A stretch of DNA of 64,000 nucleotides from NCBI GenBank assembly GCA_036490345.1, contig DASXEA010000017.1, forward strand, positions 96-64,095, given 5' to 3'. The notes under the pieces are model-generated. The model worked only from the letters and a program-made list of their open reading frames with translations, had not been told where the DNA came from and did no database searches. Numbering within the stretch: position 1 is the first letter of the stretch; each line of letters starts with the position of its first letter. This document shows, one piece after another, positions 1 to 64,000 of this stretch. This DNA is from Rhizomicrobium sp. (GTDB taxonomy: Bacteria; Pseudomonadota; Alphaproteobacteria; Micropepsales; Micropepsaceae). The position numbers and the translations under genes were made by a program.

Positions 1-168
1 GTACGAAACCTCGCTGACCTTGAACGTGAAGCTCGGCTCGTCGTCCGGCCAGCCGCCGATTGCGAACACCTTGTCGCCGACTTTCCAGACATGCGATCCG
101 CCCCACTGGATCACATGGCTGGTGGCCGGGAGCGCCCCGCAGAATGCGTTGAATTCGTCATTCGTCAT
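1..168 (-). CDS. MmcQ/YjbR family DNA-binding protein (partial, 3' end outside window)
   Basis: Own translation: MTNDEFNAFCGALPATSHVIQWGGSHVWKVGDKVFAIGG...; the W-G...V(W/F)KVGxK(V/M)FA pattern is typical of YjbR. Not in the ORF track. Confidence 0.75.
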   Translation of the reverse strand, partial: MTNDEFNAFCGALPATSHVIQWGGSHVWKVGDKVFAIGGWPDDEPSFTFKVSEVSY

Positions 169-279
169 GCCGCCTCGCGCCATCGTCCCGAACTTGCCCG
201 CATCGCGGCATGAAGGCGACGGTCGCCGAAGATCGCGCGCGTATACCACCTCTCCCGCTGTTCACGGTCTTCGGATAGA

Positions 280-1827
280 TTATTCCCACTCGATCGTGCC
301 GGGCGGTTTGCTCGTTACGTCGTAGCAGACGCGATTGATGCCCTTCACTTCGTTGACGATGCGCGTCGCCACGCGGGCGAGGAAGGCGTGTTCGAAGGGA
401 TAGGAATCCGCGGTCATGCCGTCGGTCGAGGTTACGGCGCGAAGGGCGCAGACGGAATCATAGGTGCGGTCGTCGCCCATCACGCCCACGGTCTTCACCG
501 GCAAGAGCACGGCAAAGGCCTGCCAGATTTCGTCGTAGAGGCCCGCTTTTCGGATCTCGTCGAGATAGATCGTGTCGGCCTTGCGCAAAATGTCGAGCTT
601 GTCGCGCGTGATTTCGCCGGGCACGCGGATGGCGAGTCCCGGCCCCGGGAAGGGATGTCGGCCGACGAAACTCTCCGGCAAGCCAAGCTCGCGGCCCAGC
701 GCGCGCACTTCGTCCTTGAACAATTCGCGCAGCGGCTCGACCAGTTTCAAGCGCATGCGTTCGGGCAGCCCGCCCACATTGTGATGCGATTTGATGGTGA
801 CCGACGGCCCGCCCAAGGGCGAGACGCTTTCGATCACATCGGGATAGAGCGTGCCCTGCGCCAGGAAATCGGCGCCGCCCACTTTCTCTGCTTCCAGATC
901 GAAGATCTCGATGAAAGCCGCGCCGATGATCTTGCGCTTTTTTTCGGGATCGCTCACGCCTTCGAGGCGCGAGAGAAACAGCTCGGCTGCATCGGCATGG
1001 ACGAGCGGAATGTTGTAGTGGCCGCGGAAGAGCGAGACGACCTCTTCCGCCTCGCCCGTGCGCATGAGGCCGGTGTCGACGAAGATGCAGGTGAGCTGAT
1101 CTCCGATCGCCTCATGGATGAGCACGGCGGCAACGGAGGAATCCACGCCGCCCGAAAGCCCGCAGATCACTCGGCCTTTGCCCACCTGGGCCTGGATGCG
1201 CGCGATCGCTTCGCGGCGAAAGATCTTCATGTTCCAGTCGGGCGCGATCTTCGCGATGTTGTGCACGAAGTTGGTGAGCAGCGCGCCGCCGCGCGGGGTG
1301 TGCACCACTTCAGGGTGGAACATGGTGCCGTAGAACTGGCGCGCCTCGTCGGCGATCACGGCGAAAGGCGCGCCTTCGCTCTCGGCGATCACATGGAAAC
1401 CGTTGGGCAGTGCGGTGACGCGGTCGCCATGGCTCATCCAGACGTCGTCGCGCGCGCCGAGCGCCCAGACATTTTCAAACAGCGGGCTCTGGCCGCTCAC
1501 CTCGACTGTGGCGCGGCCGAATTCGCGCTTCGACGAGCCTTCCACTCTGCCACCCAGCGCATGCACCATGGCCTGCTGGCCGTAACAGATGCCGAGCACC
1601 GGCACGCCGAGCTCGAACAGTTTGCGCGAGGCCTGCGGCGCGCCATCGTCCATGACGCTGCAGGGACCGCCCGAGAGGATGACGGCCTTGGGCGGTGCGG
1701 CGGCGATTGCCTCTTCGGCCTTGTGAAACGGCACGATCTCGCAATAGACGCCACTCTCGCGCACGCGGCGCGCAATCAGCTGCGTCACTTGCGACCCAAA
1801 ATCGACGACGAGGACGGGTGCGGTCAT
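280..1827 (-). CDS. guaA: GMP synthase (glutamine-hydrolyzing)
   Basis: [50 protein letters not shown]-terminal KPPGTIEWE. Confidence 0.99.
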
Positions 1828-1832
1828 GGCAG

Positions 1833-1964
1833 CCCCCTCCGTCTCGCCGCTGCGCGACGAGCCACCTCTCCCATGCTGCGCACGGGGCAGGAAAAGGGAG
1901 ATGCGCTTTTCCTTCCTCCCTCGACGAAGTCGGGGGAGGGGGACCGCGAAGCGGTGGAGGGGGC
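1833..1964. repeat. Composite palindromic (REP/MITE-like) element directly upstream of guaA
   Basis: Begins CCCCCTCCGTCTCGCCGCTGCGCGACGAGCCACCTCTCCC, ends GGGGGAGGGGGACCGCGAAGCGGTGGAGGGGG; inverted ends and internal hairpins. Confidence 0.7.
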
Positions 1965-2057
1965 CAGCGGACAGACGCCGACATGCCCTGCGGAATCGGT
2001 GGAAGACATGGCATCACCTAATGAGTTGGTTTGTCCTTGTCCAGAACTGCGGCGTGC

Positions 2058-3314
2058 TCAGTCACGGCGCTCCAGAATGGCCGTGTAAAATCCGTCCGTG
2101 CCGGTGGTGAAGGGGGTGGCGTGGAATTCCCTTGCCATGCCGGGCGGCGGCGCGAGACCCGTTTCGGCCTGCCAGACTGTCTGGGCGTCGGTGCGGGCAT
2201 AGTTCGGATGGCGGGTCAGGAAGGCATCGACCTGGTCGTCGTTCTCCGACGGGAGCAGCGAGCACGTGGCGTAGATCAAGCGCGCCGGCGCGAGCGTGGC
2301 CGCGGTGGCGAGCAATTGGGCCTGCAACGCGCGCAGATCGTCTAGGCGCGAATGCGTCAGGCGCCATTTGAGCTCCGGTTGCCGCCGCCAGGTGCCGGAA
2401 CCGCTGCAGGGTGCATCGATGAACACCGCGTCGAAGCGTTCGCGCGGCAATTCGCCGGAGCGATCCTCGATGATCTGCACACCGGCCCGCTCGGCGCGCG
2501 GGCGCAGCTGCGCCAGCCGCTTCTCGTCGGTATCGTAGGCGATGATGCGGCCCTCGTTCCGCATCGCCGCGGCGAGCGCCAGCGCCTTGCCGCCCGCGCC
2601 TGCGCCCAGATCGAGCACGCATTCGCCGGGTTTGGCAGCGCCCAGCAGCGAGGCGATCTGCGCCGCCTCATCCTGGAATTCGAAGCGGCCTTCGAGGAAC
2701 GTCGGCGTCCGGCTCAGGCCCTGCGCGCCTGCGCGGTCCCAGAGACGGATGCCGTGCGGCGCATGCGCCATCGGCTTGCCTTCGAGACCACCGGCGCGCA
2801 ACGAGGCCAGCACTTCCTCGCGCGTGGCCTTCAGCGTATTGACGCGCAAATCGACGGGCGCGCGGCCGCGCATGGAAGACAACTGGTCGAGCATCCGGTC
2901 GCCGAAGCGGCGGTGCAATTCATCTTCCAGCAAGGCGGGAAATTCGCCACGCACCCATAGCGGCTGCGGCGTGCGCGCGGGCATGGCGAGGCTGGCAAAT
3001 TCTTCCTCGGTGAGCGGCGCCGGCGCATATCCCTCGCCGTCGCACACATGCATGATCTCGGCCACCGTCGCGCCATCGTCGAGCGCGCTCGCCAGCACCA
3101 GCGCCCGCGGCGCGTTGCTCCCCATGCGCCAGGTGAAAGCGGCACGATGGCGGAACGTCGCAAAGACGCGCTCACCAACCGCGGCGCGATCCTTCGAGCC
3201 CGCATAGCGGCGCTCGCGAAACCAGCCGCGCAGAAAGCGATCGACCGGCTGGGCCGTATGTTCCAGCGCTTCGAGAATCTCGATCGCCGCCTGCAACCGC
3301 GCCCCGGGCGTCAT
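2058..3314 (-). CDS. RsmB/NOP family SAM-dependent RNA m5C methyltransferase
   Basis: MTPGARLQAAIEIL, RYAGSKDRAAV, QDEAAQIA, VLDLGAGAGGKAL, DAPCSGSGTWRR, YATCSLL. Confidence 0.93.
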   Translation of the reverse strand: MTPGARLQAAIEILEALEHTAQPVDRFLRGWFRERRYAGSKDRAAVGERVFATFRHRAAFTWRMGSNAPRALVLASALDDGATVAEIMHVCDGEGYAPAPLTEEEFASLAMPARTPQPLWVRGEFPALLEDELHRRFGDRMLDQLSSMRGRAPVDLRVNTLKATREEVLASLRAGGLEGKPMAHAPHGIRLWDRAGAQGLSRTPTFLEGRFEFQDEAAQIASLLGAAKPGECVLDLGAGAGGKALALAAAMRNEGRIIAYDTDEKRLAQLRPRAERAGVQIIEDRSGELPRERFDAVFIDAPCSGSGTWRRQPELKWRLTHSRLDDLRALQAQLLATAATLAPARLIYATCSLLPSENDDQVDAFLTRHPNYARTDAQTVWQAETGLAPPPGMAREFHATPFTTGTDGFYTAILERRD

Positions 3315-3324
3315 GGCGAATTCA

Positions 3325-3351
3325 CTCTACCCTCCTCAAGGGAAGGTAGAG
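3325..3351. repeat. Short hairpin between guaB and the RsmB-family gene
   Basis: CTCTACC-CTCCTCAAGGGAA-GGTAGAG; resembles a half-unit of the CCCTCTCCC/GGGAGAGGG repeat family. Confidence 0.45.
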
Positions 3352-3362
3352 GCTGCGTGCGC

Positions 3363-4871
<1,509 letters not shown>

Positions 4872-4914
4872 CTACCAGCCTTGGCCGCGAAGCGCAAGCG
4901 CTGGCATATCCATG

Positions 4915-5439
4915 TCAGGCGGATTGCGTAAAATGCCAGCAAAGCCAGGCAAAAGCGATCAGTGTGGGCATCACCGTCAGCACCATGCCGAAAACACGTC
5001 CGACAGGATAAATGAGATAACCGACCCAGAAGGTAAGGCGGCCGATCACGAACAGCCACGCCATCGCCGGGATGAGCACCAGCCGGTCATGGGGCAGCGC
5101 GAGCGCGAGACCCGCCCAGGCGATCGCGGCCAGCACTGTCTGCTCGAGCGTATTCTGGTTGTAGCGCAGATTGATCTCGAGGCCGTGATTGGCCGGGGTG
5201 CGTGTGCCGTCTATCGCATCGCGATAGAAACCGCGGCGCGCGGCGCCGACGACGCCCACCAGAAGGGTCAGACCCGGAAACAAAAGCCAGCGCAGAGCGA
5301 ATGCAAGGCGGCCAGCGGTGTCGTCGGGCGGCAACGTTACATGTGCGAACAAACGGCCACTGTGTTGCGATACCAGCGCAATGACCACCGCCGCCGCCAA
5401 CGCACCCGCCATGCCGATCAGGATTTTTCTCATCACCAT
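4915..5439 (-). CDS. MAPEG family membrane protein
   Basis: Hydrophobic helices with RYNQNTLEQ and FVIGRLTFWVGY; start taken at MVMRKILIG. Confidence 0.7.
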   Translation of the reverse strand: MVMRKILIGMAGALAAAVVIALVSQHSGRLFAHVTLPPDDTAGRLAFALRWLLFPGLTLLVGVVGAARRGFYRDAIDGTRTPANHGLEINLRYNQNTLEQTVLAAIAWAGLALALPHDRLVLIPAMAWLFVIGRLTFWVGYLIYPVGRVFGMVLTVMPTLIAFAWLCWHFTQSA

Positions 5440-5464
5440 CCCCTTCGCGTGCCGCACATACGCG

Positions 5465-6031
5465 CTAGCGTGGCAGGGCAATGAACAGCAGCGCGATGTA
5501 GGCGGAAAAAATCGCAAGGCTCAAAGGCGCGATGATTTTGTGAGCCAGATCGCTGCGCAGTATCATCCCGGCGAGCGCGACGACGAAAAAGGCGGCGTGC
5601 CCCGCGAGATCCGTCCGGTTGGGCGGACCGCCTCCCAGAATATAGCTCTTGGCGATACTCACAAGCAGCGCCACGACAATGGCTCCGAAAAACCAGCGCG
5701 ATTCGCGAAAATAGACCTGGCGCAGATCGATTCTGCCCTCGGCGGGTATATCGGGCACGAGGAGGGCCGTTCCGAGATAGAGTACGACAGGCTGCATCAG
5801 AACGATCAAAAAGCTCTGGATGCGCCATGGCGCGAAATTGCGCAGCGTGAACAGTGCCCACCACAATTGCACGTGAAGCAGGAAGAACAGCAGCATCTGC
5901 ACCGGCAGCGGCCAGAACATGTCGACCCGGTTGCGGGCCCGCACCATGGCTGCAAAGCCAGTGAGCAGATTGGCGAGCCCGAGGCCCAGGACGATCGAGA
6001 GCAAAACCGAAAGATAGGAAAACGCATCCAT
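5465..6031 (-). CDS. Hypothetical multi-pass membrane protein
   Basis: MDAFSYLSVLLSIVLGLG start, about 5 TM segments, DLRQVYFRESRWFF. Confidence 0.75.
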   Translation of the reverse strand: MDAFSYLSVLLSIVLGLGLANLLTGFAAMVRARNRVDMFWPLPVQMLLFFLLHVQLWWALFTLRNFAPWRIQSFLIVLMQPVVLYLGTALLVPDIPAEGRIDLRQVYFRESRWFFGAIVVALLVSIAKSYILGGGPPNRTDLAGHAAFFVVALAGMILRSDLAHKIIAPLSLAIFSAYIALLFIALPR

Positions 6032-6040
6032 CCGCGCGCC

Positions 6041-6724
6041 TCAGCCCCGAAACCCCTGCGCCACCAGATAGAGTTCGACCGATTCGGCACGGCTTGCCGG
6101 CGGCTTCACGTGTTTGACCTCGCGGAACAGGCGCTTGATGCGCGCGAGCAGGTCGCCCGCGGCGCCGCCCTGGAACACTTTGCCGACGAAGGCGCCTCCC
6201 GGCTTCAGCACGTCTTCGGCCACATCGAGCGCGGCTTCGAACAGCGCCACGGTGCGCAGATGGTCGGTCGGACGGTGGCCGGTCGTGGCGGCCGCCATGT
6301 CCGACAGAACCAGATCCGCCTGGCCACCCAGCGCCGTTTTGAGCCGCGCCGGCGTGTCCGCATCGAGCAGATCGGCACACAGGACCTCGACGTCCGGCAA
6401 CGGCGCCATCTCGAGAATATCCGCTGCGACGACTTTTCCACCCGCGCCAACCCGCTCGGCCGCGACCTGGCTCCAGCCGCCCGGCGCCGCGCCAAGATCG
6501 AGCACGCGCGCGCCCTTTTTCAGGAAATGAAACTTGTCGTCGAGTTCGCAAAGCTTGAAGGCCGCACGGCTCCTGAATCCTTTGGCTTTCGCTTCGCGCA
6601 CATAGGGATCGTTCAACTGCCGCTCAAGCCAGCGGGCCGACGACACGCCCCTGCCCTTGGCGTTCTTCACCTTCACGCGCGCAACGCCGCGGCCGGAAGA
6701 ATTGGTCGAGCGTTTTTCGGGCAT
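6041..6724 (-). CDS. rlmE: 23S rRNA Um2552 2'-O-methyltransferase (RlmE/FtsJ)
   Basis: [50 protein letters not shown]. Confidence 0.97.
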
Positions 6725-7115
6725 GCGGCCGCCTCCGGCTGACCAGGGGTTCTAGCAGTGATCGGCAGCGAATGCGCGCCGCCCTGGACGAAAAACAAAA
6801 AACCGGCAGCTCGGGAAGCGCCGGGTGCAGCAAGGGGATCCTGACCGAAACCATAGCGCGTTTGATCGAACCGCGCCAGCAATTATCTGTATACAGAACG
6901 TTCTGCGGACGCCTATCCGGCCCGATCCCGCCGTTACAGCGCCGCGCCAGCCTCTGGCGGCATCATCCCTCCCGGGCGCCATCACCTTGCCGCCTGGTGG
7001 CCTCCGGTGGGCGCCAGACGCTTGAATCTCGCCGGCTACTCCATTAGGCAGGCGGGCTGGCGCGGCAGGCCTCCGTCGCCTCAGCGCCGGCCCGGCCGGC
7101 AAGCCGGGATCCCGT

Positions 7116-7189
7116 TGGGGGATCGTCTAACGGTAGGACCGCGGACTCTGACTCCGCTAGTCTAGGTTCGAATCCTAGTCCCCCAGCCA
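7116..7189 (+). tRNA. tRNA-Gln (anticodon CTG)
   Basis: Acceptor TGGGGGA/TCCCCCA, anticodon arm GCGGA-CT-CTG-AC-TCCGC, T-loop GGTTCGAATCC, encoded 3' CCA. Confidence 0.97.
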
Positions 7190-7482
7190 GCCTCCCTCGC
7201 GCTTTGCGGTCGAAGGTGGGCCTTTCACCCATCACGATATCCGGTTCGGCAAGCAAGCGCCTTACACCTTCGCAAGGACCAGGCTTCAAGGCCTGTGGCA
7301 GGGCATTCGCCCGTCTTCGCAAAGCCGCTCATCCGTCGGCGTCCCCGCCGCTGCGACGCAGCAAGCACGTGCCAGTCCGTTTGGCGGAGCGGGCGATTGA
7401 CTTCGGCAGGGAACAGGATTTGTTTTGTAGGATAATACCGTACAATAATGGCCTACATGTGGGGCCTTGGCGGAGGGGTGCG

Positions 7483-8186
7483 ATGAAAAACGCGACGAAC
7501 GCAACGCTGCTCTCCCTGGCATCTGTTGCAGTTCTGGTCGCGTTCGCGGGAACGACCGGCGCATCTGCCCAAATGGTCGCCTTAGTCCTTCCGTCCGACG
7601 GCATGCTCGCGACGCTGCATGCCTTCGAGGGAACCGACGGTCATCTCCCCGAACAGGGCCCGACCATCGTCGCAGCCGACGGCAATGATTGGGGTGTCAC
7701 CGAGTCCGGCGGCCCCAATGGCCAGGCACGGCCATCGTCGTCAATTCCCCGACATCCGTCTTTGGCCTGCTCAACAGTTTCGGGGGTTCCGCCGCCGATC
7801 CGGCCTCGCCTTCAGGTCCGCTCATGCAAGGGTCCGATGGAGTCCTGTATGGCACGACCATGGGTGGCAGAGCGTTCGGCGGCGGAACGGTATTCCGGGT
7901 GACGGGATCGGGAGAAACTACCGTGGTGCACAGCGTTCCCGCCAATTCGGCAAAGGAGGGAACGCTGCCGATGGGCGGTGTCGTCGAAGACAACAAGGGC
8001 AAACTCTACGGAGTGACAATTGCCGGCGGCGCATCAAGCCTTGGAACCGTCGATGTGCTGACGCCGGACGGCAAGGCCAAAACTTTGCACCGCTTCACGT
8101 CCACGGATGCGGTTGTGTCTCCTTGCGACGGCATGGCGCTTGCGGCCGATCGCAACCTCTGGGGCGTCGCAGCGCGGGCTGCGTGA
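7483..8186 (+). pseudogene. Frameshifted, truncated secreted propeller-repeat protein (choice-of-anchor tandem 'GloVer' type)
   Basis: Signal peptide and first repeat in ORF 7204-7902; further repeats (GSDGVLYGTTMGG, GKLYGVTIAGG, GTVFRVT) continue in ORF 7689-8186 after a 1-nt shift near 7723; stops mid-repeat. Confidence 0.7.
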
Positions 8187-8371
8187 ACGGAGACTTCTGC
8201 GGCTCCGCCGTCCTTTATGAACAGGCCGGGACCAAATCCAAGACCGGCGCGTAACAATGAGTGACAGAACCCACGTTTTCAATTATCTGATCCCGCTCGC
8301 GTCGGGAGGAGTGCCTTTGGGTCGTCGCCCAAGGCCCCTTTTCCAGGAACGATCGAGCTTCAGGAGAAGAC

Positions 8372-8755
8372 ATGCAGAAGGGCTTTCGGGAAAAAAACTT
8401 CGGCGAGCGGCTGAACGAATCCGCGAAGGCCAAACAGGCGCAGCTGGAGCGGGCGCGTGCGAAATCGCCGCACAACGATCCCGAATTCGCCGCGCGCCAG
8501 GAAGCGCGCCGCTTGGCCGATGTCGCCAGAGCCGCCCGGCAGGAAGAACGCCGGCAGGCCAAGCTGGTGGCGCTGGCGCGCGAAGCGGCCGAGAAAGAGG
8601 CAGCCGAATTGGCCCGCGCTGCCCAACTCCAGGCCGAAGCGGAGGCCCGCGAGGCGGAACGCGTCGAGCAGGCGCGCCGCGACGAGGAGAGGTTGGCCGC
8701 CCAAAAGGCCAACCGCGACGCACGCTATGCCGCCCGCAAGGCGCGGCAGAAATAG
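8372..8755 (+). CDS. DUF6481-like coiled-coil protein
   Basis: FREKNFGERLNESAKAKQAQLERARAK...P.DPEFAAR...KANRDARYAARKAR; AGGAG RBS upstream. Confidence 0.75.
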   Translation: MQKGFREKNFGERLNESAKAKQAQLERARAKSPHNDPEFAARQEARRLADVARAARQEERRQAKLVALAREAAEKEAAELARAAQLQAEAEAREAERVEQARRDEERLAAQKANRDARYAARKARQK

Positions 8756-8837
8756 GGCGTGCCTGCAAAGCACGAAAACGACATCGCGCTGCACGCGGTA
8801 TTGAAAGGAAAACCTGAAGCAGTCGCAGAGCGCCGCG

Positions 8838-9500
8838 TCAGACGGTAGCGGAAATCTTATTCTTCTTTCGGGTCCGCCATACGCCGAGGGTCGCCAGGGC
8901 CGCTCCGAGCAGACCGAGACTCGCAGGCTCAGGAACCGTGCTCACGGCAATATCGTCGATGATCGGCGATGCCTGCGTGGTGCTGTCCTCGGAAAAATCG
9001 AGCAGCGCATCGCCACTGGAATTGGCCTTGAAAAAGAACTGCTCTTCCGTGCCCGTGTCGTGGACGGTCCACGTACCGTTCACGCTCGCTATCTGAGTGC
9101 CATTGACGTCGAGCAGAAAGCCATATTGATCGCCCGGGCGATTATCGCCCGACAGGTTGAACGAAATCTCGTAGGTCTGACCTGCATTCAACCCGGTCAG
9201 GTTATAGGTGGCGTTCGTGGGACCGTTCTCGTTCAGCAGCAAGGCCTGCTGCGTCGGGTCGTCCGCGTTGACGGCCAGGTAAGCCCCGCCTGTGAAGGTC
9301 CAGCCAGCGAAATTGTTGATGTTGTTGTAGGTCGTGTTGATCCAGCGTTCGCTCGTGAGGTCGTTGCCGCTGAGATTGAGAGAGGTCCCGAGAAACCCGG
9401 GATCGTTGAAATCCTGCGTATAGATCGTTCCGGCCTGCGCGGCAGGGATGGCGGCAAGAAACGCGGCGATTGCCAATCCGGTCAATTTCACGGTCATCAT
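8838..9500 (-). CDS. Secreted PEP-CTERM sorting-domain protein
   Basis: Signal peptide ending AQA, Asn/Thr-rich body, C-terminal VPEPASLGLLGAALATLGVWRTRKK. Confidence 0.9.
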   Translation of the reverse strand: MMTVKLTGLAIAAFLAAIPAAQAGTIYTQDFNDPGFLGTSLNLSGNDLTSERWINTTYNNINNFAGWTFTGGAYLAVNADDPTQQALLLNENGPTNATYNLTGLNAGQTYEISFNLSGDNRPGDQYGFLLDVNGTQIASVNGTWTVHDTGTEEQFFFKANSSGDALLDFSEDSTTQASPIIDDIAVSTVPEPASLGLLGAALATLGVWRTRKKNKISATV

Positions 9501-9733
9501 CCCCTACGCCCTGACTGGTAACATACACGCCAAATAGACGGGCGTCCAAGAACGACTAGCAATTGCCGTACCAAGTCGCAAGGGCTTGGTTTCCCTGCTT
9601 TTCGCCTGGCGTCATTTCCGTGTCTGTAAAGTTTCCCGACAGATACCCGGCCGCGATCCCGCCCTGCTTCCCAGCATGCGCGCAAGGTGCCGTCGGGAAC
9701 GCGCCACCCCCTCTTTCGCCACAGACGGTGTTC

Positions 9734-10348
9734 CTATTCCCGCGCCTGCTTTAGGGCAGCCTCCAGCCGCAACCTTTCGTCATGCCAGCGCGCATCTTCC
9801 TTGCGAGCCTTGTGCTCAAGGGCGTCTTGCTCTTCCGCGATGCCAGCCGCCCGCGCCTCGTGCCTTTCGCGCGCTTCATCGAGCGCTGTCTGCGCCCTTT
9901 GAATGGCACGCGCGCGTTGCGCCTCCTCTCTGCTATCGCGGGCCGCGTCGCGCTCGCGACGTCTTTCCACGAGATCGTAGAGCTGCGCGGCTTTGCGCGT
10001 CGCGGCAGGATCGGCCTTCTTCGACTCTTTCGGCGCGGCGGTCTTCTTTTCGGTGATGCGGTTGTGTGCCGGCTTCCGACCGATCGCTTTTCGCAGGGCC
10101 GACAGCTTCGGAAGTTCGGCATGTTCCCTGAACACACCCTGCGAGCCGACCGGGCGGCGAAGAACAACTCCAGGGCGCGCCAGCGTCGCTGCGACAATGG
10201 CAGCGTCATGCGTTTCCTTCGCGAAGCCCGTATGAAACAAATTGCTCCTGCTGCTCCATAGAGAAAGCGCCGCCTTCATCGACGGTGCCGCCACGGCGAG
10301 GTCGAAGAAGCCGCTCGTGGTGATATAAGTCTTCAGCTTGCGCCCCAT
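9734..10348 (-). CDS. Conserved hypothetical protein (N-terminal globular part, C-terminal coiled coil)
   Basis: RKLKTYITTSGFFDLAVAAPSMKAAL...W; TAATG stop/start overlap with xth. Confidence 0.75.
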   Translation of the reverse strand: MGRKLKTYITTSGFFDLAVAAPSMKAALSLWSSRSNLFHTGFAKETHDAAIVAATLARPGVVLRRPVGSQGVFREHAELPKLSALRKAIGRKPAHNRITEKKTAAPKESKKADPAATRKAAQLYDLVERRRERDAARDSREEAQRARAIQRAQTALDEARERHEARAAGIAEEQDALEHKARKEDARWHDERLRLEAALKQARE

Positions 10349-11157
10349 TATCGCACAGCCTTTCGGGCCCGACCCGGCGCGCGCGACGTGGCGAGTTCAA
10401 TCCAGACTGGCGCATGATCGCTGGTCTTTGGCCAGGCACGTGCAAACCTGTCAACGCCGCTCGCCACGAGGCGTTGTGCGAGAACGGGGCTCAGAAGGAA
10501 GTGGTCGATGCGAAGCCCGGCATCGCGGGCGAAGGCGTTGCGAAAATATTTCCAGAACGTGTAGATGCGTTCCTCCGGGTGCAATGCGCGGATCGCATCG
10601 GTCCATCCCTGCCCGACCAGATCGGCAAAGGCCTTCCGCACCTCCGGACGGAACAGCGCATCGTCGCGCCAGCGCTCCGGCGCATAGACGTCGAGATCGG
10701 TCGGCATGACATTGAAGTCGCCAGCCAGAATCACCGCCGACTTCGCAGAAAGCAACGTTTTGGCGTACGCCTGAAGCCGTGCAAACCATTCGAGCTTGTA
10801 GGCGAATTTGGGACCGGAAGCAGGATTGCCGTTGGGCAGATACAGCGAAGCGATACGAAGCCCTTTCACGTGGCCTTCGATATAGCGACTATGCGTATCG
10901 CCGGGATCGCCCGGCAGGCCGCGCCGGAGTTCTTTCGGGGGTTCGCCCCTGGCCAGGATCGCAACACCATTCCAGGCTTTCTGTCCGTGCCAGATCGCAC
11001 CGTAACCCGCCCTTTCCAGTTCGGCGCGCGGAAATCGCTCATGCGGCGCCTTCAGTTCCTGCAGGCAGACGATTTCCGGTTTGGCTTCCCCGAGCCAGCG
11101 CAACAGGACCGGTAGCCGGCCATTCACGCCGTTTACATTGTAAGTCGCGATGCGCAT
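10348..11157 (-). CDS. xth: Exodeoxyribonuclease III
   Basis: MRIATYNVNGV, VCLQELK, YLPNGNP, AGDFNV, YTFWKY, GLRIDHFL, SDHAPV. Confidence 0.96.
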   Translation of the reverse strand: MRIATYNVNGVNGRLPVLLRWLGEAKPEIVCLQELKAPHERFPRAELERAGYGAIWHGQKAWNGVAILARGEPPKELRRGLPGDPGDTHSRYIEGHVKGLRIASLYLPNGNPASGPKFAYKLEWFARLQAYAKTLLSAKSAVILAGDFNVMPTDLDVYAPERWRDDALFRPEVRKAFADLVGQGWTDAIRALHPEERIYTFWKYFRNAFARDAGLRIDHFLLSPVLAQRLVASGVDRFARAWPKTSDHAPVWIELATSRAPGRARKAVR

Positions 11158-11214
11158 CGGTCGTTCACAGGTTGCATGGGAATCAAACGCCCGGCGGCGG
11201 TACTGGGACGCGTG

Positions 11215-12477
11215 TCACCCTGCCCTCCGCGATGCGGCCATGCCGCCATAGAAAGTGATCCAGAGATAGCAGGCCGCGGGCGCCAGAAGCGCCGCCGAGA
11301 GTCCGAAATGATCTGCTGCCGCGCCAGAGACGACCGGCACTACCGCACCGCCGACGATAGCCATGCACAGGAGTGCCGAAGCCTGGGGCGTGTCGCCAAT
11401 TTCACCTTCAATCGTCAGCGTGAAGATCGTGGGGAACATGATCGCGTTGCAAAGCCCGATCGCAACGATCGTGACTGCCGCGAGGAGCCCTGCACTGAGC
11501 GCGGATGTGACGGCAAGACAGGCCGCCACCGCCGCGCAGCCGCAAAGCAGCTGTCCCGGCCGCACATGGCGCAGCGCCGCGGCGCCGACAAAACGTCCGA
11601 GCATGGCCCCGCCCCAATAGAGACTTACGATCTCGCCCGCCCGCTGCGCAGCAAGCCCGAGCGTATGCGGCCAGATGAGATAGTTGGTCATCACACTGCC
11701 AACCGAAACCTCGGCACCCACATAGAGAAAGATCGACAGCATGCCGAGCGCCACGCGGGCATCGCGCAGCAGAGCCAGCGTCCCCGGCAACGTTGCGGCG
11801 GCACCGGCATGCGGCAGAACAATCCGCTGCCGCAACGACCAGAACAGTACTGCCAGAAGAAGCAAGCCGGCCGCGATGCCCAGAAACGGCACCTGCAGCA
11901 CATGGGCCTGGGAACGTCTGAGAGCGGTCAATGCTTCGGGCGAAAGCACTGCAGCATTGGGCGTCACCAGCCCCGTCGACAGGATCAATGCCGCCCCGAG
12001 AAGCGGACCCAGCGTTGTCCCCAGCGAATTGAACGCCTGGGCGAGATTCAGGCGGCTGTGAGAGGTTGCGCTTGGACCGAGCAGCGCCATGAGCGGATTG
12101 GCGGCGACCTGGAGCACCGTGATGCCGGCGGCGATGATGAACAACGCGAGAAGAAATCCCGGATAGAGGCCAACCATCGCAGCCGGCGCGAACAGGACGC
12201 AGCCCAGCGCCATGACCAGGAGGCCCACGACGATCGCGCGCACATAGCCAATTCGGGAAAGGAGCAGCCCGGCGGGAATCGAGACCACGAGATAGGCAAT
12301 GAAGAAGCTGAACTGCGTCAGCATGACCTCGGCATAGGTCAGATCGAACAGCGCCTTGAGCTTGGGAACGAGGGTGTCGATGAGAACGGTGGCGAAGCCC
12401 CACGCGAAGAAGAGCGCGATCACCAGGGCCAGAATCCAGCCCGGCGGCGCGGCACGGTCAGTTGCGGGCGGGTTCAT
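11215..12477 (-). CDS. Sugar MFS transporter, FucP/GluP family
   Basis: LFFAWGF, LQVAANP, RLNLAQAFNSLGT, FLYVGAEV, AIMFPTIF; start taken at MNPPATD. Confidence 0.9.
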   Translation of the reverse strand: MNPPATDRAAPPGWILALVIALFFAWGFATVLIDTLVPKLKALFDLTYAEVMLTQFSFFIAYLVVSIPAGLLLSRIGYVRAIVVGLLVMALGCVLFAPAAMVGLYPGFLLALFIIAAGITVLQVAANPLMALLGPSATSHSRLNLAQAFNSLGTTLGPLLGAALILSTGLVTPNAAVLSPEALTALRRSQAHVLQVPFLGIAAGLLLLAVLFWSLRQRIVLPHAGAAATLPGTLALLRDARVALGMLSIFLYVGAEVSVGSVMTNYLIWPHTLGLAAQRAGEIVSLYWGGAMLGRFVGAAALRHVRPGQLLCGCAAVAACLAVTSALSAGLLAAVTIVAIGLCNAIMFPTIFTLTIEGEIGDTPQASALLCMAIVGGAVVPVVSGAAADHFGLSAALLAPAACYLWITFYGGMAASRRAG

Positions 12478-12590
12478 GGCGTCTCCAACGCGTCTGCTAT
12501 CTGCCCGGAGCGGACGCAGTGCAACTGCTGTAATGTGCTTTCGTCGCCATGCTCTGGCGAAACTTCGGGTGCGATCGCATGGGATGTTTG

Positions 12591-13565
12591 ATGGCGGCGC
12601 TGCTTGCGGGGCTGCTTGCGGCGCTTCTGGCGGGAAGTGCGAATGCCAGGCCACCGACGGCGGCCGACGAGTTGGGCGCGGCCCTGAAAACGCTCAAGGC
12701 CAAGCATATCAACCGGGCTCAAGCCGACTGGCCGGTCCTGGAGAGATTGGCCAGATCTTTGCTTCCGCGCCAGGGCAAGCCGGAGGATGCCTATCCCGCT
12801 ATTCGCGCCGTGATCGGGGCGCTCGGGGTCAAGCACACCTTCCTCATCACGCGCGATGAATGGAAGGCGGAGATGACCGGCCACGCCCAGGGCCACGCGA
12901 GGCCCGACGCGATGACGCCGCCGCAGTTTCGCCTGCTGCCCGGACAAATCGGCTATGTGCATATCGCTGCATTCATCGGCAGCGCCCAGGCAGTGACGGC
13001 GTACGAGGCGAGATTTGGCCGCTCCATGATTGTGCTGCGACAACAGGGCGCCTGTCGCTATGTCGTCGATCTGCGTGGCAATGGCGGCGGCAATATGTGG
13101 CCGATGCTCAACGGCGTTGCATCGCTCCTTGGTGACCCGCCATTCGGCTTCTTCGAACCCGGATCCGACCCGGGCGAAGTGTGGACGGTCAAGAATGGTG
13201 AAGTCCAAAGCGTCGACGCCGATATCGACCGCGTGCCTGCCTATTCCCCAAAGCGAAGCGGACCGCACGTGGCGGTGCTGGTCGACAGCGCGACCGCAAG
13301 CTCGGGCGAATTCACGGCCATGGCGTTCGAAGGCCGCGACGGAGTGCGAATCTTCGGACAGCCGACAGCAGGTTTTGTCACGGCCAACGACCTCTTTTCA
13401 CTGCCGGACGGCGCAGAAATGGCGGTGACTGTCTCTGGCGCGCAAGATCGCTTGCACCGCAGACATCGCGACCGCATCGTCCCCGACGTTGCGACGCCGC
13501 CTGGACCGGCCACGGACGCAGCCGCCCTGGCCTGGCTCCGCACAACTCCCTGCAAAGCGAAATAG
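12591..13565 (+). CDS. Secreted S41 family peptidase
   Basis: Signal peptide, VDLRGNGGGNM, TASSGE (catalytic Ser), FGQPTAG. Confidence 0.85.
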   Translation: MAALLAGLLAALLAGSANARPPTAADELGAALKTLKAKHINRAQADWPVLERLARSLLPRQGKPEDAYPAIRAVIGALGVKHTFLITRDEWKAEMTGHAQGHARPDAMTPPQFRLLPGQIGYVHIAAFIGSAQAVTAYEARFGRSMIVLRQQGACRYVVDLRGNGGGNMWPMLNGVASLLGDPPFGFFEPGSDPGEVWTVKNGEVQSVDADIDRVPAYSPKRSGPHVAVLVDSATASSGEFTAMAFEGRDGVRIFGQPTAGFVTANDLFSLPDGAEMAVTVSGAQDRLHRRHRDRIVPDVATPPGPATDAAALAWLRTTPCKAK

Positions 13566-13685
13566 CGAAGACGGCACATTTTGGAATCCGGAGGAGACGC
13601 GTCGTCTTTGAGGGGGGCGAGGCGTTTGCTCCAGTCGGCTCCGTTGCGCTACCAACAACAACCTCATTGCAGCGGGGAACCAACC

Positions 13686-14702
13686 ATGTCTTTCGGTCGA
13701 ACCACACTGTGCGCCCTCATATTGCTGGTTTCCCCCACCATGACGCAGGCGGAGACGTTTTCCCTGCATGTCACGCCCGATACGGTTACCTGGGGAAATT
13801 ACGACGCGTCGCGCAAGCCGGTGCTGCGTATCCATTCCGGCGACACAGTGGTCTTCGATACGCTCCTGACCAATAGCCCCTCGGGTCTCGAGAAAAACGG
13901 GGTGCCGCCCGGCGACATACAGCAGACCTTGCGCGATGTTTACGACCACGTCACGGACCGTGGTCCCGGCGGCCACATCCTGACGGGGCCCGTCTATGTC
14001 GAAAACGCATCACCCGGCGATGCGCTCGAAATCCATATCGACAAGATCGCGCTCGCAATACCCTATGCCTATAACGGCTTCCGTTACGGCGCAGGCCTTC
14101 TGACCGACGATTTCCCCTACGCGAAGACGAAGATCATTCCGCTCGACCGCGAACACATGACGGCATCATTCGCACCCGGCGTGACGATTCCGCTCCATCC
14201 CTTTTTCGGCAGCATGGGTGTGGCGCCGCCGGCCGCCTTCGGCCGTTACGATTCGACCCCCCCGACCATCAACGGCGGCAACATGGACAACAAGGAGCTT
14301 GTCGAAGGCACCACACTTTATCTGCCCGTCTGGACGGATGGCGCATTGTTCGAAATCGGCGATGGACATGCCGGCCAGGGCAATGGCGAAGTGGACGTGA
14401 CAGCCATGGAAACCTCGCTGACGGGCACGCTCACCTTTGTTCTGCGCAAAGGGATGCACCTGGCCTATCCGCGGGCTGAAACGCCGACGCATTATATCGC
14501 GATGGGCTTCGACGACGATCTCAGCATCGCTGCACACAAGGCGGTGCGCAACATGGTGGATTTCGTTGTCAATGAGAAGCATCTCAGTCGGGACGATGCC
14601 TATATGCTGGTGAGCGTTGCCGGCGATGTGGACATCACCGAACTCGTCGACCGCAACAAGGGCGTGCATGTGATGTTGCCGAAGGCGGTGTTTGCGAAAT
14701 AG
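13686..14702 (+). CDS. Acetamidase/formamidase family protein
   Basis: GHILTGPVYVENASPGDALEI, GGNMDNKEL, GDGHAGQGNGEV, DAYMLVSVAGD; has a signal peptide. Confidence 0.9.
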   Translation: MSFGRTTLCALILLVSPTMTQAETFSLHVTPDTVTWGNYDASRKPVLRIHSGDTVVFDTLLTNSPSGLEKNGVPPGDIQQTLRDVYDHVTDRGPGGHILTGPVYVENASPGDALEIHIDKIALAIPYAYNGFRYGAGLLTDDFPYAKTKIIPLDREHMTASFAPGVTIPLHPFFGSMGVAPPAAFGRYDSTPPTINGGNMDNKELVEGTTLYLPVWTDGALFEIGDGHAGQGNGEVDVTAMETSLTGTLTFVLRKGMHLAYPRAETPTHYIAMGFDDDLSIAAHKAVRNMVDFVVNEKHLSRDDAYMLVSVAGDVDITELVDRNKGVHVMLPKAVFAK

Positions 14703-14773
14703 CGCCTCGCATCGGTTGATGGACGCGCCGTCTTGTTTCATTTTAAAGCCGGACCTTACCGGCAGCGGCCGCC

Positions 14774-15703
14774 CTAGTCTGTCAGCAACACGATCTTGCC
14801 GACAGTATGGCCCTCTTCTACTGAAGCCAGTGCCTCGGCGGCCTGATCAAGCGGCCATGTCTTTGCGATATGCGGCCTGACTCTGCCCGCAGCGACAAGA
14901 GCCGCGATGTGGCCTAGTTCTCTGCCATCCGCTTCAACCGTGTAGCGCAGGGCGCGCACGCCCAGATCCTGCGCCCTGCTCTGGTCCGGGGCAGTAAGGG
15001 TGGAAACCAGCGTCCCGCCTCGCTTCAATAGCGTCCAGGAGCGCTCCCGGGTTTCTCCGTCGATCAGGTCGAAAACCATGTCGAGATCGGACGCGTGATC
15101 TTCGAATCGCTGCGTCTTGTAGTCGATGACCACATCGGCGCCCAATGATTTGGCGAAAGCGACATTGGCCGTTGAGACGGTCGTCAAGACGTGCGCCCCT
15201 TTGGCTTTCGCGAACTGGATGGCGAAATGGCCGACGCCGCCGGAACCTCCATGAACGAGAATCGACTGGCCCGCCTGCAGGCCGCCATGGCGAAACAAGC
15301 CTTGCCAGGCCGTCTGCCCGGCGAGCGGAATGGCTGCGGCATGGGCATGATCGATACCCGACGGTTTGGCCGCGATCGCATCCTGATCGAGCACGACCTT
15401 CTGGGCGTAGCCGCCGCCTCCGATACCCACCATCCCGAACACGGCGTCACCGGTCTTGAATTTGGTCGCCTGCGCGCCGCACTGTTCGATGATACCGGAT
15501 GCGTCTCTTCCCGGCGTATAAGGAAGGCGGTCTTCCTTGACGGCGGGGTATTTGCCGCTGCGGATTTTGAAGTCGACCGGATTGACGCTCGCCGCCTTCA
15601 CACGGATCAAAACCTGTGAGGCGTCAGGCAGTGACGGCTCGACATCGTCGGGTTGGAGATCCCCGCCAAACCGATGAAAACGCATTTCGCGAATTTTTGT
15701 CAT
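14774..15703 (-). CDS. NADP-dependent oxidoreductase (MDR/zeta-crystallin family)
   Basis: VKAASVNPVD, GRDASG, AAAIPLAGQTAW, HGGSGGVGHFAIQ, GKIVL. Confidence 0.9.
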   Translation of the reverse strand: MTKIREMRFHRFGGDLQPDDVEPSLPDASQVLIRVKAASVNPVDFKIRSGKYPAVKEDRLPYTPGRDASGIIEQCGAQATKFKTGDAVFGMVGIGGGGYAQKVVLDQDAIAAKPSGIDHAHAAAIPLAGQTAWQGLFRHGGLQAGQSILVHGGSGGVGHFAIQFAKAKGAHVLTTVSTANVAFAKSLGADVVIDYKTQRFEDHASDLDMVFDLIDGETRERSWTLLKRGGTLVSTLTAPDQSRAQDLGVRALRYTVEADGRELGHIAALVAAGRVRPHIAKTWPLDQAAEALASVEEGHTVGKIVLLTD

Positions 15704-15725
15704 CACCGCCCTTTCGGCCCGGCCG

Positions 15726-15932
15726 TCAATTTTCACCGGAAGGTTGTGCATGGCGCGCGGTCTTGCAAAGCTCGCCGATCTGTTTGCGTAGGGTTCGGCC
15801 CTCTCCCGCAAGGGCTGCAGACCCATATCCGTCGCGCGCAAGATGCTTTTCGACATCATGACAGTCGGTGGCCTTGCCGGAACGTGCGATCTCGAACGCA
15901 CGTTCCAGAACGGTGGGGCGGAATTCACTCAT
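15726..15932 (-). CDS. Small conserved hypothetical protein
   Basis: MSEFRPTVLERAFEIARSG...L.RDGY pattern familiar from alphaproteobacterial small proteins. Confidence 0.6.
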   Translation of the reverse strand: MSEFRPTVLERAFEIARSGKATDCHDVEKHLARDGYGSAALAGEGRTLRKQIGELCKTARHAQPSGEN

Positions 15933-15955
15933 GCCCATATCCCTTTCGCGGGGCG

Positions 15956-16219
15956 CTATTTCGAAAGACGTCGCGCATTTGCCCGCACCTGCCGGCGGTA
16001 TTTCCGAATAATGGCGGTGGGCGATTGGCCCGCTGCGAGCCTTCTATTTGCATCGATCGCCGCTACAATCTTTTCCGATACCATACGTTCCGCTTCAATT
16101 TGCGCCGCTGATCCGCCAGAAGCCAATTTGATCATGCGCAGCCAAATGACACGCTGTGCTTCCAGCCCCAGCATTCCCATATTGTACCAGGGAGAAAATG
16201 CATTCGACGGCCGCCTCAA
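15956..16219 (-). CDS. Small hypothetical protein
   Basis: LGLEAQRVIWLRMIKLA...EAERMVSEK...YRRQVRANARRL; exact start uncertain. Confidence 0.6.
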   Translation of the reverse strand: MRRPSNAFSPWYNMGMLGLEAQRVIWLRMIKLASGGSAAQIEAERMVSEKIVAAIDANRRLAAGQSPTAIIRKYRRQVRANARRLSK

Positions 16220-16286
16220 CGGATGATTTCCGTTCCAGAGGATTCAAGCATCTGGAATAGCCAAACTCCGCTCTCGTTTCGATGCG

Positions 16287-16475
16287 TCATGCCTGTTTCT
16301 TGGCGGCGTCTCGGACGGCGTCCCTCGCGCCGCCGGCAGCATTTTTGAGCTTTCCCCTGAATTTGTCCGCCTTTCCTTCGGCCTTCAGCTTTGCATCGCC
16401 AAGAAGGGCGCCTGCGGCCTCCTTGATGGCGCCCTTTGCCTGATCGGCTGAACCTTTGATTCTATCCTTGTCCAT
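16287..16475 (-). CDS. csbD: CsbD family general stress protein
   Basis: MDKDRIKGSADQAKGAIKEAAGALLGDAKLKAEG. Confidence 0.92.
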   Translation of the reverse strand: MDKDRIKGSADQAKGAIKEAAGALLGDAKLKAEGKADKFRGKLKNAAGGARDAVRDAAKKQA

Positions 16476-16511
16476 AGCGAGCGCTCTGCAATTGTGAGGT
16501 TGCGGGAGGAG

Positions 16512-16537
16512 AACCCTCGGTTGGCGTATCGGGTTCC
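16512..16537 (-). promoter_or_regulatory. Sigma-EcfG (SigT/RpoE2)-type promoter of csbD
   Basis: Minus strand GGAAC-N17-GGTT. Confidence 0.75.
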
Positions 16538-16556
16538 TTGTCGGACGCAGCAAAAG

Positions 16557-16582
16557 GGAACGTTTCGGTATCGCGGCGGGTT
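16557..16582 (+). promoter_or_regulatory. Sigma-EcfG-type promoter of the 16612 gene
   Basis: GGAAC-GTTTCGGTATCGCGGCG(N17)-GGTT. Confidence 0.7.
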
Positions 16583-16611
16583 AGCCGAGAGTGAAAAACG
16601 AGGGAATCTCC

Positions 16612-16920
16612 ATGCATAGGATTTTGGTCGCGGCGCTTGCCGCGGGTCTGCTGGCAAGCGCGGCGGCGGCGCAGGATATGCCAGCCCAGTCATCGCCACA
16701 GAATTCGGCGGTGAAGTCGACGGATCAAAACACATCATCGCTTCCCGTCGCTGGCGCGAACAGCTTCACGATGGCACAGGCGAAGTCCCGCATTCTTGCG
16801 AGGGGCTACACACAGGTCAGCACTCTGAAGAAGGACCAAAGCGGCGTCTGGCGCGGCACCGCGGTGAAAGACGGACAATCGGGGCCCGTGAGCGTCGATT
16901 ACCAGGGCAACGTCAACTAG
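16612..16920 (+). CDS. Secreted PepSY-like small protein
   Basis: Signal peptide; GANSFTMAQAKSRI..GYTQV..L.KD..GVWRG.A.KDG...VSVDYQGNV. Confidence 0.8.
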   Translation: MHRILVAALAAGLLASAAAAQDMPAQSSPQNSAVKSTDQNTSSLPVAGANSFTMAQAKSRILARGYTQVSTLKKDQSGVWRGTAVKDGQSGPVSVDYQGNVN

Positions 16921-16968
16921 ACGCATTGCCGATTTATCGTCTCACGCCATAACACAAGGGGAAATTCC

Positions 16969-17592
16969 ATGACCAAGACGCTCACCCGGGTTTACGGGGA
17001 TTTTGCAGGCGCCAAAGCTGTCGTCCATGAACTTGAGGCCGCCGGATTGGCGGATGGCAATATTGGAATCGTTGCGAGCAATGCCGACGGATGGCACAAA
17101 CCCGGCGGAAGTGATGTCGCTCCCGAACATGACAAGGCCCGCCACGGCAACGACGACCGCGCGACCGGCGCCGCTACCGGCGGTGGGCTGGGCGCCGTAG
17201 CCGGCGGAACGGTTGGTGTTCTGACGGGCCTCGGCATGCTTGCGATACCCGGCGTCGGACCGGTCGTAGCTGCGGGTTGGCTCGCAACCGCCGCTGCTGG
17301 TGCCGTAGCTGTGGGCGCGGCCGGAGGTCTTGTCGGAGCACTCGCGGGATCCGGCACCAGCAAAGAGAATGCCGAGTTGTACGCCGAAGCGGTTCGCCGC
17401 GGTGGTACTGTTGTCACGGCGCGTGTGCCCGATGACGAGGAAATTCGCTATGCGGCGATCATGGACAACGCTGCGATCGACGTTGCCGGTCGCGCCGCGA
17501 CCTATCGTTCTTCTGGATGGACCGGTTACAATCCTTCTGCACCCGCATATGACGCGGAGCAGGTTCGCCGGGAACGAACTGCGTATCTCTAG
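16969..17592 (+). CDS. General stress protein (glycine-zipper, YflT/17M-like)
   Basis: GAATGGGLGAVAGG...LAIPGVGPVVAAG...YAEAVRRGG.VV.ARV. Confidence 0.8.
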   Translation: MTKTLTRVYGDFAGAKAVVHELEAAGLADGNIGIVASNADGWHKPGGSDVAPEHDKARHGNDDRATGAATGGGLGAVAGGTVGVLTGLGMLAIPGVGPVVAAGWLATAAAGAVAVGAAGGLVGALAGSGTSKENAELYAEAVRRGGTVVTARVPDDEEIRYAAIMDNAAIDVAGRAATYRSSGWTGYNPSAPAYDAEQVRRERTAYL

Positions 17593-17612
17593 CCGATCCG
17601 ATCGAAGCAGGG

Positions 17613-17638
17613 GCCGCCCAGGCTACTGGGCGGCTTTT
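17613..17638 (+). terminator. Intrinsic terminator
   Basis: GCCGCCCAG-GCTA-CTGGGCGGC followed by TTTT, 20 nt after the stop at 17592. Confidence 0.8.
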
Positions 17639-17667
17639 GCCTGGACGAAGCGGCGCCCCTCAAGCCA

Positions 17668-19371
17668 CTAGGTGCGAAACTCGGGTACGTCCGGATAGGC
17701 ATCCAGAACAGGACCCAATGCCGATTTGAGCGGACCGAGAAAAGGCTCGTAGTTACGCCAGCTTTCCAGCGCATCCCGATAGAGCGGCGAACGAACCTGC
17801 TCGGAGCTGGCAGAATTCAGCCCACGCGCGTTCGCATGAAACGCGAGGCACTCCGATTCGAAAGGCAGGTCGAGCCAGGCCAGCACACGGCGGATTTCCT
17901 GCTCAGGCCGTTCGATCAGATTTTCGTAATGGACGCGCAAGACGCGCCCCGGAAGCACGTTATCGAAATGCGCCATCGTCGCCACGTAATCTGAATAGTA
18001 TCGCCCCAGATCGGCGAGCCGCAGAGTGTGGCCGAGTCCATGAAGGAACAGGGATGTGAAATTGGAAAAGCAGCAGCCAAGCGGGTGCCGGCGGATGTCG
18101 ATGATGCGCGCCCTCGGCAGAATCAACTGCAAAAAACCGACGTGCCAGAAATTGAACGGCTCCTTGTCGACGAAAAACGGCCGGCCCAGTGGCCGCCGCA
18201 GAAGCGTGGCCGAAAGATATTCCTCGCCAAGCGCGCGGAATTGATCCGGCTCGATCGAAGCCAGAACGCCAGGATAGCCCGTGCCGCATTGTGCCTTCAT
18301 GCTGTCCTGAAGCCGGCGGGCCATGAACCGGATATGCGCCATTTCCCCCGCGCCTTCGATCGCGGAATGGCTCGCGAGCATCTGTTCCAGCAGCGTGGAA
18401 CCTGCGCGCTGCATGCCGACGACGAAGATGGGTGCGCGCGAGTCCGAACCGCAGCCGGCACGCGCGTCGAAGAAATCGGGCGAGTACAGGGCTTTGAGCT
18501 TTGTTGCCTCGGAGGAGGTCGAGGCGGGATCGTAGCCTGATACAAGCCTGCGGGTCGCATTGGCCCGCGCATAGGCATCAAATGACCGACCGTACTCGCC
18601 ACAATCGCCGAACGCCTTGCCGAGCGCGAAGAGCATATGCATGCGGTCGCCCGCATCGATGTCGCGACGCGCAAGCTGCGCCTCCAGTAGTGCAATCTCA
18701 GCGGCTCCGAACGTGAAGGTGCGAGGACCGGCGAGGCCCCACCACGCTGTGCCTGTGGCCGGGTTGGCGGCAATCGCTTTGCGAAACGCGGCGACACATT
18801 GCTCCTGCAAGCCGCTCGTTCTCAGGACCTGGGCGTAACTCACCTGCACTTTTGCGGAGCCGGGAAAGTCTTCGGCAAGGGTGCGGCGACACGCAAGCGC
18901 GTCGTCATGACGCCCCATGGACGAAAGTGCCACAGCCTGCACGTCGCGATACAAGGGATGGCTGGAAGCCTTGCCGAGGAGTATCTCGACCTGCTCAAGC
19001 GCCGCCGCGGGTTTGTTCATCTGCTGCAGCACATTGGCATAAGACAGGCGCGCCAGATCGAATCCCGGCGCGCGGGCGACGCAGTCGGCCAGCAGAATCT
19101 CGGCCTGGGCCTTGTGGCCCTGGCGCAAGAGGATCTCGGCGAGAAGGTGGCGCGCATCCAGGTCGTTCTTGTGTCTGCGCAGATAGGGGTTCAAAATCTG
19201 GTTGGCGGCCTCCAGCCGGTCGTCGTCCAACGCATCCTGTGCTTCGCGCAATTCCGGCTTCCGCAGAGGCCTTTGCGCATGCAATGCCGCGAGAAGCCGC
19301 GAAAACTCCGCTTCCGCGGCAGCATTCTCCTTGACGGTCACACCGGTTCGGGAATTTTGCGGATCATTCAT
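17668..19371 (-). CDS. Tetratricopeptide-repeat-containing sulfotransferase
   Basis: N-terminal TPR helices; FVVGMQRAGSTLLEQMLASHS, FVDKEPFN, RHPLGCCFS, SASSEQVR.PLY. Confidence 0.9.
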   Translation of the reverse strand: MNDPQNSRTGVTVKENAAAEAEFSRLLAALHAQRPLRKPELREAQDALDDDRLEAANQILNPYLRRHKNDLDARHLLAEILLRQGHKAQAEILLADCVARAPGFDLARLSYANVLQQMNKPAAALEQVEILLGKASSHPLYRDVQAVALSSMGRHDDALACRRTLAEDFPGSAKVQVSYAQVLRTSGLQEQCVAAFRKAIAANPATGTAWWGLAGPRTFTFGAAEIALLEAQLARRDIDAGDRMHMLFALGKAFGDCGEYGRSFDAYARANATRRLVSGYDPASTSSEATKLKALYSPDFFDARAGCGSDSRAPIFVVGMQRAGSTLLEQMLASHSAIEGAGEMAHIRFMARRLQDSMKAQCGTGYPGVLASIEPDQFRALGEEYLSATLLRRPLGRPFFVDKEPFNFWHVGFLQLILPRARIIDIRRHPLGCCFSNFTSLFLHGLGHTLRLADLGRYYSDYVATMAHFDNVLPGRVLRVHYENLIERPEQEIRRVLAWLDLPFESECLAFHANARGLNSASSEQVRSPLYRDALESWRNYEPFLGPLKSALGPVLDAYPDVPEFRT

Positions 19372-19484
19372 GGCGCGCAGCATACAAGGGCGCGCGTCAT
19401 TGGTGGACTCTCTTTTGGCACTGACGCCTTCTCGATGTGTCAGACAGGCAGGATGCGACGGTCCGACAATTTCGAGGGCGCTCG

Positions 19485-19637
19485 CTATAGTCGCTTGGCG
19501 AAAACCAGCACGAGGACAATCAGTAAAAGCAGCCCCAGGCCGCCGCCGGGATAGTACCCCCAGCCACTGCTATAGGGCCAAAGGGGCAGAGCTCCAATCA
19601 GGAGCAGGATGAGAATTACGAGCAGCAGCAATCGCAT
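19485..19637 (-). CDS. DUF3309 family small membrane protein
   Basis: Own translation MRLLLLVILILLLIGALPLWPYSSGWGYYPGGGLGLLLLIVLVLVFAKRL (50 aa, below the ORF-track cutoff). Confidence 0.88.
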   Translation of the reverse strand: MRLLLLVILILLLIGALPLWPYSSGWGYYPGGGLGLLLLIVLVLVFAKRL

Positions 19638-19670
19638 GATTCCCTCGTGTCATTCTGCCGACACCGCAGG

Positions 19671-19696
19671 AACGAGGCGGCATCGCCAAAAGTTCC
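19671..19696 (-). promoter_or_regulatory. Sigma-EcfG-type promoter of the DUF3309 gene
   Basis: Minus strand GGAAC-TTTTGGCGATGCCGCCT(N17)-CGTT, exact consensus. Confidence 0.8.
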
Positions 19697-19831
19697 GGCC
19701 AAACCAAATTTCGTATCGGCACTCAATGCGCCGGATGATTTCGGCGAACTTGCGCCGTAATATGAAAGGAGTCGGGGCGTCCGGATCGGCGCCCCGACGA
19801 ATTTGGCGGGATACCGGAAAGAGGCGGAGTA

Positions 19832-20251
19832 ATGAGCGAGGTGCTGCAGAACGGATCGGCTGAAATCGAGATCAGGGCGCTTATCGAAGCCTGGGCGGAA
19901 GCCGTCCGCCGACACGATATGGCCGGCATTCTCGCCCACCATACCTCCGACATCGTGATGTTCGACCTTCCGCCGCCCCTGCAATCCCGAGGCATGGAAG
20001 AATACAAGGAAACATGGGACCTGTTCTTCCGCTACCACCGGCCCGGGCAGGCGTTCGATATCGAAGAACTCGTCGTCACCGCCGGCGACGACATCGCCTT
20101 TGCCTTCGCCATCCTGCGCTGCGGTTCGGCTACCGTCGGCGGCGTGGCGGAGGAGGGTGGGTTTCAATTCAGGCTGACCATAGGGTTGCGGCGAATCGAT
20201 CGGCGTTGGCACATCACGCACGAACACCACTCGATACCATCGCCAGACTAG
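19832..20251 (+). CDS. SnoaL-like/NTF2 family (YybH-like) protein
   Basis: IRALIEAWAEAVRRHD, VMFDLPPPLQ, RLTIGLR...W.ITHEHHS. Confidence 0.85.
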   Translation: MSEVLQNGSAEIEIRALIEAWAEAVRRHDMAGILAHHTSDIVMFDLPPPLQSRGMEEYKETWDLFFRYHRPGQAFDIEELVVTAGDDIAFAFAILRCGSATVGGVAEEGGFQFRLTIGLRRIDRRWHITHEHHSIPSPD

Positions 20252-20329
20252 GCTAGCGGCGCCCATCACCGTGATTTCACAAGGCCTGAATTGCGCCAGA
20301 CAATGGCGCGTGGATGGCATCGTTCCCAT

Positions 20330-20355
20330 GGAACAAAATGGGCAGGATGGGGGTT
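20330..20355 (+). promoter_or_regulatory. Sigma-EcfG-type promoter of the 20417 gene
   Basis: GGAAC-N17-GGTT. Confidence 0.65.
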
Positions 20356-20416
20356 ACGACCTGCTGCACCGCAACTCGCCCGCTGCCATTCTGTCACCCC
20401 ATTGCAGGAGATCGCC

Positions 20417-20572
20417 GTGAGAGCCCTGGAGATAATTGTTGCGCTAATTCTCGCACTTGTTGCGTTCGTCGTTCTGAAAATTATCGGCGTCGTGATCCAC
20501 ATCGCCCTCGTAGGCGCCCTGGTCGGATTGATCGTGGGCTTCTTCATTGCGCGCGCATTTCGAAGAGATTGA
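20417..20572 (+). CDS. Small two-helix membrane protein
   Basis: GGAG RBS at 20407, GTG start, (M)RALEIIVALILALVAFVVLKIIGVVIHIALVGALVGLIVGFFIARAFRRD. Confidence 0.65.
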   Translation: MRALEIIVALILALVAFVVLKIIGVVIHIALVGALVGLIVGFFIARAFRRD

Positions 20573-20650
20573 TGCGGCCGCGACGGCCACGCCGTTCCTG
20601 ATTGTTGGCCTTCGCGACCGCACACACGGTTTCCACCCTGCTTTCCCCTC

Positions 20651-21130
20651 CTAAGCATCGAAGGCGCTCGCGGCATCGACCAGCCATTGGCGGACGGCGT
20701 CCGCAAGCGCGGGATTCATGCGGGCGCGCAGCGTCGCTTCGACAGGCGCGGTGAGGGCGCGACAGCGTGTGTTGAGCGCACGTCCTTCGGCGGTCACCAC
20801 GAGCCTCAGGATGCGGCCATGTATGGGGTCGGGCTCCTTGCGAATGGCCCCGCGAGCCTCCAGGGCACGCACGATGCCGGTCACGGTCTGCGGCGTCAGC
20901 ATCGCCAGCCGCGCGAGATCGGCGGCGGAGATCGCATCATAGGCGCGAATGATGGTCAGCGCCGACTGCTGCGGATAGGTCATCGCCTCGGCGGCGAGCG
21001 CGCGATCGAGCGCCAGCCGAACGGAAGCGTTCGCCTGCCGCAAAAGATAAGTGAGATAGCCGTCCGGCCCGCGCTTCGCCTCCCCCACCCGCGGAAGACG
21101 CGGCAGACCCTGGCGGGAATCCTTGACCAT
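20651..21130 (-). CDS. MarR family transcriptional regulator
   Basis: LTYLLRQAN, S.ADLARLAMLTPQTVTGIVRALEARG, D..HGR...L..T.EG. Confidence 0.9.
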   Translation of the reverse strand: MVKDSRQGLPRLPRVGEAKRGPDGYLTYLLRQANASVRLALDRALAAEAMTYPQQSALTIIRAYDAISAADLARLAMLTPQTVTGIVRALEARGAIRKEPDPIHGRILRLVVTAEGRALNTRCRALTAPVEATLRARMNPALADAVRQWLVDAASAFDA

Positions 21131-21132
21131 GA

Positions 21133-21157
21133 TATCAGTGCCCTGATAAGTTATCAG
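21133..21157. promoter_or_regulatory. Putative MarR operator
   Basis: Perfect CTGATAA-G-TTATCAG (21143-21157) overlapping TATCAG-N4-CTGATA, between divergent genes. Confidence 0.6.
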
Positions 21158-21204
21158 TGCCTTTATATTAGCACCGAACCTGCAGGCTGTCGCGGAGCGC
21201 AAAC

Positions 21205-21825
21205 ATGATCCACCCGAAACCGATCATTCTCGAGCGCGGTCCGGTGCGACTCGAACCGCTTGGCGAGGAGCACGTCGCAGGCCTGGGCGATGCGGCGGCA
21301 GACGGCCGGCTATGGGAGCTGTGGTACACGGCCGTGCCGGCGCCGCACGAAACCGAGGCCTATGTCGCTACCGCGCTGAACGGTCTTAAAGCCGGTCATA
21401 TGCTGCCTTGGGCAGTCCGGGATCTCGCATCGGGCGCCATTGTCGGCAGCACGCGCTATCACGACATCGTGGCCAGCATCGATCGCGTCGAGATTGGTTA
21501 CACCTGGTACGCGAAGAGCCGCCAGAAAAGCCACGTCAATACAACCTGCAAGCTCTTGCTGCTGGGGCACGCCTTCGAAGCGCTCGGCTGCAAAGTGGTG
21601 GGCCTCAGGACAGACAATTTCAACTTCGCCTCGCAGAAAGCGATCGCGGCCTTGGGCGTGAGGAAAGACGGCGTGATCCGCCATCACATGCCGCGGCGGG
21701 ACGGCTCGGCGCGCGACACCCATATGTACAGCATCCTGGCCCACGAATGGCCCGACGCGAAACGCCACCTCGAGCTGCGGCTGAATCGGTACGCGCCGGG
21801 TGCGGCCAGGGCTACCGGATCATAA
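21205..21825 (+). CDS. GNAT family N-acetyltransferase (RimL-like)
   Basis: VRLEPL, GSTRY, VEIGYTWY, TDNFN.ASQKAI..LG...DGV.R, RDT.MYSIL..EWP. Confidence 0.9.
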   Translation: MIHPKPIILERGPVRLEPLGEEHVAGLGDAAADGRLWELWYTAVPAPHETEAYVATALNGLKAGHMLPWAVRDLASGAIVGSTRYHDIVASIDRVEIGYTWYAKSRQKSHVNTTCKLLLLGHAFEALGCKVVGLRTDNFNFASQKAIAALGVRKDGVIRHHMPRRDGSARDTHMYSILAHEWPDAKRHLELRLNRYAPGAARATGS

Positions 21826-22474
21826 ACAAGGATGCAGCATCGAGAATTTCGGCCATCACCTCGCTTGCCTTGCGACCGCTCTTCGCGGGAACGGCAAAGG
21901 AATGATCGCTGTCTTGTGCAAGAACAAGCGAGGCGCGCGGCCCGAGCGACTTCACCACTTCGGTGATGAGCGGTAGCTCGGCCAGCGGATCGCGCGTGCC
22001 CTGCAAAAAGAGCATCGGAACGCGCACATCCCGCAGATGCGCCGCGCGTTCGATCGATGGTTCGCCAGCCGTGTGGAGCGGGAAAGCGAAGAAGACGAGA
22101 CCGCGCACACCATCGAGCGGCGTCAGCGCCTGGGCTTGCGACGTCATGCGTCCGCCATAGGATCTGCCGCCGGCAAAGAGCGGCAACGCCGCGCATCGCT
22201 CACGCGCCACTGCGACAGCCGCGCGCGCTGCCACATGCGCGACCTTCGGAGGATCGACGCGCTTCGAACCGCGCTCCATGAACGGAAACTGGTAGCGCAG
22301 CACCGCGATGTCACGCGCCGCAAGGCCGTGCGCGACATCCGCCATCGCGGCATGGGTCATGCCAACGCCGGCCCCATGCGCCAGCACGAGACAGGCTTTC
22401 GGCTTGGCCGGCATATCCCAAAGCGCCGAGACCGCGGCGGATGGATCGAGCGAAATGGTGCAGGCTTGGCTCAT
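21812..22474 (-). CDS. Alpha/beta hydrolase (KANL3/Tex30-like)
   Basis: LVLAHGAG.GM, GGRSYGGRM, FPLH, LFLQGTRD, DHSF. Confidence 0.88.
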   Translation of the reverse strand: MSQACTISLDPSAAVSALWDMPAKPKACLVLAHGAGVGMTHAAMADVAHGLAARDIAVLRYQFPFMERGSKRVDPPKVAHVAARAAVAVARERCAALPLFAGGRSYGGRMTSQAQALTPLDGVRGLVFFAFPLHTAGEPSIERAAHLRDVRVPMLFLQGTRDPLAELPLITEVVKSLGPRASLVLAQDSDHSFAVPAKSGRKASEVMAEILDAASLFMIR

Positions 22475-22563
22475 GCTGCGATGATAGCGCCGGGCCATGC
22501 ATTCGGGAAACAGGGCTGAGCACCAATTCGGATCGCGTCGCCGACACGGCGCGCGCCCATCGC

Positions 22564-23130
22564 CTATTTGCCCAGCCGCGCCGGATCGGCCACGTCATGG
22601 ACGCGCCCGGCCTGAATATCGGCCAGCAGATCCTTCAGCCAGGCGCGGTCCAGCCGTCGCTGCTTGTCGATATGGCGCAGCAGATGGTCGCCGCCGGTCG
22701 CAATCACCGGCGCCAGCTGCTTGCGGATGGGGACAAGCTTGGCGATCAATTCGTCCAGTCGGGCGATCTTTTTGCGCACGAGATCTTCGACGAGCACGAG
22801 ATCGCACTGATGCAGGAACAGCAATGCGCCATAGAGCGTCTGCGCGACCGGCCCGTCTTCTGCGAACTGCGCGTGCAGCAAGGTGCGAAACTCGGCGCGC
22901 CCGGCCTCGGTGATACGATAGATCGTGCGCATGCCGCCGCGCGCGACGCGCTCATGGGCGACTGCTTCGATCAGCCCATCCTTCTCGAGCTGGCGGATCG
23001 CGTAATAGAGGGTCCCCACATCCACATCAATGTAGCACTCGACCATCGCGTTCTCGAGGCGTCGCTTGATCTCGTAAGGATGGAAATCCCCCCTGAGAAG
23101 TACACCGAGAATCAGGGCTCTTGCTTTCAT
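22564..23130 (-). CDS. PadR family transcriptional regulator
   Basis: ILGVL...HPYEIK, GTLYYAIRQLEKDGLI, Y.ITEAGR. Confidence 0.9.
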   Translation of the reverse strand: MKARALILGVLLRGDFHPYEIKRRLENAMVECYIDVDVGTLYYAIRQLEKDGLIEAVAHERVARGGMRTIYRITEAGRAEFRTLLHAQFAEDGPVAQTLYGALLFLHQCDLVLVEDLVRKKIARLDELIAKLVPIRKQLAPVIATGGDHLLRHIDKQRRLDRAWLKDLLADIQAGRVHDVADPARLGK

Positions 23131-23159
23131 AGTTTAATTAGACTATTCTGATCAAACTA
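23130..23159. promoter_or_regulatory. Putative PadR operator
   Basis: Imperfect palindrome TAGTTTAATTAGA-CTAT-TCTGATCAAACTA filling the 53-bp divergent gap. Confidence 0.55.
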
Positions 23160-23183
23160 AACAAGTCGTGAGAGGGAAAAATC

Positions 23184-23573
23184 ATGTGGCGGACCGTTTT
23201 TGGCGTCGTGGCGGGGCTCGTGGCGTGGCTGGTGATCGTGTCCCTGATCGATCGCGGACTGAAAATGTGGCTGCCGGGCTATGCCGCGGCCGAACCGGTT
23301 ATGGCCTTCACGCTGACAATGAAGTTCGCGCGACTGACGATGGCGGCAGTCACTTCGCTCGCGGCGGGAGCCATAGTCGCCGCGGTCGCGCCCGCGAGCC
23401 GGATCGCCCCCTGGATTGTCGGCTTCGTCGTGTTGCTGACGTTTCTGCCCGCTCATGTCTGGCTGTGGAACAAATTCCCCGTCTGGTATCATCTGAGCTT
23501 CCTGGTTCCGCTCGCACCGCTTGTCGTGGCTGGCGCAATGCTTTGGCCGCGCGGCAAGATGGTCGCGGCCTGA
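23184..23573 (+). CDS. Hypothetical four-helix membrane protein
   Basis: Hydrophobic throughout, ...P.WY...L.PL..; likely PadR target. Confidence 0.75.
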   Translation: MWRTVFGVVAGLVAWLVIVSLIDRGLKMWLPGYAAAEPVMAFTLTMKFARLTMAAVTSLAAGAIVAAVAPASRIAPWIVGFVVLLTFLPAHVWLWNKFPVWYHLSFLVPLAPLVVAGAMLWPRGKMVAA

Positions 23574-23594
23574 GCGCAATCTGGAGCGGAGGAC

Positions 23595-24371
23595 TCAGGC
23601 GGCGCTTGAATTGCGCGGATGCTCTCCGGCCCGCTGCGGAATGAGCAAGAGGCACAGCACAATCAGCGCCGCGATGATGGCGGAAGCGAGCGGCCTGCTG
23701 ACATTCAGTCCGCCACTCGCGATGGGTTTGTCGAAGAGATCGCCCAGCGTGGCGCCCAATGGGCGCGTGAGGATGAAGGCCGCCCAGAACAGCGCGACCC
23801 GCGAAACGCCGGTCCAGAAATACAGCGCAGCAAGGACGGCAAGCGCGGCACCGAAAATCAGCGCTCCACCTTCATAGCCCGGACCTGCATCCGCCAGCCA
23901 ATCGCCCAGCGCCGTGCCGAGAGTCTGCGAGAAGGTGATCGTCACCCAATAGAAGAGTTCGACTTTCGGCGTGTTGACAGTCTGCACCGAGACCGTCCCC
24001 TCCGACCGGTACCAGATTGCAAGCGACGCCATCACACACGCCAGCAGGATAACCGAGCCTCCGGCATAGCCGATGCCGAGCGAACGATCGGCGAAATCGG
24101 CCATCGTCATGCCCGCCGTGGTGGAAGCGATGATCGTCGCCCAGTAGAGCAGAGGGTGGAACTTTTTCGCGGCGATCTGCATCGCCACGAGCACGATTAG
24201 CGCCGTGAGGAATATCGCGGTGCCTACGAGATAGCCCAGATTCATCGTCATCGACACGGTATCGCCGCCAGTCTCCCCCAGCGTGGTCGCCAGGATCTTG
24301 ATGATCCAGAAACCGAGCGTGACGGCGGGGACCTTGCTGAGAGCGGTATCGGATTTCACGGGCGAGACCAT
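23595..24371 (-). CDS. COG4705/DUF347 membrane-anchored protein
   Basis: SKVPAVTLGFWIIKILATTLGETGGD, YW..I..S.T.GT..GD, FW.AFILTRPLGA..GD. Confidence 0.9.
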   Translation of the reverse strand: MVSPVKSDTALSKVPAVTLGFWIIKILATTLGETGGDTVSMTMNLGYLVGTAIFLTALIVLVAMQIAAKKFHPLLYWATIIASTTAGMTMADFADRSLGIGYAGGSVILLACVMASLAIWYRSEGTVSVQTVNTPKVELFYWVTITFSQTLGTALGDWLADAGPGYEGGALIFGAALAVLAALYFWTGVSRVALFWAAFILTRPLGATLGDLFDKPIASGGLNVSRPLASAIIAALIVLCLLLIPQRAGEHPRNSSAA

Positions 24372-24545
24372 TGTGAGCGCGGCCGGCGTGGGGCGACAGC
24401 GAGCATAACGCCTCATCGAACGTGTGCAATGCTGTCAGACAATGCCCAACGCAGAGGCAAAAACTCCTGCGCGGCCCCTCATCGCGCAGGATGCGATGGG
24501 GGCATGTCGATTTTCGACGGCGGCAATCGCTGGATGCCTCTCGCG

Positions 24546-25577
24546 TCATTTCATCTGCGCGATCGCCTGCGAAAGAGTAAGACTGCGCGGGCTGGCGAGC
24601 CCACCAAAGCGTTTGTCGAGTGCATCGAGCACGTCGCGGGCGCTTTTCCGGTCCCCCGCTGCGATCAACGTTTCCACAGTGGCGAATTGCAATTCGATTT
24701 CCTTGTCGATCCGGGCCCTGCAGGCCGCTTGCTCCGCTCCGTCAGGCGGCGTGGCATCCCGCAGCGCGGCAAGCGCGTGCGCGAGTGTCGTAGCTGATGC
24801 GGCCTGATGTCCTGCCCTCGCCGCTTCCTGGGCTTCGACGCCGAACATGCACCAGTCGTGCATCGATCGCATGCTGACGGCAGCCATGCCGAGCCGCGTC
24901 AGATCTTCGTCGCCGGTGACATAGACGAGATGGCTTTTGTCCTGGAAGCGTCGAAACAGTTCCACGGGCGGAAGCGGAATGTCGGCGCTGCCGATCGGAT
25001 CGCTGCCCGCGTCGAGGATCGCGCCGCGAAACACGCCCGGATAGGCGAGCGCGAGCCGCATGGCGACGCGCGAACCACCGGAAAACCCCGCGATATAGAT
25101 GCGTTCGGGATCGATCGTGTAGCGATGCGCCACGTTCTGCTCGGCCAGTATGGCCAAAGGCTCGCGGCGTGCCAGCACGCTCTGATCATTGCCCGATTGC
25201 GCGGCGCTGACGAAAATCATGCCGGCCGCATCCAGCACCGAATCCCAGCCATCGGGAAGTCGCGCGTCGTTCCAGGGCGGAATGAATACGAGCAGGCCGT
25301 AGCCGGTGGCAGGTTCGGTGGAAGGCACGAAAAGCGCGAAGGACTCCTTTGAAAGGTCGATCGCCTGCGCACCCAGGGTCGCATGCTGGCTTGCAAGAAT
25401 GGCCGGAAGTTGTGCGGCCTTCAGTGGCGTCGTGAGCCGGCGCACCAGTTCGAGATTGCTTGAGAGCGGCGTGTAGTCGGAGAATGCAGAGTTGCTCAGC
25501 GTTCCCGCGCAACCGGGCGAGACCAGCGCGGCAGTCATGCCAAGCGCGAGAAACAGTCTGATCGCCATGGCGTTCAT
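24546..25577 (-). CDS. Secreted alpha/beta-hydrolase (esterase/PHB-depolymerase-like)
   Basis: Signal peptide; IDPERIYIAGFSGGSRVA nucleophile elbow. Confidence 0.65.
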   Translation of the reverse strand: MNAMAIRLFLALGMTAALVSPGCAGTLSNSAFSDYTPLSSNLELVRRLTTPLKAAQLPAILASQHATLGAQAIDLSKESFALFVPSTEPATGYGLLVFIPPWNDARLPDGWDSVLDAAGMIFVSAAQSGNDQSVLARREPLAILAEQNVAHRYTIDPERIYIAGFSGGSRVAMRLALAYPGVFRGAILDAGSDPIGSADIPLPPVELFRRFQDKSHLVYVTGDEDLTRLGMAAVSMRSMHDWCMFGVEAQEAARAGHQAASATTLAHALAALRDATPPDGAEQAACRARIDKEIELQFATVETLIAAGDRKSARDVLDALDKRFGGLASPRSLTLSQAIAQMK

Positions 25578-25634
25578 GGCGGCCATTCTAGGGCGGTCAC
25601 ACGGCCAACGGTTCGCCTTGCGTCGAACCGTTCG

Positions 25635-27200
25635 TCAGTGGCCGGCCACGGGCCGCAGCTGCGCCGCAGGCTTCGGCATCAGCCAGACGGCAGCGGACGC
25701 GGCCGCCAGAATCAGACCCACGACCAGGAAGATGTGATTGGTCGAGAGCATGACGCTTTGCCTTTGCACGAGATTGTCCAGCGACTGGAGAGCCTGGCCG
25801 GCGCTCAGCCCTGTAGCGCGCATCTTTTGTATCATGCCCACGGCATTATTGAGGTGTCCTACGGTATCCGCGCGCGCCACCCGCGTGCCATTCTGCCACG
25901 CGGTGGTGACAATGGCGGTCGCGAAGGCACCGGACATGGTGCGCAGGAAATTGATGAGGCCGGATGCCGATGCGGTCTCCTCCGGCCGAACCGCGGCCAG
26001 GGCCAGCGACGTCATCGGCACGAAGAACAGCGGCATGCCGAGGCCGAGCGTCAATTGCGGCGGGAGCAGTTGCGCGAACGACATGTCGAGCGCGAAAAAG
26101 ACGCGCAGCAGCGTGGCGAAGGAAATGATGGCGATGCCGATGGACATCAGAATCCTGCCATCGACGCGCGCCATCAGCGAGCCGGCAATCGGCGCCATGA
26201 CGATGCCGAAAGCGCCATTGAAGGCCACAAGATAGCCTGCCCATGTCGCGGTGTAGTTCATGTTGGTCTGCAGCCAGAGCGGAACAAGCACGATGCTGCC
26301 GAAGAAGGAGCCATAGGTCAGCAGCATGGTCAGCGCCGACACTGCAAAACCGCGGTGGCGGAAGACCCGCAGATCGACGATCGGATCGGTTTCGGTCAAC
26401 TCCCAGATGATGAAGGCGATGAAGCCGACCACGGCCGTAAGGAACAGCGCCACAATGAAAGGCGAGCCGAACCAGTCCTTGTCCTCGCCATTGTCGAGCA
26501 TGATCTGCAGCGCCCCGACCCACACGACGAGGAGCGTCAGTCCCATGAAATCGATCGGCTTCTTGATGAGCGCCGCTTCGTGTTTGCCGAGCATGCGCCA
26601 CGCGATGAGGGCGCAGAAAGCCGCGACGGGAACGTTGATATAGAATGCCCATTCCCAGCCCACGCCGTCGGCGAAGATGCCGCCGAGCAACGGACCCGCG
26701 ACGGGCGCCAGAATCGTGGTCATCGCCCACAGGCCGAGCGCCAGATTGCGGCGCTCCGGCGGCGCGACACGCACCAGCAGCGTCTGCGACATGGGCATCA
26801 GCGGGCCACCGCACACGCCCTGCATAACCCGGAACACGACAAGCATCTGGAGCGAGGTGGCAATCCCGCACAACGCGGAGAATATTCCGAAGCCGATCGC
26901 CGCCAGAACGAATACGCGCACGGCGCCGAACCGCGCCGCGAGCCAGCCGGTCAACGGCACGAGGATCGCTTCGGCCACCGAATAGGACGTGATCACCCAG
27001 GTGCCTTCGTCCTGCGACACGGCGAGAGCACCGGCAATATGCGGCACGGCGACGTTGACGATCGTCATGTCGAGCACCGCCATGAAATTGGCAAGCGCCA
27101 GAATCATGATCGCGATCACCAGTGTGCCGCCCTTGAACGGCAGTCCCGGATCGTCCGCGGTTTTGCCTGCCGGTGCTGTGCCGGATTGCGGCTCGGTCAC
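25635..27200 (-). CDS. DHA2 family MFS efflux permease (EmrB-like)
   Basis: NFMAVLDMTIVNVAVP, WVITSY, FRVMQG..GGPLMP, WEWAFYINVP, LQIMLDNG. Confidence 0.95.
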   Translation of the reverse strand: MTEPQSGTAPAGKTADDPGLPFKGGTLVIAIMILALANFMAVLDMTIVNVAVPHIAGALAVSQDEGTWVITSYSVAEAILVPLTGWLAARFGAVRVFVLAAIGFGIFSALCGIATSLQMLVVFRVMQGVCGGPLMPMSQTLLVRVAPPERRNLALGLWAMTTILAPVAGPLLGGIFADGVGWEWAFYINVPVAAFCALIAWRMLGKHEAALIKKPIDFMGLTLLVVWVGALQIMLDNGEDKDWFGSPFIVALFLTAVVGFIAFIIWELTETDPIVDLRVFRHRGFAVSALTMLLTYGSFFGSIVLVPLWLQTNMNYTATWAGYLVAFNGAFGIVMAPIAGSLMARVDGRILMSIGIAIISFATLLRVFFALDMSFAQLLPPQLTLGLGMPLFFVPMTSLALAAVRPEETASASGLINFLRTMSGAFATAIVTTAWQNGTRVARADTVGHLNNAVGMIQKMRATGLSAGQALQSLDNLVQRQSVMLSTNHIFLVVGLILAAASAAVWLMPKPAAQLRPVAGH

Positions 27201-27228
27201 GGGAATGTCTCCGTCGCCGGAACGCGCA

Positions 27229-28338
27229 TCATTTCGAAATCTCGACCTGTGCGTTCATCGACAGGCCGACGCGCAACGGATGCTCGGCCAATTCGCGCGG
27301 CTCGAGAGCAATGCGCACCGGAAGGCGCTGCACCACCTTGATCCAGTTGCCGGTGGCGTTCTGGGCTGGAATGAGCGCAAAGGCCGCGCCGGTTCCGCCG
27401 CCAAGACCCACGACGCGGCCATGGAACACAACCTTCGAACCGTACAGATCCGAACTGAGTGTTGCGGCCTGCCCCGGACGCACCCCGGTAAGCTGGCTCT
27501 CCTTGAAATTCGCGTTCACATAAACCTGCGTGATCGGCACGACGCTCATCAGCGCTGCCCCCACCTGCACATGCTGGCCGATCTGCACCGTGTTTTGCGC
27601 CACCACTCCGTCCATCGGCGCGCGGATCACGGTGCGCGACAGATCGAGCCGCGCGCGGTCGAGTTGAGCCTTCGCAGCGAGCACTTCCGGATTGTGATCG
27701 ACATCACTGCCCTGGGTCAGGGCGCTTTGCGAGGCAAGTTGCTGTTGCGCCGCCACGAGATTGGCTTTCGCGGTGTCGTCGGCGTTGCGTGCCGTGGTCA
27801 GTTCGTCGCCCGACACGGCACCGGTCTTGCCCAGCGCCGCCCGGCGGGAATAGTCGATATGGGCCTTGTCGAGATCGGCCTTCCGCGCCGCAACAGCCGC
27901 TTTCGCGGCATCGACATTGGCGAAATTCTGCTGCACGTGCCGGATTGCCTGGTTGTAATTGGCTTCCGCCTGCTCGACGGCAAGCTGGGCATCGGACGGA
28001 TCGATGACGACCAGCACTTCGCCCCGCTTCACATGGTCGGTATCGTTCACCGGAACGCTTTGAATGGTGCCTTCGACCCGCGGCGTGATCTGCGCTGTGG
28101 ACGCATCGACATAGGCGTCGTCGGTGGAGACGTAGTGCGAACCCACAATGTACCACCAGCCGCCATAGGCGAGCGCCGCAATGACGAGCACGACAGCGAA
28201 ACCGATGAACAGCTTCGTGCGCAGGCCGTTGCCCTTTTTTGCCGGCGCGGCCTCGCGTGGCTTTTGGCCGGCGCCGGTCTCGGCAGCCGGACGGCGCATT
28301 GCGGCGCGCGGCCCTTCGATCGTTTGAGCGTCGGCCAT
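27229..28338 (-). CDS. EmrA/HlyD family periplasmic adaptor
   Basis: VSTDDAYV, IRAPMDGVV, NANFKESQL, IPAQNATGNWIKVVQRLPVRI. Confidence 0.95.
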   Translation of the reverse strand: MADAQTIEGPRAAMRRPAAETGAGQKPREAAPAKKGNGLRTKLFIGFAVVLVIAALAYGGWWYIVGSHYVSTDDAYVDASTAQITPRVEGTIQSVPVNDTDHVKRGEVLVVIDPSDAQLAVEQAEANYNQAIRHVQQNFANVDAAKAAVAARKADLDKAHIDYSRRAALGKTGAVSGDELTTARNADDTAKANLVAAQQQLASQSALTQGSDVDHNPEVLAAKAQLDRARLDLSRTVIRAPMDGVVAQNTVQIGQHVQVGAALMSVVPITQVYVNANFKESQLTGVRPGQAATLSSDLYGSKVVFHGRVVGLGGGTGAAFALIPAQNATGNWIKVVQRLPVRIALEPRELAEHPLRVGLSMNAQVEISK

Positions 28339-28351
28339 GTCCTGCTCCTGC

Positions 28352-29767
28352 TTATCCATTGGAGGTAAATCCGCCGCCCAGGGCGCGCACCAGTGCAACG
28401 TCGAGCGAAAAGGCGCGTGCTTCCAGATCGGCGACGGCCCGGCGCTGCTGCACCAGCGTGTCTTCGGCCGTCAGCACATCGAGATAGCGCGAAAGGCCGC
28501 CCTTGTAGCGTTGCATCGCCACGTCATAGGCCTTCTCGCTGGCCGCCTGCGCCTGATGCGCGTGGAGAAGCTGGTCGCGAAGTTCGCGCTGATTGGCAAG
28601 CGCGTCCGCCACTTCGTGCAACGCATTCGTCAGGCTCTTGTCGTAGGTTGCCACGGCTTCGTCATATTGCGCGCGGGCATTGCGATAGTTGCCCTCGATG
28701 CGGCCGGCGTCGAAGATCGGCAGATGCACCGCCGGACCGACCTGGCCGATGATCGAGCCGTGATTGACGAGCGTGTTGATGCCCAGCGATTCCAGCCCGT
28801 AATAGGCGGTCAGGTCGATGTTGGGATAATAGTCGGCATGAGCGGCGTCGATGCGCGATGCCGCAGCCTCTGCCCGCAGGCGCGCCGCGGTGACGTCGGG
28901 ACGGCGGCCCATCAGGTCCGCCGCCAGAGACGCCGGCAACCCGAAGGGTTGCAGCGCCACGTTTTCGGGAATGGCGATATCGAGTCCGCGATCGGGCCCC
29001 TTGCCGAGCAGCGCCGCCAGCTGATTGCGGGCAATGGCGATCTCGCCCTGCAACACATCGAGATCGGATCGTGCCTGTGCCACGCGCGCTTGCGCCTGGG
29101 CGAGTTCGCCCTGGTTGTCGAGACCTTGCGAGACGCGCTGACTGACGAGATTGGCGCTGTCCTGGCGCACGCGCAGCGCATCCTTTGCCGATTTCTGATC
29201 GGCGCCGAGCTGGACAAGATCGGCATAGCCAGCCGCGACCGCTGTCGAGATCATGAGCCGCGCGGCTTGCGCGTCGACGCGCGCCGCATCGGCTTCGGAT
29301 GTCGCGGCGGCGAAGGTCGCGCGATCCTTGCCGAACAGGTCGAGATCGTAACTGAGATTGACGGTATCCTGACTTTCGGTGTGCCAGCCATGCGGCAGGA
29401 AGGATTTGAAGGCGGCGGGAAAGCCGTTGTTCAGACTTTGCCGCGTCGGCAGCAGCGACCCGTTGGCCGTCAGGGTGGGCCACAGATCGGCATCGGAGAT
29501 CTGTGCCGCCGCCAGGGCCTCGCGCAGGCGCGCGTCGGCGACGCGAATGTCGGGGGAATCGGCAAGCGCCTGGGTGATCAGCCCGTCGAGCTGGGCATCG
29601 CCATAGGCTTTCCACCATTCCGATTGCGGCCAGGATGTCTCGGGGGCCGCAAAAGACTGGCTGCTCGCGTAGTCGCTGGCGGATTTGGTTTGGGGGAGCG
29701 GACCCAGATCAGGAGCGCAGGCAGCCAGGGCGAGAATGGGGAGGAGGAGCACCCCGCGCCTGACCAC
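28352..29767 (-). CDS. NodT/TolC family outer-membrane efflux lipoprotein
   Basis: Lipobox LAAC, WWKAYGDAQL, RRPDV.AA, YYPNI.L, LVRALGGG; start uncertain. Confidence 0.93.
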   Translation of the reverse strand: MVRRGVLLLPILALAACAPDLGPLPQTKSASDYASSQSFAAPETSWPQSEWWKAYGDAQLDGLITQALADSPDIRVADARLREALAAAQISDADLWPTLTANGSLLPTRQSLNNGFPAAFKSFLPHGWHTESQDTVNLSYDLDLFGKDRATFAAATSEADAARVDAQAARLMISTAVAAGYADLVQLGADQKSAKDALRVRQDSANLVSQRVSQGLDNQGELAQAQARVAQARSDLDVLQGEIAIARNQLAALLGKGPDRGLDIAIPENVALQPFGLPASLAADLMGRRPDVTAARLRAEAAASRIDAAHADYYPNIDLTAYYGLESLGINTLVNHGSIIGQVGPAVHLPIFDAGRIEGNYRNARAQYDEAVATYDKSLTNALHEVADALANQRELRDQLLHAHQAQAASEKAYDVAMQRYKGGLSRYLDVLTAEDTLVQQRRAVADLEARAFSLDVALVRALGGGFTSNG

Positions 29768-29830
29768 CTGCGCTTTCGACCATGCGGCCCAGAACCGATG
29801 GGATGGGGGGGCCTGTCGCATCTGAACTGT

Positions 29831-29905
29831 ACCGTACGGTCACATTGCATATGCACAATTAAGGTGCTATCTAGCCTTCGTCAAGAGAATACTGTACGGT
29901 ACGGT
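29831..29905. promoter_or_regulatory. Putative TetR operators
   Basis: Perfect palindrome ACCGTACGGT (29831-29840) and related ACTGTACGGTACGGT (29891-29905) between pump and regulator. Confidence 0.6.
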
Positions 29906-29906
29906 C

Positions 29907-30566
29907 ATGCTAGATTCGCTCAACAGCCCTGCGCCCCGGACGGGCAAGGACGAAAAACGCAGCGCGATCCTTGAGATCGCCCATGCGGCCTTTCTGGCCG
30001 ACGGCTTCGCGGCGACTTCGATGTCATCCATTGCGGCCAGGGTCGGCGGGTCGAAAGCCACGCTCTACAATTACTTCGCCTCGAAGGAAGAGCTCTTCAT
30101 CGCCGTCATCCGCGAGCGCTGCGAAGAGCTTTTGCATGTGCTGTTCGATGCCGATTTCGACCAGATGGTGATCGAGACCGTGCTGCACAGGATGGGATCG
30201 CATCTGGTGGATTTCGTGCTCAGCGAATCGAAGCTCGCGACGCACCGCCTGGTGACGGCAGAGACGGCACGGTTTCCCGAGCTTGGGCGCGCGTTTTACG
30301 AATCCGGTCCCGCCGAAGGACGTCGCCGCCTCGCGGTCTTTTTCGAGCATCGGATCGCGATGGGCGATCTGAAGGCCGGCGACACGATGCGCATGGCCGA
30401 ACATTTTTCCGATCTGTGCCTCTCGGGCCTGCATCAGCGTGCGCTCTGGAATGTGAATCCCAGGCCGTCGCCAGGCGAGCGAAAGGCCAATGTCGATCAC
30501 GCCGTGCGCGTGTTCCTCGCGGCGTATGGGATGCCCCGCTCTACCGTGTCGCGAAACGCCGTCTGA
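29907..30566 (+). CDS. TetR/AcrR family transcriptional regulator
   Basis: AILEIA..AF...GFAATSM..IA.RVGGSKATLYNYF.SKEELF. Confidence 0.95.
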   Translation: MLDSLNSPAPRTGKDEKRSAILEIAHAAFLADGFAATSMSSIAARVGGSKATLYNYFASKEELFIAVIRERCEELLHVLFDADFDQMVIETVLHRMGSHLVDFVLSESKLATHRLVTAETARFPELGRAFYESGPAEGRRRLAVFFEHRIAMGDLKAGDTMRMAEHFSDLCLSGLHQRALWNVNPRPSPGERKANVDHAVRVFLAAYGMPRSTVSRNAV

Positions 30567-30801
30567 CCGCATCGACAAAGCGTTCGGCCTGCTCGACCGC
30601 CCATGCGGCGTCCGGGAGGCCGATGGGTTCCTTTGCGTAGTCCGCGAGTTGACGCAACCTCTGCACCTGATTGAACGCCCTGCCGAGATCGGTCGCGATC
30701 AATCCCGGCTGTACGAGATGCTTCCCTAGCGCAGCGATAAGGCCTGCATGCGTTTTCGGAATGTCGCTGCTCAAGGCGAGGAATGCAGAAGGGGCCTGCA
30801 A
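30541..30801 (-). pseudogene. HEPN-domain protein remnant (N-terminus missing)
   Basis: PKTHAGLIAALGKHLV..GLI...LGRAFN.V.RLRQLADY; no intact start or MNT partner gene. Confidence 0.65.
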
Positions 30802-30854
30802 CCGGGCCTATTGCGGCCTCCGGCCTGCCTCGACAGGCCGACCACATTGCAAAT

Positions 30855-30869
30855 GTTCTCTATTTGTTC
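30855..30869 (+). promoter_or_regulatory. Alphaproteobacterial LexA (SOS) box
   Basis: GTTC-TCTATTT-GTTC (GTTC-N7-GTTC), about 33 nt before imuA. Confidence 0.85.
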
Positions 30870-30901
30870 TAGATTGCTCTTTCTCCAAAGCGGCAGGGAT
30901 C

Positions 30902-31696
30902 GTGCGCGAGGCGGCGGAAAGACTGGGCGGATTGCGGGCTTCTCTTGCCCTGGCAGGGCTCGCGGGAAACGGCGACGGGACACGCGTGCCGCTCGGCCAT
31001 GTGGCGGCCGATGCCTGTCTGAAAGGCGGCCTGCGGACAGGCGCGCTGCATGAAATCTTTTCCGCCGCGCCCGGCCATGAAGCCGCTGCGACGGGCTTTG
31101 CTGCAACGCTCGCGTCACGGCTCGGCGGCAACAGACGCCTTCTCTGGGTGCGGCAGGATTTTTCAGGCCTCGAATTCGGCGAAATATCTGCCACCGGCTT
31201 TCTGGAATTCGGCATCGACCCTTCGCGGCTTCTTCTCTTTCGTGCCGCCGATGTGGCGAGCGGATTGCGCGCGGCAGCCGATGCGCTCACCTGTGCCGCG
31301 CTCGGCGCAGTGGTGATCGAAATTCCGCGCACGCCAAAGCGCCTCGATCTCGTGACGAGCCGGCGGCTTACACTCGCCTGCGCGCAGAACGGTGTGAGCG
31401 CGCTGCTCCTGCGCTTCGAGGCGGATCCCGATGCCAGCGCCGCCGAAACGCGCTGGCTTGTGGGCGCCGGCCATTCGTCTGCCGGCAACAAAAACAACAA
31501 CAACAAGGATTGGGGTTATCCGCGTTTCGATGCCGCCCTCACCCGCAACCGGCACGGAACGACAGGACATTGGGCAATGGAGTGGAATTGTGACCGGGGC
31601 CGTTTCAACGAAACGGCGGATCATCGCGCTGTGGTTTCCGCGTCTGCAGACCGACCGGCTGCAGAGGCGGCAAACGCGCGCCAAAGCGCCGCCTGA
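30902..31696 (+). CDS. imuA: ImuA (RecA-like SOS mutagenesis protein)
   Basis: GL..GALHEI, LLWVRQD, G.DPSRL, LDLVTSRRL.LA, AAETRW, L.RNR.G..G.W.MEW; upstream of imuB. GTG start inferred. Confidence 0.85.
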   Translation: MREAAERLGGLRASLALAGLAGNGDGTRVPLGHVAADACLKGGLRTGALHEIFSAAPGHEAAATGFAATLASRLGGNRRLLWVRQDFSGLEFGEISATGFLEFGIDPSRLLLFRAADVASGLRAAADALTCAALGAVVIEIPRTPKRLDLVTSRRLTLACAQNGVSALLLRFEADPDASAAETRWLVGAGHSSAGNKNNNNKDWGYPRFDAALTRNRHGTTGHWAMEWNCDRGRFNETADHRAVVSASADRPAAEAANARQSAA

Positions 31697-33158
31697 CGAT
31701 TCGCCACCGCTGGTAATCGCCGCGAAGACGGGCGGCGCGCTCAAACTTGCCGCAGTGGACCGCAAGGCGACGGCGCAGGGGCTCGAACGCGGCATGACGC
31801 TGGCCGATGCGCGCGCCATGCTGCCTGCGCTCAGCGTGAAAGCGGCGAACGAAACCGCGGACCACGCACTGCTCGAAGCCATCGCCGAATGGTGCGACCG
31901 CTTCACGCCTTTCGTGGCGCTCCTGCCACCACAATCGCTCGTGCTTGACGTGACAGGCGCTGCCCATCTTTTCGGCGGCGAACGCGCGATGCTCGACCTC
32001 ATGCGCGTCTCGCTGGCGAAGCAGGGCTTTGCCATTCGCGGTGCGCTCGCCGGCACGGCCGGCGCGGCGCGCGCGCTGGCGCATTATCGCGACGGTACCA
32101 TCGTGGCAGCGGGCGAAGAAGCGGCGGCGGTCGCATCCCTGCCTGTCGAAGGGCTGGGCCTCGATGCCGCTGCCACGCAGGCGTTCCGCCGCGCCGGCCT
32201 CAAAACCATCGGCCAGATCGCCGCGCGCAAGCGCAGCGAACTCATGGCCCGTTTCGGCAGTGCCATGGTGACGGCGCTCGATCGTGTGCTCGGCCGCGTG
32301 GAAAATCCCATCTCGCCGCGCTTGCCCCTGCCCGACATCATGGCAGAACACCGCTTTGCCGATCCCGTCGTAAGCGAAGAGCTGGTCATGGCCACGCTCG
32401 ACGCACTCGCGCAATCGCTGGCACCTGTGCTCGCACAACGCGGCGAAGGCGCGCGCGCACTCGAAGCCGCCTTCTTCCGCGCCGACGGCCATGTGCGGCG
32501 CATTGCGATCGAAACGGCGCGGCCGGTGCGGACCCATGAGATCATCGGCCGGCTGTTTCGCGAGAAGCTTGCCCAGCTGGCCGATCCGCTCGACGCCGGT
32601 TTCGGCTTCGATCTCATCCGCTTTGCGGCGACGCGCGCCGAACGCAGCGAGGCCGAGACGGTGAGCCTCGATGCCGGCGCGAACGAAGACAAGGAGATCG
32701 CTTTCCTTGTGGATCGTCTCGCGGCACGGTTCGGAGCACAACGCATCGTGTGTTTCCAGCCCAACGATACACATATCCCCGAAGCCGCCGCGGTAACCCA
32801 GCCCGCGCAATATGCGAAGACAGGCAACGCGGCATGGGCCCGGATCCGGAAGGACGCCGAAGCGCCGCGCCGCCCGCTCCGCCTGTTCGCGAAACCCGAG
32901 CCCATCGACGCGACCGCCGAGGTGCCGGAAGGGCCACCGGGGCGTTTCTGCTGGCGCCGCGTGCAGCATCTGGTCACGCATGCCTCCGGCCCCGAGCGCA
33001 TCGCGATGGAATGGTGGCGTCATCACGAGCCCCGGCCCACCCGCGACTATTTCCGCGTCGAAGACAGCGAAGGCCGGCGTTTCTGGCTTTATCGTGAAGG
33101 GCTATACGGGCGTGAAACGGCGGAAACGCGATGGTTCGTACACGGACTGTTTGCATGA
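31590..33158 (+). CDS. imuB: ImuB (inactive Y-family polymerase)
   Basis: RRIIALWFPRL, GM.LADARA, RFTP.V, LDVTG..HLFGGE, RPLRLF..PEPI, GPERI..EWW, RDYFRVED, WF.HGLFA. Confidence 0.93.
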   Translation: MTGAVSTKRRIIALWFPRLQTDRLQRRQTRAKAPPDDSPPLVIAAKTGGALKLAAVDRKATAQGLERGMTLADARAMLPALSVKAANETADHALLEAIAEWCDRFTPFVALLPPQSLVLDVTGAAHLFGGERAMLDLMRVSLAKQGFAIRGALAGTAGAARALAHYRDGTIVAAGEEAAAVASLPVEGLGLDAAATQAFRRAGLKTIGQIAARKRSELMARFGSAMVTALDRVLGRVENPISPRLPLPDIMAEHRFADPVVSEELVMATLDALAQSLAPVLAQRGEGARALEAAFFRADGHVRRIAIETARPVRTHEIIGRLFREKLAQLADPLDAGFGFDLIRFAATRAERSEAETVSLDAGANEDKEIAFLVDRLAARFGAQRIVCFQPNDTHIPEAAAVTQPAQYAKTGNAAWARIRKDAEAPRRPLRLFAKPEPIDATAEVPEGPPGRFCWRRVQHLVTHASGPERIAMEWWRHHEPRPTRDYFRVEDSEGRRFWLYREGLYGRETAETRWFVHGLFA

Positions 33159-36100
33159 GCTACGCCGAGATCGCAGTCACCACCAATTTTTCCTTTCTGC
33201 GCGGCGCCTCGCATCCGAAGGAATATGCCGAAACCGCGCAAAGTCACGGCCTCGCAGCCATCGGCATTGCCGATCGCAACACGCTGGCGGGAGTCGTGCG
33301 CGCCTTTGATGCACTCAACCAGCTCAAAGCGCATTTCGGCGCGGCACCGAAACTTCTCGTCGGCGCCCGCCTCGTCTTCGCCGACGGCACGCCCGACATC
33401 CTGGCCTATCCCACCGACAAGCAGGCTTACGGCCGCCTCTGCCGTCTGCTCAGCCTCGGCAAGTCGCGCGCCGCCAAGGGCGAATGCCTTCTCCATCTCG
33501 GCGATCTTCGGGAATGGCAAGAAGGATTGCTGCTCGTGGTGATGCTGCAGCACGCGGAACGCGCGGCGATATTCAAGAAGGCCTGGAACAATTTCCCTCT
33601 CCCCCAACTTCCTGGGGGAGAGGGTCAGGGTGAGGGGGCAGTGAAGCTTCTGCCTTCGTCGAATGCTTGCATCATCAGCGCAACGGAGAGTCCCCCTCAC
33701 CCCAGCCCTCTCCCCCTGAAGGGGGAGAGGGAGAAATTGCTCGCACACCTCGCCGCTATCGCTCCCGGCCGCGTGTGGCTGGGTGTGTCGATGCCTTATC
33801 GCGGCGATGACCGGCGCAGGCTGCAGCAACTCCAGCACATCGCGCGCGCGGCGGACATACCGCTTCTCGCGACCAACGACGTGCTTTATCACAGAGCAGA
33901 ACGCCGCGAATTGCAGGATGTCGTCACGTGCATCCGCGAGCATGTGACCCTCAACGAAGCAGGACGCCGTCTCGAAGCGAATGCCGAACGCCATCTGAAA
34001 TCGCCGGCGGAAATGGCAAGACTGTTTCACGATGCACCCGAGGCCATCGCCGAAACGCTCCGCTTTGCCGGTCGCATCCACTTTTCGCTCGATCAGATCA
34101 AATACAATTACCCCGACGAGCCGGTGCCGAAAGGCAAGACGGCGCAGCAGCATCTCTTCGATCTGACCTGGGAGGGCGCGGCGCAGCGTTATCCGCTCGG
34201 CGTGCCGGAGAGCGTGCGCACGGTGCTCGAAAAGGAATTGGCGCTGATCGCCCGGCTGCAAATCGCGCCCTATTTCCTCACCGTTCATGACATCGTGAAT
34301 TTCGCGAAAAGCAAAAGCATCCTTTGCCAGGGCCGCGGCTCGGCGGCGAATTCCGCCGTCTGCTACGTGCTCGGCATCACCGCCGTCGATCCCACCGAAA
34401 TCGACCTTCTCTTCGAGCGTTTCGTATCGCAGGAGCGCCGCGAGCCGCCGGACATCGATGTCGATTTCGAACACGAACGGCGCGAAGAAGTGATCCAGAA
34501 CATCTACAAGCGCTACGGCCATGACCGCGCTGCGCTGACCGCAACCGTCATCTGCTATCGCCCGCGCAGCGCCATTCGCGAAACCGGCAAGGTGTTCGGT
34601 CTCAGCGAAGACGTGACGGCCGCGCTGGCGAGCGGCGTCTGGGGCAGCTGGGGCGAAAAGCTGAAAGAGAACGAAGTCCGTCAGGGCCGGCTCGATCCGC
34701 ACAACAGCCTCGTCGTCCGCGCTGTGAAGGCCGCCAACGAACTCATGGGCTTTCCGCGCCACCTCTCCCAGCATGTCGGCGGCTTCGTGCTCACGCAGGA
34801 GCGCCTCGACACACTGGTGCCCATCGGCCCCGCCACGATGAAAGACCGGTATTTCATCGAATGGGACAAGGACGACATCGACGTGCTCGGCATGATGAAG
34901 GTCGATGTGCTGGGTCTCGGCATGCTGACCTGCATCCGCAAGGCCTTCGATCTCGTCCGCGTCCATGAAGGCAGAGAATTCGATCTCGCAACGGTGCCGC
35001 GCGAAGATCCCGCTGTCTACGACATGCTGTGCAAGGCCGATGCGATCGGCGTGTTCCAGGTGGAAAGCCGCGCCCAGATGAACATGCTGCCGCGTCTTGC
35101 TCCCCGCGAATTCTACGATCTCGTCATCGAAGTGGCGATCGTGCGGCCGGGTCCCATCCAGGGCGACATGGTGCATCCCTATCTGCGCCGGCGCGGCGGC
35201 GCCGAGAGGGTCGAATATCCGTCACCGCATCCCGACCACGGGCCATCCGACGAACTCGAGAAAGTGCTGAGCAAGACATTGGGCGTGCCGCTGTTCCAGG
35301 AGCAGGCGATGAAGCTCGCCATCGTGGCGGCGAAATTCACGCCCGAAGAGGCGAACGGCCTTCGGCGCGCGATGGCGACCTTCCGCAACCTCGGTACGAT
35401 CGATCAGTACGGCCACAAGCTGATCGACGGCATGACGGCGCGCGGCTACACGCGCGACTTCGCGGAGCGCTGCTTCAAGCAGATCGAAGGCTTCGGCAGC
35501 TACGGCTTTCCCGAAAGCCATGCCGCGAGCTTCGCGCATCTCGTCTATATATCGGCCTGGATCAAGCGCCATCATCCGGCGGCCTTCGCCTGCGCGCTCC
35601 TCAATGCGCAACCCATGGGCTTCTATGCACCTGCGGAGATCGTGCGCGACGCGCGCGAGCACGGCGTGGTGGTGCGCCAGCCCGACATCAATGCCAGCCA
35701 TTGGGATCACACGTTGGAACACGAAGCCCGTGGCGTGCTTGCGCTCCGGCTTGGCCTGCGGCTGGTCGACGGTTTCCGCGAAGATTGGGCCGGCAAGATT
35801 GTTGGCGTCCGCCGCAACGGGTTTCCGTCCTTCGACGATTTCGTGCAGCGCACGGGCTTGCCGAAACGCGCCCTCGTGCTGCTCGCCGAAGCCGATGCGT
35901 TGCAATCGCTGGGCCTCGATCGCCGCGAAGGCCTGTGGGCGATCAGGCGCATTCCCGATACGCAATCATTGCCGCTGTTCGCGGCGCGCGAGGCGGCCGA
36001 GCAGCCGCCGGAAACGCTGGCACCCCTGCCAATCATGCCGCTCAGCGAACATGTGCTCGCCGATTACCAGATGCTGCGCCTGTCGCTCAAAGGTCATCTG

Positions 36101-36529
36101 ATGCAGTTCCTGCGCAGCCTTTTCTGCGACGAAGGCGTGAGCAGTTGTCACGGGATTTCGACGGCGCAGGATGGCGCGGCAGCGTCCTGCGCCGGCATCG
36201 TGCTCACGCGGCAGATGCCGGGCGATGCCGGCGTCGTCTTCATCACGCTCTCCGACGAGACGGGCGTCGCCAATGTCGTGGTGTGGCCAAGGCTTGTCGA
36301 AGCCTTCCGCCGCGAGATCATGGGATCGCGGCTGCTGCTCGTCGAAGGCCGCGTGCAGCGCAGCCCCGAAGGCGTGATCCACCTCGTGGCCGAACGGCTC
36401 TACGACCGCTCGGCGGAATTGCAGCGCCTCTCCGAAGACGAACCCCGGCGGCGCTCGCAACCCGAAACAAACATCCACCGCCATCCCCGCAACGTCCGCG
36501 CCGTGCCGAAATCGAGGGACTTTCATTGA
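33155..36529 (+). CDS. dnaE2: Error-prone DNA polymerase DnaE2 (ImuC), with a 48-aa repeat-derived insertion
   Basis: YAE....NFSFLRGASHP, QGRGSAANS, EPPDIDVDFEH, PRHLSQHVGGF, FGSYGFPESHAASFA, C-terminal HPR...SRDFH. Confidence 0.98.
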   Translation: MSYAEIAVTTNFSFLRGASHPKEYAETAQSHGLAAIGIADRNTLAGVVRAFDALNQLKAHFGAAPKLLVGARLVFADGTPDILAYPTDKQAYGRLCRLLSLGKSRAAKGECLLHLGDLREWQEGLLLVVMLQHAERAAIFKKAWNNFPLPQLPGGEGQGEGAVKLLPSSNACIISATESPPHPSPLPLKGEREKLLAHLAAIAPGRVWLGVSMPYRGDDRRRLQQLQHIARAADIPLLATNDVLYHRAERRELQDVVTCIREHVTLNEAGRRLEANAERHLKSPAEMARLFHDAPEAIAETLRFAGRIHFSLDQIKYNYPDEPVPKGKTAQQHLFDLTWEGAAQRYPLGVPESVRTVLEKELALIARLQIAPYFLTVHDIVNFAKSKSILCQGRGSAANSAVCYVLGITAVDPTEIDLLFERFVSQERREPPDIDVDFEHERREEVIQNIYKRYGHDRAALTATVICYRPRSAIRETGKVFGLSEDVTAALASGVWGSWGEKLKENEVRQGRLDPHNSLVVRAVKAANELMGFPRHLSQHVGGFVLTQERLDTLVPIGPATMKDRYFIEWDKDDIDVLGMMKVDVLGLGMLTCIRKAFDLVRVHEGREFDLATVPREDPAVYDMLCKADAIGVFQVESRAQMNMLPRLAPREFYDLVIEVAIVRPGPIQGDMVHPYLRRRGGAERVEYPSPHPDHGPSDELEKVLSKTLGVPLFQEQAMKLAIVAAKFTPEEANGLRRAMATFRNLGTIDQYGHKLIDGMTARGYTRDFAERCFKQIEGFGSYGFPESHAASFAHLVYISAWIKRHHPAAFACALLNAQPMGFYAPAEIVRDAREHGVVVRQPDINASHWDHTLEHEARGVLALRLGLRLVDGFREDWAGKIVGVRRNGFPSFDDFVQRTGLPKRALVLLAEADALQSLGLDRREGLWAIRRIPDTQSLPLFAAREAAEQPPETLAPLPIMPLSEHVLADYQMLRLSLKGHLMQFLRSLFCDEGVSSCHGISTAQDGAAASCAGIVLTRQMPGDAGVVFITLSDETGVANVVVWPRLVEAFRREIMGSRLLLVEGRVQRSPEGVIHLVAERLYDRSAELQRLSEDEPRRRSQPETNIHRHPRNVRAVPKSRDFH
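33593..33736. repeat. 144-bp palindromic element inserted in frame in dnaE2
   Basis: TTCCCTCTCCCCCAACTTCCTGGGGGAGAGGGTCAGGGTGAGGGGG...CCCCCTCACCCCAGCCCTCTCCCCCTGAAGGGGGAGAGGGAGAAA; homologous to 57993-58136. Confidence 0.9.
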
Positions 36530-36564
36530 GAGATATAACTCTCCATCACCTATCGCACAGTGCT

Positions 36565-36716
36565 GTCATTCCCGGCGAGCGGGAGCGCTTTCGGCGCGCA
36601 CGCGAGGGAAGGGAACCCAGTTGCCGACGAAATGTCCTCTCGGAAACGGAGCCATCAATTCCTGGGCCCTGTTCCCTCGAACGCATACCGAAGCATGCTC
36701 TCTCGCCGGGGATGAC
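36565..36716. repeat. GTCATTCCCGGC-type palindromic repeat, left of the GIY-YIG gene
   Basis: GTCATTCCCGGCGAG...CTCGCCGGGGATGAC inverted ends. Confidence 0.85.
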
Positions 36717-36747
36717 AGGCTTTGTGGGCATGTTGTGAGACCACCCA

Positions 36748-37086
36748 ATGCGCCAGCATACCTACTTCGTCTACATTCTCGCGAGCCGCCGCAACGGCAC
36801 GCTCTATACCGGAGTCACCAATGACATCATGCGACGCACGTGCGAACACAAAAATGATTTGATAGCCGGGTTCACCAGACGATATGGCGTTCACATTCTT
36901 GTCTGGTTCGAGATCTACGGGAACATCCACGCTGCCATTACCCGGGAGAAGCAGATCAAAGGCTGGAATCGCAGCTGGAAAATCAAGCTGATCGAAAAGC
37001 AAAATTCGGGGTGGAATGATCTCTACGATCGGATTCTGGGCGAGATTTCCTTGCCCGACAGCCCTGGGTTCCCTTCCCTCGCATGA
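36748..37086 (+). CDS. Small GIY-YIG nuclease family protein
   Basis: YFVYILAS.RNGTLYTGVTND..RR..EHK, AI.REKQIK.W.R.WKI.LIE. Confidence 0.92.
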   Translation: MRQHTYFVYILASRRNGTLYTGVTNDIMRRTCEHKNDLIAGFTRRYGVHILVWFEIYGNIHAAITREKQIKGWNRSWKIKLIEKQNSGWNDLYDRILGEISLPDSPGFPSLA

Positions 37087-37118
37087 GCGCAGGCGCGCTC
37101 ATGCTCGCCGGGAATGAC
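37064..37118. repeat. Right inverted copy of the GTCATTCCCGGC repeat arm
   Basis: CTGGGTTCCCTTCCCTCGC...GCTCGCCGGGAATGAC is close to the reverse complement of 36565-36620. Confidence 0.85.
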
Positions 37119-37150
37119 AAGCGGGGTGCGCGCCCTTACCCCACACCCGT

Positions 37151-37223
37151 TCACGGCTGATGGATGCGGCCCATCTTCACCACTTCGAAGTCCGAGCCCG
37201 TCACCTGTCGCAGTTCGCCGACC
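37151..37223 (-). repeat. 73-bp duplicate of the 3' end of the 37372-38394 gene
   Basis: Direct repeat of 37372-37444 with 2 mismatches. Confidence 0.9.
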
Positions 37224-37315
37224 TCTCCCACAAGGGGAGAGGAGAAAATCGAGCACTGCATGATGCGCTTGCAGTGCACCACATTCCGCCTCTCCCCTTG
37301 TGGGAGAGGGAGGCA
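37223..37315. repeat. CCTCTCCCC/GGGGAGAGG palindromic element arms
   Basis: CTCTCCCCACAAGGGGAGAG ... CCTCTCCCCTTGTGGGAGAGG. Confidence 0.75.
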
Positions 37316-37371
37316 GATACTCCAACGAGCCGCCGCACCGTCGTAGGTTAGGGGTGATGCCACCGACATTC

Positions 37372-38394
37372 TCACGGCTGATGGATGCGGCCCATCTTCA
37401 CCACCTCGAAGTCCGAGCCCGTCACCTGTCGCAGTTCGCTGACCAGCGCGTCGTTGTTCCAGTTCGGATCGGGCGCGCCGGAGATGTACCAGTTGCTGCC
37501 ATTGTCGGCGACCATCATGCCGTAGGTCTGCAGCGCTTTCAGGATCGCCTTGGTCTCGGTGCTGAAATTGTCGGGGATCTGATAGCTCGCCTTCAGACGC
37601 ACGCGCATGCCCATCGGCGGCAGGTCGACGCTTTTGTTGCTCGATGCCCAGTGATTGGCCGGTTTCACATAGGCCTCGCGCGATTGCGACACGGTGAACC
37701 GGAGCGCATGCGGAATCGTGCCGGTCGAGGCCTCGTCGTAGCGCACCAGACCCGGAAAGATCGGCAGACCTGCCGCGTCCGCGCTCGTCCAGCCCGGTTT
37801 TGCCGTCGGCCGGACCTTGTTGGAATCGAGATGAAAGATCGCGCCCGCGTCGCATTTCCATTTCGCGCCGGCATCGAGTTCGAAGGCGCGATACATTTCG
37901 TAGAGGCGGTTGGAATCCTTGTCGATCACCAGCACATGCCGGTCGCCGCCGAATTTCTTGCCGTCGGGACGATAGCCTTCGATCGGCGCGTCGGTCGGCA
38001 CGGGATACGGGCCCGGATCGCTCTCGTCGCGATAGGCGCCGATGTGAATCGGCACGGGCCCCTGCGAACTGTCGACCACGACATAGGGAATGCCGATGAT
38101 CGCATGACCATAGGTGCCGCTGCCGAAATCGGGATGGAGCCCGGTCGACACGCCAATCGAGGCGATGAGATTGTCGGAGTTGGGATCGACTGGTGCCTGC
38201 GAAATATCGGTGTTCCACGCATTGTTGGCCGGGAACGGCACCGCGCCATTGAGGCTGGCATCGATGCCCAGGCTGGCGCCCGCCATGTTTCCATATTGCC
38301 ATGTGGCATGCGGCGCCTGACCTGCATGGCCAGGCGCACCAAGTGCTGCAACGGCCACAGAAGCGACGGCAAATCCAAGGCGCAATTTTTTCAT
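37372..38394 (-). CDS. Secreted conserved hypothetical protein
   Basis: Signal peptide MKKLRLGFAVASVAVAA; FPANNAWNTDIS..PVD, GDRHVLV, SADAAGLP..PGL.RYDE, I.HALRFT, YGM.VADNGS. Confidence 0.8.
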   Translation of the reverse strand: MKKLRLGFAVASVAVAALGAPGHAGQAPHATWQYGNMAGASLGIDASLNGAVPFPANNAWNTDISQAPVDPNSDNLIASIGVSTGLHPDFGSGTYGHAIIGIPYVVVDSSQGPVPIHIGAYRDESDPGPYPVPTDAPIEGYRPDGKKFGGDRHVLVIDKDSNRLYEMYRAFELDAGAKWKCDAGAIFHLDSNKVRPTAKPGWTSADAAGLPIFPGLVRYDEASTGTIPHALRFTVSQSREAYVKPANHWASSNKSVDLPPMGMRVRLKASYQIPDNFSTETKAILKALQTYGMMVADNGSNWYISGAPDPNWNNDALVSELRQVTGSDFEVVKMGRIHQP

Positions 38395-38566
38395 GGTATA
38401 TCTCCCGAATGCGCGCCGCTGCGCGCCCATAGTGTCGGCCCGCGCCATGCTGGAACACAAGGCGTGGAGGAAGGGTTGCGGCCCCTGCGCCGGATTTGAA
38501 TCAAATGCCGCCCTCGACAATGATGACGCGCCATGCTGAAGCAGGGCGGAGGCAGGGGGACTCGCC

Positions 38567-39856
38567 ATGGCGGGAGAAATGCTGGCGACCGCGCGCGCGC
38601 CGCTGTCGCGGACCGTGATCCTTGCCGGCACAATCGGCAACATTCTCGAATGGTACGATTTCGGACTCTACGGATTCTTCGCCCCCGTTTTCGCCACGGT
38701 GTTTTTCCCCGCGCATGATCGCATCGCCTCGCTGATCGGTGCCTATGGCGGCTTTGCCATCGGCTTCGCCATGCGTCCGATCGGTGCCATGGTGTTCGGG
38801 CATCTGGGCGACCGGAAAGGCCGCCGCTTCGTGCTGGTGTTTTCCGTCGTGATGATGGGTTGCGCGACAACAGCCACCGCGCTTCTGCCCACCTACGCGT
38901 CGGCCGGAATCGCTGCCCCCATCCTTCTCCTGCTCCTGCGGCTGTTCCAGGGATTCTCCGTAGGCGGAGAATTTACCGGCTCCGTCGCCTATCTGGTCGA
39001 GACCGCGCCACCGGGCCGGCGCGGCCAGGCGGGAAGTTTCGCCAATATCGGATCGACCGGCGGCGTGCTCCTGGCCGCAGCGGTCACGGCGGCGGCCACG
39101 ACCTTCGCCACAGAGGCCGAACTCGCGACATGGGCGTGGCGGCTTCCGTTCCTGGTTGGCGGCGTCATCGCGACGACGGGCTATTTCCTGCGCGTCCATC
39201 TGCACGAGACAGGCTATGAACCTTTGCCCGACGCGCACGAGCAGCCCGCGCCGCTGAAGCAGGCCTTCGCCGAGGCGCCAGGCACGATCCTGCGCGCGGT
39301 TCTGTTCACTTCGGGCTATGGCATCGTGAATTACATCACGATGGTTTTCCTGCCGACCTATGCGAGCGAATTCGCCGGCATTGCCGAAAGCCGCGCGCTG
39401 CAGATCAACACGGCGGCACAGGCGCTGGCACTCCTCATCGTGCCTCTGTCGGGCTGGCTGGCGGACAATGCGTTCCGCCGCCGCAACATTCTGATCGCAG
39501 CGTTCCTTGGCGAACTGGCTTTCGCCTGGGCGGCGTTTGCCCTGACGGGTGCGCATGGCTTGGCCGGTTTGTGGATCGCGCAGCTGATGTTCGGCGCACT
39601 TCTCGCGCTCATCATGGGAACGGAGCCCGCGATGCTGTCGGAACAATTCGCGAGCCGCTACCGGCTGAGCGGCTATTCGCTCTCGTTCAATATCGGGCTG
39701 GGTCTGGCGGGCGGCACGTCACCGATGATCGCGACCGCACTGATCGGCGCGACGGGGAGCGCGCTGGCTCCGGCATGGTATCTGATGTTCGCGGCCGGGC
39801 TCGCCGCTTTTGCCATCTTCCTGATGCCCGACCGCAGCCGGGCGCCGCTTCCGTAA
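38567..39856 (+). CDS. MHS-family MFS transporter (ProP-like)
   Basis: GNILEWYDFGLY, RPIGAMVFGHLGDRKGRR, RLFQGFSVGGE, WAWRLPFL. Confidence 0.93.
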   Translation: MAGEMLATARAPLSRTVILAGTIGNILEWYDFGLYGFFAPVFATVFFPAHDRIASLIGAYGGFAIGFAMRPIGAMVFGHLGDRKGRRFVLVFSVVMMGCATTATALLPTYASAGIAAPILLLLLRLFQGFSVGGEFTGSVAYLVETAPPGRRGQAGSFANIGSTGGVLLAAAVTAAATTFATEAELATWAWRLPFLVGGVIATTGYFLRVHLHETGYEPLPDAHEQPAPLKQAFAEAPGTILRAVLFTSGYGIVNYITMVFLPTYASEFAGIAESRALQINTAAQALALLIVPLSGWLADNAFRRRNILIAAFLGELAFAWAAFALTGAHGLAGLWIAQLMFGALLALIMGTEPAMLSEQFASRYRLSGYSLSFNIGLGLAGGTSPMIATALIGATGSALAPAWYLMFAAGLAAFAIFLMPDRSRAPLP

Positions 39857-39877
39857 GCAGCCACCCGGATCGGGTAT

Positions 39878-40228
39878 CTACCGTCCCTTGCCGCCGACCG
39901 CTTCACGCCGGGATTCGAAGTCGACATTTTCCGGCAGAAGAGCTTCGCGCTCGCCTGTGCTTTTCTGCTCCAGGAATCGCTGCAACACGGCGATCTGTGC
40001 CGGCAGGGGTTCGCCGGTCACTTCCGGCTGTGTCTCGATTCGGGCCACCAGAGGATGCGGCCAAGACCGGGACTGCCGCACCGGCAGCAGCTCCGTCCAG
40101 CGCGCCCGGCGCTCGGCTATGCGGGCCTGCTGTTCCTGTTCGCGCCACATCCAGACGAACTCAATATACAATTTGTCGCCAAGCATCTCGTGCATGTCGG
40201 ACAAGGTAGGCAAAAATGTCAGCTTCAT
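39878..40228 (-). CDS. Hypothetical protein
   Basis: Clean ATG-started ORF with protein-like composition filling an intergenic gap; no family recognised. Confidence 0.5.
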   Translation of the reverse strand: MKLTFLPTLSDMHEMLGDKLYIEFVWMWREQEQQARIAERRARWTELLPVRQSRSWPHPLVARIETQPEVTGEPLPAQIAVLQRFLEQKSTGEREALLPENVDFESRREAVGGKGR

Positions 40229-40557
40229 GACCCCGCTCCGTCGGCGGATCCTCTCCGCAGTGTCCCGCCTTGCAATGGGCCTGCCAAAGAGCCGCGCGTG
40301 TCGTACTTCCGCTTAACGCATGGACGCGCATTGAGTCGCACTGGCGTTATTTCGTCATGAACAGTGTGTTGCGGCAATACGACACCCGATTTCACTCTCA
40401 GAAAAATTGTTACGGATCGCAGCCGTTCAAGGCGGCGTTTGCCTCATGGCAGCCACGCACCAGGCGGGGAACGGCGCGTTTTGTGAAATATCGCCTGCCT
40501 GCTGCGCCACTCCGCCGCATGCGCTACGGATCGGCCAGGCGGGGGATCGACGTTTGC

Positions 40558-41181
40558 CTAGGCGTTTCGCGGCACGTTGTACTCGGCCGGAAACGTCGCC
40601 CGGAACGCAGGCCGCGCCTCGCAGCGCGCGGACAGGGCATCGAGCGCCGGATAGCGGCCTGGCGGCATCATTTCGCCATCGACCAGCTTGACGTAACCGA
40701 CCATGCAGGCCGTCGTGATCTGCACCTGACCGAGCGGGGCATCGTCGGACCACTTCTCATTCTCAAGTGCCGCAATGCCGCCGACACCCTGTTCGCGGCA
40801 GCGTGCGATCCATTCCGGCCAGCGACAGGCCGACGGACGGATCAGACGTTCATAGGTGGCCGCGCCGATCTTCTCGATCGCGCCGCAGGCGAGCGACACA
40901 AGCCGCAACGCGTCGCGGCGCGCCACGCCATGTGCCGGCAACAGCGCGCGCCCAGGGCCCGCGGTTTCGTCGAGCCAGTCGAGGATCGCGCCGGATTCGA
41001 TCAGCACCGTTCCATCGTCCAGCGCCAGCGCCGGGATGCGGCCCAGCGGATTGAGGGATTTGATTCCGGCGAAATCGCCGAACACCGAACGCGTGTCATG
41101 CCCATAGGCATAGCCAAGTTCGCGCAACGCAATCGCGACGCGGCGCACGAAAGGCGAATCATACTGCCCAATCAGGATCAT
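40558..41181 (-). CDS. Glutathione S-transferase family protein
   Basis: MILIGQYDSPFVRRV, NPLGRIPAL, LIESGAILDWL. Confidence 0.9.
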   Translation of the reverse strand: MILIGQYDSPFVRRVAIALRELGYAYGHDTRSVFGDFAGIKSLNPLGRIPALALDDGTVLIESGAILDWLDETAGPGRALLPAHGVARRDALRLVSLACGAIEKIGAATYERLIRPSACRWPEWIARCREQGVGGIAALENEKWSDDAPLGQVQITTACMVGYVKLVDGEMMPPGRYPALDALSARCEARPAFRATFPAEYNVPRNA

Positions 41182-41269
41182 CGATTGCGTCTCCGTCGCG
41201 CCTGCTGCCAAATCCGAGCATACACAATCGGTCGCGGGATAAAGAGGCATCCTGCTAAAGTGTGCGGCC

Positions 41270-42436
41270 ATGACAAGATTCGACACCATCGTGCTGGGTC
41301 TCGGCGCACTCGGCAGTGCCACGCTGCAGGAGCTGTCGCGGCGCGGTCAGCGCGTGCTCGGGATCGACCGTTTCGACCCGCCCCATCGCATGGGGTCGTC
41401 GCATGGCGGCACGCGGATTACGCGGGTGGCGATCGGCGAAGGCGAGCATCTGGCGCCGCTGGCGGCGCGCTCGCACATCCTCTGGCGCGAGATCGAGGCC
41501 GCGACCGGCACGGAGTTGATGACCCTGAACGGGCTGCTGGTCATCTCGAGCCCGGCCAAAACCTCGTTCACCCATGTCGAAGATTTCTTTGCCAACACGC
41601 TGGCCGCGGCGGAACGATTTGGCGTGCCCCATGAATTGCTCGACACGGGTGCGCTCCGCGCGCGCTTTCCGCAATTCCGGGTGAGCGATGCGGAAGTGGG
41701 ATACTTCGAACCCGCCGCCGGCTTCCTCCGCCCGGAGGCCTGCGTCGCGGCGCAGCTTTCGCTCGCGCGCAAACAGGGCGCGATCCTGCGCACGGGCGAG
41801 ACGGCAACGCACTTCGCGTCCTCGCCGCATGAGGTGGAAGTCACGACGGACAAAGGGACCTATGTTGCCGACCGGTTGATCCTCACAGCCGGGCCGTGGC
41901 TTCCCGAGCTTCTTGGGCCGCCCTTTGCGAAACTGTTTCGGATCATCCGGCAGGTGCAATTCTGGTTTGCCCCTGCGGCAGACGCGGCCGCATTCGGGCC
42001 CGCGGATTTTCCAACATTCATCTGGGAGCTGAGCGGACGCAGCCAGGCGATCTATGGCTTTCCCGCGCTCGATTCCGACGGGGTGAAAGTCGCCTCGGAA
42101 CAATATCACACCACGACATCGCCTGCGGCCGTGTCACGCGACGTCGAGGCACAGGAAGCGGTCTCCATGCATCGCGACTATGTCGAAGCATTCCTGCCGG
42201 ATGTCAGCGCCGCGTGCCGGCGGGCGGAAGCCTGTCTCTACACGGTCACGCCGGATTTCGGCTTCGTCGTCGACCGCCATCCCGACAGCGAACGGGTGAT
42301 GGTCGCGTCCTGCTGTTCCGGGCATGGCTTCAAACATTCCGCAGCTCTTGGCGAAGCGCTGGCCGAGCTGGCGACGCAAGGCCGGAGCGACCTGGACCTC
42401 GCACCGTTCGCGCTGGCGCGATTTCACAGAAGCTGA
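41270..42436 (+). CDS. solA: N-methyl-L-tryptophan oxidase / monomeric sarcosine oxidase family
   Basis: VLGLGALGS (FAD), GSSHG.TRI.R, C(L)YT.TPD..F..DRHP, CSGHGFK. Confidence 0.85.
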   Translation: MTRFDTIVLGLGALGSATLQELSRRGQRVLGIDRFDPPHRMGSSHGGTRITRVAIGEGEHLAPLAARSHILWREIEAATGTELMTLNGLLVISSPAKTSFTHVEDFFANTLAAAERFGVPHELLDTGALRARFPQFRVSDAEVGYFEPAAGFLRPEACVAAQLSLARKQGAILRTGETATHFASSPHEVEVTTDKGTYVADRLILTAGPWLPELLGPPFAKLFRIIRQVQFWFAPAADAAAFGPADFPTFIWELSGRSQAIYGFPALDSDGVKVASEQYHTTTSPAAVSRDVEAQEAVSMHRDYVEAFLPDVSAACRRAEACLYTVTPDFGFVVDRHPDSERVMVASCCSGHGFKHSAALGEALAELATQGRSDLDLAPFALARFHRS

Positions 42437-42478
42437 CAAGAGCACTTCGGGCAAACGCATGCGTCTTCTCGCGCGATG

Positions 42479-42585
42479 TTGAACCGCAAAGACGCAGAGG
42501 CGCCAAGGAGGAAAAGGTTTCATTGCTTACTGCGGAATCGCTGTAAACCATGCCCCTTTTGCGTCTTGGCGTCTTGGCGTTTCAA
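42479..42585. repeat. Inverted repeat with 8-bp periodic arms
   Basis: TTGAACCGCAAAGACGCAGAGGCGCCAAG ... TTTTGCGTCTTGGCGTCTTGGCGTTTCAA between convergent genes. Confidence 0.7.
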
Positions 42586-42629
42586 GGAGCGTCGACGCTG
42601 GCTTCGACCCCGAATTTGATTGTCAATTT

Positions 42630-43397
42630 CTACGATGAAGGCTTCTGCGCAAGGTCGGACAAGGTGCGGGCGGCGCCGACGAATTCCGACGGCATCATCA
42701 CGATCGTCATCGTGTTCTGCTCGGCGCCCACTTCGGTCAGCATCTGCATGCGGCGAAGTTCGAGCGAAGCGGGCGTCTTCATGATCTCGTCGGCGGCCTC
42801 GCGCAATTTGCGCGCGGCTTCGAGTTCCGCCTCGGCCTTGATGATGCGGGCGCGCTTTTCGCGCAGCGCCTCGGCCTCCTGGGCCATGGCACGTTGCATC
42901 GAAGCGGGGATTTCGACATTGCGCATTTCGACGTTTTGAATTTCGACACCCCAGGGTTCGGTCACCTGGTCGGCGCGGTCCTTGAGCGCGATGCTGAGCT
43001 TTTCGCGTTCCTTCAGCACGTCGTCCAGCGTATATTGGCCGATGCCATTGCGCAGCGTGGTGAGCGCGACCTGCACGACGGCGGCGCGGAAATTCTGCAC
43101 CTCGATGATCGCACGATCGGGCCGCACGACGCGGTACCAGATCACGGCGTTGACATGGATCGGCACATTGTCTTTCGTCATCGTCTCCTGCTGTTCGACG
43201 CTGTCGGTCAGGACGCGCATGTCGACCCTGATGGCGTTCTCGATGCCGAGCGGGATGATCCAGTAAAGGCCCGGCCCGCGCATGCCGGTGTAGCGGCCGA
43301 AGCGGAACACCACGCCGCGTTCATATTGCGCGGCGATACGAAAGCCCGAAACCAGCAGGACAAAAGCCAGCACGGCAGCAACGATGATCCATTCCAT
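42630..43397 (-). CDS. SPFH/stomatin (slipin) family membrane protein
   Basis: YERGVVFRFGRY..MRGPGL, VDMRV, TKDNV, TTLR..IGQ..LD..L..RE, QAEA.RE.RARII.AE.E. Confidence 0.93.
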   Translation of the reverse strand: MEWIIVAAVLAFVLLVSGFRIAAQYERGVVFRFGRYTGMRGPGLYWIIPLGIENAIRVDMRVLTDSVEQQETMTKDNVPIHVNAVIWYRVVRPDRAIIEVQNFRAAVVQVALTTLRNGIGQYTLDDVLKEREKLSIALKDRADQVTEPWGVEIQNVEMRNVEIPASMQRAMAQEAEALREKRARIIKAEAELEAARKLREAADEIMKTPASLELRRMQMLTEVGAEQNTMTIVMMPSEFVGAARTLSDLAQKPSS

Positions 43398-43487
43398 GGC
43401 ACCCTCGGCGAACGAAATCGTCGCAGGGTAGCGTAGGGATGCTAACGCAAGCTTATATTCGGGTGCCGCCATCCCATGGAGAGACCG

Positions 43488-44234
43488 ATGCTCGAACTGC
43501 ATTACTGGCCGACGCCCAATGGCAAGAAGGTCACCATCCTGCTCGAAGAAAGCGGCCTGCCCTACACCATCAAGCCCATGAATATCGGCCGCGGCGACCA
43601 GTTCCAGCCCGACATGCTGAAAATCTCGCCCAACAATCGCATGCCGGCGCTGGTCGACACCGAGCCCAAGGGCGGCGGCGAACCTGTCGCGCTGTTCGAG
43701 TCGGGGGCGATCATGATGTACATCGCGGAAAAGGCCGGACGCTTCTGGCCACACGACATGCGCGGCCGATACGACGTGATCCAGTGGGCCATGTGGCAGA
43801 TGGCCAATCAGGGCCCGAAGATGGGCGAACAGGGTCACTTCCAGCGCGCGGCGCAAAGCGGCAAGTTCGGCGACCAGGCCTATGCCGTACGCCGCTTCAA
43901 CGACGAAGTGCACCGTCTCTATGGCGTGCTCAATCTCGGCCTGCATCGCAAGCAATGGCTCGCCGCCGGCGAATACACGATCGCCGACATGATCTGCTAT
44001 CCTTGGGCCGCGATCTGGAAGGCCCGCGACATCGATCTCGGCGAGTTCCCCAACGTCAAACGCTGGCTGGACGAAATCGGCGAAAGGCCCGCCGTGAAGA
44101 AAGGCATGGCGGTCGGCGCCGATCTCTCCGAGGACCAGTCCCGTCTTTCCGACGAGGAGAAAGGCCGCCGCATGAAGCTCCTCACCAATCAGCGTGCGAC
44201 GCCCATCCCGAAGGAATGGGGCGCGGCGGAGTGA
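43488..44234 (+). CDS. Glutathione S-transferase (YfcG/YghU-like)
   Basis: YWPTPNGKKV, ISPNNRMPA, FESGAI..Y.AEK, W..WQM...GP..G. Confidence 0.92.
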   Translation: MLELHYWPTPNGKKVTILLEESGLPYTIKPMNIGRGDQFQPDMLKISPNNRMPALVDTEPKGGGEPVALFESGAIMMYIAEKAGRFWPHDMRGRYDVIQWAMWQMANQGPKMGEQGHFQRAAQSGKFGDQAYAVRRFNDEVHRLYGVLNLGLHRKQWLAAGEYTIADMICYPWAAIWKARDIDLGEFPNVKRWLDEIGERPAVKKGMAVGADLSEDQSRLSDEEKGRRMKLLTNQRATPIPKEWGAAE

Positions 44235-44238
44235 CCGC

Positions 44239-45999
44239 TCACTCCATCTCCGGGTAAGGCCCCTTGCCGTCTTCGGCAATGAAGCGATCGATGCGGGCGG
44301 TGAGGACGGGGAGCGGCACGGAGCCGAGTTCGAGCACCGCATCGTGAAAGGCGCGGATGTTGAATTTCGGGCCGAGCGCCTTCTCCGCTTTTTCGCGCGC
44401 CTTCAGGATCGCCATCTCGCCCAGATAATAGGAGAGCGCCTGACCGGGCCATGAGATATAGCGATCGACTTCGGTTTCGATTTCGTGCTGCGGCAGGGCG
44501 GTGTTGTCGCTGAGATACTGGATCGCCTGCTCGCGCGACCAGCCCTGTGCGTGCACGCCGGTATCCACCACCAGCCTGCATGCGCGCCAGATCTGATAGC
44601 CCCACATGCCGAATGTGTCATAGGGCGTTTCATACATCCCCATTTCCAGTCCGAGCCGTTCGGAATACAGCGCCCAGCCTTCGCCGTAAGCCGAAATGTA
44701 GGTGTTGCGGCGGAAATCCGGCAGGTCCTTGCGTTCGGCGGCGAGCGGCATCTGAAAGGCATGGCCCGGCGCGGATTCGTGCAGCGTCAGCGCCGTCAGA
44801 TTGTAGAGCGGACGCGACGGCAGATCGTAGGTGTTGAGGAGATAGACGCCCGGCCCGCCGCGGCCAGCAGTGTAATACGGCGCCATGTCGGCCGGCACCG
44901 GTTTGATGGCGAAACGCGCCCGCGGCAGCATGCCGAAATATTGCGACGCCTTGCCGTCGAATTTCTTGGCGATGAACGCAGCATGCATCAGAAGGTCTTC
45001 GGGCGTCTTCACATAGAATTTCGGATTGCTGCGCAGATCGGCGAGAAAGGCCTTGAAGTCGCCCTTGAAGCCGGTCGCGCGCATCGCGGCCACCATCTCG
45101 TCATGGATATGCGCCACTTCGCTGAGGCCGATGGCGTGAATGGCGGCGGGGTCGAGATCGAGCGTGGTGAATTCGCGGATCTTCGAGCGGTAATACGCCT
45201 TGCCGTCCGGCAGCGCTTCGGCGGCCAGCGTCGTGCGCGCACCGGGAATATAGACATCGCGTACGTAATGCAGCACGTCGGCATAGGCCGGACGGATTTT
45301 CTCCGCGATCTCTTTCAGTGCGGCCGCGCGCAGGCTCTGCCATTCCGCATCGGGGACGTAAGCGGGCCTGGTCTTGAAGGGCTCGAAGAAGATGCTGGAC
45401 TCGCCTTCGGCATTGGCGAGCGTGGCAATGGCCGCATCGCGGCCGGCAAGCGTGACTTTCGGCGGCGTGAAGCCGCGCGCGAGGCCCGCTTTCATCTCAC
45501 CGGTTTCTTCGCGCAGGAAGCGCGGCACGTCACCCAGCCAGACGATGTAATTGCGATAATCCTGCAGGCTGCGGAAATTGCGCCGCGGCGTTTCGCCGAT
45601 ATCGCTCCAGAAAGCGCTGTCGGAATTGGCCGGCATTTCGAATTCGCGGAAATGCTGGGCGGCGATCAGCGCTTCGAGCTGCGGCTTGTAGACATCGTAG
45701 TCGACCTGCACGGTGGGCGAGAGTTCGGCGCGCGGAATGGCGTTGACGTCCGCCAGCACGCCTTCCCAGTGATGCTGCCGCGCTTCTTCGGACGCGGCAT
45801 CGGCCTTCGGCAGATGATCGGGCAACGGTTTGGTGTCGTCGGGATCGTCGAGCCCCGGAAACTCGCCGGCGCGCCACGCCCATTCCTTTGTGTAGATGGC
45901 CTTGAACCGCGCATCCGCATTCGTCTGCGCCGCGGACGTACCGGCCTGCATGACTATCGCCATCGCCACAGCGCCCAATCCTCCAAGCAATGCCCTCAT
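44239..45999 (-). CDS. DUF885 domain-containing secreted protein
   Basis: Signal peptide; LHES.PGHAFQ, AYGEGWALYSE, R.CRLVVDTG.H, EVDRYISWPGQALSY..G. Confidence 0.92.
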   Translation of the reverse strand: MRALLGGLGAVAMAIVMQAGTSAAQTNADARFKAIYTKEWAWRAGEFPGLDDPDDTKPLPDHLPKADAASEEARQHHWEGVLADVNAIPRAELSPTVQVDYDVYKPQLEALIAAQHFREFEMPANSDSAFWSDIGETPRRNFRSLQDYRNYIVWLGDVPRFLREETGEMKAGLARGFTPPKVTLAGRDAAIATLANAEGESSIFFEPFKTRPAYVPDAEWQSLRAAALKEIAEKIRPAYADVLHYVRDVYIPGARTTLAAEALPDGKAYYRSKIREFTTLDLDPAAIHAIGLSEVAHIHDEMVAAMRATGFKGDFKAFLADLRSNPKFYVKTPEDLLMHAAFIAKKFDGKASQYFGMLPRARFAIKPVPADMAPYYTAGRGGPGVYLLNTYDLPSRPLYNLTALTLHESAPGHAFQMPLAAERKDLPDFRRNTYISAYGEGWALYSERLGLEMGMYETPYDTFGMWGYQIWRACRLVVDTGVHAQGWSREQAIQYLSDNTALPQHEIETEVDRYISWPGQALSYYLGEMAILKAREKAEKALGPKFNIRAFHDAVLELGSVPLPVLTARIDRFIAEDGKGPYPEME

Positions 46000-46047
46000 G
46001 TCGACACCTTCGCCGGTTGCTTCTGTATTCCTGCAATTTGGGAAAAT

Positions 46048-46086
46048 CTCACCATGGCTGGCCGGGTCAAGCCCGGCCATGGTGAG
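46048..46086. repeat. REP-like hairpin
   Basis: CTCACCATGGCTGGCCGGGTCAAGCCCGGCCATGGTGAG; related copies at 52518 and 63046. Confidence 0.8.
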
Positions 46087-46098
46087 GGGGAGCAATAT

Positions 46099-46497
46099 TC
46101 ACCCCATGCCTGAAACGGATTTGGGCGTGATCTCATACATCACCCGTTCCTCGCCCGGCTGGCGGAAGGGATATTTGTCCTGGCCAAGATATTTCCTGGC
46201 GAGCGAATCGATATGCGCGTCGGCGCCGTCGGTCGTTTCGTGCGTGACGGTGCCGCGCAGCTGCATGTAGCGATAGGCATTGTCGGGATCGAGGATCGAG
46301 AGCGCCACCGAGGCGCCTTCTTTCATGTTCTTCGCCTTCACGCGGCCCTTGGCGGTGTTGACGCGCATCTTGCCGTCTTTCCAGTCGAACCACACCGGCG
46401 TCACCTGCGGCGTGCCGTCCGGCATCAGCGTGGCGAGATGGGCAAAGGCCTTCTTGTGATCGAGCAGGTCGCGATATTTCTCGACATCGACGGTCAT
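46099..46497 (-). CDS. PPOX class F420-dependent oxidoreductase
   Basis: FAHLATLMPDGTPQVTPVWF, GRVKA.N, V.LSI.DPDN.YRY..LRG, D.L..KY.G...YP. Confidence 0.9.
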   Translation of the reverse strand: MTVDVEKYRDLLDHKKAFAHLATLMPDGTPQVTPVWFDWKDGKMRVNTAKGRVKAKNMKEGASVALSILDPDNAYRYMQLRGTVTHETTDGADAHIDSLARKYLGQDKYPFRQPGEERVMYEITPKSVSGMG

Positions 46498-46727
46498 GGA
46501 TCGGTTCCTTGTTGGGGCGCAGCCATTCAACCCGCTCGGCCGGGCCTCGCGCAAGACATGCCCCCGATGAACACGGAGAATATCAGGGAGATTTTTCTGT
46601 TTCGCGCGCGCCGCGCGTCGAAAGCCCTGCAATTTCGCGGTGTTTCTGCGTCACCCTGCACCGGGAACAGGGAATAACAGGGAGTTATCAGGGAGTTTTC
46701 GATTTCGTTCGCGCCCTGTCCCATTTC

Positions 46728-47192
46728 TCATTCGCCATTCTGCACGTCGTGGAACCGTTTGGCCCAGCGGATGGCGATATCTTCATTCTCGGCGCGGAGC
46801 TGATTGACCTCGTCGCGCAATTCGCGGCGTTCGCGGATCCAGGTCTTGCGATCCATCTCCTCCGCCGCCTGCGCTTCGCGCCGCGCGAGCTCGCGAAACA
46901 GCGTCTGCAGCAATCGCGGATCGCCGCCGGCAATTTTGTCGACCACGCCGCGCGCCATGGCCTCGCCGCGGCTGACAGAGCGCCGCCGGCCTTCCACCTT
47001 GATCGTGACCCGTTCGGCCAGCGTGGAGCACAGAAGGTCGGTGACATTGGGCACCCGTGGCGGCCGGCCCCTGGGATTGCCCGATTTGCCCTTCCGGAAC
47101 CGCGTCTTCCTCGGCGGCCGCTTGTGGCCGATTTCCTCGTCCTGTTCTGTTGCCGTTTCTGTTGCCATTTCTGGCGCCGTCCCGTCCATCAT
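46728..47192 (-). CDS. DUF5681 domain-containing protein
   Basis: G..RPP..TRF.KG.SGNP.GRP, ERVTI...G....S..EA. Confidence 0.85.
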   Translation of the reverse strand: MMDGTAPEMATETATEQDEEIGHKRPPRKTRFRKGKSGNPRGRPPRVPNVTDLLCSTLAERVTIKVEGRRRSVSRGEAMARGVVDKIAGGDPRLLQTLFRELARREAQAAEEMDRKTWIRERRELRDEVNQLRAENEDIAIRWAKRFHDVQNGE

Positions 47193-47318
47193 GCCGAAAC
47201 TCCTTGAGGGTCTGGCATGGCAATATAAGACCATTTTGGTCACATTGCAACCCATAACAGGTTAAAACAGCTTGGCATCCGGTCTTCCTTGTGTAGCCTA
47301 ATGTGTGGAGAGACACAC

Positions 47319-47672
47319 ATGGCAACAAATCTCGATCTTGATCCGGCCCTCATTGAAAGCGCTCTGGCGGTCAGCGGCGAGCGGACGAAGAAGGCGGCCG
47401 TCGCCATGGCGCTGGAGGAATTCGTGGCGCGGCGGAAGCAGCGGCGGATCGTGGCGCTTATGGGCACGCTCGAATGGGACGAGAGCGTCGACTTTAAGAA
47501 GGAGCGAAGCCGCGCCGGATCGAAGCGCCGCTCGCGGTGGCGCCGCGCTTCGTGTTGCCTTCCGTCCTCCAAACAACGTCGGCATCCGGGATGTTATTTC
47601 GTGGCTCAATACCCAGCCTGTCGTTTCCCCTGTCAACGCTTCGATGCCCGTCCCGCAACCCGCACCGCCTGA
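47319..47672 (+). pseudogene. Orphan VapB-type antitoxin that has lost its stop and reads into intron DNA
   Basis: MATNLDLDPALIE.A...SG..TKKAAV..ALEEF.ARR.Q...WD...K.ERSR; no PIN toxin follows. Confidence 0.7.
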
Positions 47673-47750
47673 CTCGGGGCCAGTGTGGTTCGCTATTACT
47701 TCACTGCACGGGACTCTCACCCGCCATTCCTTGCCGCTCTCCCGGCGCAC
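47510..47750 (-). mobile_element. 5' fragment of a bacterial group II intron (no reverse transcriptase ORF)
   Basis: Begins GTGCG; continues GTGAGAGTCCCG..GCGAACCACACTGGCCCCGAGTC..GAAGCGTTGACAGGGGA..GGCTGGGTATTGAGCC..GATGCCGAC..GGAAGGCAACAC, a domain-I pattern I recognise from bacterial introns. Confidence 0.75.
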
Positions 47751-47960
47751 TCAGAGTGGGATCTGTCGCAGCAGTTGGATTTGGCGGGTATCGCGTGCGG
47801 CGGCCGGCATGGGGCCGGGCGGAAATGGTGCGGCACGGCGCCTGGCGGCCTCTTCGATCTCCGCCGTCGCCAGCGTCGCCAGCAGATGCACGTGGTTCGT
47901 CATGAGCACACAGGCATGGATACTGAGCCCGCTCTCGCCGGCAGTCTCAGCCTGGTGAGA
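47751..47960 (-). pseudogene. Internally deleted RAYT/Y1 transposase remnant
   Basis: IHACVLMTNHVHLLAT.AT joined directly to EIEEAARRRAAP.PPGP..., i.e. the two ends of the intact copy at 48591-49307. Confidence 0.9.
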
Positions 47961-48012
47961 CGACTTCTGTACCGGGGAGCGACTTGGGAAAATAGATGAA
48001 CTCGAAATCAAT

Positions 48013-48177
48013 TTATCTCTTTTGTATCTGGTCGGTTCTGATCACCGGCGCGTACGAGGCAATGTACATGACAACGCGCTGGCTGTAGATGAACGAACAA
48101 GATTTTCGTTCCGCAGCATCCGCGCCTGTGTGTCCGATGAGCAAGAGAACGACCACAAAAATCGAGACTCTCAACAT
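48013..48177 (-). CDS. 54-aa hypothetical peptide with a signal-like N-terminus
   Basis: Own translation MLRVSIFVVVLLLIGHTGADAAERKSCSFIYSQRVVMYIASYAPVIRTDQIQKR; TGATG overlap with the upstream gene. Confidence 0.5.
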   Translation of the reverse strand: MLRVSIFVVVLLLIGHTGADAAERKSCSFIYSQRVVMYIASYAPVIRTDQIQKR

Positions 48178-48527
48178 CACTGCGTCAGATAAATGCCAAC
48201 GATATGGGCATCCCGCTGAGCGACAAGGATGACGAGATCGCCACCGATTTCACCGGTTCCTGTCTTCGTTGCGACTTGCCAGACTCCGTCTTTAAGCGTC
48301 GCTTCCATGCTCGATTTCCACGCTTCTTCGGTGCCGATATGGCCAACCAATTCAGGATGCATCGATAGCCACACTGCGTGTGCAATCGTGATCGCAGCCT
48401 TCTGATCTCGAACGACTCCGGCGACTGGCGGTTGCCAACTAGCCTGCGGTGCAGGTCCGGCGATACAGCCTGTAGCAGCCAAAAGAGGAAGCAGGGCCAG
48501 TGCTGAGACGAGCATCATCCTTTGCAT
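48177..48527 (-). CDS. Exported NTF2-fold immunity-like protein (YbbC/YhhH-like)
   Basis: Signal/lipoprotein-like N-terminus (ATGC); V.DQKAAI.IA.AVW....ATLKDGVW.V....G.IGG....I....DA.I matches the family pattern as I recall it. Confidence 0.6.
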   Translation of the reverse strand: MQRMMLVSALALLPLLAATGCIAGPAPQASWQPPVAGVVRDQKAAITIAHAVWLSMHPELVGHIGTEEAWKSSMEATLKDGVWQVATKTGTGEIGGDLVILVAQRDAHIVGIYLTQ

Positions 48528-48569
48528 TTTGCGTTCTTCCTCCACCCCACTCTATGGCCCTGGAGAAGA

Positions 48570-49370
48570 TCAGGGCCAGAGTGAGATCTGTCACGGCAGG
48601 CGGATTTGGCGGGGATCGCGCAGGGCGGCCGGCCTGGGTCCCGGCGGAAGTGGTGCGGCACGGCGCCTTGTGGCCTCTTCGATCTCCTGGCGGAAACGCG
48701 CGCCTCCCATCGCCCAGCCGCCGTTGGTGGCCGCGCGCAGTGCCTCGACGAACGCCGGATCGAGCCGTTCCCTGATCAGGGCACGCCAGGCAGATTGCCG
48801 TTCGTCCAGCGAGCGGCCGAGCCGGCGAAACGCATTGTGGAACTGCGCGAGCGGATCCTCCCGTCCTTCGGCGTGGGCCCGATAGCTCGACCAGCGATGG
48901 TTCCTGGGGTGGGCCACCAGGCGGGCACGCACGGGGTTGAGCTCGATATAGAGACAGCAGGAGACGAAGTACTCTTCGGAATCGATCGGACAAGCGCGAT
49001 AGCGCCCTTCCCAGAGCGTGCCGCTGCGCCGGTAGCGCAGGTTGATATGGCGCACGTAGCGCCGCCCGAGCGACTGCATCGTTGCGGGCAGACTTCCCGC
49101 CGTCGCCGGCGTCGCCAGCAGATGCACGTGGTTGGTCATGAGCACATAGGCATGGATCTTGAGCCCGTTCCTGCCCGCAGCCTCCGCCAGCCAGTCGCGG
49201 TAACGCACATGGTCGTCGTCGCTGAAGAAGATCGCTTTGCGGTCGTTGCCCCGCTGGATCACATGCAAGGCCTGGCCTTCAACGAAATACCGTCCGAGCC
49301 GCGCCATGCCACCCCCAAATCCGCAGCGACACTACACGATGTCCGCGCCAGTTTCCACTCCGACCCCGAA
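48570..49370 (-). mobile_element. RAYT-type element bounded by short imperfect terminal inverted repeats
   Basis: TCAGGGCCAGAGTG (48570-48583) versus CACTCCGACCCCGAA (49356-49370) around the transposase gene. Confidence 0.65.
48591..49307 (-). CDS. REP-associated tyrosine (Y1/HUH) transposase
   Basis: HVIQRGNDR..IF, AYVLMTNHVHLL (HUH), LWEGRY, YIELNPVRA.LV..P....WSSY. Confidence 0.95.
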   Translation of the reverse strand: MARLGRYFVEGQALHVIQRGNDRKAIFFSDDDHVRYRDWLAEAAGRNGLKIHAYVLMTNHVHLLATPATAGSLPATMQSLGRRYVRHINLRYRRSGTLWEGRYRACPIDSEEYFVSCCLYIELNPVRARLVAHPRNHRWSSYRAHAEGREDPLAQFHNAFRRLGRSLDERQSAWRALIRERLDPAFVEALRAATNGGWAMGGARFRQEIEEATRRRAAPLPPGPRPAALRDPRQIRLP

Positions 49371-50695
49371 CTCATCTGTTGGCTGTTCAACTTGAAAATC
49401 GTACCACATCCCGAGCGCTTTTTATAATAATAACAATTGGTACCGCCACCACCTTCCACTGTACTCCCATATATCGTGCCCGATCCGTCCATAACAATTC
49501 CAGTCGGAAAAGCGCCGTCCTCCTCACCGCCCTTGAACGAATACAATATCGTTTCCGTGCCATTGGGGGCCAGCTCGAACACCACCCCACAGCCCTCGGT
49601 CTCCAATGTCTTGCCCTGTTTGCAGTGTACCGTACCGCCGCCCCCTGTTGACCCGTATAAATTGCCCGCGCCATCGATACCCAAACTGCCTCCTGGATAT
49701 GCGCCATCTGTGCTACCACCAAAGGCATAAAGTACATTTTCCGTGCCATCTTGCGTGAGCTGGAAAACGACACCACAACCGTCGCCGGCACAACCGCTAT
49801 TCCCGCCCAGCTGGGTCTCGCCATATAAATTTCCGCTGTCGTCCGCAATCAGCGTATCCGGTAGGCCTCCGTCACCCAGACCGCTGAAAGCATGAAGCAC
49901 AGTCTCCGTACCATCCGGTGCGATCTTGAACAAAGTGCCGCAACCATAAGTCATTTCGGGGCAGCCAGTGCCTCCGCCATATAAAGTTTCACCGTAGAGA
50001 TTTCCATCTTTTCCCATCAGCAAGCCACCTGGAAGCATTCCATCCGCACAGTTTGACTGACTACAGAATGAATAGAGGACAGTTTCAGTACCATCCGGGC
50101 TCAATTTAAAAACAGTGCCGCAGCCACCAGGGCTACAGACACTCGTGTTTCCGCCTGCGTACGTTGTGCCGTAGAAGTTTCCATCCGCGCCCAGAATTAG
50201 CGAAACGGGTAGAGAACCGTCCTTGCAATTCCGGCGGCTGCAAAATGCATAGATTACAGTTTCCTTGCCCTTTAGTGTCAGACGAAATACGGTGCCGGCA
50301 TTCCTATTTTTTCCTCCGTAGCCGGTAGCGCCATAGAATATCCCGGGACTGGTTTCAATTAAGCCTCCGGGATTGGCTCCATCCTTGCAATCAGTTTCGC
50401 TGCAAAATTGATGCAGGATCGTCTGTGTGCCATTCGGAGCAATGAGATAGGCGGCACCACATCCCCCGGCACACTGTGTGTTGGCACCATAGGCAGCCGT
50501 ACCGACGAGATTGCCTGCCCCGTCTATGATGGGTGGACCAGGGTATGTCCCACTAGCGCAATTTCCTGCATTGCAAAAGGAATAGAGTACGGTGTCCGAA
50601 TTACCTGCTGCGGTACTTCGAACAGGCGTTGAAATGCTCGTTACAACAACAAGCGCTATAAACAGGCAACGCCACGCAATGGCATCAACACGCAT
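49259..50695 (-). CDS. Secreted tandem propeller-repeat protein (choice-of-anchor 'GloVer' type)
   Basis: Signal peptide and about 7 repeats of ETVLYSF...DG..P...L..D..GNLYG.T..GG...CGTVFKL; visibly AT-richer than flanks; C-terminus runs into the RAYT element. Confidence 0.88.
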   Translation of the reverse strand: MRVDAIAWRCLFIALVVVTSISTPVRSTAAGNSDTVLYSFCNAGNCASGTYPGPPIIDGAGNLVGTAAYGANTQCAGGCGAAYLIAPNGTQTILHQFCSETDCKDGANPGGLIETSPGIFYGATGYGGKNRNAGTVFRLTLKGKETVIYAFCSRRNCKDGSLPVSLILGADGNFYGTTYAGGNTSVCSPGGCGTVFKLSPDGTETVLYSFCSQSNCADGMLPGGLLMGKDGNLYGETLYGGGTGCPEMTYGCGTLFKIAPDGTETVLHAFSGLGDGGLPDTLIADDSGNLYGETQLGGNSGCAGDGCGVVFQLTQDGTENVLYAFGGSTDGAYPGGSLGIDGAGNLYGSTGGGGTVHCKQGKTLETEGCGVVFELAPNGTETILYSFKGGEEDGAFPTGIVMDGSGTIYGSTVEGGGGTNCYYYKKRSGCGTIFKLNSQQMSSGSEWKLARTSCSVAADLGVAWRGSDGISLKARPCM

Positions 50696-51077
50696 CCCGG
50701 CCTCCCCAGACATTTGCAAGATACTAGGCGTGTCTGCCCCCGATGGCCATCAGGATTTGTCCTCTGTCCTGGACTGCTCCTGTGCCTCCATTCCACGAAT
50801 CGAGTCATTGCCTCGCACCCTATGGCGATGGGGTGTTAGCTTGGCGAAGTTATGCACACAGTTGGGCAACCCCCGCTGACGCCCCGAACTTATTGTGCTT
50901 CGCTGCGCGCTGGCGGAAACGCAGCGCAAGGCTGCCACGGTCGGCAGATTGTCGCCTTTGGAGGGTTGCCGGATCGGGCGGATCGATGGGAGACTCGTCG
51001 CGGAACGGGTTGGCGCAGCCGTTTTTCGCAACGCATTTCAGCGGACATGATCGAGGCGCGCCGGACAGGGGGCATGC

Positions 51078-52376
51078 GTGCATCGCCATAGTCTTGCGAT
51101 CGTTCTTCTCGCGCTCTCGAGTGCCGCGCAGGCGGCGCCCGCGGAGGATATTGGCCATTGGGACGGCGTGATGGTTGCGCATGGCGCAGCACTTCCCGTC
51201 GCGTTCGATTTCTCGGCCGGCGCAAAAGAGTCTCTCGCAGGCCGCTTCACCTCGCTCGGCCAGGCGGCGATGGATTATCCGCTCGACTCCGTGCGCGACG
51301 ACGGCAAGGGAATATCCTTCGTGCTCGGCGGCGGGATCACTTTCACCGGCGCGCGCCAGGGCGATGCGATCGCGGGACATTTCACGAGCGAAGATGTCTC
51401 CGGCACGTTTCGCCTGCATCGCGCACCGCTGCCCGCTTTGCCCTATGCGACGGAAGATGTGTCATTCCGCAATGGCGCGGTGACGCTCAAGGGCACGCTG
51501 TGCCTGCCGCGCGGCGCGGGGCGGCATCCGGCCGTCATTCTGCTCCATGGCAGCGGCCCGGAAACGCGCTGGGGCACGAGCCGCTATATCGCCGACCGTT
51601 TCGCGCGCGCCGGCATTGCGGCGCTGATCTTCGACAAGCGCGGCTCGGGCGAATCCGGCGGCGACTGGCGGAGCGTGGGCTTCGACGATCTGGCGCGCGA
51701 TGCGCTGGCAGGCGTGGCGATGCTGGCCGCGCGGCCGGAGATCGATCCCGCGCGTATCGGCCTGCACGGCCACAGCCAGGGGGGCGCCATCACACCGCTG
51801 GCCGCCACGCTCGCGCCGGGAAAAATCGCCTTCCTCATCGCCGAAGACAGTTTCGCCGGCACGCAACACGACCAGGATCTCTATCGCGTGGGCAACGCCA
51901 TCGACGAATTGCATCTGGCGCCGGACGAGAAGGCGCGGGCGATGCATGTCTACACGCTGTTCGTCGATGCGGCACGCGGCGCCGTGCCGATGGCAGCGTT
52001 CGAAAAGGCCGCCGCGCCGTATCGCAAGACCAAGTGGTATGACTGGATGGGCATTCCGCCGGACGACAGCTGGATCTGGCCATGGGCGCGCAAGACGGGG
52101 AATTTCGACACGCTGCCCCTGTGGCGACAGGTGCATGCGCCCGTGCTGCTTGTCTATGGCGAGAAGGATGCGCTGGTGCCGGTCGATTCGAGCATTGCGG
52201 AGATCGGCGCGGCCCTCGACACCGCGCACACGCCCTACGCCGCGCTCATCGTGCCCGGCGCGCAGCACAATCTCACCATCCAGCCAGAGCCCGGAAACCA
52301 TTTCTTCTGGTGGCACCAGGCCCCCGGCCTCATCGACACCGTGGTCGCCTGGGCTGCGATGCAGACACGGCGGTGA
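51078..52376 (+). CDS. Secreted alpha/beta hydrolase (S9/S33-like aminopeptidase)
   Basis: Signal peptide; ILLHGSGP, FDKRGSGESGG, GLHGHSQGG, VYGEKD..VP, H. Confidence 0.88.
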   Translation: MHRHSLAIVLLALSSAAQAAPAEDIGHWDGVMVAHGAALPVAFDFSAGAKESLAGRFTSLGQAAMDYPLDSVRDDGKGISFVLGGGITFTGARQGDAIAGHFTSEDVSGTFRLHRAPLPALPYATEDVSFRNGAVTLKGTLCLPRGAGRHPAVILLHGSGPETRWGTSRYIADRFARAGIAALIFDKRGSGESGGDWRSVGFDDLARDALAGVAMLAARPEIDPARIGLHGHSQGGAITPLAATLAPGKIAFLIAEDSFAGTQHDQDLYRVGNAIDELHLAPDEKARAMHVYTLFVDAARGAVPMAAFEKAAAPYRKTKWYDWMGIPPDDSWIWPWARKTGNFDTLPLWRQVHAPVLLVYGEKDALVPVDSSIAEIGAALDTAHTPYAALIVPGAQHNLTIQPEPGNHFFWWHQAPGLIDTVVAWAAMQTRR

Positions 52377-52517
52377 TCTTTCACCAAGGCCGCGCCTGAC
52401 CGGCCAGACAGATGCAGACTCTAAGAGGCGACGATGGCCTCCCCCCGATCAGGCCGACGGCGGGCTGCCTGTCATGAGTGTCGGAGATGTCCGTTTCGAA
52501 CACACCGACACCACCTT

Positions 52518-52551
52518 TCACCATGGCCGGCTCTCGGGCCGGCCATGGTGA
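52518..52551. repeat. REP-like hairpin
   Basis: TCACCATGGCCGG-CTCTCGGG-CCGGCCATGGTGA. Confidence 0.8.
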
Positions 52552-52637
52552 GGGATAAAGTACGAGCTCGGAAGACTGTGCCGAATGCAATCTGAACCGC
52601 GGCGCCGTTGCGGCACGATCGATTCCGCCCAACGCCG

Positions 52638-52880
52638 TTACGGTTTCAATTCATACACCGTGCCGAAGATCGACTGGCCGCCGCCATCGGTGGTGCCGAG
52701 GGTGCCATCGCATCTGGCGAGCGCGTGGAAGCCGGATTTCCCGCCTTTCGTTGTCAGGCTGTAGGCGACGCCCTGTCCGCCCGTCCCGCCGTCAAAGGTC
52801 ACGCCATAGATCGTGCCGGCGCCGTCGATGGCGAGCGCCCATTCGGGCCGATGCCGTCGGAACAGATAGGGTCAGGGTGG
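52638..52880 (-). pseudogene. C-terminal remnant of a propeller-repeat (GloVer-type) gene
   Basis: Own translation: CSDGIGPNG / frameshift / LAIDGAGTIYGVTFDGG...TTDGGGQSIFGTVYELKP*. Confidence 0.7.
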
Positions 52881-52932
52881 GCAGATGCCGCAAGTCCTTG
52901 CAATTCATCACCGCATGTTACAGTATTGGCGA

Positions 52933-53145
52933 ATGGGTCATACACTAACAATTCGTCTGACGAGCGAACTCGCGCGGTGGCTGGCGGATACAGCCAGGCG
53001 CTCCGGCATGCCACAAGGAGAAATTGTCCGCGTCCAATTGGAGCGCGCCCGCTCCGAGAAAAAAAAACGCCCTTTCATGCAGCTTGCCGGCTGTGTTGAC
53101 GGACCGGTTGATCTTTCGACCCGCAAAGGCTTTTCGAAGGGATGA
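52933..53145 (+). CDS. RHH/CopG-like antitoxin
   Basis: MGHTLTIRL..ELA.WL...A...G...GEIVR..LE; ATGA overlap with the PIN gene. Confidence 0.8.
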   Translation: MGHTLTIRLTSELARWLADTARRSGMPQGEIVRVQLERARSEKKKRPFMQLAGCVDGPVDLSTRKGFSKG

Positions 53146-53543
53146 GAGGAATCGCCGATACGGGCCTGCTTGTCGGTTTTGCCAATCGCAACGACCGTTT
53201 CCACAACTGGGCCGTCAGCATAGCCGAACAGGTTTCCACCCCGCTGCTGACCTGTGAAGCGGTTCTGGCCGAAACGGCCTTTCATCTTCGAAGCTGCACC
53301 ATCGTCTTTGAAATGCTGGCGACCGGCCTGGTTGCCCTCGCTTTCGATTGTGCGGGCAATTTGCCCCTGCTTGAAGCGCTCGCAAAGCGTTACGCCGATC
53401 GGAACCCGGACCTCGCCGATCTATGTCTTGTCCGTATGAGCGAACTGCATCCCAAATTTCCGGTCATCACCGTCGACCGCGAGGATTTTCGAATCTACCG
53501 TCGCAACAAACGCGAGACGATCCCTCTCATCTGCCCGCCATAG
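53142..53543 (+). CDS. vapC: PIN-domain (VapC-like) toxin
   Basis: IADTGLLV, TCEAVL.E, DLAD.CLV.MSE, T.D..DF.IYR. Confidence 0.85.
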   Translation: MRGIADTGLLVGFANRNDRFHNWAVSIAEQVSTPLLTCEAVLAETAFHLRSCTIVFEMLATGLVALAFDCAGNLPLLEALAKRYADRNPDLADLCLVRMSELHPKFPVITVDREDFRIYRRNKRETIPLICPP

Positions 53544-53572
53544 CCGCCACTCCTGGTGCGGCGCCAGCTGCG

Positions 53573-54532
53573 TCACCGGCTGTGTCGTCGACCGTCCCAA
53601 TGGCGCACGAACGCCAGGGTCGCTTGTGCCACGCGCTCGCAATCTGCGGCCGTTTTCATCAGCGTGTCGGCGATGGCAACGGGAATGTCGAAGGTACTGG
53701 CGAGTTCGGTGTCGCGCGAATCCAGCAGGAAACCGTCGATCAGGCCTTTGTAATGTTGGGCGATGGTGTGCGCGCTGACGGGCACGCCCAGTTCACCCAT
53801 GATCTTGGCGGTTGGTCCTTTGACAGCCTGTCCGCCCAGGATGGGCGTGACGGCGATGCGCGGCACGTTCGCAGTTTCGAGGGCGCGTCGCAGTTCGGGG
53901 ATCGCGAGCAGCGGATCGACGCTCAGCCAGGGATTGGACGGCGCGATCAGGATGGCCTCCAGCGCTGGCGACGCGAGAGCCGTGCGCGCACCGTCGGAGA
54001 GACGCGCAATATCGGCGCCGTCGAAGCGGAGGCCTTGCACCGCGGGTGTGCAGCGTTGCCGCACGAAATAATCCTGAAAGGCGAGTTCGCCATCCGGGGT
54101 CAGCACGCGAGTCTCGACCGCGTCGTCGCTCATCGGAAGAATCTGCGCTGCGATCCCGAAGCTCTTCGCAAATCCGCCCACGATCGCGCTCAGCGTGTCG
54201 CCCTGCGCCAGGCGCCGTGTGCGTTCGACATGCAGCGCCAGGTCGCGATCGCCCAGGCGGAACCAGGTTTCACCGCCGACCGATTCCAGCGCCGCCATGA
54301 AGTTCCATGTCTCGTCGCTGCGGCCCCAGCCCTGCCCGGGATGTGCGAGTTCCGCCAGCGTGTAGAGGACCGTGTCGATATCCGGGGAGATGCGCAGGCC
54401 CAGATGGGTGAAATCGTCGCCCGTGTTGACGATCGCTGCCAGCGCATGGGGCGGCAGCGCGCGATAAAGGCCGCGCACCAGCTTGGCGCCGCCCACGCCA
54501 CCCGACAAAACCACGATGCGCGGCCAATCCAT
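53573..54532 (-). CDS. cofD: 2-phospho-L-lactate transferase CofD/FbiA
   Basis: LSGGVGGAKL, IVNTGDDF.H.GL.ISPD.DT, WFRLGDRDLA.H, PMSDD.V.T, PSNP..S..P, KGPT.K.M. Confidence 0.95.
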   Translation of the reverse strand: MDWPRIVVLSGGVGGAKLVRGLYRALPPHALAAIVNTGDDFTHLGLRISPDIDTVLYTLAELAHPGQGWGRSDETWNFMAALESVGGETWFRLGDRDLALHVERTRRLAQGDTLSAIVGGFAKSFGIAAQILPMSDDAVETRVLTPDGELAFQDYFVRQRCTPAVQGLRFDGADIARLSDGARTALASPALEAILIAPSNPWLSVDPLLAIPELRRALETANVPRIAVTPILGGQAVKGPTAKIMGELGVPVSAHTIAQHYKGLIDGFLLDSRDTELASTFDIPVAIADTLMKTAADCERVAQATLAFVRHWDGRRHSR

Positions 54533-54616
54533 CGTTAAACCCTTGCAAGCCTGTGGTTGATCTTGTCACAAATTCCGCACAGCATGGGCGCTCAGCCATC
54601 CGAAGGAACGTCGCCC

Positions 54617-55423
54617 ATGACCATTACGATCGGACTCTCCATGCCGCCGCAACATGGCGACATGCCCCAAATGCGCAAGACCTGGGAAGAAGCCGACGCG
54701 CTGGGCGTCGACCGTATCTACACCTTCGACCACTTCTTCACCCTGGTGATGAACAATCCCAATCCGACATTCGAGGAAACGCACGGCAAAAGCTTCGAGG
54801 CGACCAGCATCCAGGCCGCCATGGCGGTCACCACCACGCGCGCCGAAGTCTCCTGCCTCGTGCATTGCACGGCCTATCGCAACCCCAATCTGCTGGCCGA
54901 CATCGCCCGCACCATCGATCATCTCTCCGGCGGGCGATTCGTGCTCGGCATCGGCTCGGGCTGGTTCCAGCTCGATTTCGACGAATATGGCTATGAGTTC
55001 GGCACGGTGGGAAGCCGGTTGAAGCGGCTGGAAAGTGATCTCGACATCATCAAGGACCGCTGGAGCAAGCTCAATCCGAAGCCATTACGGCGCATCCCCA
55101 TCCTGATCGGCGGCGGCGGCGAGAAGATGACGCTGCGGATCGCGGCCAAGCATGCCGATGCGTGGCATTATTTCGGAGACGCCGAGTCGATGAAGCGCAA
55201 ATCCGACATTCTCGACGAATGGTGCGCCAAGATCGGCCGCGATCCGAAGGAGATCGTTCGCTCCACTTCGGTCGCCGGCATGGCGCATCGTGCCGCGCTG
55301 GACCCCGAAGAGTTCATCAAGCTCGGCTTCACCGATTTCGTGGTCCATGCCATCGGGCCCAAATGGGACTTAGGCCCGTTGCGCGAAATCCTCGCCTGGC
55401 GGAAGAACCGGGCTGCGGCTTGA
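54617..55423 (+). CDS. LLM class F420-dependent oxidoreductase (MSMEG_2906-like)
   Basis: PQH, FDHFF, YRNPNLLAD.ARTIDH.SGGR..LGIGSGWF..D.DEYGY.FGT.GSRL, IPILIGGGGEK.TL. Confidence 0.88.
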   Translation: MTITIGLSMPPQHGDMPQMRKTWEEADALGVDRIYTFDHFFTLVMNNPNPTFEETHGKSFEATSIQAAMAVTTTRAEVSCLVHCTAYRNPNLLADIARTIDHLSGGRFVLGIGSGWFQLDFDEYGYEFGTVGSRLKRLESDLDIIKDRWSKLNPKPLRRIPILIGGGGEKMTLRIAAKHADAWHYFGDAESMKRKSDILDEWCAKIGRDPKEIVRSTSVAGMAHRAALDPEEFIKLGFTDFVVHAIGPKWDLGPLREILAWRKNRAAA

Positions 55424-55519
55424 ATACGTTTCCTCGCGGCGACGCGGAGACCGGGCGATGCTGAACCGCCAGGTCTCTGCTTGCCAAAGCAAACTCTTCC
55501 GCTGACTCGGGCCATCGCA

Positions 55520-57889
55520 ATGTCCTGGAATGACCATCGCGCGCTCCTCGAACTTTCCACGGCGGAACTCTGCGCGCGGGCGCGGGCGTTGCGCGATGAC
55601 GGGCATGGGGCGCGCGTCACCTATTCGCGCAAAGTGTTTATCCCGCTGACGCATTTGTGCCGCGATGTTTGCATCTATTGCACCTTCGCGAAACCACCCC
55701 GGCGCGGCGAGCGCTGCTATCTGACGCGCGATGAGGTGTTGGCCGTCGCGCGCGCCGGCGCCGGGGCCGGCTGCGCCGAAGCGCTGTTCACACTCGGCGA
55801 CAAGCCGGAACTGCGATACGCCCGGGCCCGCGACGAACTCGCCGAACTCGGCCACGCCACGACGATCTCGTATCTGGCCGAGATGTGCGCGGCAGTGCTC
55901 TCGGAAACGGGCCTTCTGCCGCACGCCAACCCGGGCGTGATGAGCGCCGACGAGATTGCCCTGTTGCGCAAGGTCTCTGTATCGCAGGGCATCATGCTCG
56001 AAAGCGTGTCGGAGCGGCTGTGCGAACGCGGCGGCCCGCATTTCGGCTCGCCCGACAAGCATCCGGCCGTACGGCTTGAAACCATCCGCCTTGCGGGCGA
56101 AGCGCAGGTGCCATTCACCTCCGGCATCCTGATCGGCATCGGCGAGACGCGCCAGGAACGTCTGGACTCGCTCCTGGCGCTGAGTGATCTGCATGCCCGC
56201 TACGGCCACATCCAGGAAATCATCATCCAGAATTTCCGCGCCAAAGCCGATACGCGCATGGCGGGCGCCGCCGAGCCGGATCATGACGATCTGATGTGGA
56301 CGATCGCGCTCGCACGGTGTGTGTTCGGTCCGGCAATGAACATCCAGGCGCCGCCCAATCTCAGCGCTGCCAATTTCGGCGCCCTTCTCGAAGCGGGGCT
56401 CAACGATTGGGGCGGCGTCTCACCGGTGACGCCCGACCACGTCAATCCCGAAGCGCCATGGCCGCAGCTCGATTGCCTTCGCCGCGAAACTGCCACCCAT
56501 GGCAAGACGCTGGTCGAGCGCCTCGCGGCCTATCCGGCCTATGTGCAGGATCTCGCGCGCTGGCAGGATCCGGCGCTGCACAAGCACATCCTGCGCGCAA
56601 GCGATGCTGAAGGATTGGCGCGCACCGATACCTGGACGCCCGGCGCCCTTACGCCGCCGCAGCGGGAAGCTGTGTGGCACAGACCGGTTTCACCGGCCAT
56701 CGCGCGCGCCATGGATCGCGCCTGCAACGGTGAAGGCCTGGATGAAGACGCGATCGTTGCCCTGTTCGCCGCGCGCGGACCGGATTTCGACGCCGTTTGC
56801 GCAAGTGCCGATGCGCTGCGCCAGGCGGTCAATGGCGACACGGTCAGCTACGTCGTCAATCGCAACATCAACTACACCAATGTCTGTACCTACAAATGCG
56901 GCTTCTGCGCCTTTTCCAAGGGCAAGACGAGCATCGATCTGCGGGGCGCGCCCTACGATCTGGCACTCGAAGAAGTCACGCGGCGCGTCCGCGAGGCCTG
57001 GGCGCGCGGTGGCCTCGAAGTCTGCATGCAGGGCGGCATCCATCCGGATTATACCGGCGAGACCTATCTCGAACTCTGCCGTACGGCGAAAGAAGCCGAG
57101 CCGCGGATCCATGTGCATGCCTTCTCGCCACTGGAAGTGATGCATGGCGCGGAAACGCTTGGCATTTCCATTCGCGATTTTCTTCTTCGGTTGAAGGATG
57201 CCGGTCTGGGCACGTTGCCCGGCACGGCGGCGGAAATTCTCGACGACGACATCCGCGCGATCATCTGCCCCGACAAATTGACGACGGCCGAGTGGTTGAA
57301 CGTATTACGCACGGCGCATGAGATCGGCCTGCGCACCACCTCGACGATCATGTACGGCCACGTTGAAACGCCGCGTGCCTGGGCGCGGCATCTGCTGCGG
57401 CTGCGTGACCTGCAAAGCGAAACCGGCGGCGTCACCGAATTCGTGCCGCTGCCCTTCGTGCATATGGAATCGCCGATGTATCTGCGCGGCAAGGCGCGCA
57501 AGGGTCCCACCTTTCGCGAGGCCGTGCTGATGCATGCCGTCGCACGGCTGGCGCTCCATCCGCTCATTCCCAACATCCAGGCATCCTGGGTAAAGATGGG
57601 CCGCGACGGCGTGGCGCGTTGCCTCAATGCCGGCGCCAACGATCTGGGCGGCACGCTGATGAACGAAAGCATCTCGCGCGCCGCCGGAACGCAGCATGGC
57701 CAGGAATTCCCGCCAGCCGAGATGGACGCGCTGGTCCGCTCGATCGGCCGCACGCCGCGCCAGCGCACCACGCTCTACGCCGATGCGCCGGGCGGACAGG
57801 CGCAAAAATCCTACGATGCGTCCGAACTTTCGCCCGTCGTGCAGACGCCGCTGCGCACGCGTCACCGGGAACTGGCAGCGAACGCGTAG
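55520..57889 (+). CDS. fbiC: Bifunctional FO synthase (CofG-CofH fusion)
   Basis: Two radical-SAM CxxxCxxC motifs (LCRDVCIYC, VCTYKCGFC); TYSRKVFIPLT, YVVNRNINYTN, LGGTLMNESISRAAG. Confidence 0.96.
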   Translation: MSWNDHRALLELSTAELCARARALRDDGHGARVTYSRKVFIPLTHLCRDVCIYCTFAKPPRRGERCYLTRDEVLAVARAGAGAGCAEALFTLGDKPELRYARARDELAELGHATTISYLAEMCAAVLSETGLLPHANPGVMSADEIALLRKVSVSQGIMLESVSERLCERGGPHFGSPDKHPAVRLETIRLAGEAQVPFTSGILIGIGETRQERLDSLLALSDLHARYGHIQEIIIQNFRAKADTRMAGAAEPDHDDLMWTIALARCVFGPAMNIQAPPNLSAANFGALLEAGLNDWGGVSPVTPDHVNPEAPWPQLDCLRRETATHGKTLVERLAAYPAYVQDLARWQDPALHKHILRASDAEGLARTDTWTPGALTPPQREAVWHRPVSPAIARAMDRACNGEGLDEDAIVALFAARGPDFDAVCASADALRQAVNGDTVSYVVNRNINYTNVCTYKCGFCAFSKGKTSIDLRGAPYDLALEEVTRRVREAWARGGLEVCMQGGIHPDYTGETYLELCRTAKEAEPRIHVHAFSPLEVMHGAETLGISIRDFLLRLKDAGLGTLPGTAAEILDDDIRAIICPDKLTTAEWLNVLRTAHEIGLRTTSTIMYGHVETPRAWARHLLRLRDLQSETGGVTEFVPLPFVHMESPMYLRGKARKGPTFREAVLMHAVARLALHPLIPNIQASWVKMGRDGVARCLNAGANDLGGTLMNESISRAAGTQHGQEFPPAEMDALVRSIGRTPRQRTTLYADAPGGQAQKSYDASELSPVVQTPLRTRHRELAANA

Positions 57890-57916
57890 AATCGATTTGT
57901 TGCTGTCGCTTTGTAA

Positions 57917-57950
57917 TTCCCTCTCCCGCAACTTCCTGGGGGCGAGGGAA
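57917..57950. repeat. Half-unit hairpin of the 144-bp element
   Basis: TTCCCTCTCCC-GCAACTTCCT-GGGGGCGAGGGAA. Confidence 0.8.
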
Positions 57951-57992
57951 AGATGCCGCCGGACATACGTGTTGGCGGGGCGCCATCCTATG

Positions 57993-58136
57993 TTCCCTCT
58001 CCCCCAACTTCCTGGGGGAGAGGGCCAGGGTGAGGGGGCGGTGACGCGGCTGTCGCATTGCAGGAATTGCACCTTCGGCGCCGCGGCGAGTCCCCCTCAC
58101 CCTGGCCCTCTCCCCCGCTACACTGGGGCGAGGGAA
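57993..58136. repeat. 144-bp palindromic element (intergenic copy)
   Basis: Homologous end to end with 33593-33736. Confidence 0.9.
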
Positions 58137-58212
58137 AGATGCCGCCGGAAGTATGTTTGGGCACAATACGGTTGGGCAGAATGTCGAATTGGCACGGGAA
58201 GAGCGTGATCAG

Positions 58213-58989
58213 ATGAGCACCACCAGGCGCGAACTCCGTCTCGTAGCGCTCGAAGGCGTGCCTCTGGTGCGGGCTGGCGACGATCTTGTGTCGCTCATTC
58301 TCACTTCGCTCGAGCATTCGCAACACGCTCTCGAGGAACACGATGTGCTTGTCATCGCGCAGAAGATCGTGTCGAAGGCCGAGGGCCGCATGGTGCGGCT
58401 GGCTGACGTCACGGCTTCGCCGCGCGCGTATGAGATCGCCGCCATTCTCGACAAGGATCCGCGCCTGGCCGAAGTGATCCTGGGCGAAACGCGCGAAATC
58501 CTGCGCATGCGCAGCGGCATCATTGTCGTGGAGGATGCGCGCGGTCTTGTGCTCGCCAATGCCGGGGTCGACGCGTCCAACGTCAACGACGATGGCAGCG
58601 ACGCGCAGGTGCTGCTGCTGCCGGCGGACCCCGATGCGAGCGCGCGGCGCCTGCGTGACGGATTGCGCGCGCGCGCGGGCCGCGACGTGGCCGTGATCAT
58701 CAATGACAGCATCGGCCGCGCCTGGCGCAACGGCACAATCGGCACGGCGATCGGCGTTGCGGGCCTTCCCGGCCTGCTCGACCTGCGCGGCACGGAGGAC
58801 CTTTTCGGCCGCGTTCTGCGGACGACGGATCTCGGCCTTGCCGACGAGGTTGCCGCCGCGGCATCGCTTGTGATGGGTCAGGCGGGAGAAGGCACACCTT
58901 TAGTTCTGGCGCGGGGTGTTCCCTATGCGCGGCGTGACGGCGCGGCCGCGGAATTGCTGCGGGCGAAAGCGCTCGATTTCTTTCGCTGA
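58213..58989 (+). CDS. cofE: Coenzyme F420-0:L-glutamate ligase (stand-alone, no nitroreductase domain)
   Basis: G.P.V..GDDL, VIAQKIVSKAEGR, ANAGVD.SN, LLP.DPD.SA, DS.GR.WR.G, ADE.A.AASL.MGQ..EG.P. Confidence 0.95.
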   Translation: MSTTRRELRLVALEGVPLVRAGDDLVSLILTSLEHSQHALEEHDVLVIAQKIVSKAEGRMVRLADVTASPRAYEIAAILDKDPRLAEVILGETREILRMRSGIIVVEDARGLVLANAGVDASNVNDDGSDAQVLLLPADPDASARRLRDGLRARAGRDVAVIINDSIGRAWRNGTIGTAIGVAGLPGLLDLRGTEDLFGRVLRTTDLGLADEVAAAASLVMGQAGEGTPLVLARGVPYARRDGAAAELLRAKALDFFR

Positions 58990-58995
58990 GCGCCC

Positions 58996-59661
58996 ATGAC
59001 ACTCTGCGTGATCGTTCCGGTGAAGCCGTTCGGATCGGCCAAGAGCAGGCTTTCGCCGGTGCTCGCGCCGGCCGCGCGGCGCGCACTGGCACAGGCACTC
59101 TTTGATCACACAATGGAAGCGCTCGCCGGCTTCTCTGCTCCGGCGCTTGTGATGGTCGTGAGCCGTTCGGCCGCCGCACTCCACGAGGCGGCGGCGCGAG
59201 GATTTGTCCCGCTGAAGGAATCCAGATCATCGGGACTGAATACCGCTCTTGCCCAGGCGGCGGCGCATGCCGGCGATCTCGGTGCTTCACGCATTCTGAT
59301 TCTGCCGACGGACTTGCCCCTGCTCGGCCGCGACGATCTCGACGCGATGGCCGCCTGTGACTGCGCCATCGCGCCTGACCAGCACTTGGCAGGCACCAAC
59401 GCGCTCGTCTGGCCGACGCGCATTGCGCCGCGATTTCATTTCGGCGCGAACAGTTTTGCGCGTCACCTGGCCTTTGCCCGCGCCATGGAGCTGGATCCTG
59501 AGGTCGTGCGCCGCCAGGGGCTGGCCTGCGATGTCGACCTGCCCGGCGATCTGTCTTTCGTCAGCCGAAACGTTTTCGCAGCAGCGGCAAAACCCGGTCG
59601 GCGTAGAGCGCCAGAAAGCGGTTCTGATCGGGGCCCGGGGCGTGGAAGACGAGATGATTGA
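58996..59661 (+). CDS. cofC: 2-phospho-L-lactate/PEP guanylyltransferase CofC/FbiD
   Basis: IVPVK.F..AKSRL, GLN.AL, TDLPLL, GTNAL, F.FG.NSF..H, DVD.P.DL. Confidence 0.93.
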   Translation: MTLCVIVPVKPFGSAKSRLSPVLAPAARRALAQALFDHTMEALAGFSAPALVMVVSRSAAALHEAAARGFVPLKESRSSGLNTALAQAAAHAGDLGASRILILPTDLPLLGRDDLDAMAACDCAIAPDQHLAGTNALVWPTRIAPRFHFGANSFARHLAFARAMELDPEVVRRQGLACDVDLPGDLSFVSRNVFAAAAKPGRRRAPESGSDRGPGRGRRDD

Positions 59662-60568
59662 ATCCCATGTCGAGATAGGCCTTGAGCTTCTCGACATGTT
59701 CTTCGGCGTCGTCTGACACGATCCAGCGACTCGCGGTGCGTTCGGCGGGCAGCGCATCGGCAAGGCGTTCCATGTCGAGTGCGTCATGCACATTGTGTTT
59801 CTCGTCCTGCGACAGCGCCAGCGCGCCCCAGAAGCGCGTGTCTTCCAGGGCGCGATGCCGGTCGGTGTCGAACGAGACTTTCATTTCGATCATGCGATCG
59901 ATGGAATCCGCAGCACGCGACGCCTTTTCGAGGCCGGCGGTCACGTTCGGCAACAGCGTTTCCCGGTAGAGATCGAAATTCTTGCCGCTGGTACAAATGA
60001 AGCCTTCCGCCTTCTCTCCGGCCATGCGCGCCATCAGGGGGCCGGCGCCGGCGATGTAGATCGGCACGCCACCCTCGGGGTGGTCATAGATCGTGGCGTT
60101 TGCCGTGCGATAAAACTGGCCTTCAAAACTGACGCGCTGCTCGCGCCAGAGGAGCTTGATGAGATCGACCGCCTCGCGGAAGCGCTGCGTGCGCTCTTTC
60201 TGCTCCGGCCATGCCATGGCGGTGGCGGGAATCTCGTTCATCGACTCGCCGGTGCCCATGCCGAGGATGACGCGACCGGGAAAGAGCAGACCAAGCGTGC
60301 CGAAAGCCTGGGCCACGATCGAGGGATGATAGCGGAAGGTGGGGGTAAGCACGCTCGTGCCCAGGAGCATGCGCGAGGTTCGCGCGCCAAGCGCGGCCAG
60401 CCAGGACAGCGAGAAGGGCGCGTGGCCGCCGGTGTGGCGCCAGGGCTGGAAATGATCGCTGACGAAAACCGAATCGAAGCCGAGTTCCTCGGCGAGCGTG
60501 GCGTAGCCCAGAAGTTCCCCCGGTCCAAACTGTTCGGCGGAAGCCTTGTAACCCAGTTTCAATGGCAT
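59561..60568 (-). CDS. fgd: F420-dependent glucose-6-phosphate dehydrogenase
   Basis: LKLGYKASAEQF.P, SDHFQPWRH.GGHAPF, GTSVLTPTFRYHP, GTGES.NE, FHAPG.DQ.RF. Confidence 0.9.
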   Translation of the reverse strand: MPLKLGYKASAEQFGPGELLGYATLAEELGFDSVFVSDHFQPWRHTGGHAPFSLSWLAALGARTSRMLLGTSVLTPTFRYHPSIVAQAFGTLGLLFPGRVILGMGTGESMNEIPATAMAWPEQKERTQRFREAVDLIKLLWREQRVSFEGQFYRTANATIYDHPEGGVPIYIAGAGPLMARMAGEKAEGFICTSGKNFDLYRETLLPNVTAGLEKASRAADSIDRMIEMKVSFDTDRHRALEDTRFWGALALSQDEKHNVHDALDMERLADALPAERTASRWIVSDDAEEHVEKLKAYLDMGFNHLVFHAPGPDQNRFLALYADRVLPLLRKRFG

Positions 60569-60720
60569 GTGTCGCCCTCCCATGAGACCGCCAGCCTAAA
60601 GGAACTGCGGGCTCGCGGGAATGTTCCGGCACGGGCCTGATGCGCGAACTTCCGCGCCGGACTCTTGCCCGCACCCGCCGCGCCGCGCATGCTGGCGAAA
60701 TTCGCCGGCAGCGAGCGCAT

Positions 60721-62286
60721 ATGGGACGTGTACGGAATATTTTGTTCATCATGGCCGACCAGCTGAGGGCGGATTACCTGTCCTGCTACGGCCACACGCG
60801 CCTTCAGACTCCGGCGCTCGACGGACTGGCGCGGCGCGCCGTGCGCTTTTCCCGCTCCTATGTGAACGCCACCATCTGCGGGCCGTCGCGCATGTGCTAC
60901 TACACCGGCCGCAGCATGACCTCGCATGGCTCGACCTGGAACACCGTACCGCTGCGGGTGGGCGAGCCGACCCTGGGCGATCATTTGCGTGCACTGGGTC
61001 TGCGCACCGCACTGGTCGGCAAGACGCATGTGGCGGCCGATTGGGACGGGATGGGTCGGCTCGGCCTGTCACCTGTCTCGCGCGCAGGACTCTTTGCCCA
61101 GGAATGCGGCTTCGAGCCTTACGAACGCGACGATGGCCTGCATCCCGATGCGAGCGTCGATCCCGATCTTGCCTACAACACCTATCTGCGCGATCTGGGT
61201 TACGACGCTCCCAATCCGTGGCACAGCGCCGCCAATGCCGGCACGGATTCGCATGGCGAATTGCTGAGCGGCTGGTACATGCGCAATGCCATGGCGCAGG
61301 CAAGAGTAGCCGAGGAGCATTCCGAAACCGCCTATATGACCAACCGCGCGATGGATTTTCTGCGCGAAGCGGGCGACGAACCCTGGTGCCTGCATCTCTC
61401 CTACATCAAGCCGCACTGGCCCTATATCGCGCCCGCGCCGTATCACGCCATGTTTGGCGCCGACGACATCCTTCCCGCCAACCGTTCGCCGAAAGAACGC
61501 GAGAATCCGCACCCCGTCTACGCCGCCTATATGCGGCACACCGAAAGCGAAAGTTTCGCGCGCGAAGAGGTGCGCCGCGCGGTGATCCCCGTCTATATGG
61601 GCCTCATCCGCCAGATCGACGATCATCTCGCCCGGCTCTTTGCATTTGTCGAAGAGCGCGGCCTGATGGAAAATACCATGATCGTGTTCTGTTCCGATCA
61701 CGGCGACTATCTGGGCGATCATTGGCTCGGCGAGAAGGAACTGTTTCACGAGGAATCGGTCCGCGCGCCACTCATCATCTACGATCCGTCACCCGAAGCG
61801 GATGCGCGAAGGGGCGTGGTCGATGAGCGGCTGGTCGAAGCCATCGATCTTGTGCCGACCTTCATCGAGGCCTGCGGCGGAAGCGTGCCGGATCACATCC
61901 TGGAAGGCCGCTCGCTGCTGCCGGCGCTACGCAGCGACGGCACCGTCGCCTTTCGCGATGTGGCCGTGTCGGAACTCGACTACGCCTTCCGCGCCGCGCG
62001 CGCCGAACTCGGCGTGGCGGCCGACAGGGCGCGCGCCTGGATGCTGCGCGGCGAACGCTGGAAATATATTTTCTACGAAGGGTTCCGGCCGCAACTGTTC
62101 GATCTGGTCAACGATCCCCAGGAACGCGAAGATCGCGGCGACGATCCGGACTCCGCTGCGATCCGCAGGGAACATTCCGACATGCTGTTCGAATGGCTGC
62201 GCCGCCGGCACACCCGCATCACCGTCACGAACAGCTACGTCACTACCCGCAAGCGCGCCAGCGGCATCATCATCGGAGAGTGGTAG
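60721..62286 (+). CDS. Sulfatase-like hydrolase (alkaline phosphatase superfamily)
   Basis: NILFIMADQLR, CGPSR (CxPxR formylglycine motif), KPHWPY, SDHGDYLGDH.L.EK. Confidence 0.9.
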   Translation: MGRVRNILFIMADQLRADYLSCYGHTRLQTPALDGLARRAVRFSRSYVNATICGPSRMCYYTGRSMTSHGSTWNTVPLRVGEPTLGDHLRALGLRTALVGKTHVAADWDGMGRLGLSPVSRAGLFAQECGFEPYERDDGLHPDASVDPDLAYNTYLRDLGYDAPNPWHSAANAGTDSHGELLSGWYMRNAMAQARVAEEHSETAYMTNRAMDFLREAGDEPWCLHLSYIKPHWPYIAPAPYHAMFGADDILPANRSPKERENPHPVYAAYMRHTESESFAREEVRRAVIPVYMGLIRQIDDHLARLFAFVEERGLMENTMIVFCSDHGDYLGDHWLGEKELFHEESVRAPLIIYDPSPEADARRGVVDERLVEAIDLVPTFIEACGGSVPDHILEGRSLLPALRSDGTVAFRDVAVSELDYAFRAARAELGVAADRARAWMLRGERWKYIFYEGFRPQLFDLVNDPQEREDRGDDPDSAAIRREHSDMLFEWLRRRHTRITVTNSYVTTRKRASGIIIGEW

Positions 62287-62313
62287 GAAGCCGCCAAAAT
62301 ATTTCCGGGAGCG

Positions 62314-62682
62314 TCATGCCGGCGCCATCGCCAAACCCAATTGGTGGGCCACACCAAATAGTCTCCTGTCGCGCGTCCAGAGTTTCGCCGGGGGGCTCAG
62401 CTTGGCGGACGCGAGCAAATGGGTGTCGACGTAGCCAATTCCGCACCCTGCCAACGCATGATGATCGATAAAATGCAGGATTTCGGTATCCGTCGCGACG
62501 TTCACCCGCGACAATTGCAATAAGGCACTTAACACAGTCTCGCGCTGCCGCAGCTGCCCCAGAGCAAGTTCCCCTACGACAAACGGATGGATAAGCACCG
62601 AGCCGGAATCGAGTAGCGCAAAAAGCGTTTTATCACCGTTGCGCAGGTGATCGACCCAGATCGAGGTATCGACCAAGATCAC
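62314..62682 (-). CDS. vapC: PIN-domain VapC toxin
   Basis: MILVDTSIWVDHLR, HPFV.GELA.G, IGYVD.HLLAS, LWTRD. Confidence 0.9.
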   Translation of the reverse strand: MILVDTSIWVDHLRNGDKTLFALLDSGSVLIHPFVVGELALGQLRQRETVLSALLQLSRVNVATDTEILHFIDHHALAGCGIGYVDTHLLASAKLSPPAKLWTRDRRLFGVAHQLGLAMAPA

Positions 62683-62876
62683 CCGGGGTTGGACCGCCGC
62701 CGCGGCGGAGCCTTGAGGCGCGGTTCACTGCCTCCGAGCCGCGCCAAACGTCGCGCACTTTCCCGCTCGACAAGCGCCTTCAATGCCTCGCGAACGAGAG
62801 CGGATTTTTCCTTCAAGCCGGTAAAATCCTGGGCCTTCGCTACCAAATCATCATCGAGCGCAAGTGTCGTTCGCAT
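62679..62876 (-). CDS. vapB: VapB antitoxin
   Basis: MRTTLALDDDL...A...TG..EKSALVREAL.ALVERESARRLARLGGSEP; 4-nt overlap with vapC. Confidence 0.9.
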   Translation of the reverse strand: MRTTLALDDDLVAKAQDFTGLKEKSALVREALKALVERESARRLARLGGSEPRLKAPPRRRSNPG

Positions 62877-63045
62877 GGCAACCTCAAAGCACGCTTTTAT
62901 CATCAAATGATGCCAGATTCAATGCGGCGCGAATGGTCGGAAGCGGGCAATCGACACCGTATTTCCAGCCGACGCCTTACCCTTTCACCAAAACCGGCCC
63001 ACGACTTGATCGGGGGCGCGACCATCCATTCGCCGCATGTGTGCA

Positions 63046-63073
63046 GTCATGGTTGGCCAGGCCCGGCCACGGC
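63046..63073. repeat. Degenerate REP-like hairpin
   Basis: GTCATGGTTGGCCAGGCCCGGCCACGGC, just after the TonB receptor stop. Confidence 0.5.
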
Positions 63074-63085
63074 AAAAGTGCCCGT

Positions 63086-64000
63086 TCAGAATTTCTGGCC
63101 GAATTTGATGCCGATCATCCTTGGTACGTTTGGAACGATGTAGGGCTCGTTGCCGCAGATCTGTGTCGTGCATTCGGCATAGGTCGAAAGATCGGCGCGG
63201 GTGTCGAAGGCGTTTTCGATGAACAGTTCCGCGTGCCAGGAATCGTTCTCTATACCGAGCGTGAAATCCACAGTGTTGAAACCGGGCTGCTTCCCGAGTG
63301 CTGCGCGAATGGGATACTCGACGCCGGTGACCGGATTGGGCGCCTGGACCCGCAAATCCGCCCAGCTGCCGCTTTGCCCCGAAAGCGTGGCCTGAAAATG
63401 CGCCAGAAAATCGCCGATGTTCCACTGATAGCGGCCGGTCAGATTGCCTTTGTATTTCGGCGTCACCGGCAACTGCGTGCCGGCCCCGGCCCAGGGCGGG
63501 TTGGGATCGAGCGGGCCCGGACATTGCGTGACCGGCTGATCGTTGGCTGGGTTGGTCACGCCGCAAAGCGTGCTGGTGAGATTTGCGTCCGCCACCGTCG
63601 CGGATCCTGTCAGGCTGAAATGCTCGTCGATCAGCCAATCGATATCGCTTTCGGCGCCCTTGATGACTGCCTGGCCGGCATTGTGGATTTCGGTGAACGA
63701 ATTCTGCCCCAGCACGGCATATTGCAGATCGTCCCACTGCTCGTAGAACAGCGAGCCGTTGAAGCGAAGCTGGTTCTGGAACCACGCGGTCTTCCAGCCC
63801 ACTTCGTAATTCGTCAGCGTGTCTGGCTTGTAGGGTGGAATGGTGCCGCGCCGATTGATGCCGCCCGGACGGAAGCCGGTCGAATAGGTGGCGTAAAGCA
63901 TCCGGTCGTCATCGACGTGCCAGGCGAGATTGAGTTTGTGGGTCTCGCCCGTCTCGTTCACACCCTTGTCGAGATTGACGCAAGGCGCGCCGTTCGGCCC
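63086..64000 (-). CDS. TonB-dependent receptor (C-terminal part; 5' end outside window)
   Basis: LYATYSTGFRPGG.NR, NYE.GWK, GAE.D, N.FD.RA, C-terminal PR.IG.KFGQKF with aromatic end. Confidence 0.92.
   Translation of the reverse strand, partial: GPNGAPCVNLDKGVNETGETHKLNLAWHVDDDRMLYATYSTGFRPGGINRRGTIPPYKPDTLTNYEVGWKTAWFQNQLRFNGSLFYEQWDDLQYAVLGQNSFTEIHNAGQAVIKGAESDIDWLIDEHFSLTGSATVADANLTSTLCGVTNPANDQPVTQCPGPLDPNPPWAGAGTQLPVTPKYKGNLTGRYQWNIGDFLAHFQATLSGQSGSWADLRVQAPNPVTGVEYPIRAALGKQPGFNTVDFTLGIENDSWHAELFIENAFDTRADLSTYAECTTQICGNEPYIVPNVPRMIGIKFGQKF

Follow-up and report, generated by a model that had tools for sequence, protein, structure and literature searches.

A REP-type palindromic repeat in frame within dnaE2 of a Rhizomicrobium lineage: a probable tolerated passenger at a site of repeated insertion

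Introduction

Short palindromic repeats that come to lie inside genes have been described for several groups of bacteria. Closest to the case reported here are the intragenic REPs of Di Nocera, De Gregorio and Rocco (2013, BMC Genomics 14:522; PMC3733652), and an in-frame REP inside dnaE2 has been known since that report. Its text passages and additional file 3 describe REPs as short, GC-rich palindromic units that occur as dimers and in clusters and are mostly intergenic, with a few lying wholly within ORFs, in frame, and favouring repair and replication genes. In these sections dnaE2 is tagged in four species, in three Alphaproteobacteria at residues 128-157, 166-246 and 175-203, the linkers of E2 acyltransferases are on the list, and the REP superfamilies bear a GTAG or CGTC end tag. 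The authors speculated that REP insertion adaptively alters the products of tagged repair genes; these text passages and additional file 3 hold no mention of repeated hits on one loop or of family turnover between close relatives (PMC3733652).

The Rickettsia palindromic elements (RPEs; Ogata et al., 2000, 2002) are, according to the summary in PMC10969869, ~100-150 bp long and are translated as part of known proteins, whose genes carry them in frame. They sit where the protein fold tolerates insertion, in dozens of genes per genome and with a family-wide coding frame. Bacterial MITEs (Correia/NEMIS, ERIC, Nezha, BOX) measure 70-300 bp and have long terminal inverted repeats (PMC3184786, PMC10969869).

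REPINs and BIMEs, in turn, are reportedly mobilised by RAYT (Y1 HUH) transposases (Bertels & Rainey 2011; Nunvar 2010; Ton-Hoang 2012). Here we compare with these systems a palindromic repeat inside dnaE2, located in a window of 64,000 nucleotides from a Rhizomicrobium sp. assembly (GCA_036490345.1, contig DASXEA010000017.1, positions 96 to 64,095); positions below are those of the window unless a contig is named. The host is a free-living lineage labelled Hyphomicrobiales/Rhizomicrobium, with a draft genome of 89 contigs.

Results

A palindromic doublet is carried in frame by an intact dnaE2 gene

The gene at 33131..36529 (+) encodes an error-prone DNA polymerase of 1132 residues that scores 1449 bits against the DnaE2 subfamily model NF004225 (cut-off 939). 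All expected Pfam domains were found (PHP, DNA_pol3_alpha, finger, HHH_6 and OB), the catalytic block PDIDVDFEH is intact, and the PHP match is interrupted at the insert. Immediately upstream lie an ImuB-like Y-family polymerase homologue (31431..33158, +) with weak matches to Pol IV-family models and an ImuA-like ORF (30671..31696, +) that reaches 31.6 bits with NF033429, below the cut-off of that model. The same imuA-imuB-dnaE2 order is seen in the loci of relatives. Judged by these sequence matches and the gene order, the gene is the DnaE2 of an ImuA-ImuB-DnaE2 mutasome. A scan of imuA, imuB and the remainder of dnaE2 revealed no further palindromic insert.

The repeat occupies 144 nt at 33593..33736 (+), where it retrieves itself with 100% identity. 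Codon 155 begins at 33593, and the element spans codons 155-202 without a stop, encoding a peptide that starts FPLPQLPGGEGQGEGAVK and ends SPPHPSPLPLKGEREK. It is built as a doublet. The left unit of 46 nt (33593..33638, +) combines an 11-bp hairpin with a G-rich tail behind it (TCAGGGTGAGGGGG) and is the top-scoring unit of the genome (nhmmer, C46:33688-33733, 51.7 bits). A spacer of 53 nt follows (33639..33691, +), with a length that is identical in seven doublets and a sequence that is conserved in part, and then an inverted right unit with a shortened hairpin loop (33692..33732, -; nhmmer C46:33787-33827(-), 32 bits). The paired arms cover 33597-33638 and 33692-33733, each 42 nt long and 53 nt apart. 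This arrangement also includes two perfect 12-bp local hairpins (33595-33624 and 33706-33731) and an outer pairing of 33594-33605 with 33721-33732 in which 12/12 positions match.

When folded as RNA, the segment 33585-33745 forms a single long hairpin of -95.6 kcal/mol (z -7.21), and none of 200 dinucleotide shuffles folded as stably. The initial annotation had described a 144-nt nested palindrome in frame within DnaE2 that could structure the mRNA; coordinates, translation, inverted repeats and fold (z -7.2) all bear out the palindrome, and the hairpin is predicted to be very stable. Searching the element against Rfam returned sub-threshold hairpin noise only (eukaryotic miRNA models, well short of their gathering scores), and a scan at the element found neither a terminator-like site with a U-tract nor a promoter-like one. 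We rejected an intein, programmed bypass and recoding on two grounds, the uninterrupted reading frame and the dispersed, non-coding nature of the repeat.

Alignments show the borders of the insert. On the left, the codons for FKKAWNN (33572..33592, +), a motif conserved within and specific to the clade, delimit the insertion site. On the right, homology with relatives restarts at about the segment 33737..33775 (+), which encodes the start of the helix that follows the loop (LLAHLAAIAPGRV; AlphaFold2 helix 197-210).

The element belongs to a dispersed REPIN-like family without a common coding frame

BLAST with the dnaE2 element gave 100 matches in the genome, and an iterated nhmmer search counted the 46-nt unit ~72 times in 4.16 Mb, well above what chance would give. 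The basic module is a hairpin with a 14-nt tail, and the doublet places two such 46-nt units in inverted orientation on either side of a 53-nt spacer. Adjacent units are paired convergently in 12 cases and divergently in 22, the spacer being exactly 53 nt in seven of the convergent pairs. Units often stand in arrays with two alternating subtypes, and arrays lie on contigs C2, C26, C31, C40 and C52. Beyond this genome, the family was found in 27 of 61 sampled congeners. No GTAG or CGTC tag, or complement of either, is present at either end of the aligned units or of their consensus, and the ends of 12 aligned doublets share no direct repeat that would mark a target-site duplication. The tetranucleotide AATT does flank the dnaE2 copy on both sides; it is itself palindromic and is absent at other copies.

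A second full doublet of 144 nt (57993..58136, +) lies between the CofGH/FbiC gene (end at 57889) and cofE (start no earlier than 58153). It aligns without gaps to 33593-33736, with 107/144 positions identical (48/50 at the start), and is free of stops in the same frame. Upstream of it is a lone partial unit with the hairpin only (57917..57951, +), supported by nhmmer (C46:58012-58046) and by alignment. The initial annotation had reported this second copy between fbiC and cofE, with its near-identical first ~50 nt, and had proposed a repeat family; both observations are upheld. It had also proposed that length and open frame are features by which the family creates protein loops, and this idea is not borne out: canonical doublets are 143 nt long in five of eight cases, and individual copies have 0-3 of six frames open. 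We conclude that the in-frame state of the dnaE2 copy is a residue of selection and not a coding design of the family.

In its overall character the family resembles the intragenic REPs as the passages and additional file 3 of PMC3733652 present them: it consists of short GC-rich palindromic units that form dimers and clusters and are mostly intergenic, and the dnaE2 copy is one of few that lie wholly within an ORF and in frame. The three alphaproteobacterial dnaE2 REPs listed there match the location of the insert by residue number, and an E2 acyltransferase linker is tagged here too. The family differs from those REPs in lacking either end tag, in its module of hairpin plus 14-nt tail and in the fixed 53-nt spacer of its doublets. 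Like RPEs as summarised in PMC10969869, the dnaE2 copy is placed where the protein fold tolerates insertion; unlike RPEs, the family has one clear and one decayed coding copy and a predominant doublet length of 143 nt (5/8). With these differences, the earlier suggestion that the dnaE2 copy behaves like RPEs and intragenic REPs holds, as far as these sources describe them, including the bias to repair and replication genes (PMC3733652).

The family is also like REPINs: it shows an inverted doublet with a conserved spacer that forms one long hairpin, tens of copies, arrays alternating two subtypes and no target-site duplication. Set against this, the GTAG tag is absent and the Y1 genes of the genome are not flanked by the family. 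The window contains an IS200-like Y1 (HUH) transposase gene, possibly a RAYT (48591..49307, -; PF01797, 48.6 bits), and the genome has four PF01797 loci, two of them intact ORFs and two fragmentary, which may be RAYT or plain IS200; no REPtron arrangement was seen, in that no unit lies within 8 kb of 48591-49307 and none on contig C13. With 144 nt, paired terminal arms and no transposase gene, the element has the hallmarks of a MITE as well, and like MITEs it would form a stable RNA stem-loop. MITEs occasionally fuse in frame to host ORFs or replace ORF ends, and the family here provides one such end (see tmk below). It departs from MITEs in the lack of a target-site duplication and of any identified parent IS whose ends match.

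The insert is predicted to lie in a disordered, length-variable loop of the PHP domain

An AlphaFold2 model of DnaE2 with moderate overall confidence (mean pLDDT 77) assigns pLDDT <50 to residues 150-194, between flanks at ~90, a drop that would be expected in any case for a segment absent from the alignment. The model shows no secondary structure at 139-196, with a strand before it (133-138) and helix 197-210 after it; the last six codons of the element form, in the model, the first, N-terminal turn of this helix. The initial annotation had asked whether the insert forms a surface loop, and the prediction agrees, placing it in a disordered surface loop of the PHP domain.

Comparison of homologues points to the same region. 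Of 94 DnaE2 proteins from Alphaproteobacteria, 78 have 14-27 residues between the flanking anchor motifs; the loop is typically ~21 residues long. Among 103 homologues it is the sole internal region that varies in length by at least 12 columns; the other low-confidence loop of the model has a constant length in 100 of the 103. The proposal that the insert is a new functional protein loop is not sustained, since the region is unconserved among relatives and predicted to be disordered.

Different palindromes occupy the same site in relatives

One clade has expanded loops in 25 of its 31 proteins, a second subclade in six of seven. Inspected at the DNA level, 10/10 loci are strongly palindromic in this region (z -4.3 to -12.3; hairpins of -99 to -195 kcal/mol), and every sequence is different. 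Loops that are unexpanded or non-palindromic gave z -2.4 or weaker. For four of the 10 loci (G000, G010, G073 and G074) the inserts were found to be dispersed repeats of their own genomes. At one locus (L142) a palindrome is nested in another, and at L005 two stand side by side. The short loops of the clade, found in six members, retain end-fragments of elements, and the hairpin is absent from the site in many congeners and most Alphaproteobacteria.

The closest view of the insertion comes from the sister species P0002 (87% identity), which lacks this element and carries a different, longer palindrome whose breakpoints of homology fall at approximately the same two junctions. On the left, homology runs through FKKAWNN to the A of the last codon and ends two bases before the element; on the right it restarts at ATT(G/C)CT. 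The insertion event is inferred from this sister with its different insert, as a search of 5.8 billion proteins gave no near-identical relative that has the site empty; the best match was 63-66% identical over the region. The clean 48-residue gap that had been anticipated in orthologues exists in distant ones only; close relatives carry other inserts, the sister a different palindrome.

dnaE2 holds the one clear in-frame copy of the genome

Across 95 long palindromic loci of the genome, the dnaE2 copy is the sole clear in-frame repeat insertion. One other internal coding copy of the family was found, decayed, in the flexible linker of the E2 acyltransferase, and a family element provides the final ~16 codons and the stop of tmk. 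The genome-wide count of coding against intergenic copies that had been called for thus gives two copies inside coding sequence, one of them clear and the other decayed. Frames of long palindromes were assessed with a codon-usage model trained on long ORFs; a GC3 test was dropped because it chose the antisense frame of dnaE2. Six in-frame long palindromes were flagged by the codon-usage model, of which four are chance inverted repeats (z -2.7 or weaker); another flagged palindrome sits inside a continuous Pfam domain match. ORFs that span repeats on C40, C87, C78, C2 and C74 proved not to be genes; they are spurious frames rich in Arg, or arrays of repeats.

Discussion

We consider it likely that the dnaE2 copy is a tolerated, most probably neutral passenger of REP type, inserted in frame at a recurrent landing site in the gene. 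The element is a doublet that resembles a REPIN or BIME, with its two 46-nt units inverted across a conserved 53-nt spacer, and this copy would have entered the coding sequence after the split from the nearest sequenced relative. It survives there because its length is a multiple of three, it brings no in-frame stop and it falls in what is predicted to be a disordered, hypervariable loop of the PHP domain. The DnaE2 protein is presumably made, with the element translated as a Pro/Gly-rich stretch of 48 residues in the loop. On a longer time scale, unrelated families of palindromes have inserted into, beside or inside one another within ~40 nt after the FKKAWNN codons, and then decay through internal deletion, with selection retaining only products that preserve the frame. 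A hairpin already in place might draw in new elements, perhaps through Y1/HUH transposases that act on hairpins in single-stranded DNA.

A stronger version of this idea holds that the post-FKKAWNN spot is more than a tolerant loop, being either actively targeted or selectively maintained as a hairpin site; we regard this as unlikely, if worth a hearing. Under targeting, resident hairpins in the mutasome gene would attract many palindrome families through structure-directed integration on single-stranded DNA; under maintenance, a strong hairpin would benefit the cell by limiting production of a mutagenic polymerase. Either version, if true, would tie selfish palindromic repeats mechanistically to the control of SOS mutagenesis and, in view of the 2013 list, would do so across phyla. 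Selection on the hairpin taken by itself, in the imuA-imuB-dnaE2 transcript or in single-stranded DNA, could throttle or stabilise dnaE2 expression through slower ribosomes, RNase processing or polymerase pausing, so that any palindrome supplying a hairpin would be kept. The recurrence of unrelated sequences that are all strong hairpins at one place (10/10 loci, with loops expanded in 25/31 proteins) speaks for it, as does the fact that the structural type recurs and the peptide does not, and REPs have been proposed as RNA elements in the cited sections of PMC3733652. We nevertheless think such selection quite improbable: six clade members manage with short loops holding fragments of elements only, the site lacks a hairpin in many congeners and in most Alphaproteobacteria, our scan gave neither a U-tract terminator nor a promoter, and an insertion hotspot with slow decay would produce the same pattern.

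An adaptive loop, one that alters DnaE2 activity, partner binding or stability and makes a mutator or anti-mutator mutasome, has in its favour the over-representation of repair and replication genes among REP-tagged ORFs, at times the sole tagged ORFs of a species (PMC3733652, passages and additional file 3), a bias that recurs in this genome, together with the modelling of the last six element codons in the first turn of helix 197-210. Against it stand the disorder predicted by AlphaFold2 for the peptide, the wholly different peptides or remnants at the site in relatives, with zero protein-level conservation in the insert, and the presence of the same repeat in the E2 flexible linker and the Tmk tail, both classic tolerant positions; we give this reading little credence. 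It is very improbable that there is no genuine translated insertion at all, through mis-assembly across a repeat or a dnaE2 pseudogene whose open frame is fortuitous. The draft state of the genome (89 contigs) and stops in the N-terminal dnaE2 matches of two congeners (G061 and G040) could suggest as much, but 1132 codons are open, every domain is present with PDIDVDFEH intact, and the flanks match relatives codon for codon. Moreover, at 144 nt the element falls below the usual size of assembly ambiguities, unique sequence surrounds both junctions, and the same type of insert is found at the same place in independent assemblies of nine other organisms.

Read as a tolerated passenger at a recurrent site, the dnaE2 copy adds to the published cases a densely sampled record of turnover, in which one spot of ~40 nt is occupied in most of a clade with a different palindrome at each checked locus. 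Nesting and decay are directly evidenced, and the rest of the 1132-residue DnaE2 is without comparable length variation. Such material makes a long-standing question testable, namely why mutasome and repair genes accumulate selfish palindromes: their loops may tolerate the inserts, hairpins may direct the inserts there, or selection may act on expression. Inserts of this kind also confound domain annotation, and they produce the Pro/Gly-rich motifs of many hypothetical proteins.

The insert lies in frame within a predicted disordered loop of DnaE2

The gene at 33131-36529 (forward strand) is one uninterrupted frame of 1132 codons, whose product matches the NCBIfam model for error-prone DNA polymerase (NF004225) at 1449 bits, above the cut-off of 939, and contains PHP, DNA_pol3_alpha, finger, HHH_6 and OB domains. 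Upstream on the same strand lie an ImuB-like ORF (31431-33158) and an ImuA-like ORF (30671-31696, a weak match). Thus, the gene is the dnaE2 of an imuA-imuB-dnaE2 cassette. The initial annotation had described a 48-codon in-frame palindromic insertion in DnaE2, and this proved correct: codon 155 begins at 33593, and 33593-33736 encodes the 48 residues quoted there. The DNA is a nested palindrome with a perfect 12-bp local hairpin at either end and 42-nt arms (33597-33638 and 33692-33733) that pair mutually across 53 nt. As RNA, it folds into a single long hairpin of -95.6 kcal/mol (z -7.2), and none of 200 shuffled sequences folds as well. No further palindromic inserts were found in imuA, imuB or the remainder of dnaE2.

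A structure prediction had also been called for, and an AlphaFold2 model built from 103 homologues (mean pLDDT 77, pTM 0.74) places the insert in a predicted disordered loop of the PHP domain. Residues 139-196 are modelled without secondary structure, with pLDDT below 50 over residues 150-194, and are flanked by a strand (133-138) and a helix (197-210) predicted with pLDDT of ~90, the first turn of the helix being modelled from the last six codons of the element. Sequence comparison puts the insertion site in the PHP domain, before the position of E. coli Pol III alpha residue 162. The stretch bounded by the two anchor motifs that flank the loop measures 14-27 residues in 78 of 94 alphaproteobacterial DnaE2 proteins and at least 37 residues in only 16. 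No other internal region in the alignment of the 103 proteins has insertions of at least 12 columns. The one other loop of low confidence (945-986) is conserved in sequence and keeps the same length in 100 of the 103.

Different palindromes occupy the same loop in related DnaE2 genes

The expectation that orthologues would show a clean 48-residue gap held for distant orthologues, which lack the segment, but not within the clade that contains this organism, where other inserts occupy the spot. In much of the genus, the loop carries a conserved, non-palindromic extension with an FWNK/AWNN motif, and 44 of the 103 aligned sequences share exactly the same span of that loop. In the clade, what follows FKKAWNN gives way to highly varied Pro/Gly/Arg-rich peptides such as translated REPs yield. 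The conserved motif of the genus-specific loop extension, K-[KR]-[AFV]-W-N-[NKD] (33572-33592 in the window, and homologous positions in loci L109-L137 and A2), is kept even where all of the downstream loop is repeat-derived, and might be a short interaction motif.

Expanded loops total 31, and ten loci (eight homologues, the present dnaE2 locus and that of genome G010) were checked at the DNA level. Strongly palindromic DNA is present at the spot in all ten (z -4.3 to -12.3, the loop regions folding at about -99 to -195 kcal/mol), with a different sequence in each, while insert-free loops give z -2.4 or weaker. In four genomes (the draft genome of this organism, G000, and genomes G010, G073 and G074), the insert is a dispersed repeat of the organism's own genome. 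The loop inserts of the latter three have 35, 78 and 98 genome-wide matches, respectively, and more than 20 of the 98 in G074 are full-length at 80-88% identity.

With the loop columns excluded, a FastTree tree of DnaE2 (local supports only) places expanded loops in 25 of the 31 rows of one group, which contains two well-supported subclades, and in six of the seven rows of another, separate subclade. The sister protein P0002 (87% identical) has a different, longer palindrome in its loop, and DNA homology with its locus breaks off inside the motif's last codon and restarts at the first codons of the next helix. Direct traces of element-into-element insertion are seen in the compound dnaE2 loops of two relatives: in L142 (594-935), one palindromic element is nested in the centre of another, and in L005 (1222-1545), two different palindromes are adjacent. 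Six short loops in the clade keep end-fragments of elements, which is direct evidence of decay. No near-identical genome with an empty dnaE2 site was found. The N-terminal dnaE2 matches of two congeners contain stop codons (G061:C10:168193-169056 and G040:C44:36650-37459; 1 TAG, 2 TGA), and these genes may be pseudogenes or reflect assembly errors in incomplete MAGs.

The element belongs to a dispersed family of paired hairpin units

The proposed genome-wide count shows that the element is a dispersed repeat: 100 matches to the 144-mer occur in the 4.16-Mb draft genome G000. Iterated nhmmer searches recovered ~72 copies of a 46-nt unit in which a hairpin (11-bp stem, loop of 6-10 nt) precedes a G-rich tail of 14 nt. 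Since the units usually stand in inverted pairs (12 convergent, 22 divergent), and since seven convergent pairs have a spacer of exactly 53 nt whose sequence is partly conserved, the ~144-nt doublet behaves as a unit resembling a REPIN or BIME module. Many units lie in tandem arrays in which two unit subtypes alternate, a pattern closely resembling the alternating Y and Z units in E. coli BIMEs. These arrays (C2:112.8-113.5 kb, C26:31.0-31.8 kb, C31:77-81 kb, C40:55-56.7 kb and C52:56.1-56.4 kb in G000) comprise 4-8 units with a period of ~200-220 nt, the subtypes differing in the hairpin loop. Of 61 genomes sampled from the genus, 27 carry the family.

The copy at 57993-58136 is likewise a doublet, agreeing with the dnaE2 copy at 107 of 144 positions in an ungapped alignment, 48 of them among the first 50; as originally described, it is stop-free in the same frame and intergenic, with the CofGH/FbiC gene on one side and cofE on the other. 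By contrast, the suggestion that length and open frame are properties of the family did not hold: five of eight canonical doublets are 143 nt long, three are 144 nt, and each has 0-3 of six frames open. That the dnaE2 copy is stop-free and in frame most plausibly reflects which insertions purifying selection tolerates.

Other copies of the family touch coding sequence at two places only. A decayed divergent doublet (L105:1455-1570, reverse strand, contig C69 of G000) is translated within an E2 acyltransferase gene (L105 525-1850), in the flexible linker that joins the lipoyl domain (residues 6-77) to the E3-binding domain (156-190); additional file 3 of Di Nocera et al. (PMC3733652) lists REPs at comparable places in E2 linkers. 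A full doublet between tmk and the DNA polymerase III delta-prime gene (L107:1183-1326, G000:C40:47182-47325) overlaps the 3' end of tmk, so that thymidylate kinase takes its final ~16 codons and its stop from the repeat. Among 95 long palindromic loci in G000, six were flagged inside coding frames by a codon-usage model, four of which are chance inverted repeats, and the dnaE2 element is the only clear in-frame repeat insertion. Another of the six, a 91-nt near-perfect hairpin outside the present family (z -5.5; L146:1384-1474, G000:C52:92183-92273), lies in frame in an FAD-linked oxidase gene, inside FAD_binding_4; it may have been part of the gene from the start, because the Pfam match crosses it unbroken.

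The units lack the GTAG or CGTC end tag used to test for REP superfamilies, the family does not form a REPtron (a RAYT gene flanked by cognate REPs), and its frequency is unlike that of Rickettsia RPEs, the classic in-frame palindromes (PMC10969869). On these grounds, we class it as a new family of REP type whose behaviour is already known. Rfam contains nothing for it, and no target-site duplication was seen at its copies. Intragenic REPs are reported to prefer replication and repair genes, DnaE2 being named among them (Di Nocera, De Gregorio and Rocco, 2013; PMC3733652), and additional file 3 of that paper lists dnaE2 REPs in Rhodopseudomonas palustris (residues 128-157), Sphingomonas wittichii (166-246), Erythrobacter litoralis (175-203) and Opitutus terrae (934-971). 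Judged by residue number, the inserts of the first three species fall in the loop occupied here.

Origin and recurrence of the insertions

Most likely, a REP-type doublet entered dnaE2 after divergence from the P0002 lineage. It would be tolerated because the reading frame is preserved and because the site is a disordered loop, already extended, in a polymerase that is damage-induced and non-essential. By a rough estimate, ~100 copies spread over ~0.5 Mb of tolerant DNA would fill a given 40-nt spot in <1% of genomes, whereas the spot is filled in about 80% of the clade. The recurrence is thus too strong for random hits.

Two rival readings are selection for a hairpin, in RNA or DNA, that would restrain DnaE2, and an adaptive change to the protein; mutator effects have been speculated on by Di Nocera et al. 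(PMC3733652). We rate both explanations low, as the peptides are unconserved, short loops holding only remnants exist, and most relatives beyond the clade have no hairpin. We infer that a resident hairpin-forming element attracts more palindromic elements and that old elements are then removed by hairpin-mediated deletion, with only the frame-preserving products surviving. REPs are known insertion-sequence targets and cluster as mosaics (PMC3184786; PMC3733652).

A candidate route of integration is a Y1/HUH transposase working on single-stranded hairpins. The Y1 transposase genes and fragments in G000, none of which is flanked by the repeat family, comprise two intact IS200-like genes (window 48591-49307, reverse strand; G000:C13:1206-1529) and two fragments (C59:61740-61901 and C13:7590-7751), each with a TGA stop.

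Follow-up and report, generated by a model that had tools for sequence, protein, structure and literature searches.

Truncation is typical of bacterial group II introns, as is a position inside other mobile DNA (PMC4424553). The closest precedent for the locus described here is RmInt2, for which both inverted repeats of ISRm17 serve as homing sites (PMC4615759, PMC5894124). RmInt1 resides in ISRm2011-2 (PMC4075523, PMC5894124), and two of the nine group II intron copies of P. putida KT2440 are associated with REP sequences (Tobes and Pareja 2006, PMC1525189). Class C (IIC) introns insert after terminators or at attC sites, and they recognize a DNA stem-loop and a short IBS1, without an EBS2 (PMC4424553). 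In the literature that we searched, we found no description of an intron homing into the ends of RAYT/Y1-transposase elements.

The window, which is the whole 64,000-nucleotide stretch of Rhizomicrobium sp. DNA that was analysed, hosts the 5′ fragment of a group II intron at 47510-47750 on the minus strand. The Rfam family RF02005 (group-II-D1D4-6) matches positions 47717-47501 (minus strand) over the whole model, with a score of 151.6 bits (E 1.6e-43) where the gathering score is 49. The canonical intron 5′ end GTGCG, read directly at 47746-47750 (minus strand), lines up with the start of the intron in over 25 relatives, and both the conserved group II 5′ end GUGYG and the domain I architecture are present. 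Alignment to full-length relatives (82-89% identity) shows that the fragment corresponds to nucleotides 1-241 of an intron of ~1.9 kb, i.e. to part of domain I. The rest of D1, D2-D6 and the RT ORF are absent, and the D5/D6 family RF00029 has no match anywhere in the 64 kb window. The sequence-only reading of this DNA had described about 240 nucleotides of domain-I-like sequence without an RT and had suggested an Rfam search; the length proved exact, and the search identified a clear group II domain I. What survives is thus a fragment, not functional as a group II intron. It cannot fold, splice or move, and is an inert fossil. In the 4.16-Mb draft genome it is single-copy, and a tblastn search of the assembly with a relative's intron protein found no intact group II RT, the sole match being an unrelated 3′ intron fragment on another contig (C52). 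This second relic (C52:34869-35386, plus strand) consists of part of an RT gene and D5/D6, is 72-84% identical to the intron of a related genome (G201, below), and ends ...CGCGAT, followed by CTGAATTC. We considered it as the missing half of the window stub and ruled this out, since the differing 3′ exon, CTGAATTC, indicates another target.

The element that was invaded is best seen in an intact copy nearby, which we use as the reference. This is a 238-aa RAYT-like Y1 (HUH) transposase gene at 48591-49307 (minus strand), identified from Pfam, NCBIfam and its motifs. It scores 48.6 bits against Pfam Y1_Tnp (cutoff 23), and the HVH and LWEGRY motifs (HUH and the catalytic Tyr) can be read by eye. 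Its score against NCBIfam REP_Tyr_transpos, 68.3 bits, is under the cutoff of 80, and we therefore use the label ‘RAYT-like’. Directly after its stop codon a motif search locates a 17-nt repeat (48576-48592, minus strand), which is an empty site of the right-end type. An inverted copy lies ~56 nt upstream of the start codon (49353-49369, plus strand); this is also empty, and is of the type that is occupied in relatives. Because inverted copies of the motif bracket the transposase gene, we interpret them as the terminal inverted repeats of a RAYT-like element. Right-end copies, just after the stop codon, read ...ACTC(T/C)GA and then CCCCGATC, while the left-type version is inverted and slightly longer, reading ...ACTCTGA and then CCCCGAAC.

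The 17-nt end motif occurs ~20 times in the genome, versus 2 occurrences for a reversed control. The copies are modestly dispersed, mostly beside intact or decayed transposase genes (2 intact and ~8 decayed copies in the genome), and they are not strong palindromes. Empty sites of both end types are found in the genome itself, and left-type or unassigned empty sites in the genomes G193, G201 and G169. Upstream of the second intact transposase gene there are two tandem left-type repeats ~59 nt apart (C13:1043-1118, minus strand), which are two potential homing sites side by side.

The intron stub abuts a decayed copy of the transposase gene at 47751-48011 (minus strand). By BLASTP and DNA alignment this remnant matches only residues 27-70 and 208-237 of the intact copy, so the N-terminus is gone and there is an in-frame internal deletion. 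Intact copies end at a TGA five codons upstream of the TGA of the repeat motif. This upstream stop is now CGA in the remnant and in several other copies, and the frame therefore runs on to the TGA inside the motif (47753-47751, minus strand), which closes the remnant ORF 48011-47751. The 5′ half of the right terminal repeat, found by motif search at 47751-47767 (minus strand), is the 5′ exon of the intron, with IBS1 at 47751-47756. The sequence-only reading had placed GTGCG directly after ...ACTCTGA, at the stop of the RAYT remnant and at the point where other copies continue CCC. All of this is borne out: 47750-47746 follows 47757-47751 (minus strand), the right-end copies read (A)CCCCGATC, and ~10 other repeat copies in the genome have CCCCGA where the window copy has GTGCG. 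The intact and the co-oriented, internally deleted transposase copies together (47751-49369) enclose two small ORFs (48177-48545 and 48013-48180, minus strand) that have no Pfam match. The stub lies at the outer end of this composite.

Relatives of the intron were searched for in 229 genomes of the genus and 301 of the order, and ~20 related introns were found. The order-level search gave no new close relatives, as the order contains only the same family. Each sublineage among these genus, family and order relatives has its own flank, and the two closest genomic relatives (82-84% identity) both lie directly after (A)CTCTGA. The first (G201:C49, 82% identity) is a full 1880-nt intron with D5/D6 (RF00029), with which the stub is collinear; its RT gene is decayed, with two stops and a frameshift. 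Its exons, ...ACTCTGA before the intron and CCCCGAAC after it, rebuild a left-type repeat that is one base different from an empty copy in the genome of the window. The second (G193:C4, 84% identity) is cut by a contig end and also follows ACTCTGA in a left-type repeat. This intron sits in a ~60-bp unit of two inverted repeat copies with no transposase gene between them (locus L178, 133-192), and this doublet has the appearance of a miniature version of the RAYT-like element, derived from it and non-autonomous. Features of the intron 3′ end are also present in full-length relatives, which have a D6 with a bulged A, the 3′ end AT and, in L177, a match to RF00029.

A scan of metagenomes with a 28-nt intron-internal pattern picked up 120 loci, and in 82 the 5′ end could be read. 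These fall into flank groups, with 28 loci at ...TTATCA, 11 at ...CTCTGA, 7 at ...GAGGCT, and others. For the CTCTGA group the EBS1 loop is TCAGAG wherever it is readable (8 of the 11 loci), and the 3′ exons begin CC. Some of the 11 are re-samplings of one site; allowing for this, the sublineage is represented by about 10-12 independent insertion loci. Every relative that we found with EBS1 TCAGAG is inserted at (A)CTCTGA followed by CC. Full-length relatives and their upstream flanks were proposed as a check by the sequence-only reading, and the answer is uniform: the two genomic and 11 metagenomic loci all lie after (A)CTCTGA, and the 3′ exon begins CC wherever it is visible. A separate scan of species genomes with an exact 19-nt degenerate pattern was discarded, as all of its 120 loci were chance matches in GC-rich genomes.

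Uninterrupted ORFs of ~500 aa or more are found at six loci (L244, L261, L286, L312, L325 and L284). Five of these belong to the CTCTGA group, and L284 has a CTTCGA flank. Judging from these reading frames, the sublineage probably still has active members. In the other sublineages (L224-L343), 12-17 nt of 5′ flank are strongly conserved within each sublineage, although the surrounding contexts are many and unrelated; for example, 28 loci end ...GGACATTATCA, 7 end ...CCTTCGAGGCT and several end ...TTTCG. This suggests that each of them homes into some other repeated element.

How the site is recognized can be seen from the covariation of introns and flanks. In the alignment of relatives, the loop of a hairpin at intron nucleotides 179-184 covaries with flank positions -6 to -1, and is EBS1. 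The 23 distinct pairs of loop and flank average 5.7 of 6 positions paired, versus 2.62 on average and never more than 3.65 when the intron/flank pairings were permuted 5000 times. From the register of this alignment, EBS1 of the window stub is TTGGAG (47567-47572, minus strand), which pairs with the exon CTCTGA at all six positions (four Watson-Crick and two G-U pairs), while the TCAGAG of its sublineage relatives is a perfect match to CTCTGA. The EBS1/IBS1 pairing that the sequence-only reading had singled out for checking is thus present, with two wobble pairs in the window copy. A candidate EBS2, GAAAU at intron nucleotides ~153-157, was chosen by inspection; it pairs with positions -13 to -9 at 5/5 positions in the left-type site of G201 and at 3/5 in the right-type site of the window. 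Covariation across relatives gave no clean signal for EBS2 and did not establish EBS3.

The sequence-only reading had also pointed to bacterial group II introns that target structured sites such as attC and terminators, and the site here is not of that kind. DNA folds of three of the four repeats are indistinguishable from those of shuffled sequences, and the insertion point is unpaired. We therefore rejected a structured or hairpin target, as the folds show no stable hairpin at the insertion point. Targeting is conventional sequence homing by base-pairing and not hairpin recognition.

The neighbourhood of the relatives links the intron to the transposase gene. At G201:C49 a RAYT homologue (E 1e-51) starts 62 nt from the intron on the opposite strand, and two pairs of metagenomic loci, L265/L303 and L305/L289, have one 63-64 nt away, the latter pair being of the G201 locus type. 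Altogether a RAYT homologue is near the intron in 4 of the 8 evaluable loci of the CTCTGA group, versus 0 of ~70 in the other flank groups. For the ~70 introns with other 5′ exon ends, of which ~50 have at least 300 nt of upstream sequence, the search used both tblastn and an HMM built from 11 homologues, and found none. RAYT adjacency is specific to the CTCTGA/TCAGAG sublineage, and counting only independent cases it occurs at three loci (that of the window and those of the G201 and L265 types). The window copy is the sole right-end insertion that we found; in the relatives it is the left repeat that is occupied, and the left-end repeat appears to be the preferred site. The sequence-only reading suggested that this lineage may home into RAYT terminal repeats. 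This is now supported by relatives at the same site, with a RAYT homologue ~62-64 nt away at G201:C49 and at two metagenomic locus types. Homing of this intron lineage into a RAYT-like transposon family is supported.

Some of these loci could also be read in another way. If the insertion in the window were a one-off ectopic event, and the true site a dispersed short repeat that shares the core motif, the RAYT genes would be bystanders. Three loci of the sublineage (L266, L312 and L342), about half of those that are evaluable, have no RAYT homologue by tblastn or HMM in 1.3-6 kb of upstream sequence, although their flanks are repeat-like all the same. Together with the G193 intron, in its ~60-bp inverted doublet without a transposase gene between the arms, and the poorer pairing of the window site with EBS1 and the candidate EBS2, these loci speak for the dispersed repeat. 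However, the dispersed copies and the transposase ends belong to one repeat family, and a RAYT gene recurs at a fixed 62-64 nt in two locus types that are independent of each other, and never in another sublineage. With one repeat family and a recurrent spacing, the dispersed-repeat explanation is largely a narrower version of homing into RAYT-like ends, and as a separate account we consider it unlikely.

We regard it as highly probable that the stub is the fossil of site-specific retrohoming into a terminal inverted repeat of the RAYT-like element. The 3′ exon has been lost from the window copy, which weighs against reading an in-situ insertion directly from this locus. On that side the stub converges with an orphan vapB antitoxin gene (47319-47513, plus strand; Pfam PF09957, E 7e-12). 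Homologues in 31 genomes of the genus match its residues 1-64, continue for one more residue, end, and are followed by vapC; the window copy lacks the last codon, the stop codon and the vapC partner. The unpublished genome G109 was among the genomes listed in this search, and none of our conclusions depends on it. The vapB homology ends at 47513 and the intron homology at 47510, so the two share CCGC at 47510-47513, and such a 4-nt overlap is a signature of illegitimate deletion. vapB was orphaned by the same decay that left the inert stub and the dead flanking transposase copy. The gene for a DUF5681 protein (46728-47255, minus strand; Pfam E 7e-19) adjoins the orphan vapB, and along with the transposase debris it suggests that the region is a decayed mobile-element patch.

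A junction of this kind on one side of the stub raises the question of the other. Illegitimate recombination might have joined stub and transposase remnant as it joined stub and vapB, in which case the insertion site would be a rearrangement artefact, and the region is indeed a patchwork, with an internal deletion in the transposase, a vapB without its partner and an intron cut short. The break at the transposase side falls exactly at intron nucleotide 1, and within the repeat it coincides exactly with the 5′ splice junction of the relatives. A random breakpoint would not fit both, and we give this explanation very little credence. Equally improbable is that the stub was co-opted, e.g. to act on vapB or the transposase as a structured or antisense RNA: the extended vapB frame does run antisense through the stub to 47672, but the stub is single-copy in the genome, has no syntenic conserved copy in the 228 other genomes of the genus, and faces a vapB that is missing both its own stop and its partner, a state that suggests decay and not regulation.

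To place the retrohoming intron among known classes, we turned to its full-length relatives. Over its full length the intron aligns collinearly, with 67-69% identity, to ~1.9-kb ltrA introns that a plasmid collection contains on plasmids or secondary replicons of Ralstonia, Acidithiobacillus, Burkholderia, Rhizobium, Bradyrhizobium and S. meliloti. The 493-aa intron protein of a collinear relative matches RVT_1 alone in Pfam and TIGR04416 in NCBIfam, and neither collection identifies an endonuclease domain (D/En, HNH) in it. Class D intron proteins carry the C-terminal signature LX3AX3PXLF[V/A]HW (PMC4615759), which is unmatched in the tails of the relatives (...RILHPWPS.RFAVKHPR). Class D (RmInt1-like, IIB3) was therefore not assigned: a protein without D/En fits, but the C-terminal signature does not. 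Class C was rejected as well, as three of the four repeats fold like shuffles, the insertion point is unpaired and the IBS1 is 6 nt long and covaries. We describe the intron as endonuclease-less and IIB-type; it may belong to class E or to some other variety that lacks an endonuclease. An unannotated intron of ~1.9 kb from the same family is also found on S. meliloti plasmid pA (L222, NZ_CP141213.1:1574146-1576058). Its EBS1, TGACGT, fits the flank ACGTCA, and its target is thus unlike that of RmInt1.

The likeness to RmInt2 is considerable. Both introns are endonuclease-less and ~1.9 kb long, with IIB-type exon recognition and an EBS1/IBS1 pairing next to the splice site, and, provided that the candidate EBS2 is correct, IBS2 would again be at about -13 to -9. 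The natural targets of both are the terminal inverted repeats of another mobile element, of which either end is usable. Unlike RmInt2, the intron described here targets a Y1 (HUH) RAYT-like element rather than ISRm17, its relative's protein lacks the class D C-terminal signature, and its use of a right end is represented by a single decayed copy known from sequence alone. RmInt1 likewise parasitizes an insertion sequence, lacks an endonuclease domain, is of similar size and has many fragmented copies, but it inserts within the transposase gene and not in a terminal repeat, and its EBS1 has 7 nt and another sequence. In P. putida KT2440, too, a group II intron is found within REP-type repeats or beside them. 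A specific homing relationship was not proposed in that case, whereas here the association defines a sublineage. IIC introns share the absence of an endonuclease and the use of motifs of other genetic elements. Where they rely on a DNA stem-loop with a short IBS1, the site described here is defined by sequence, with a 6-nt IBS1 that covaries with EBS1 in 6 bp and no stable hairpin at the insertion point.

These comparisons suggest a history for the locus. An endonuclease-less IIB-type intron of ~1.9 kb would have reverse-spliced between ...ACTCTGA and CCCCGA..., guided by RNA-DNA pairing of the 6-nt EBS1 loop with the last six bases of the 5′ exon, as the covariation indicates, and presumably helped by two more contacts, one of EBS3 type with the C at +1 and one of EBS2 with positions -13 to -9. 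Priming of cDNA synthesis at the replication fork is established for RmInt1 and RmInt2. Since the intron protein has no endonuclease domain, we propose by analogy that cDNA synthesis was primed in this way, although this mechanism is borrowed from class D introns and the relative's protein lacks the class D C-terminal signature. With the core motif inverted at both ends of the element, one end always offers the sense strand in the favoured orientation. Relatives have the intron in the left repeat, at 62-64 nt from where the transposase starts and transcribed away from it; in the window it occupies the right repeat of a decayed element copy. A later deletion at a 4-nt microhomology would then have taken out the intron from nucleotide 242 onward, along with the 3′ half of the repeat, the vapB stop and vapC. 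In terms of annotation, the intron sequence at 47510-47750 is an inert relic, its neighbouring transposase copy is dead and vapB has been orphaned.

For bacterial introns, homing into other mobile elements is a well-known habit, and it is the target that is newly described here, within the literature that we searched. Y1/RAYT-type elements can be added to the mobile elements that serve group II introns as safe landing sites. The locus is also the second natural case, after RmInt2 and ISRm17, with both inverted repeats of the host element as possible homing sites, an arrangement consistent with the replication-fork model for introns that lack an endonuclease. The related introns, with more than 20 different EBS1/IBS1 combinations, provide a natural retargeting series in an endonuclease-less family. 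We favour, with less confidence than for the fossil itself, the broader reading that the TCAGAG sublineage, some members of which appear to be intact in metagenomes from soil and peat, is specialized on the terminal inverted repeats of RAYT-like HUH-transposase elements and uses both ends. If so, the intron splits the repeats that presumably serve as the ends of the element, and it would be the first, within the literature searched, shown to home into a Y1/RAYT element.
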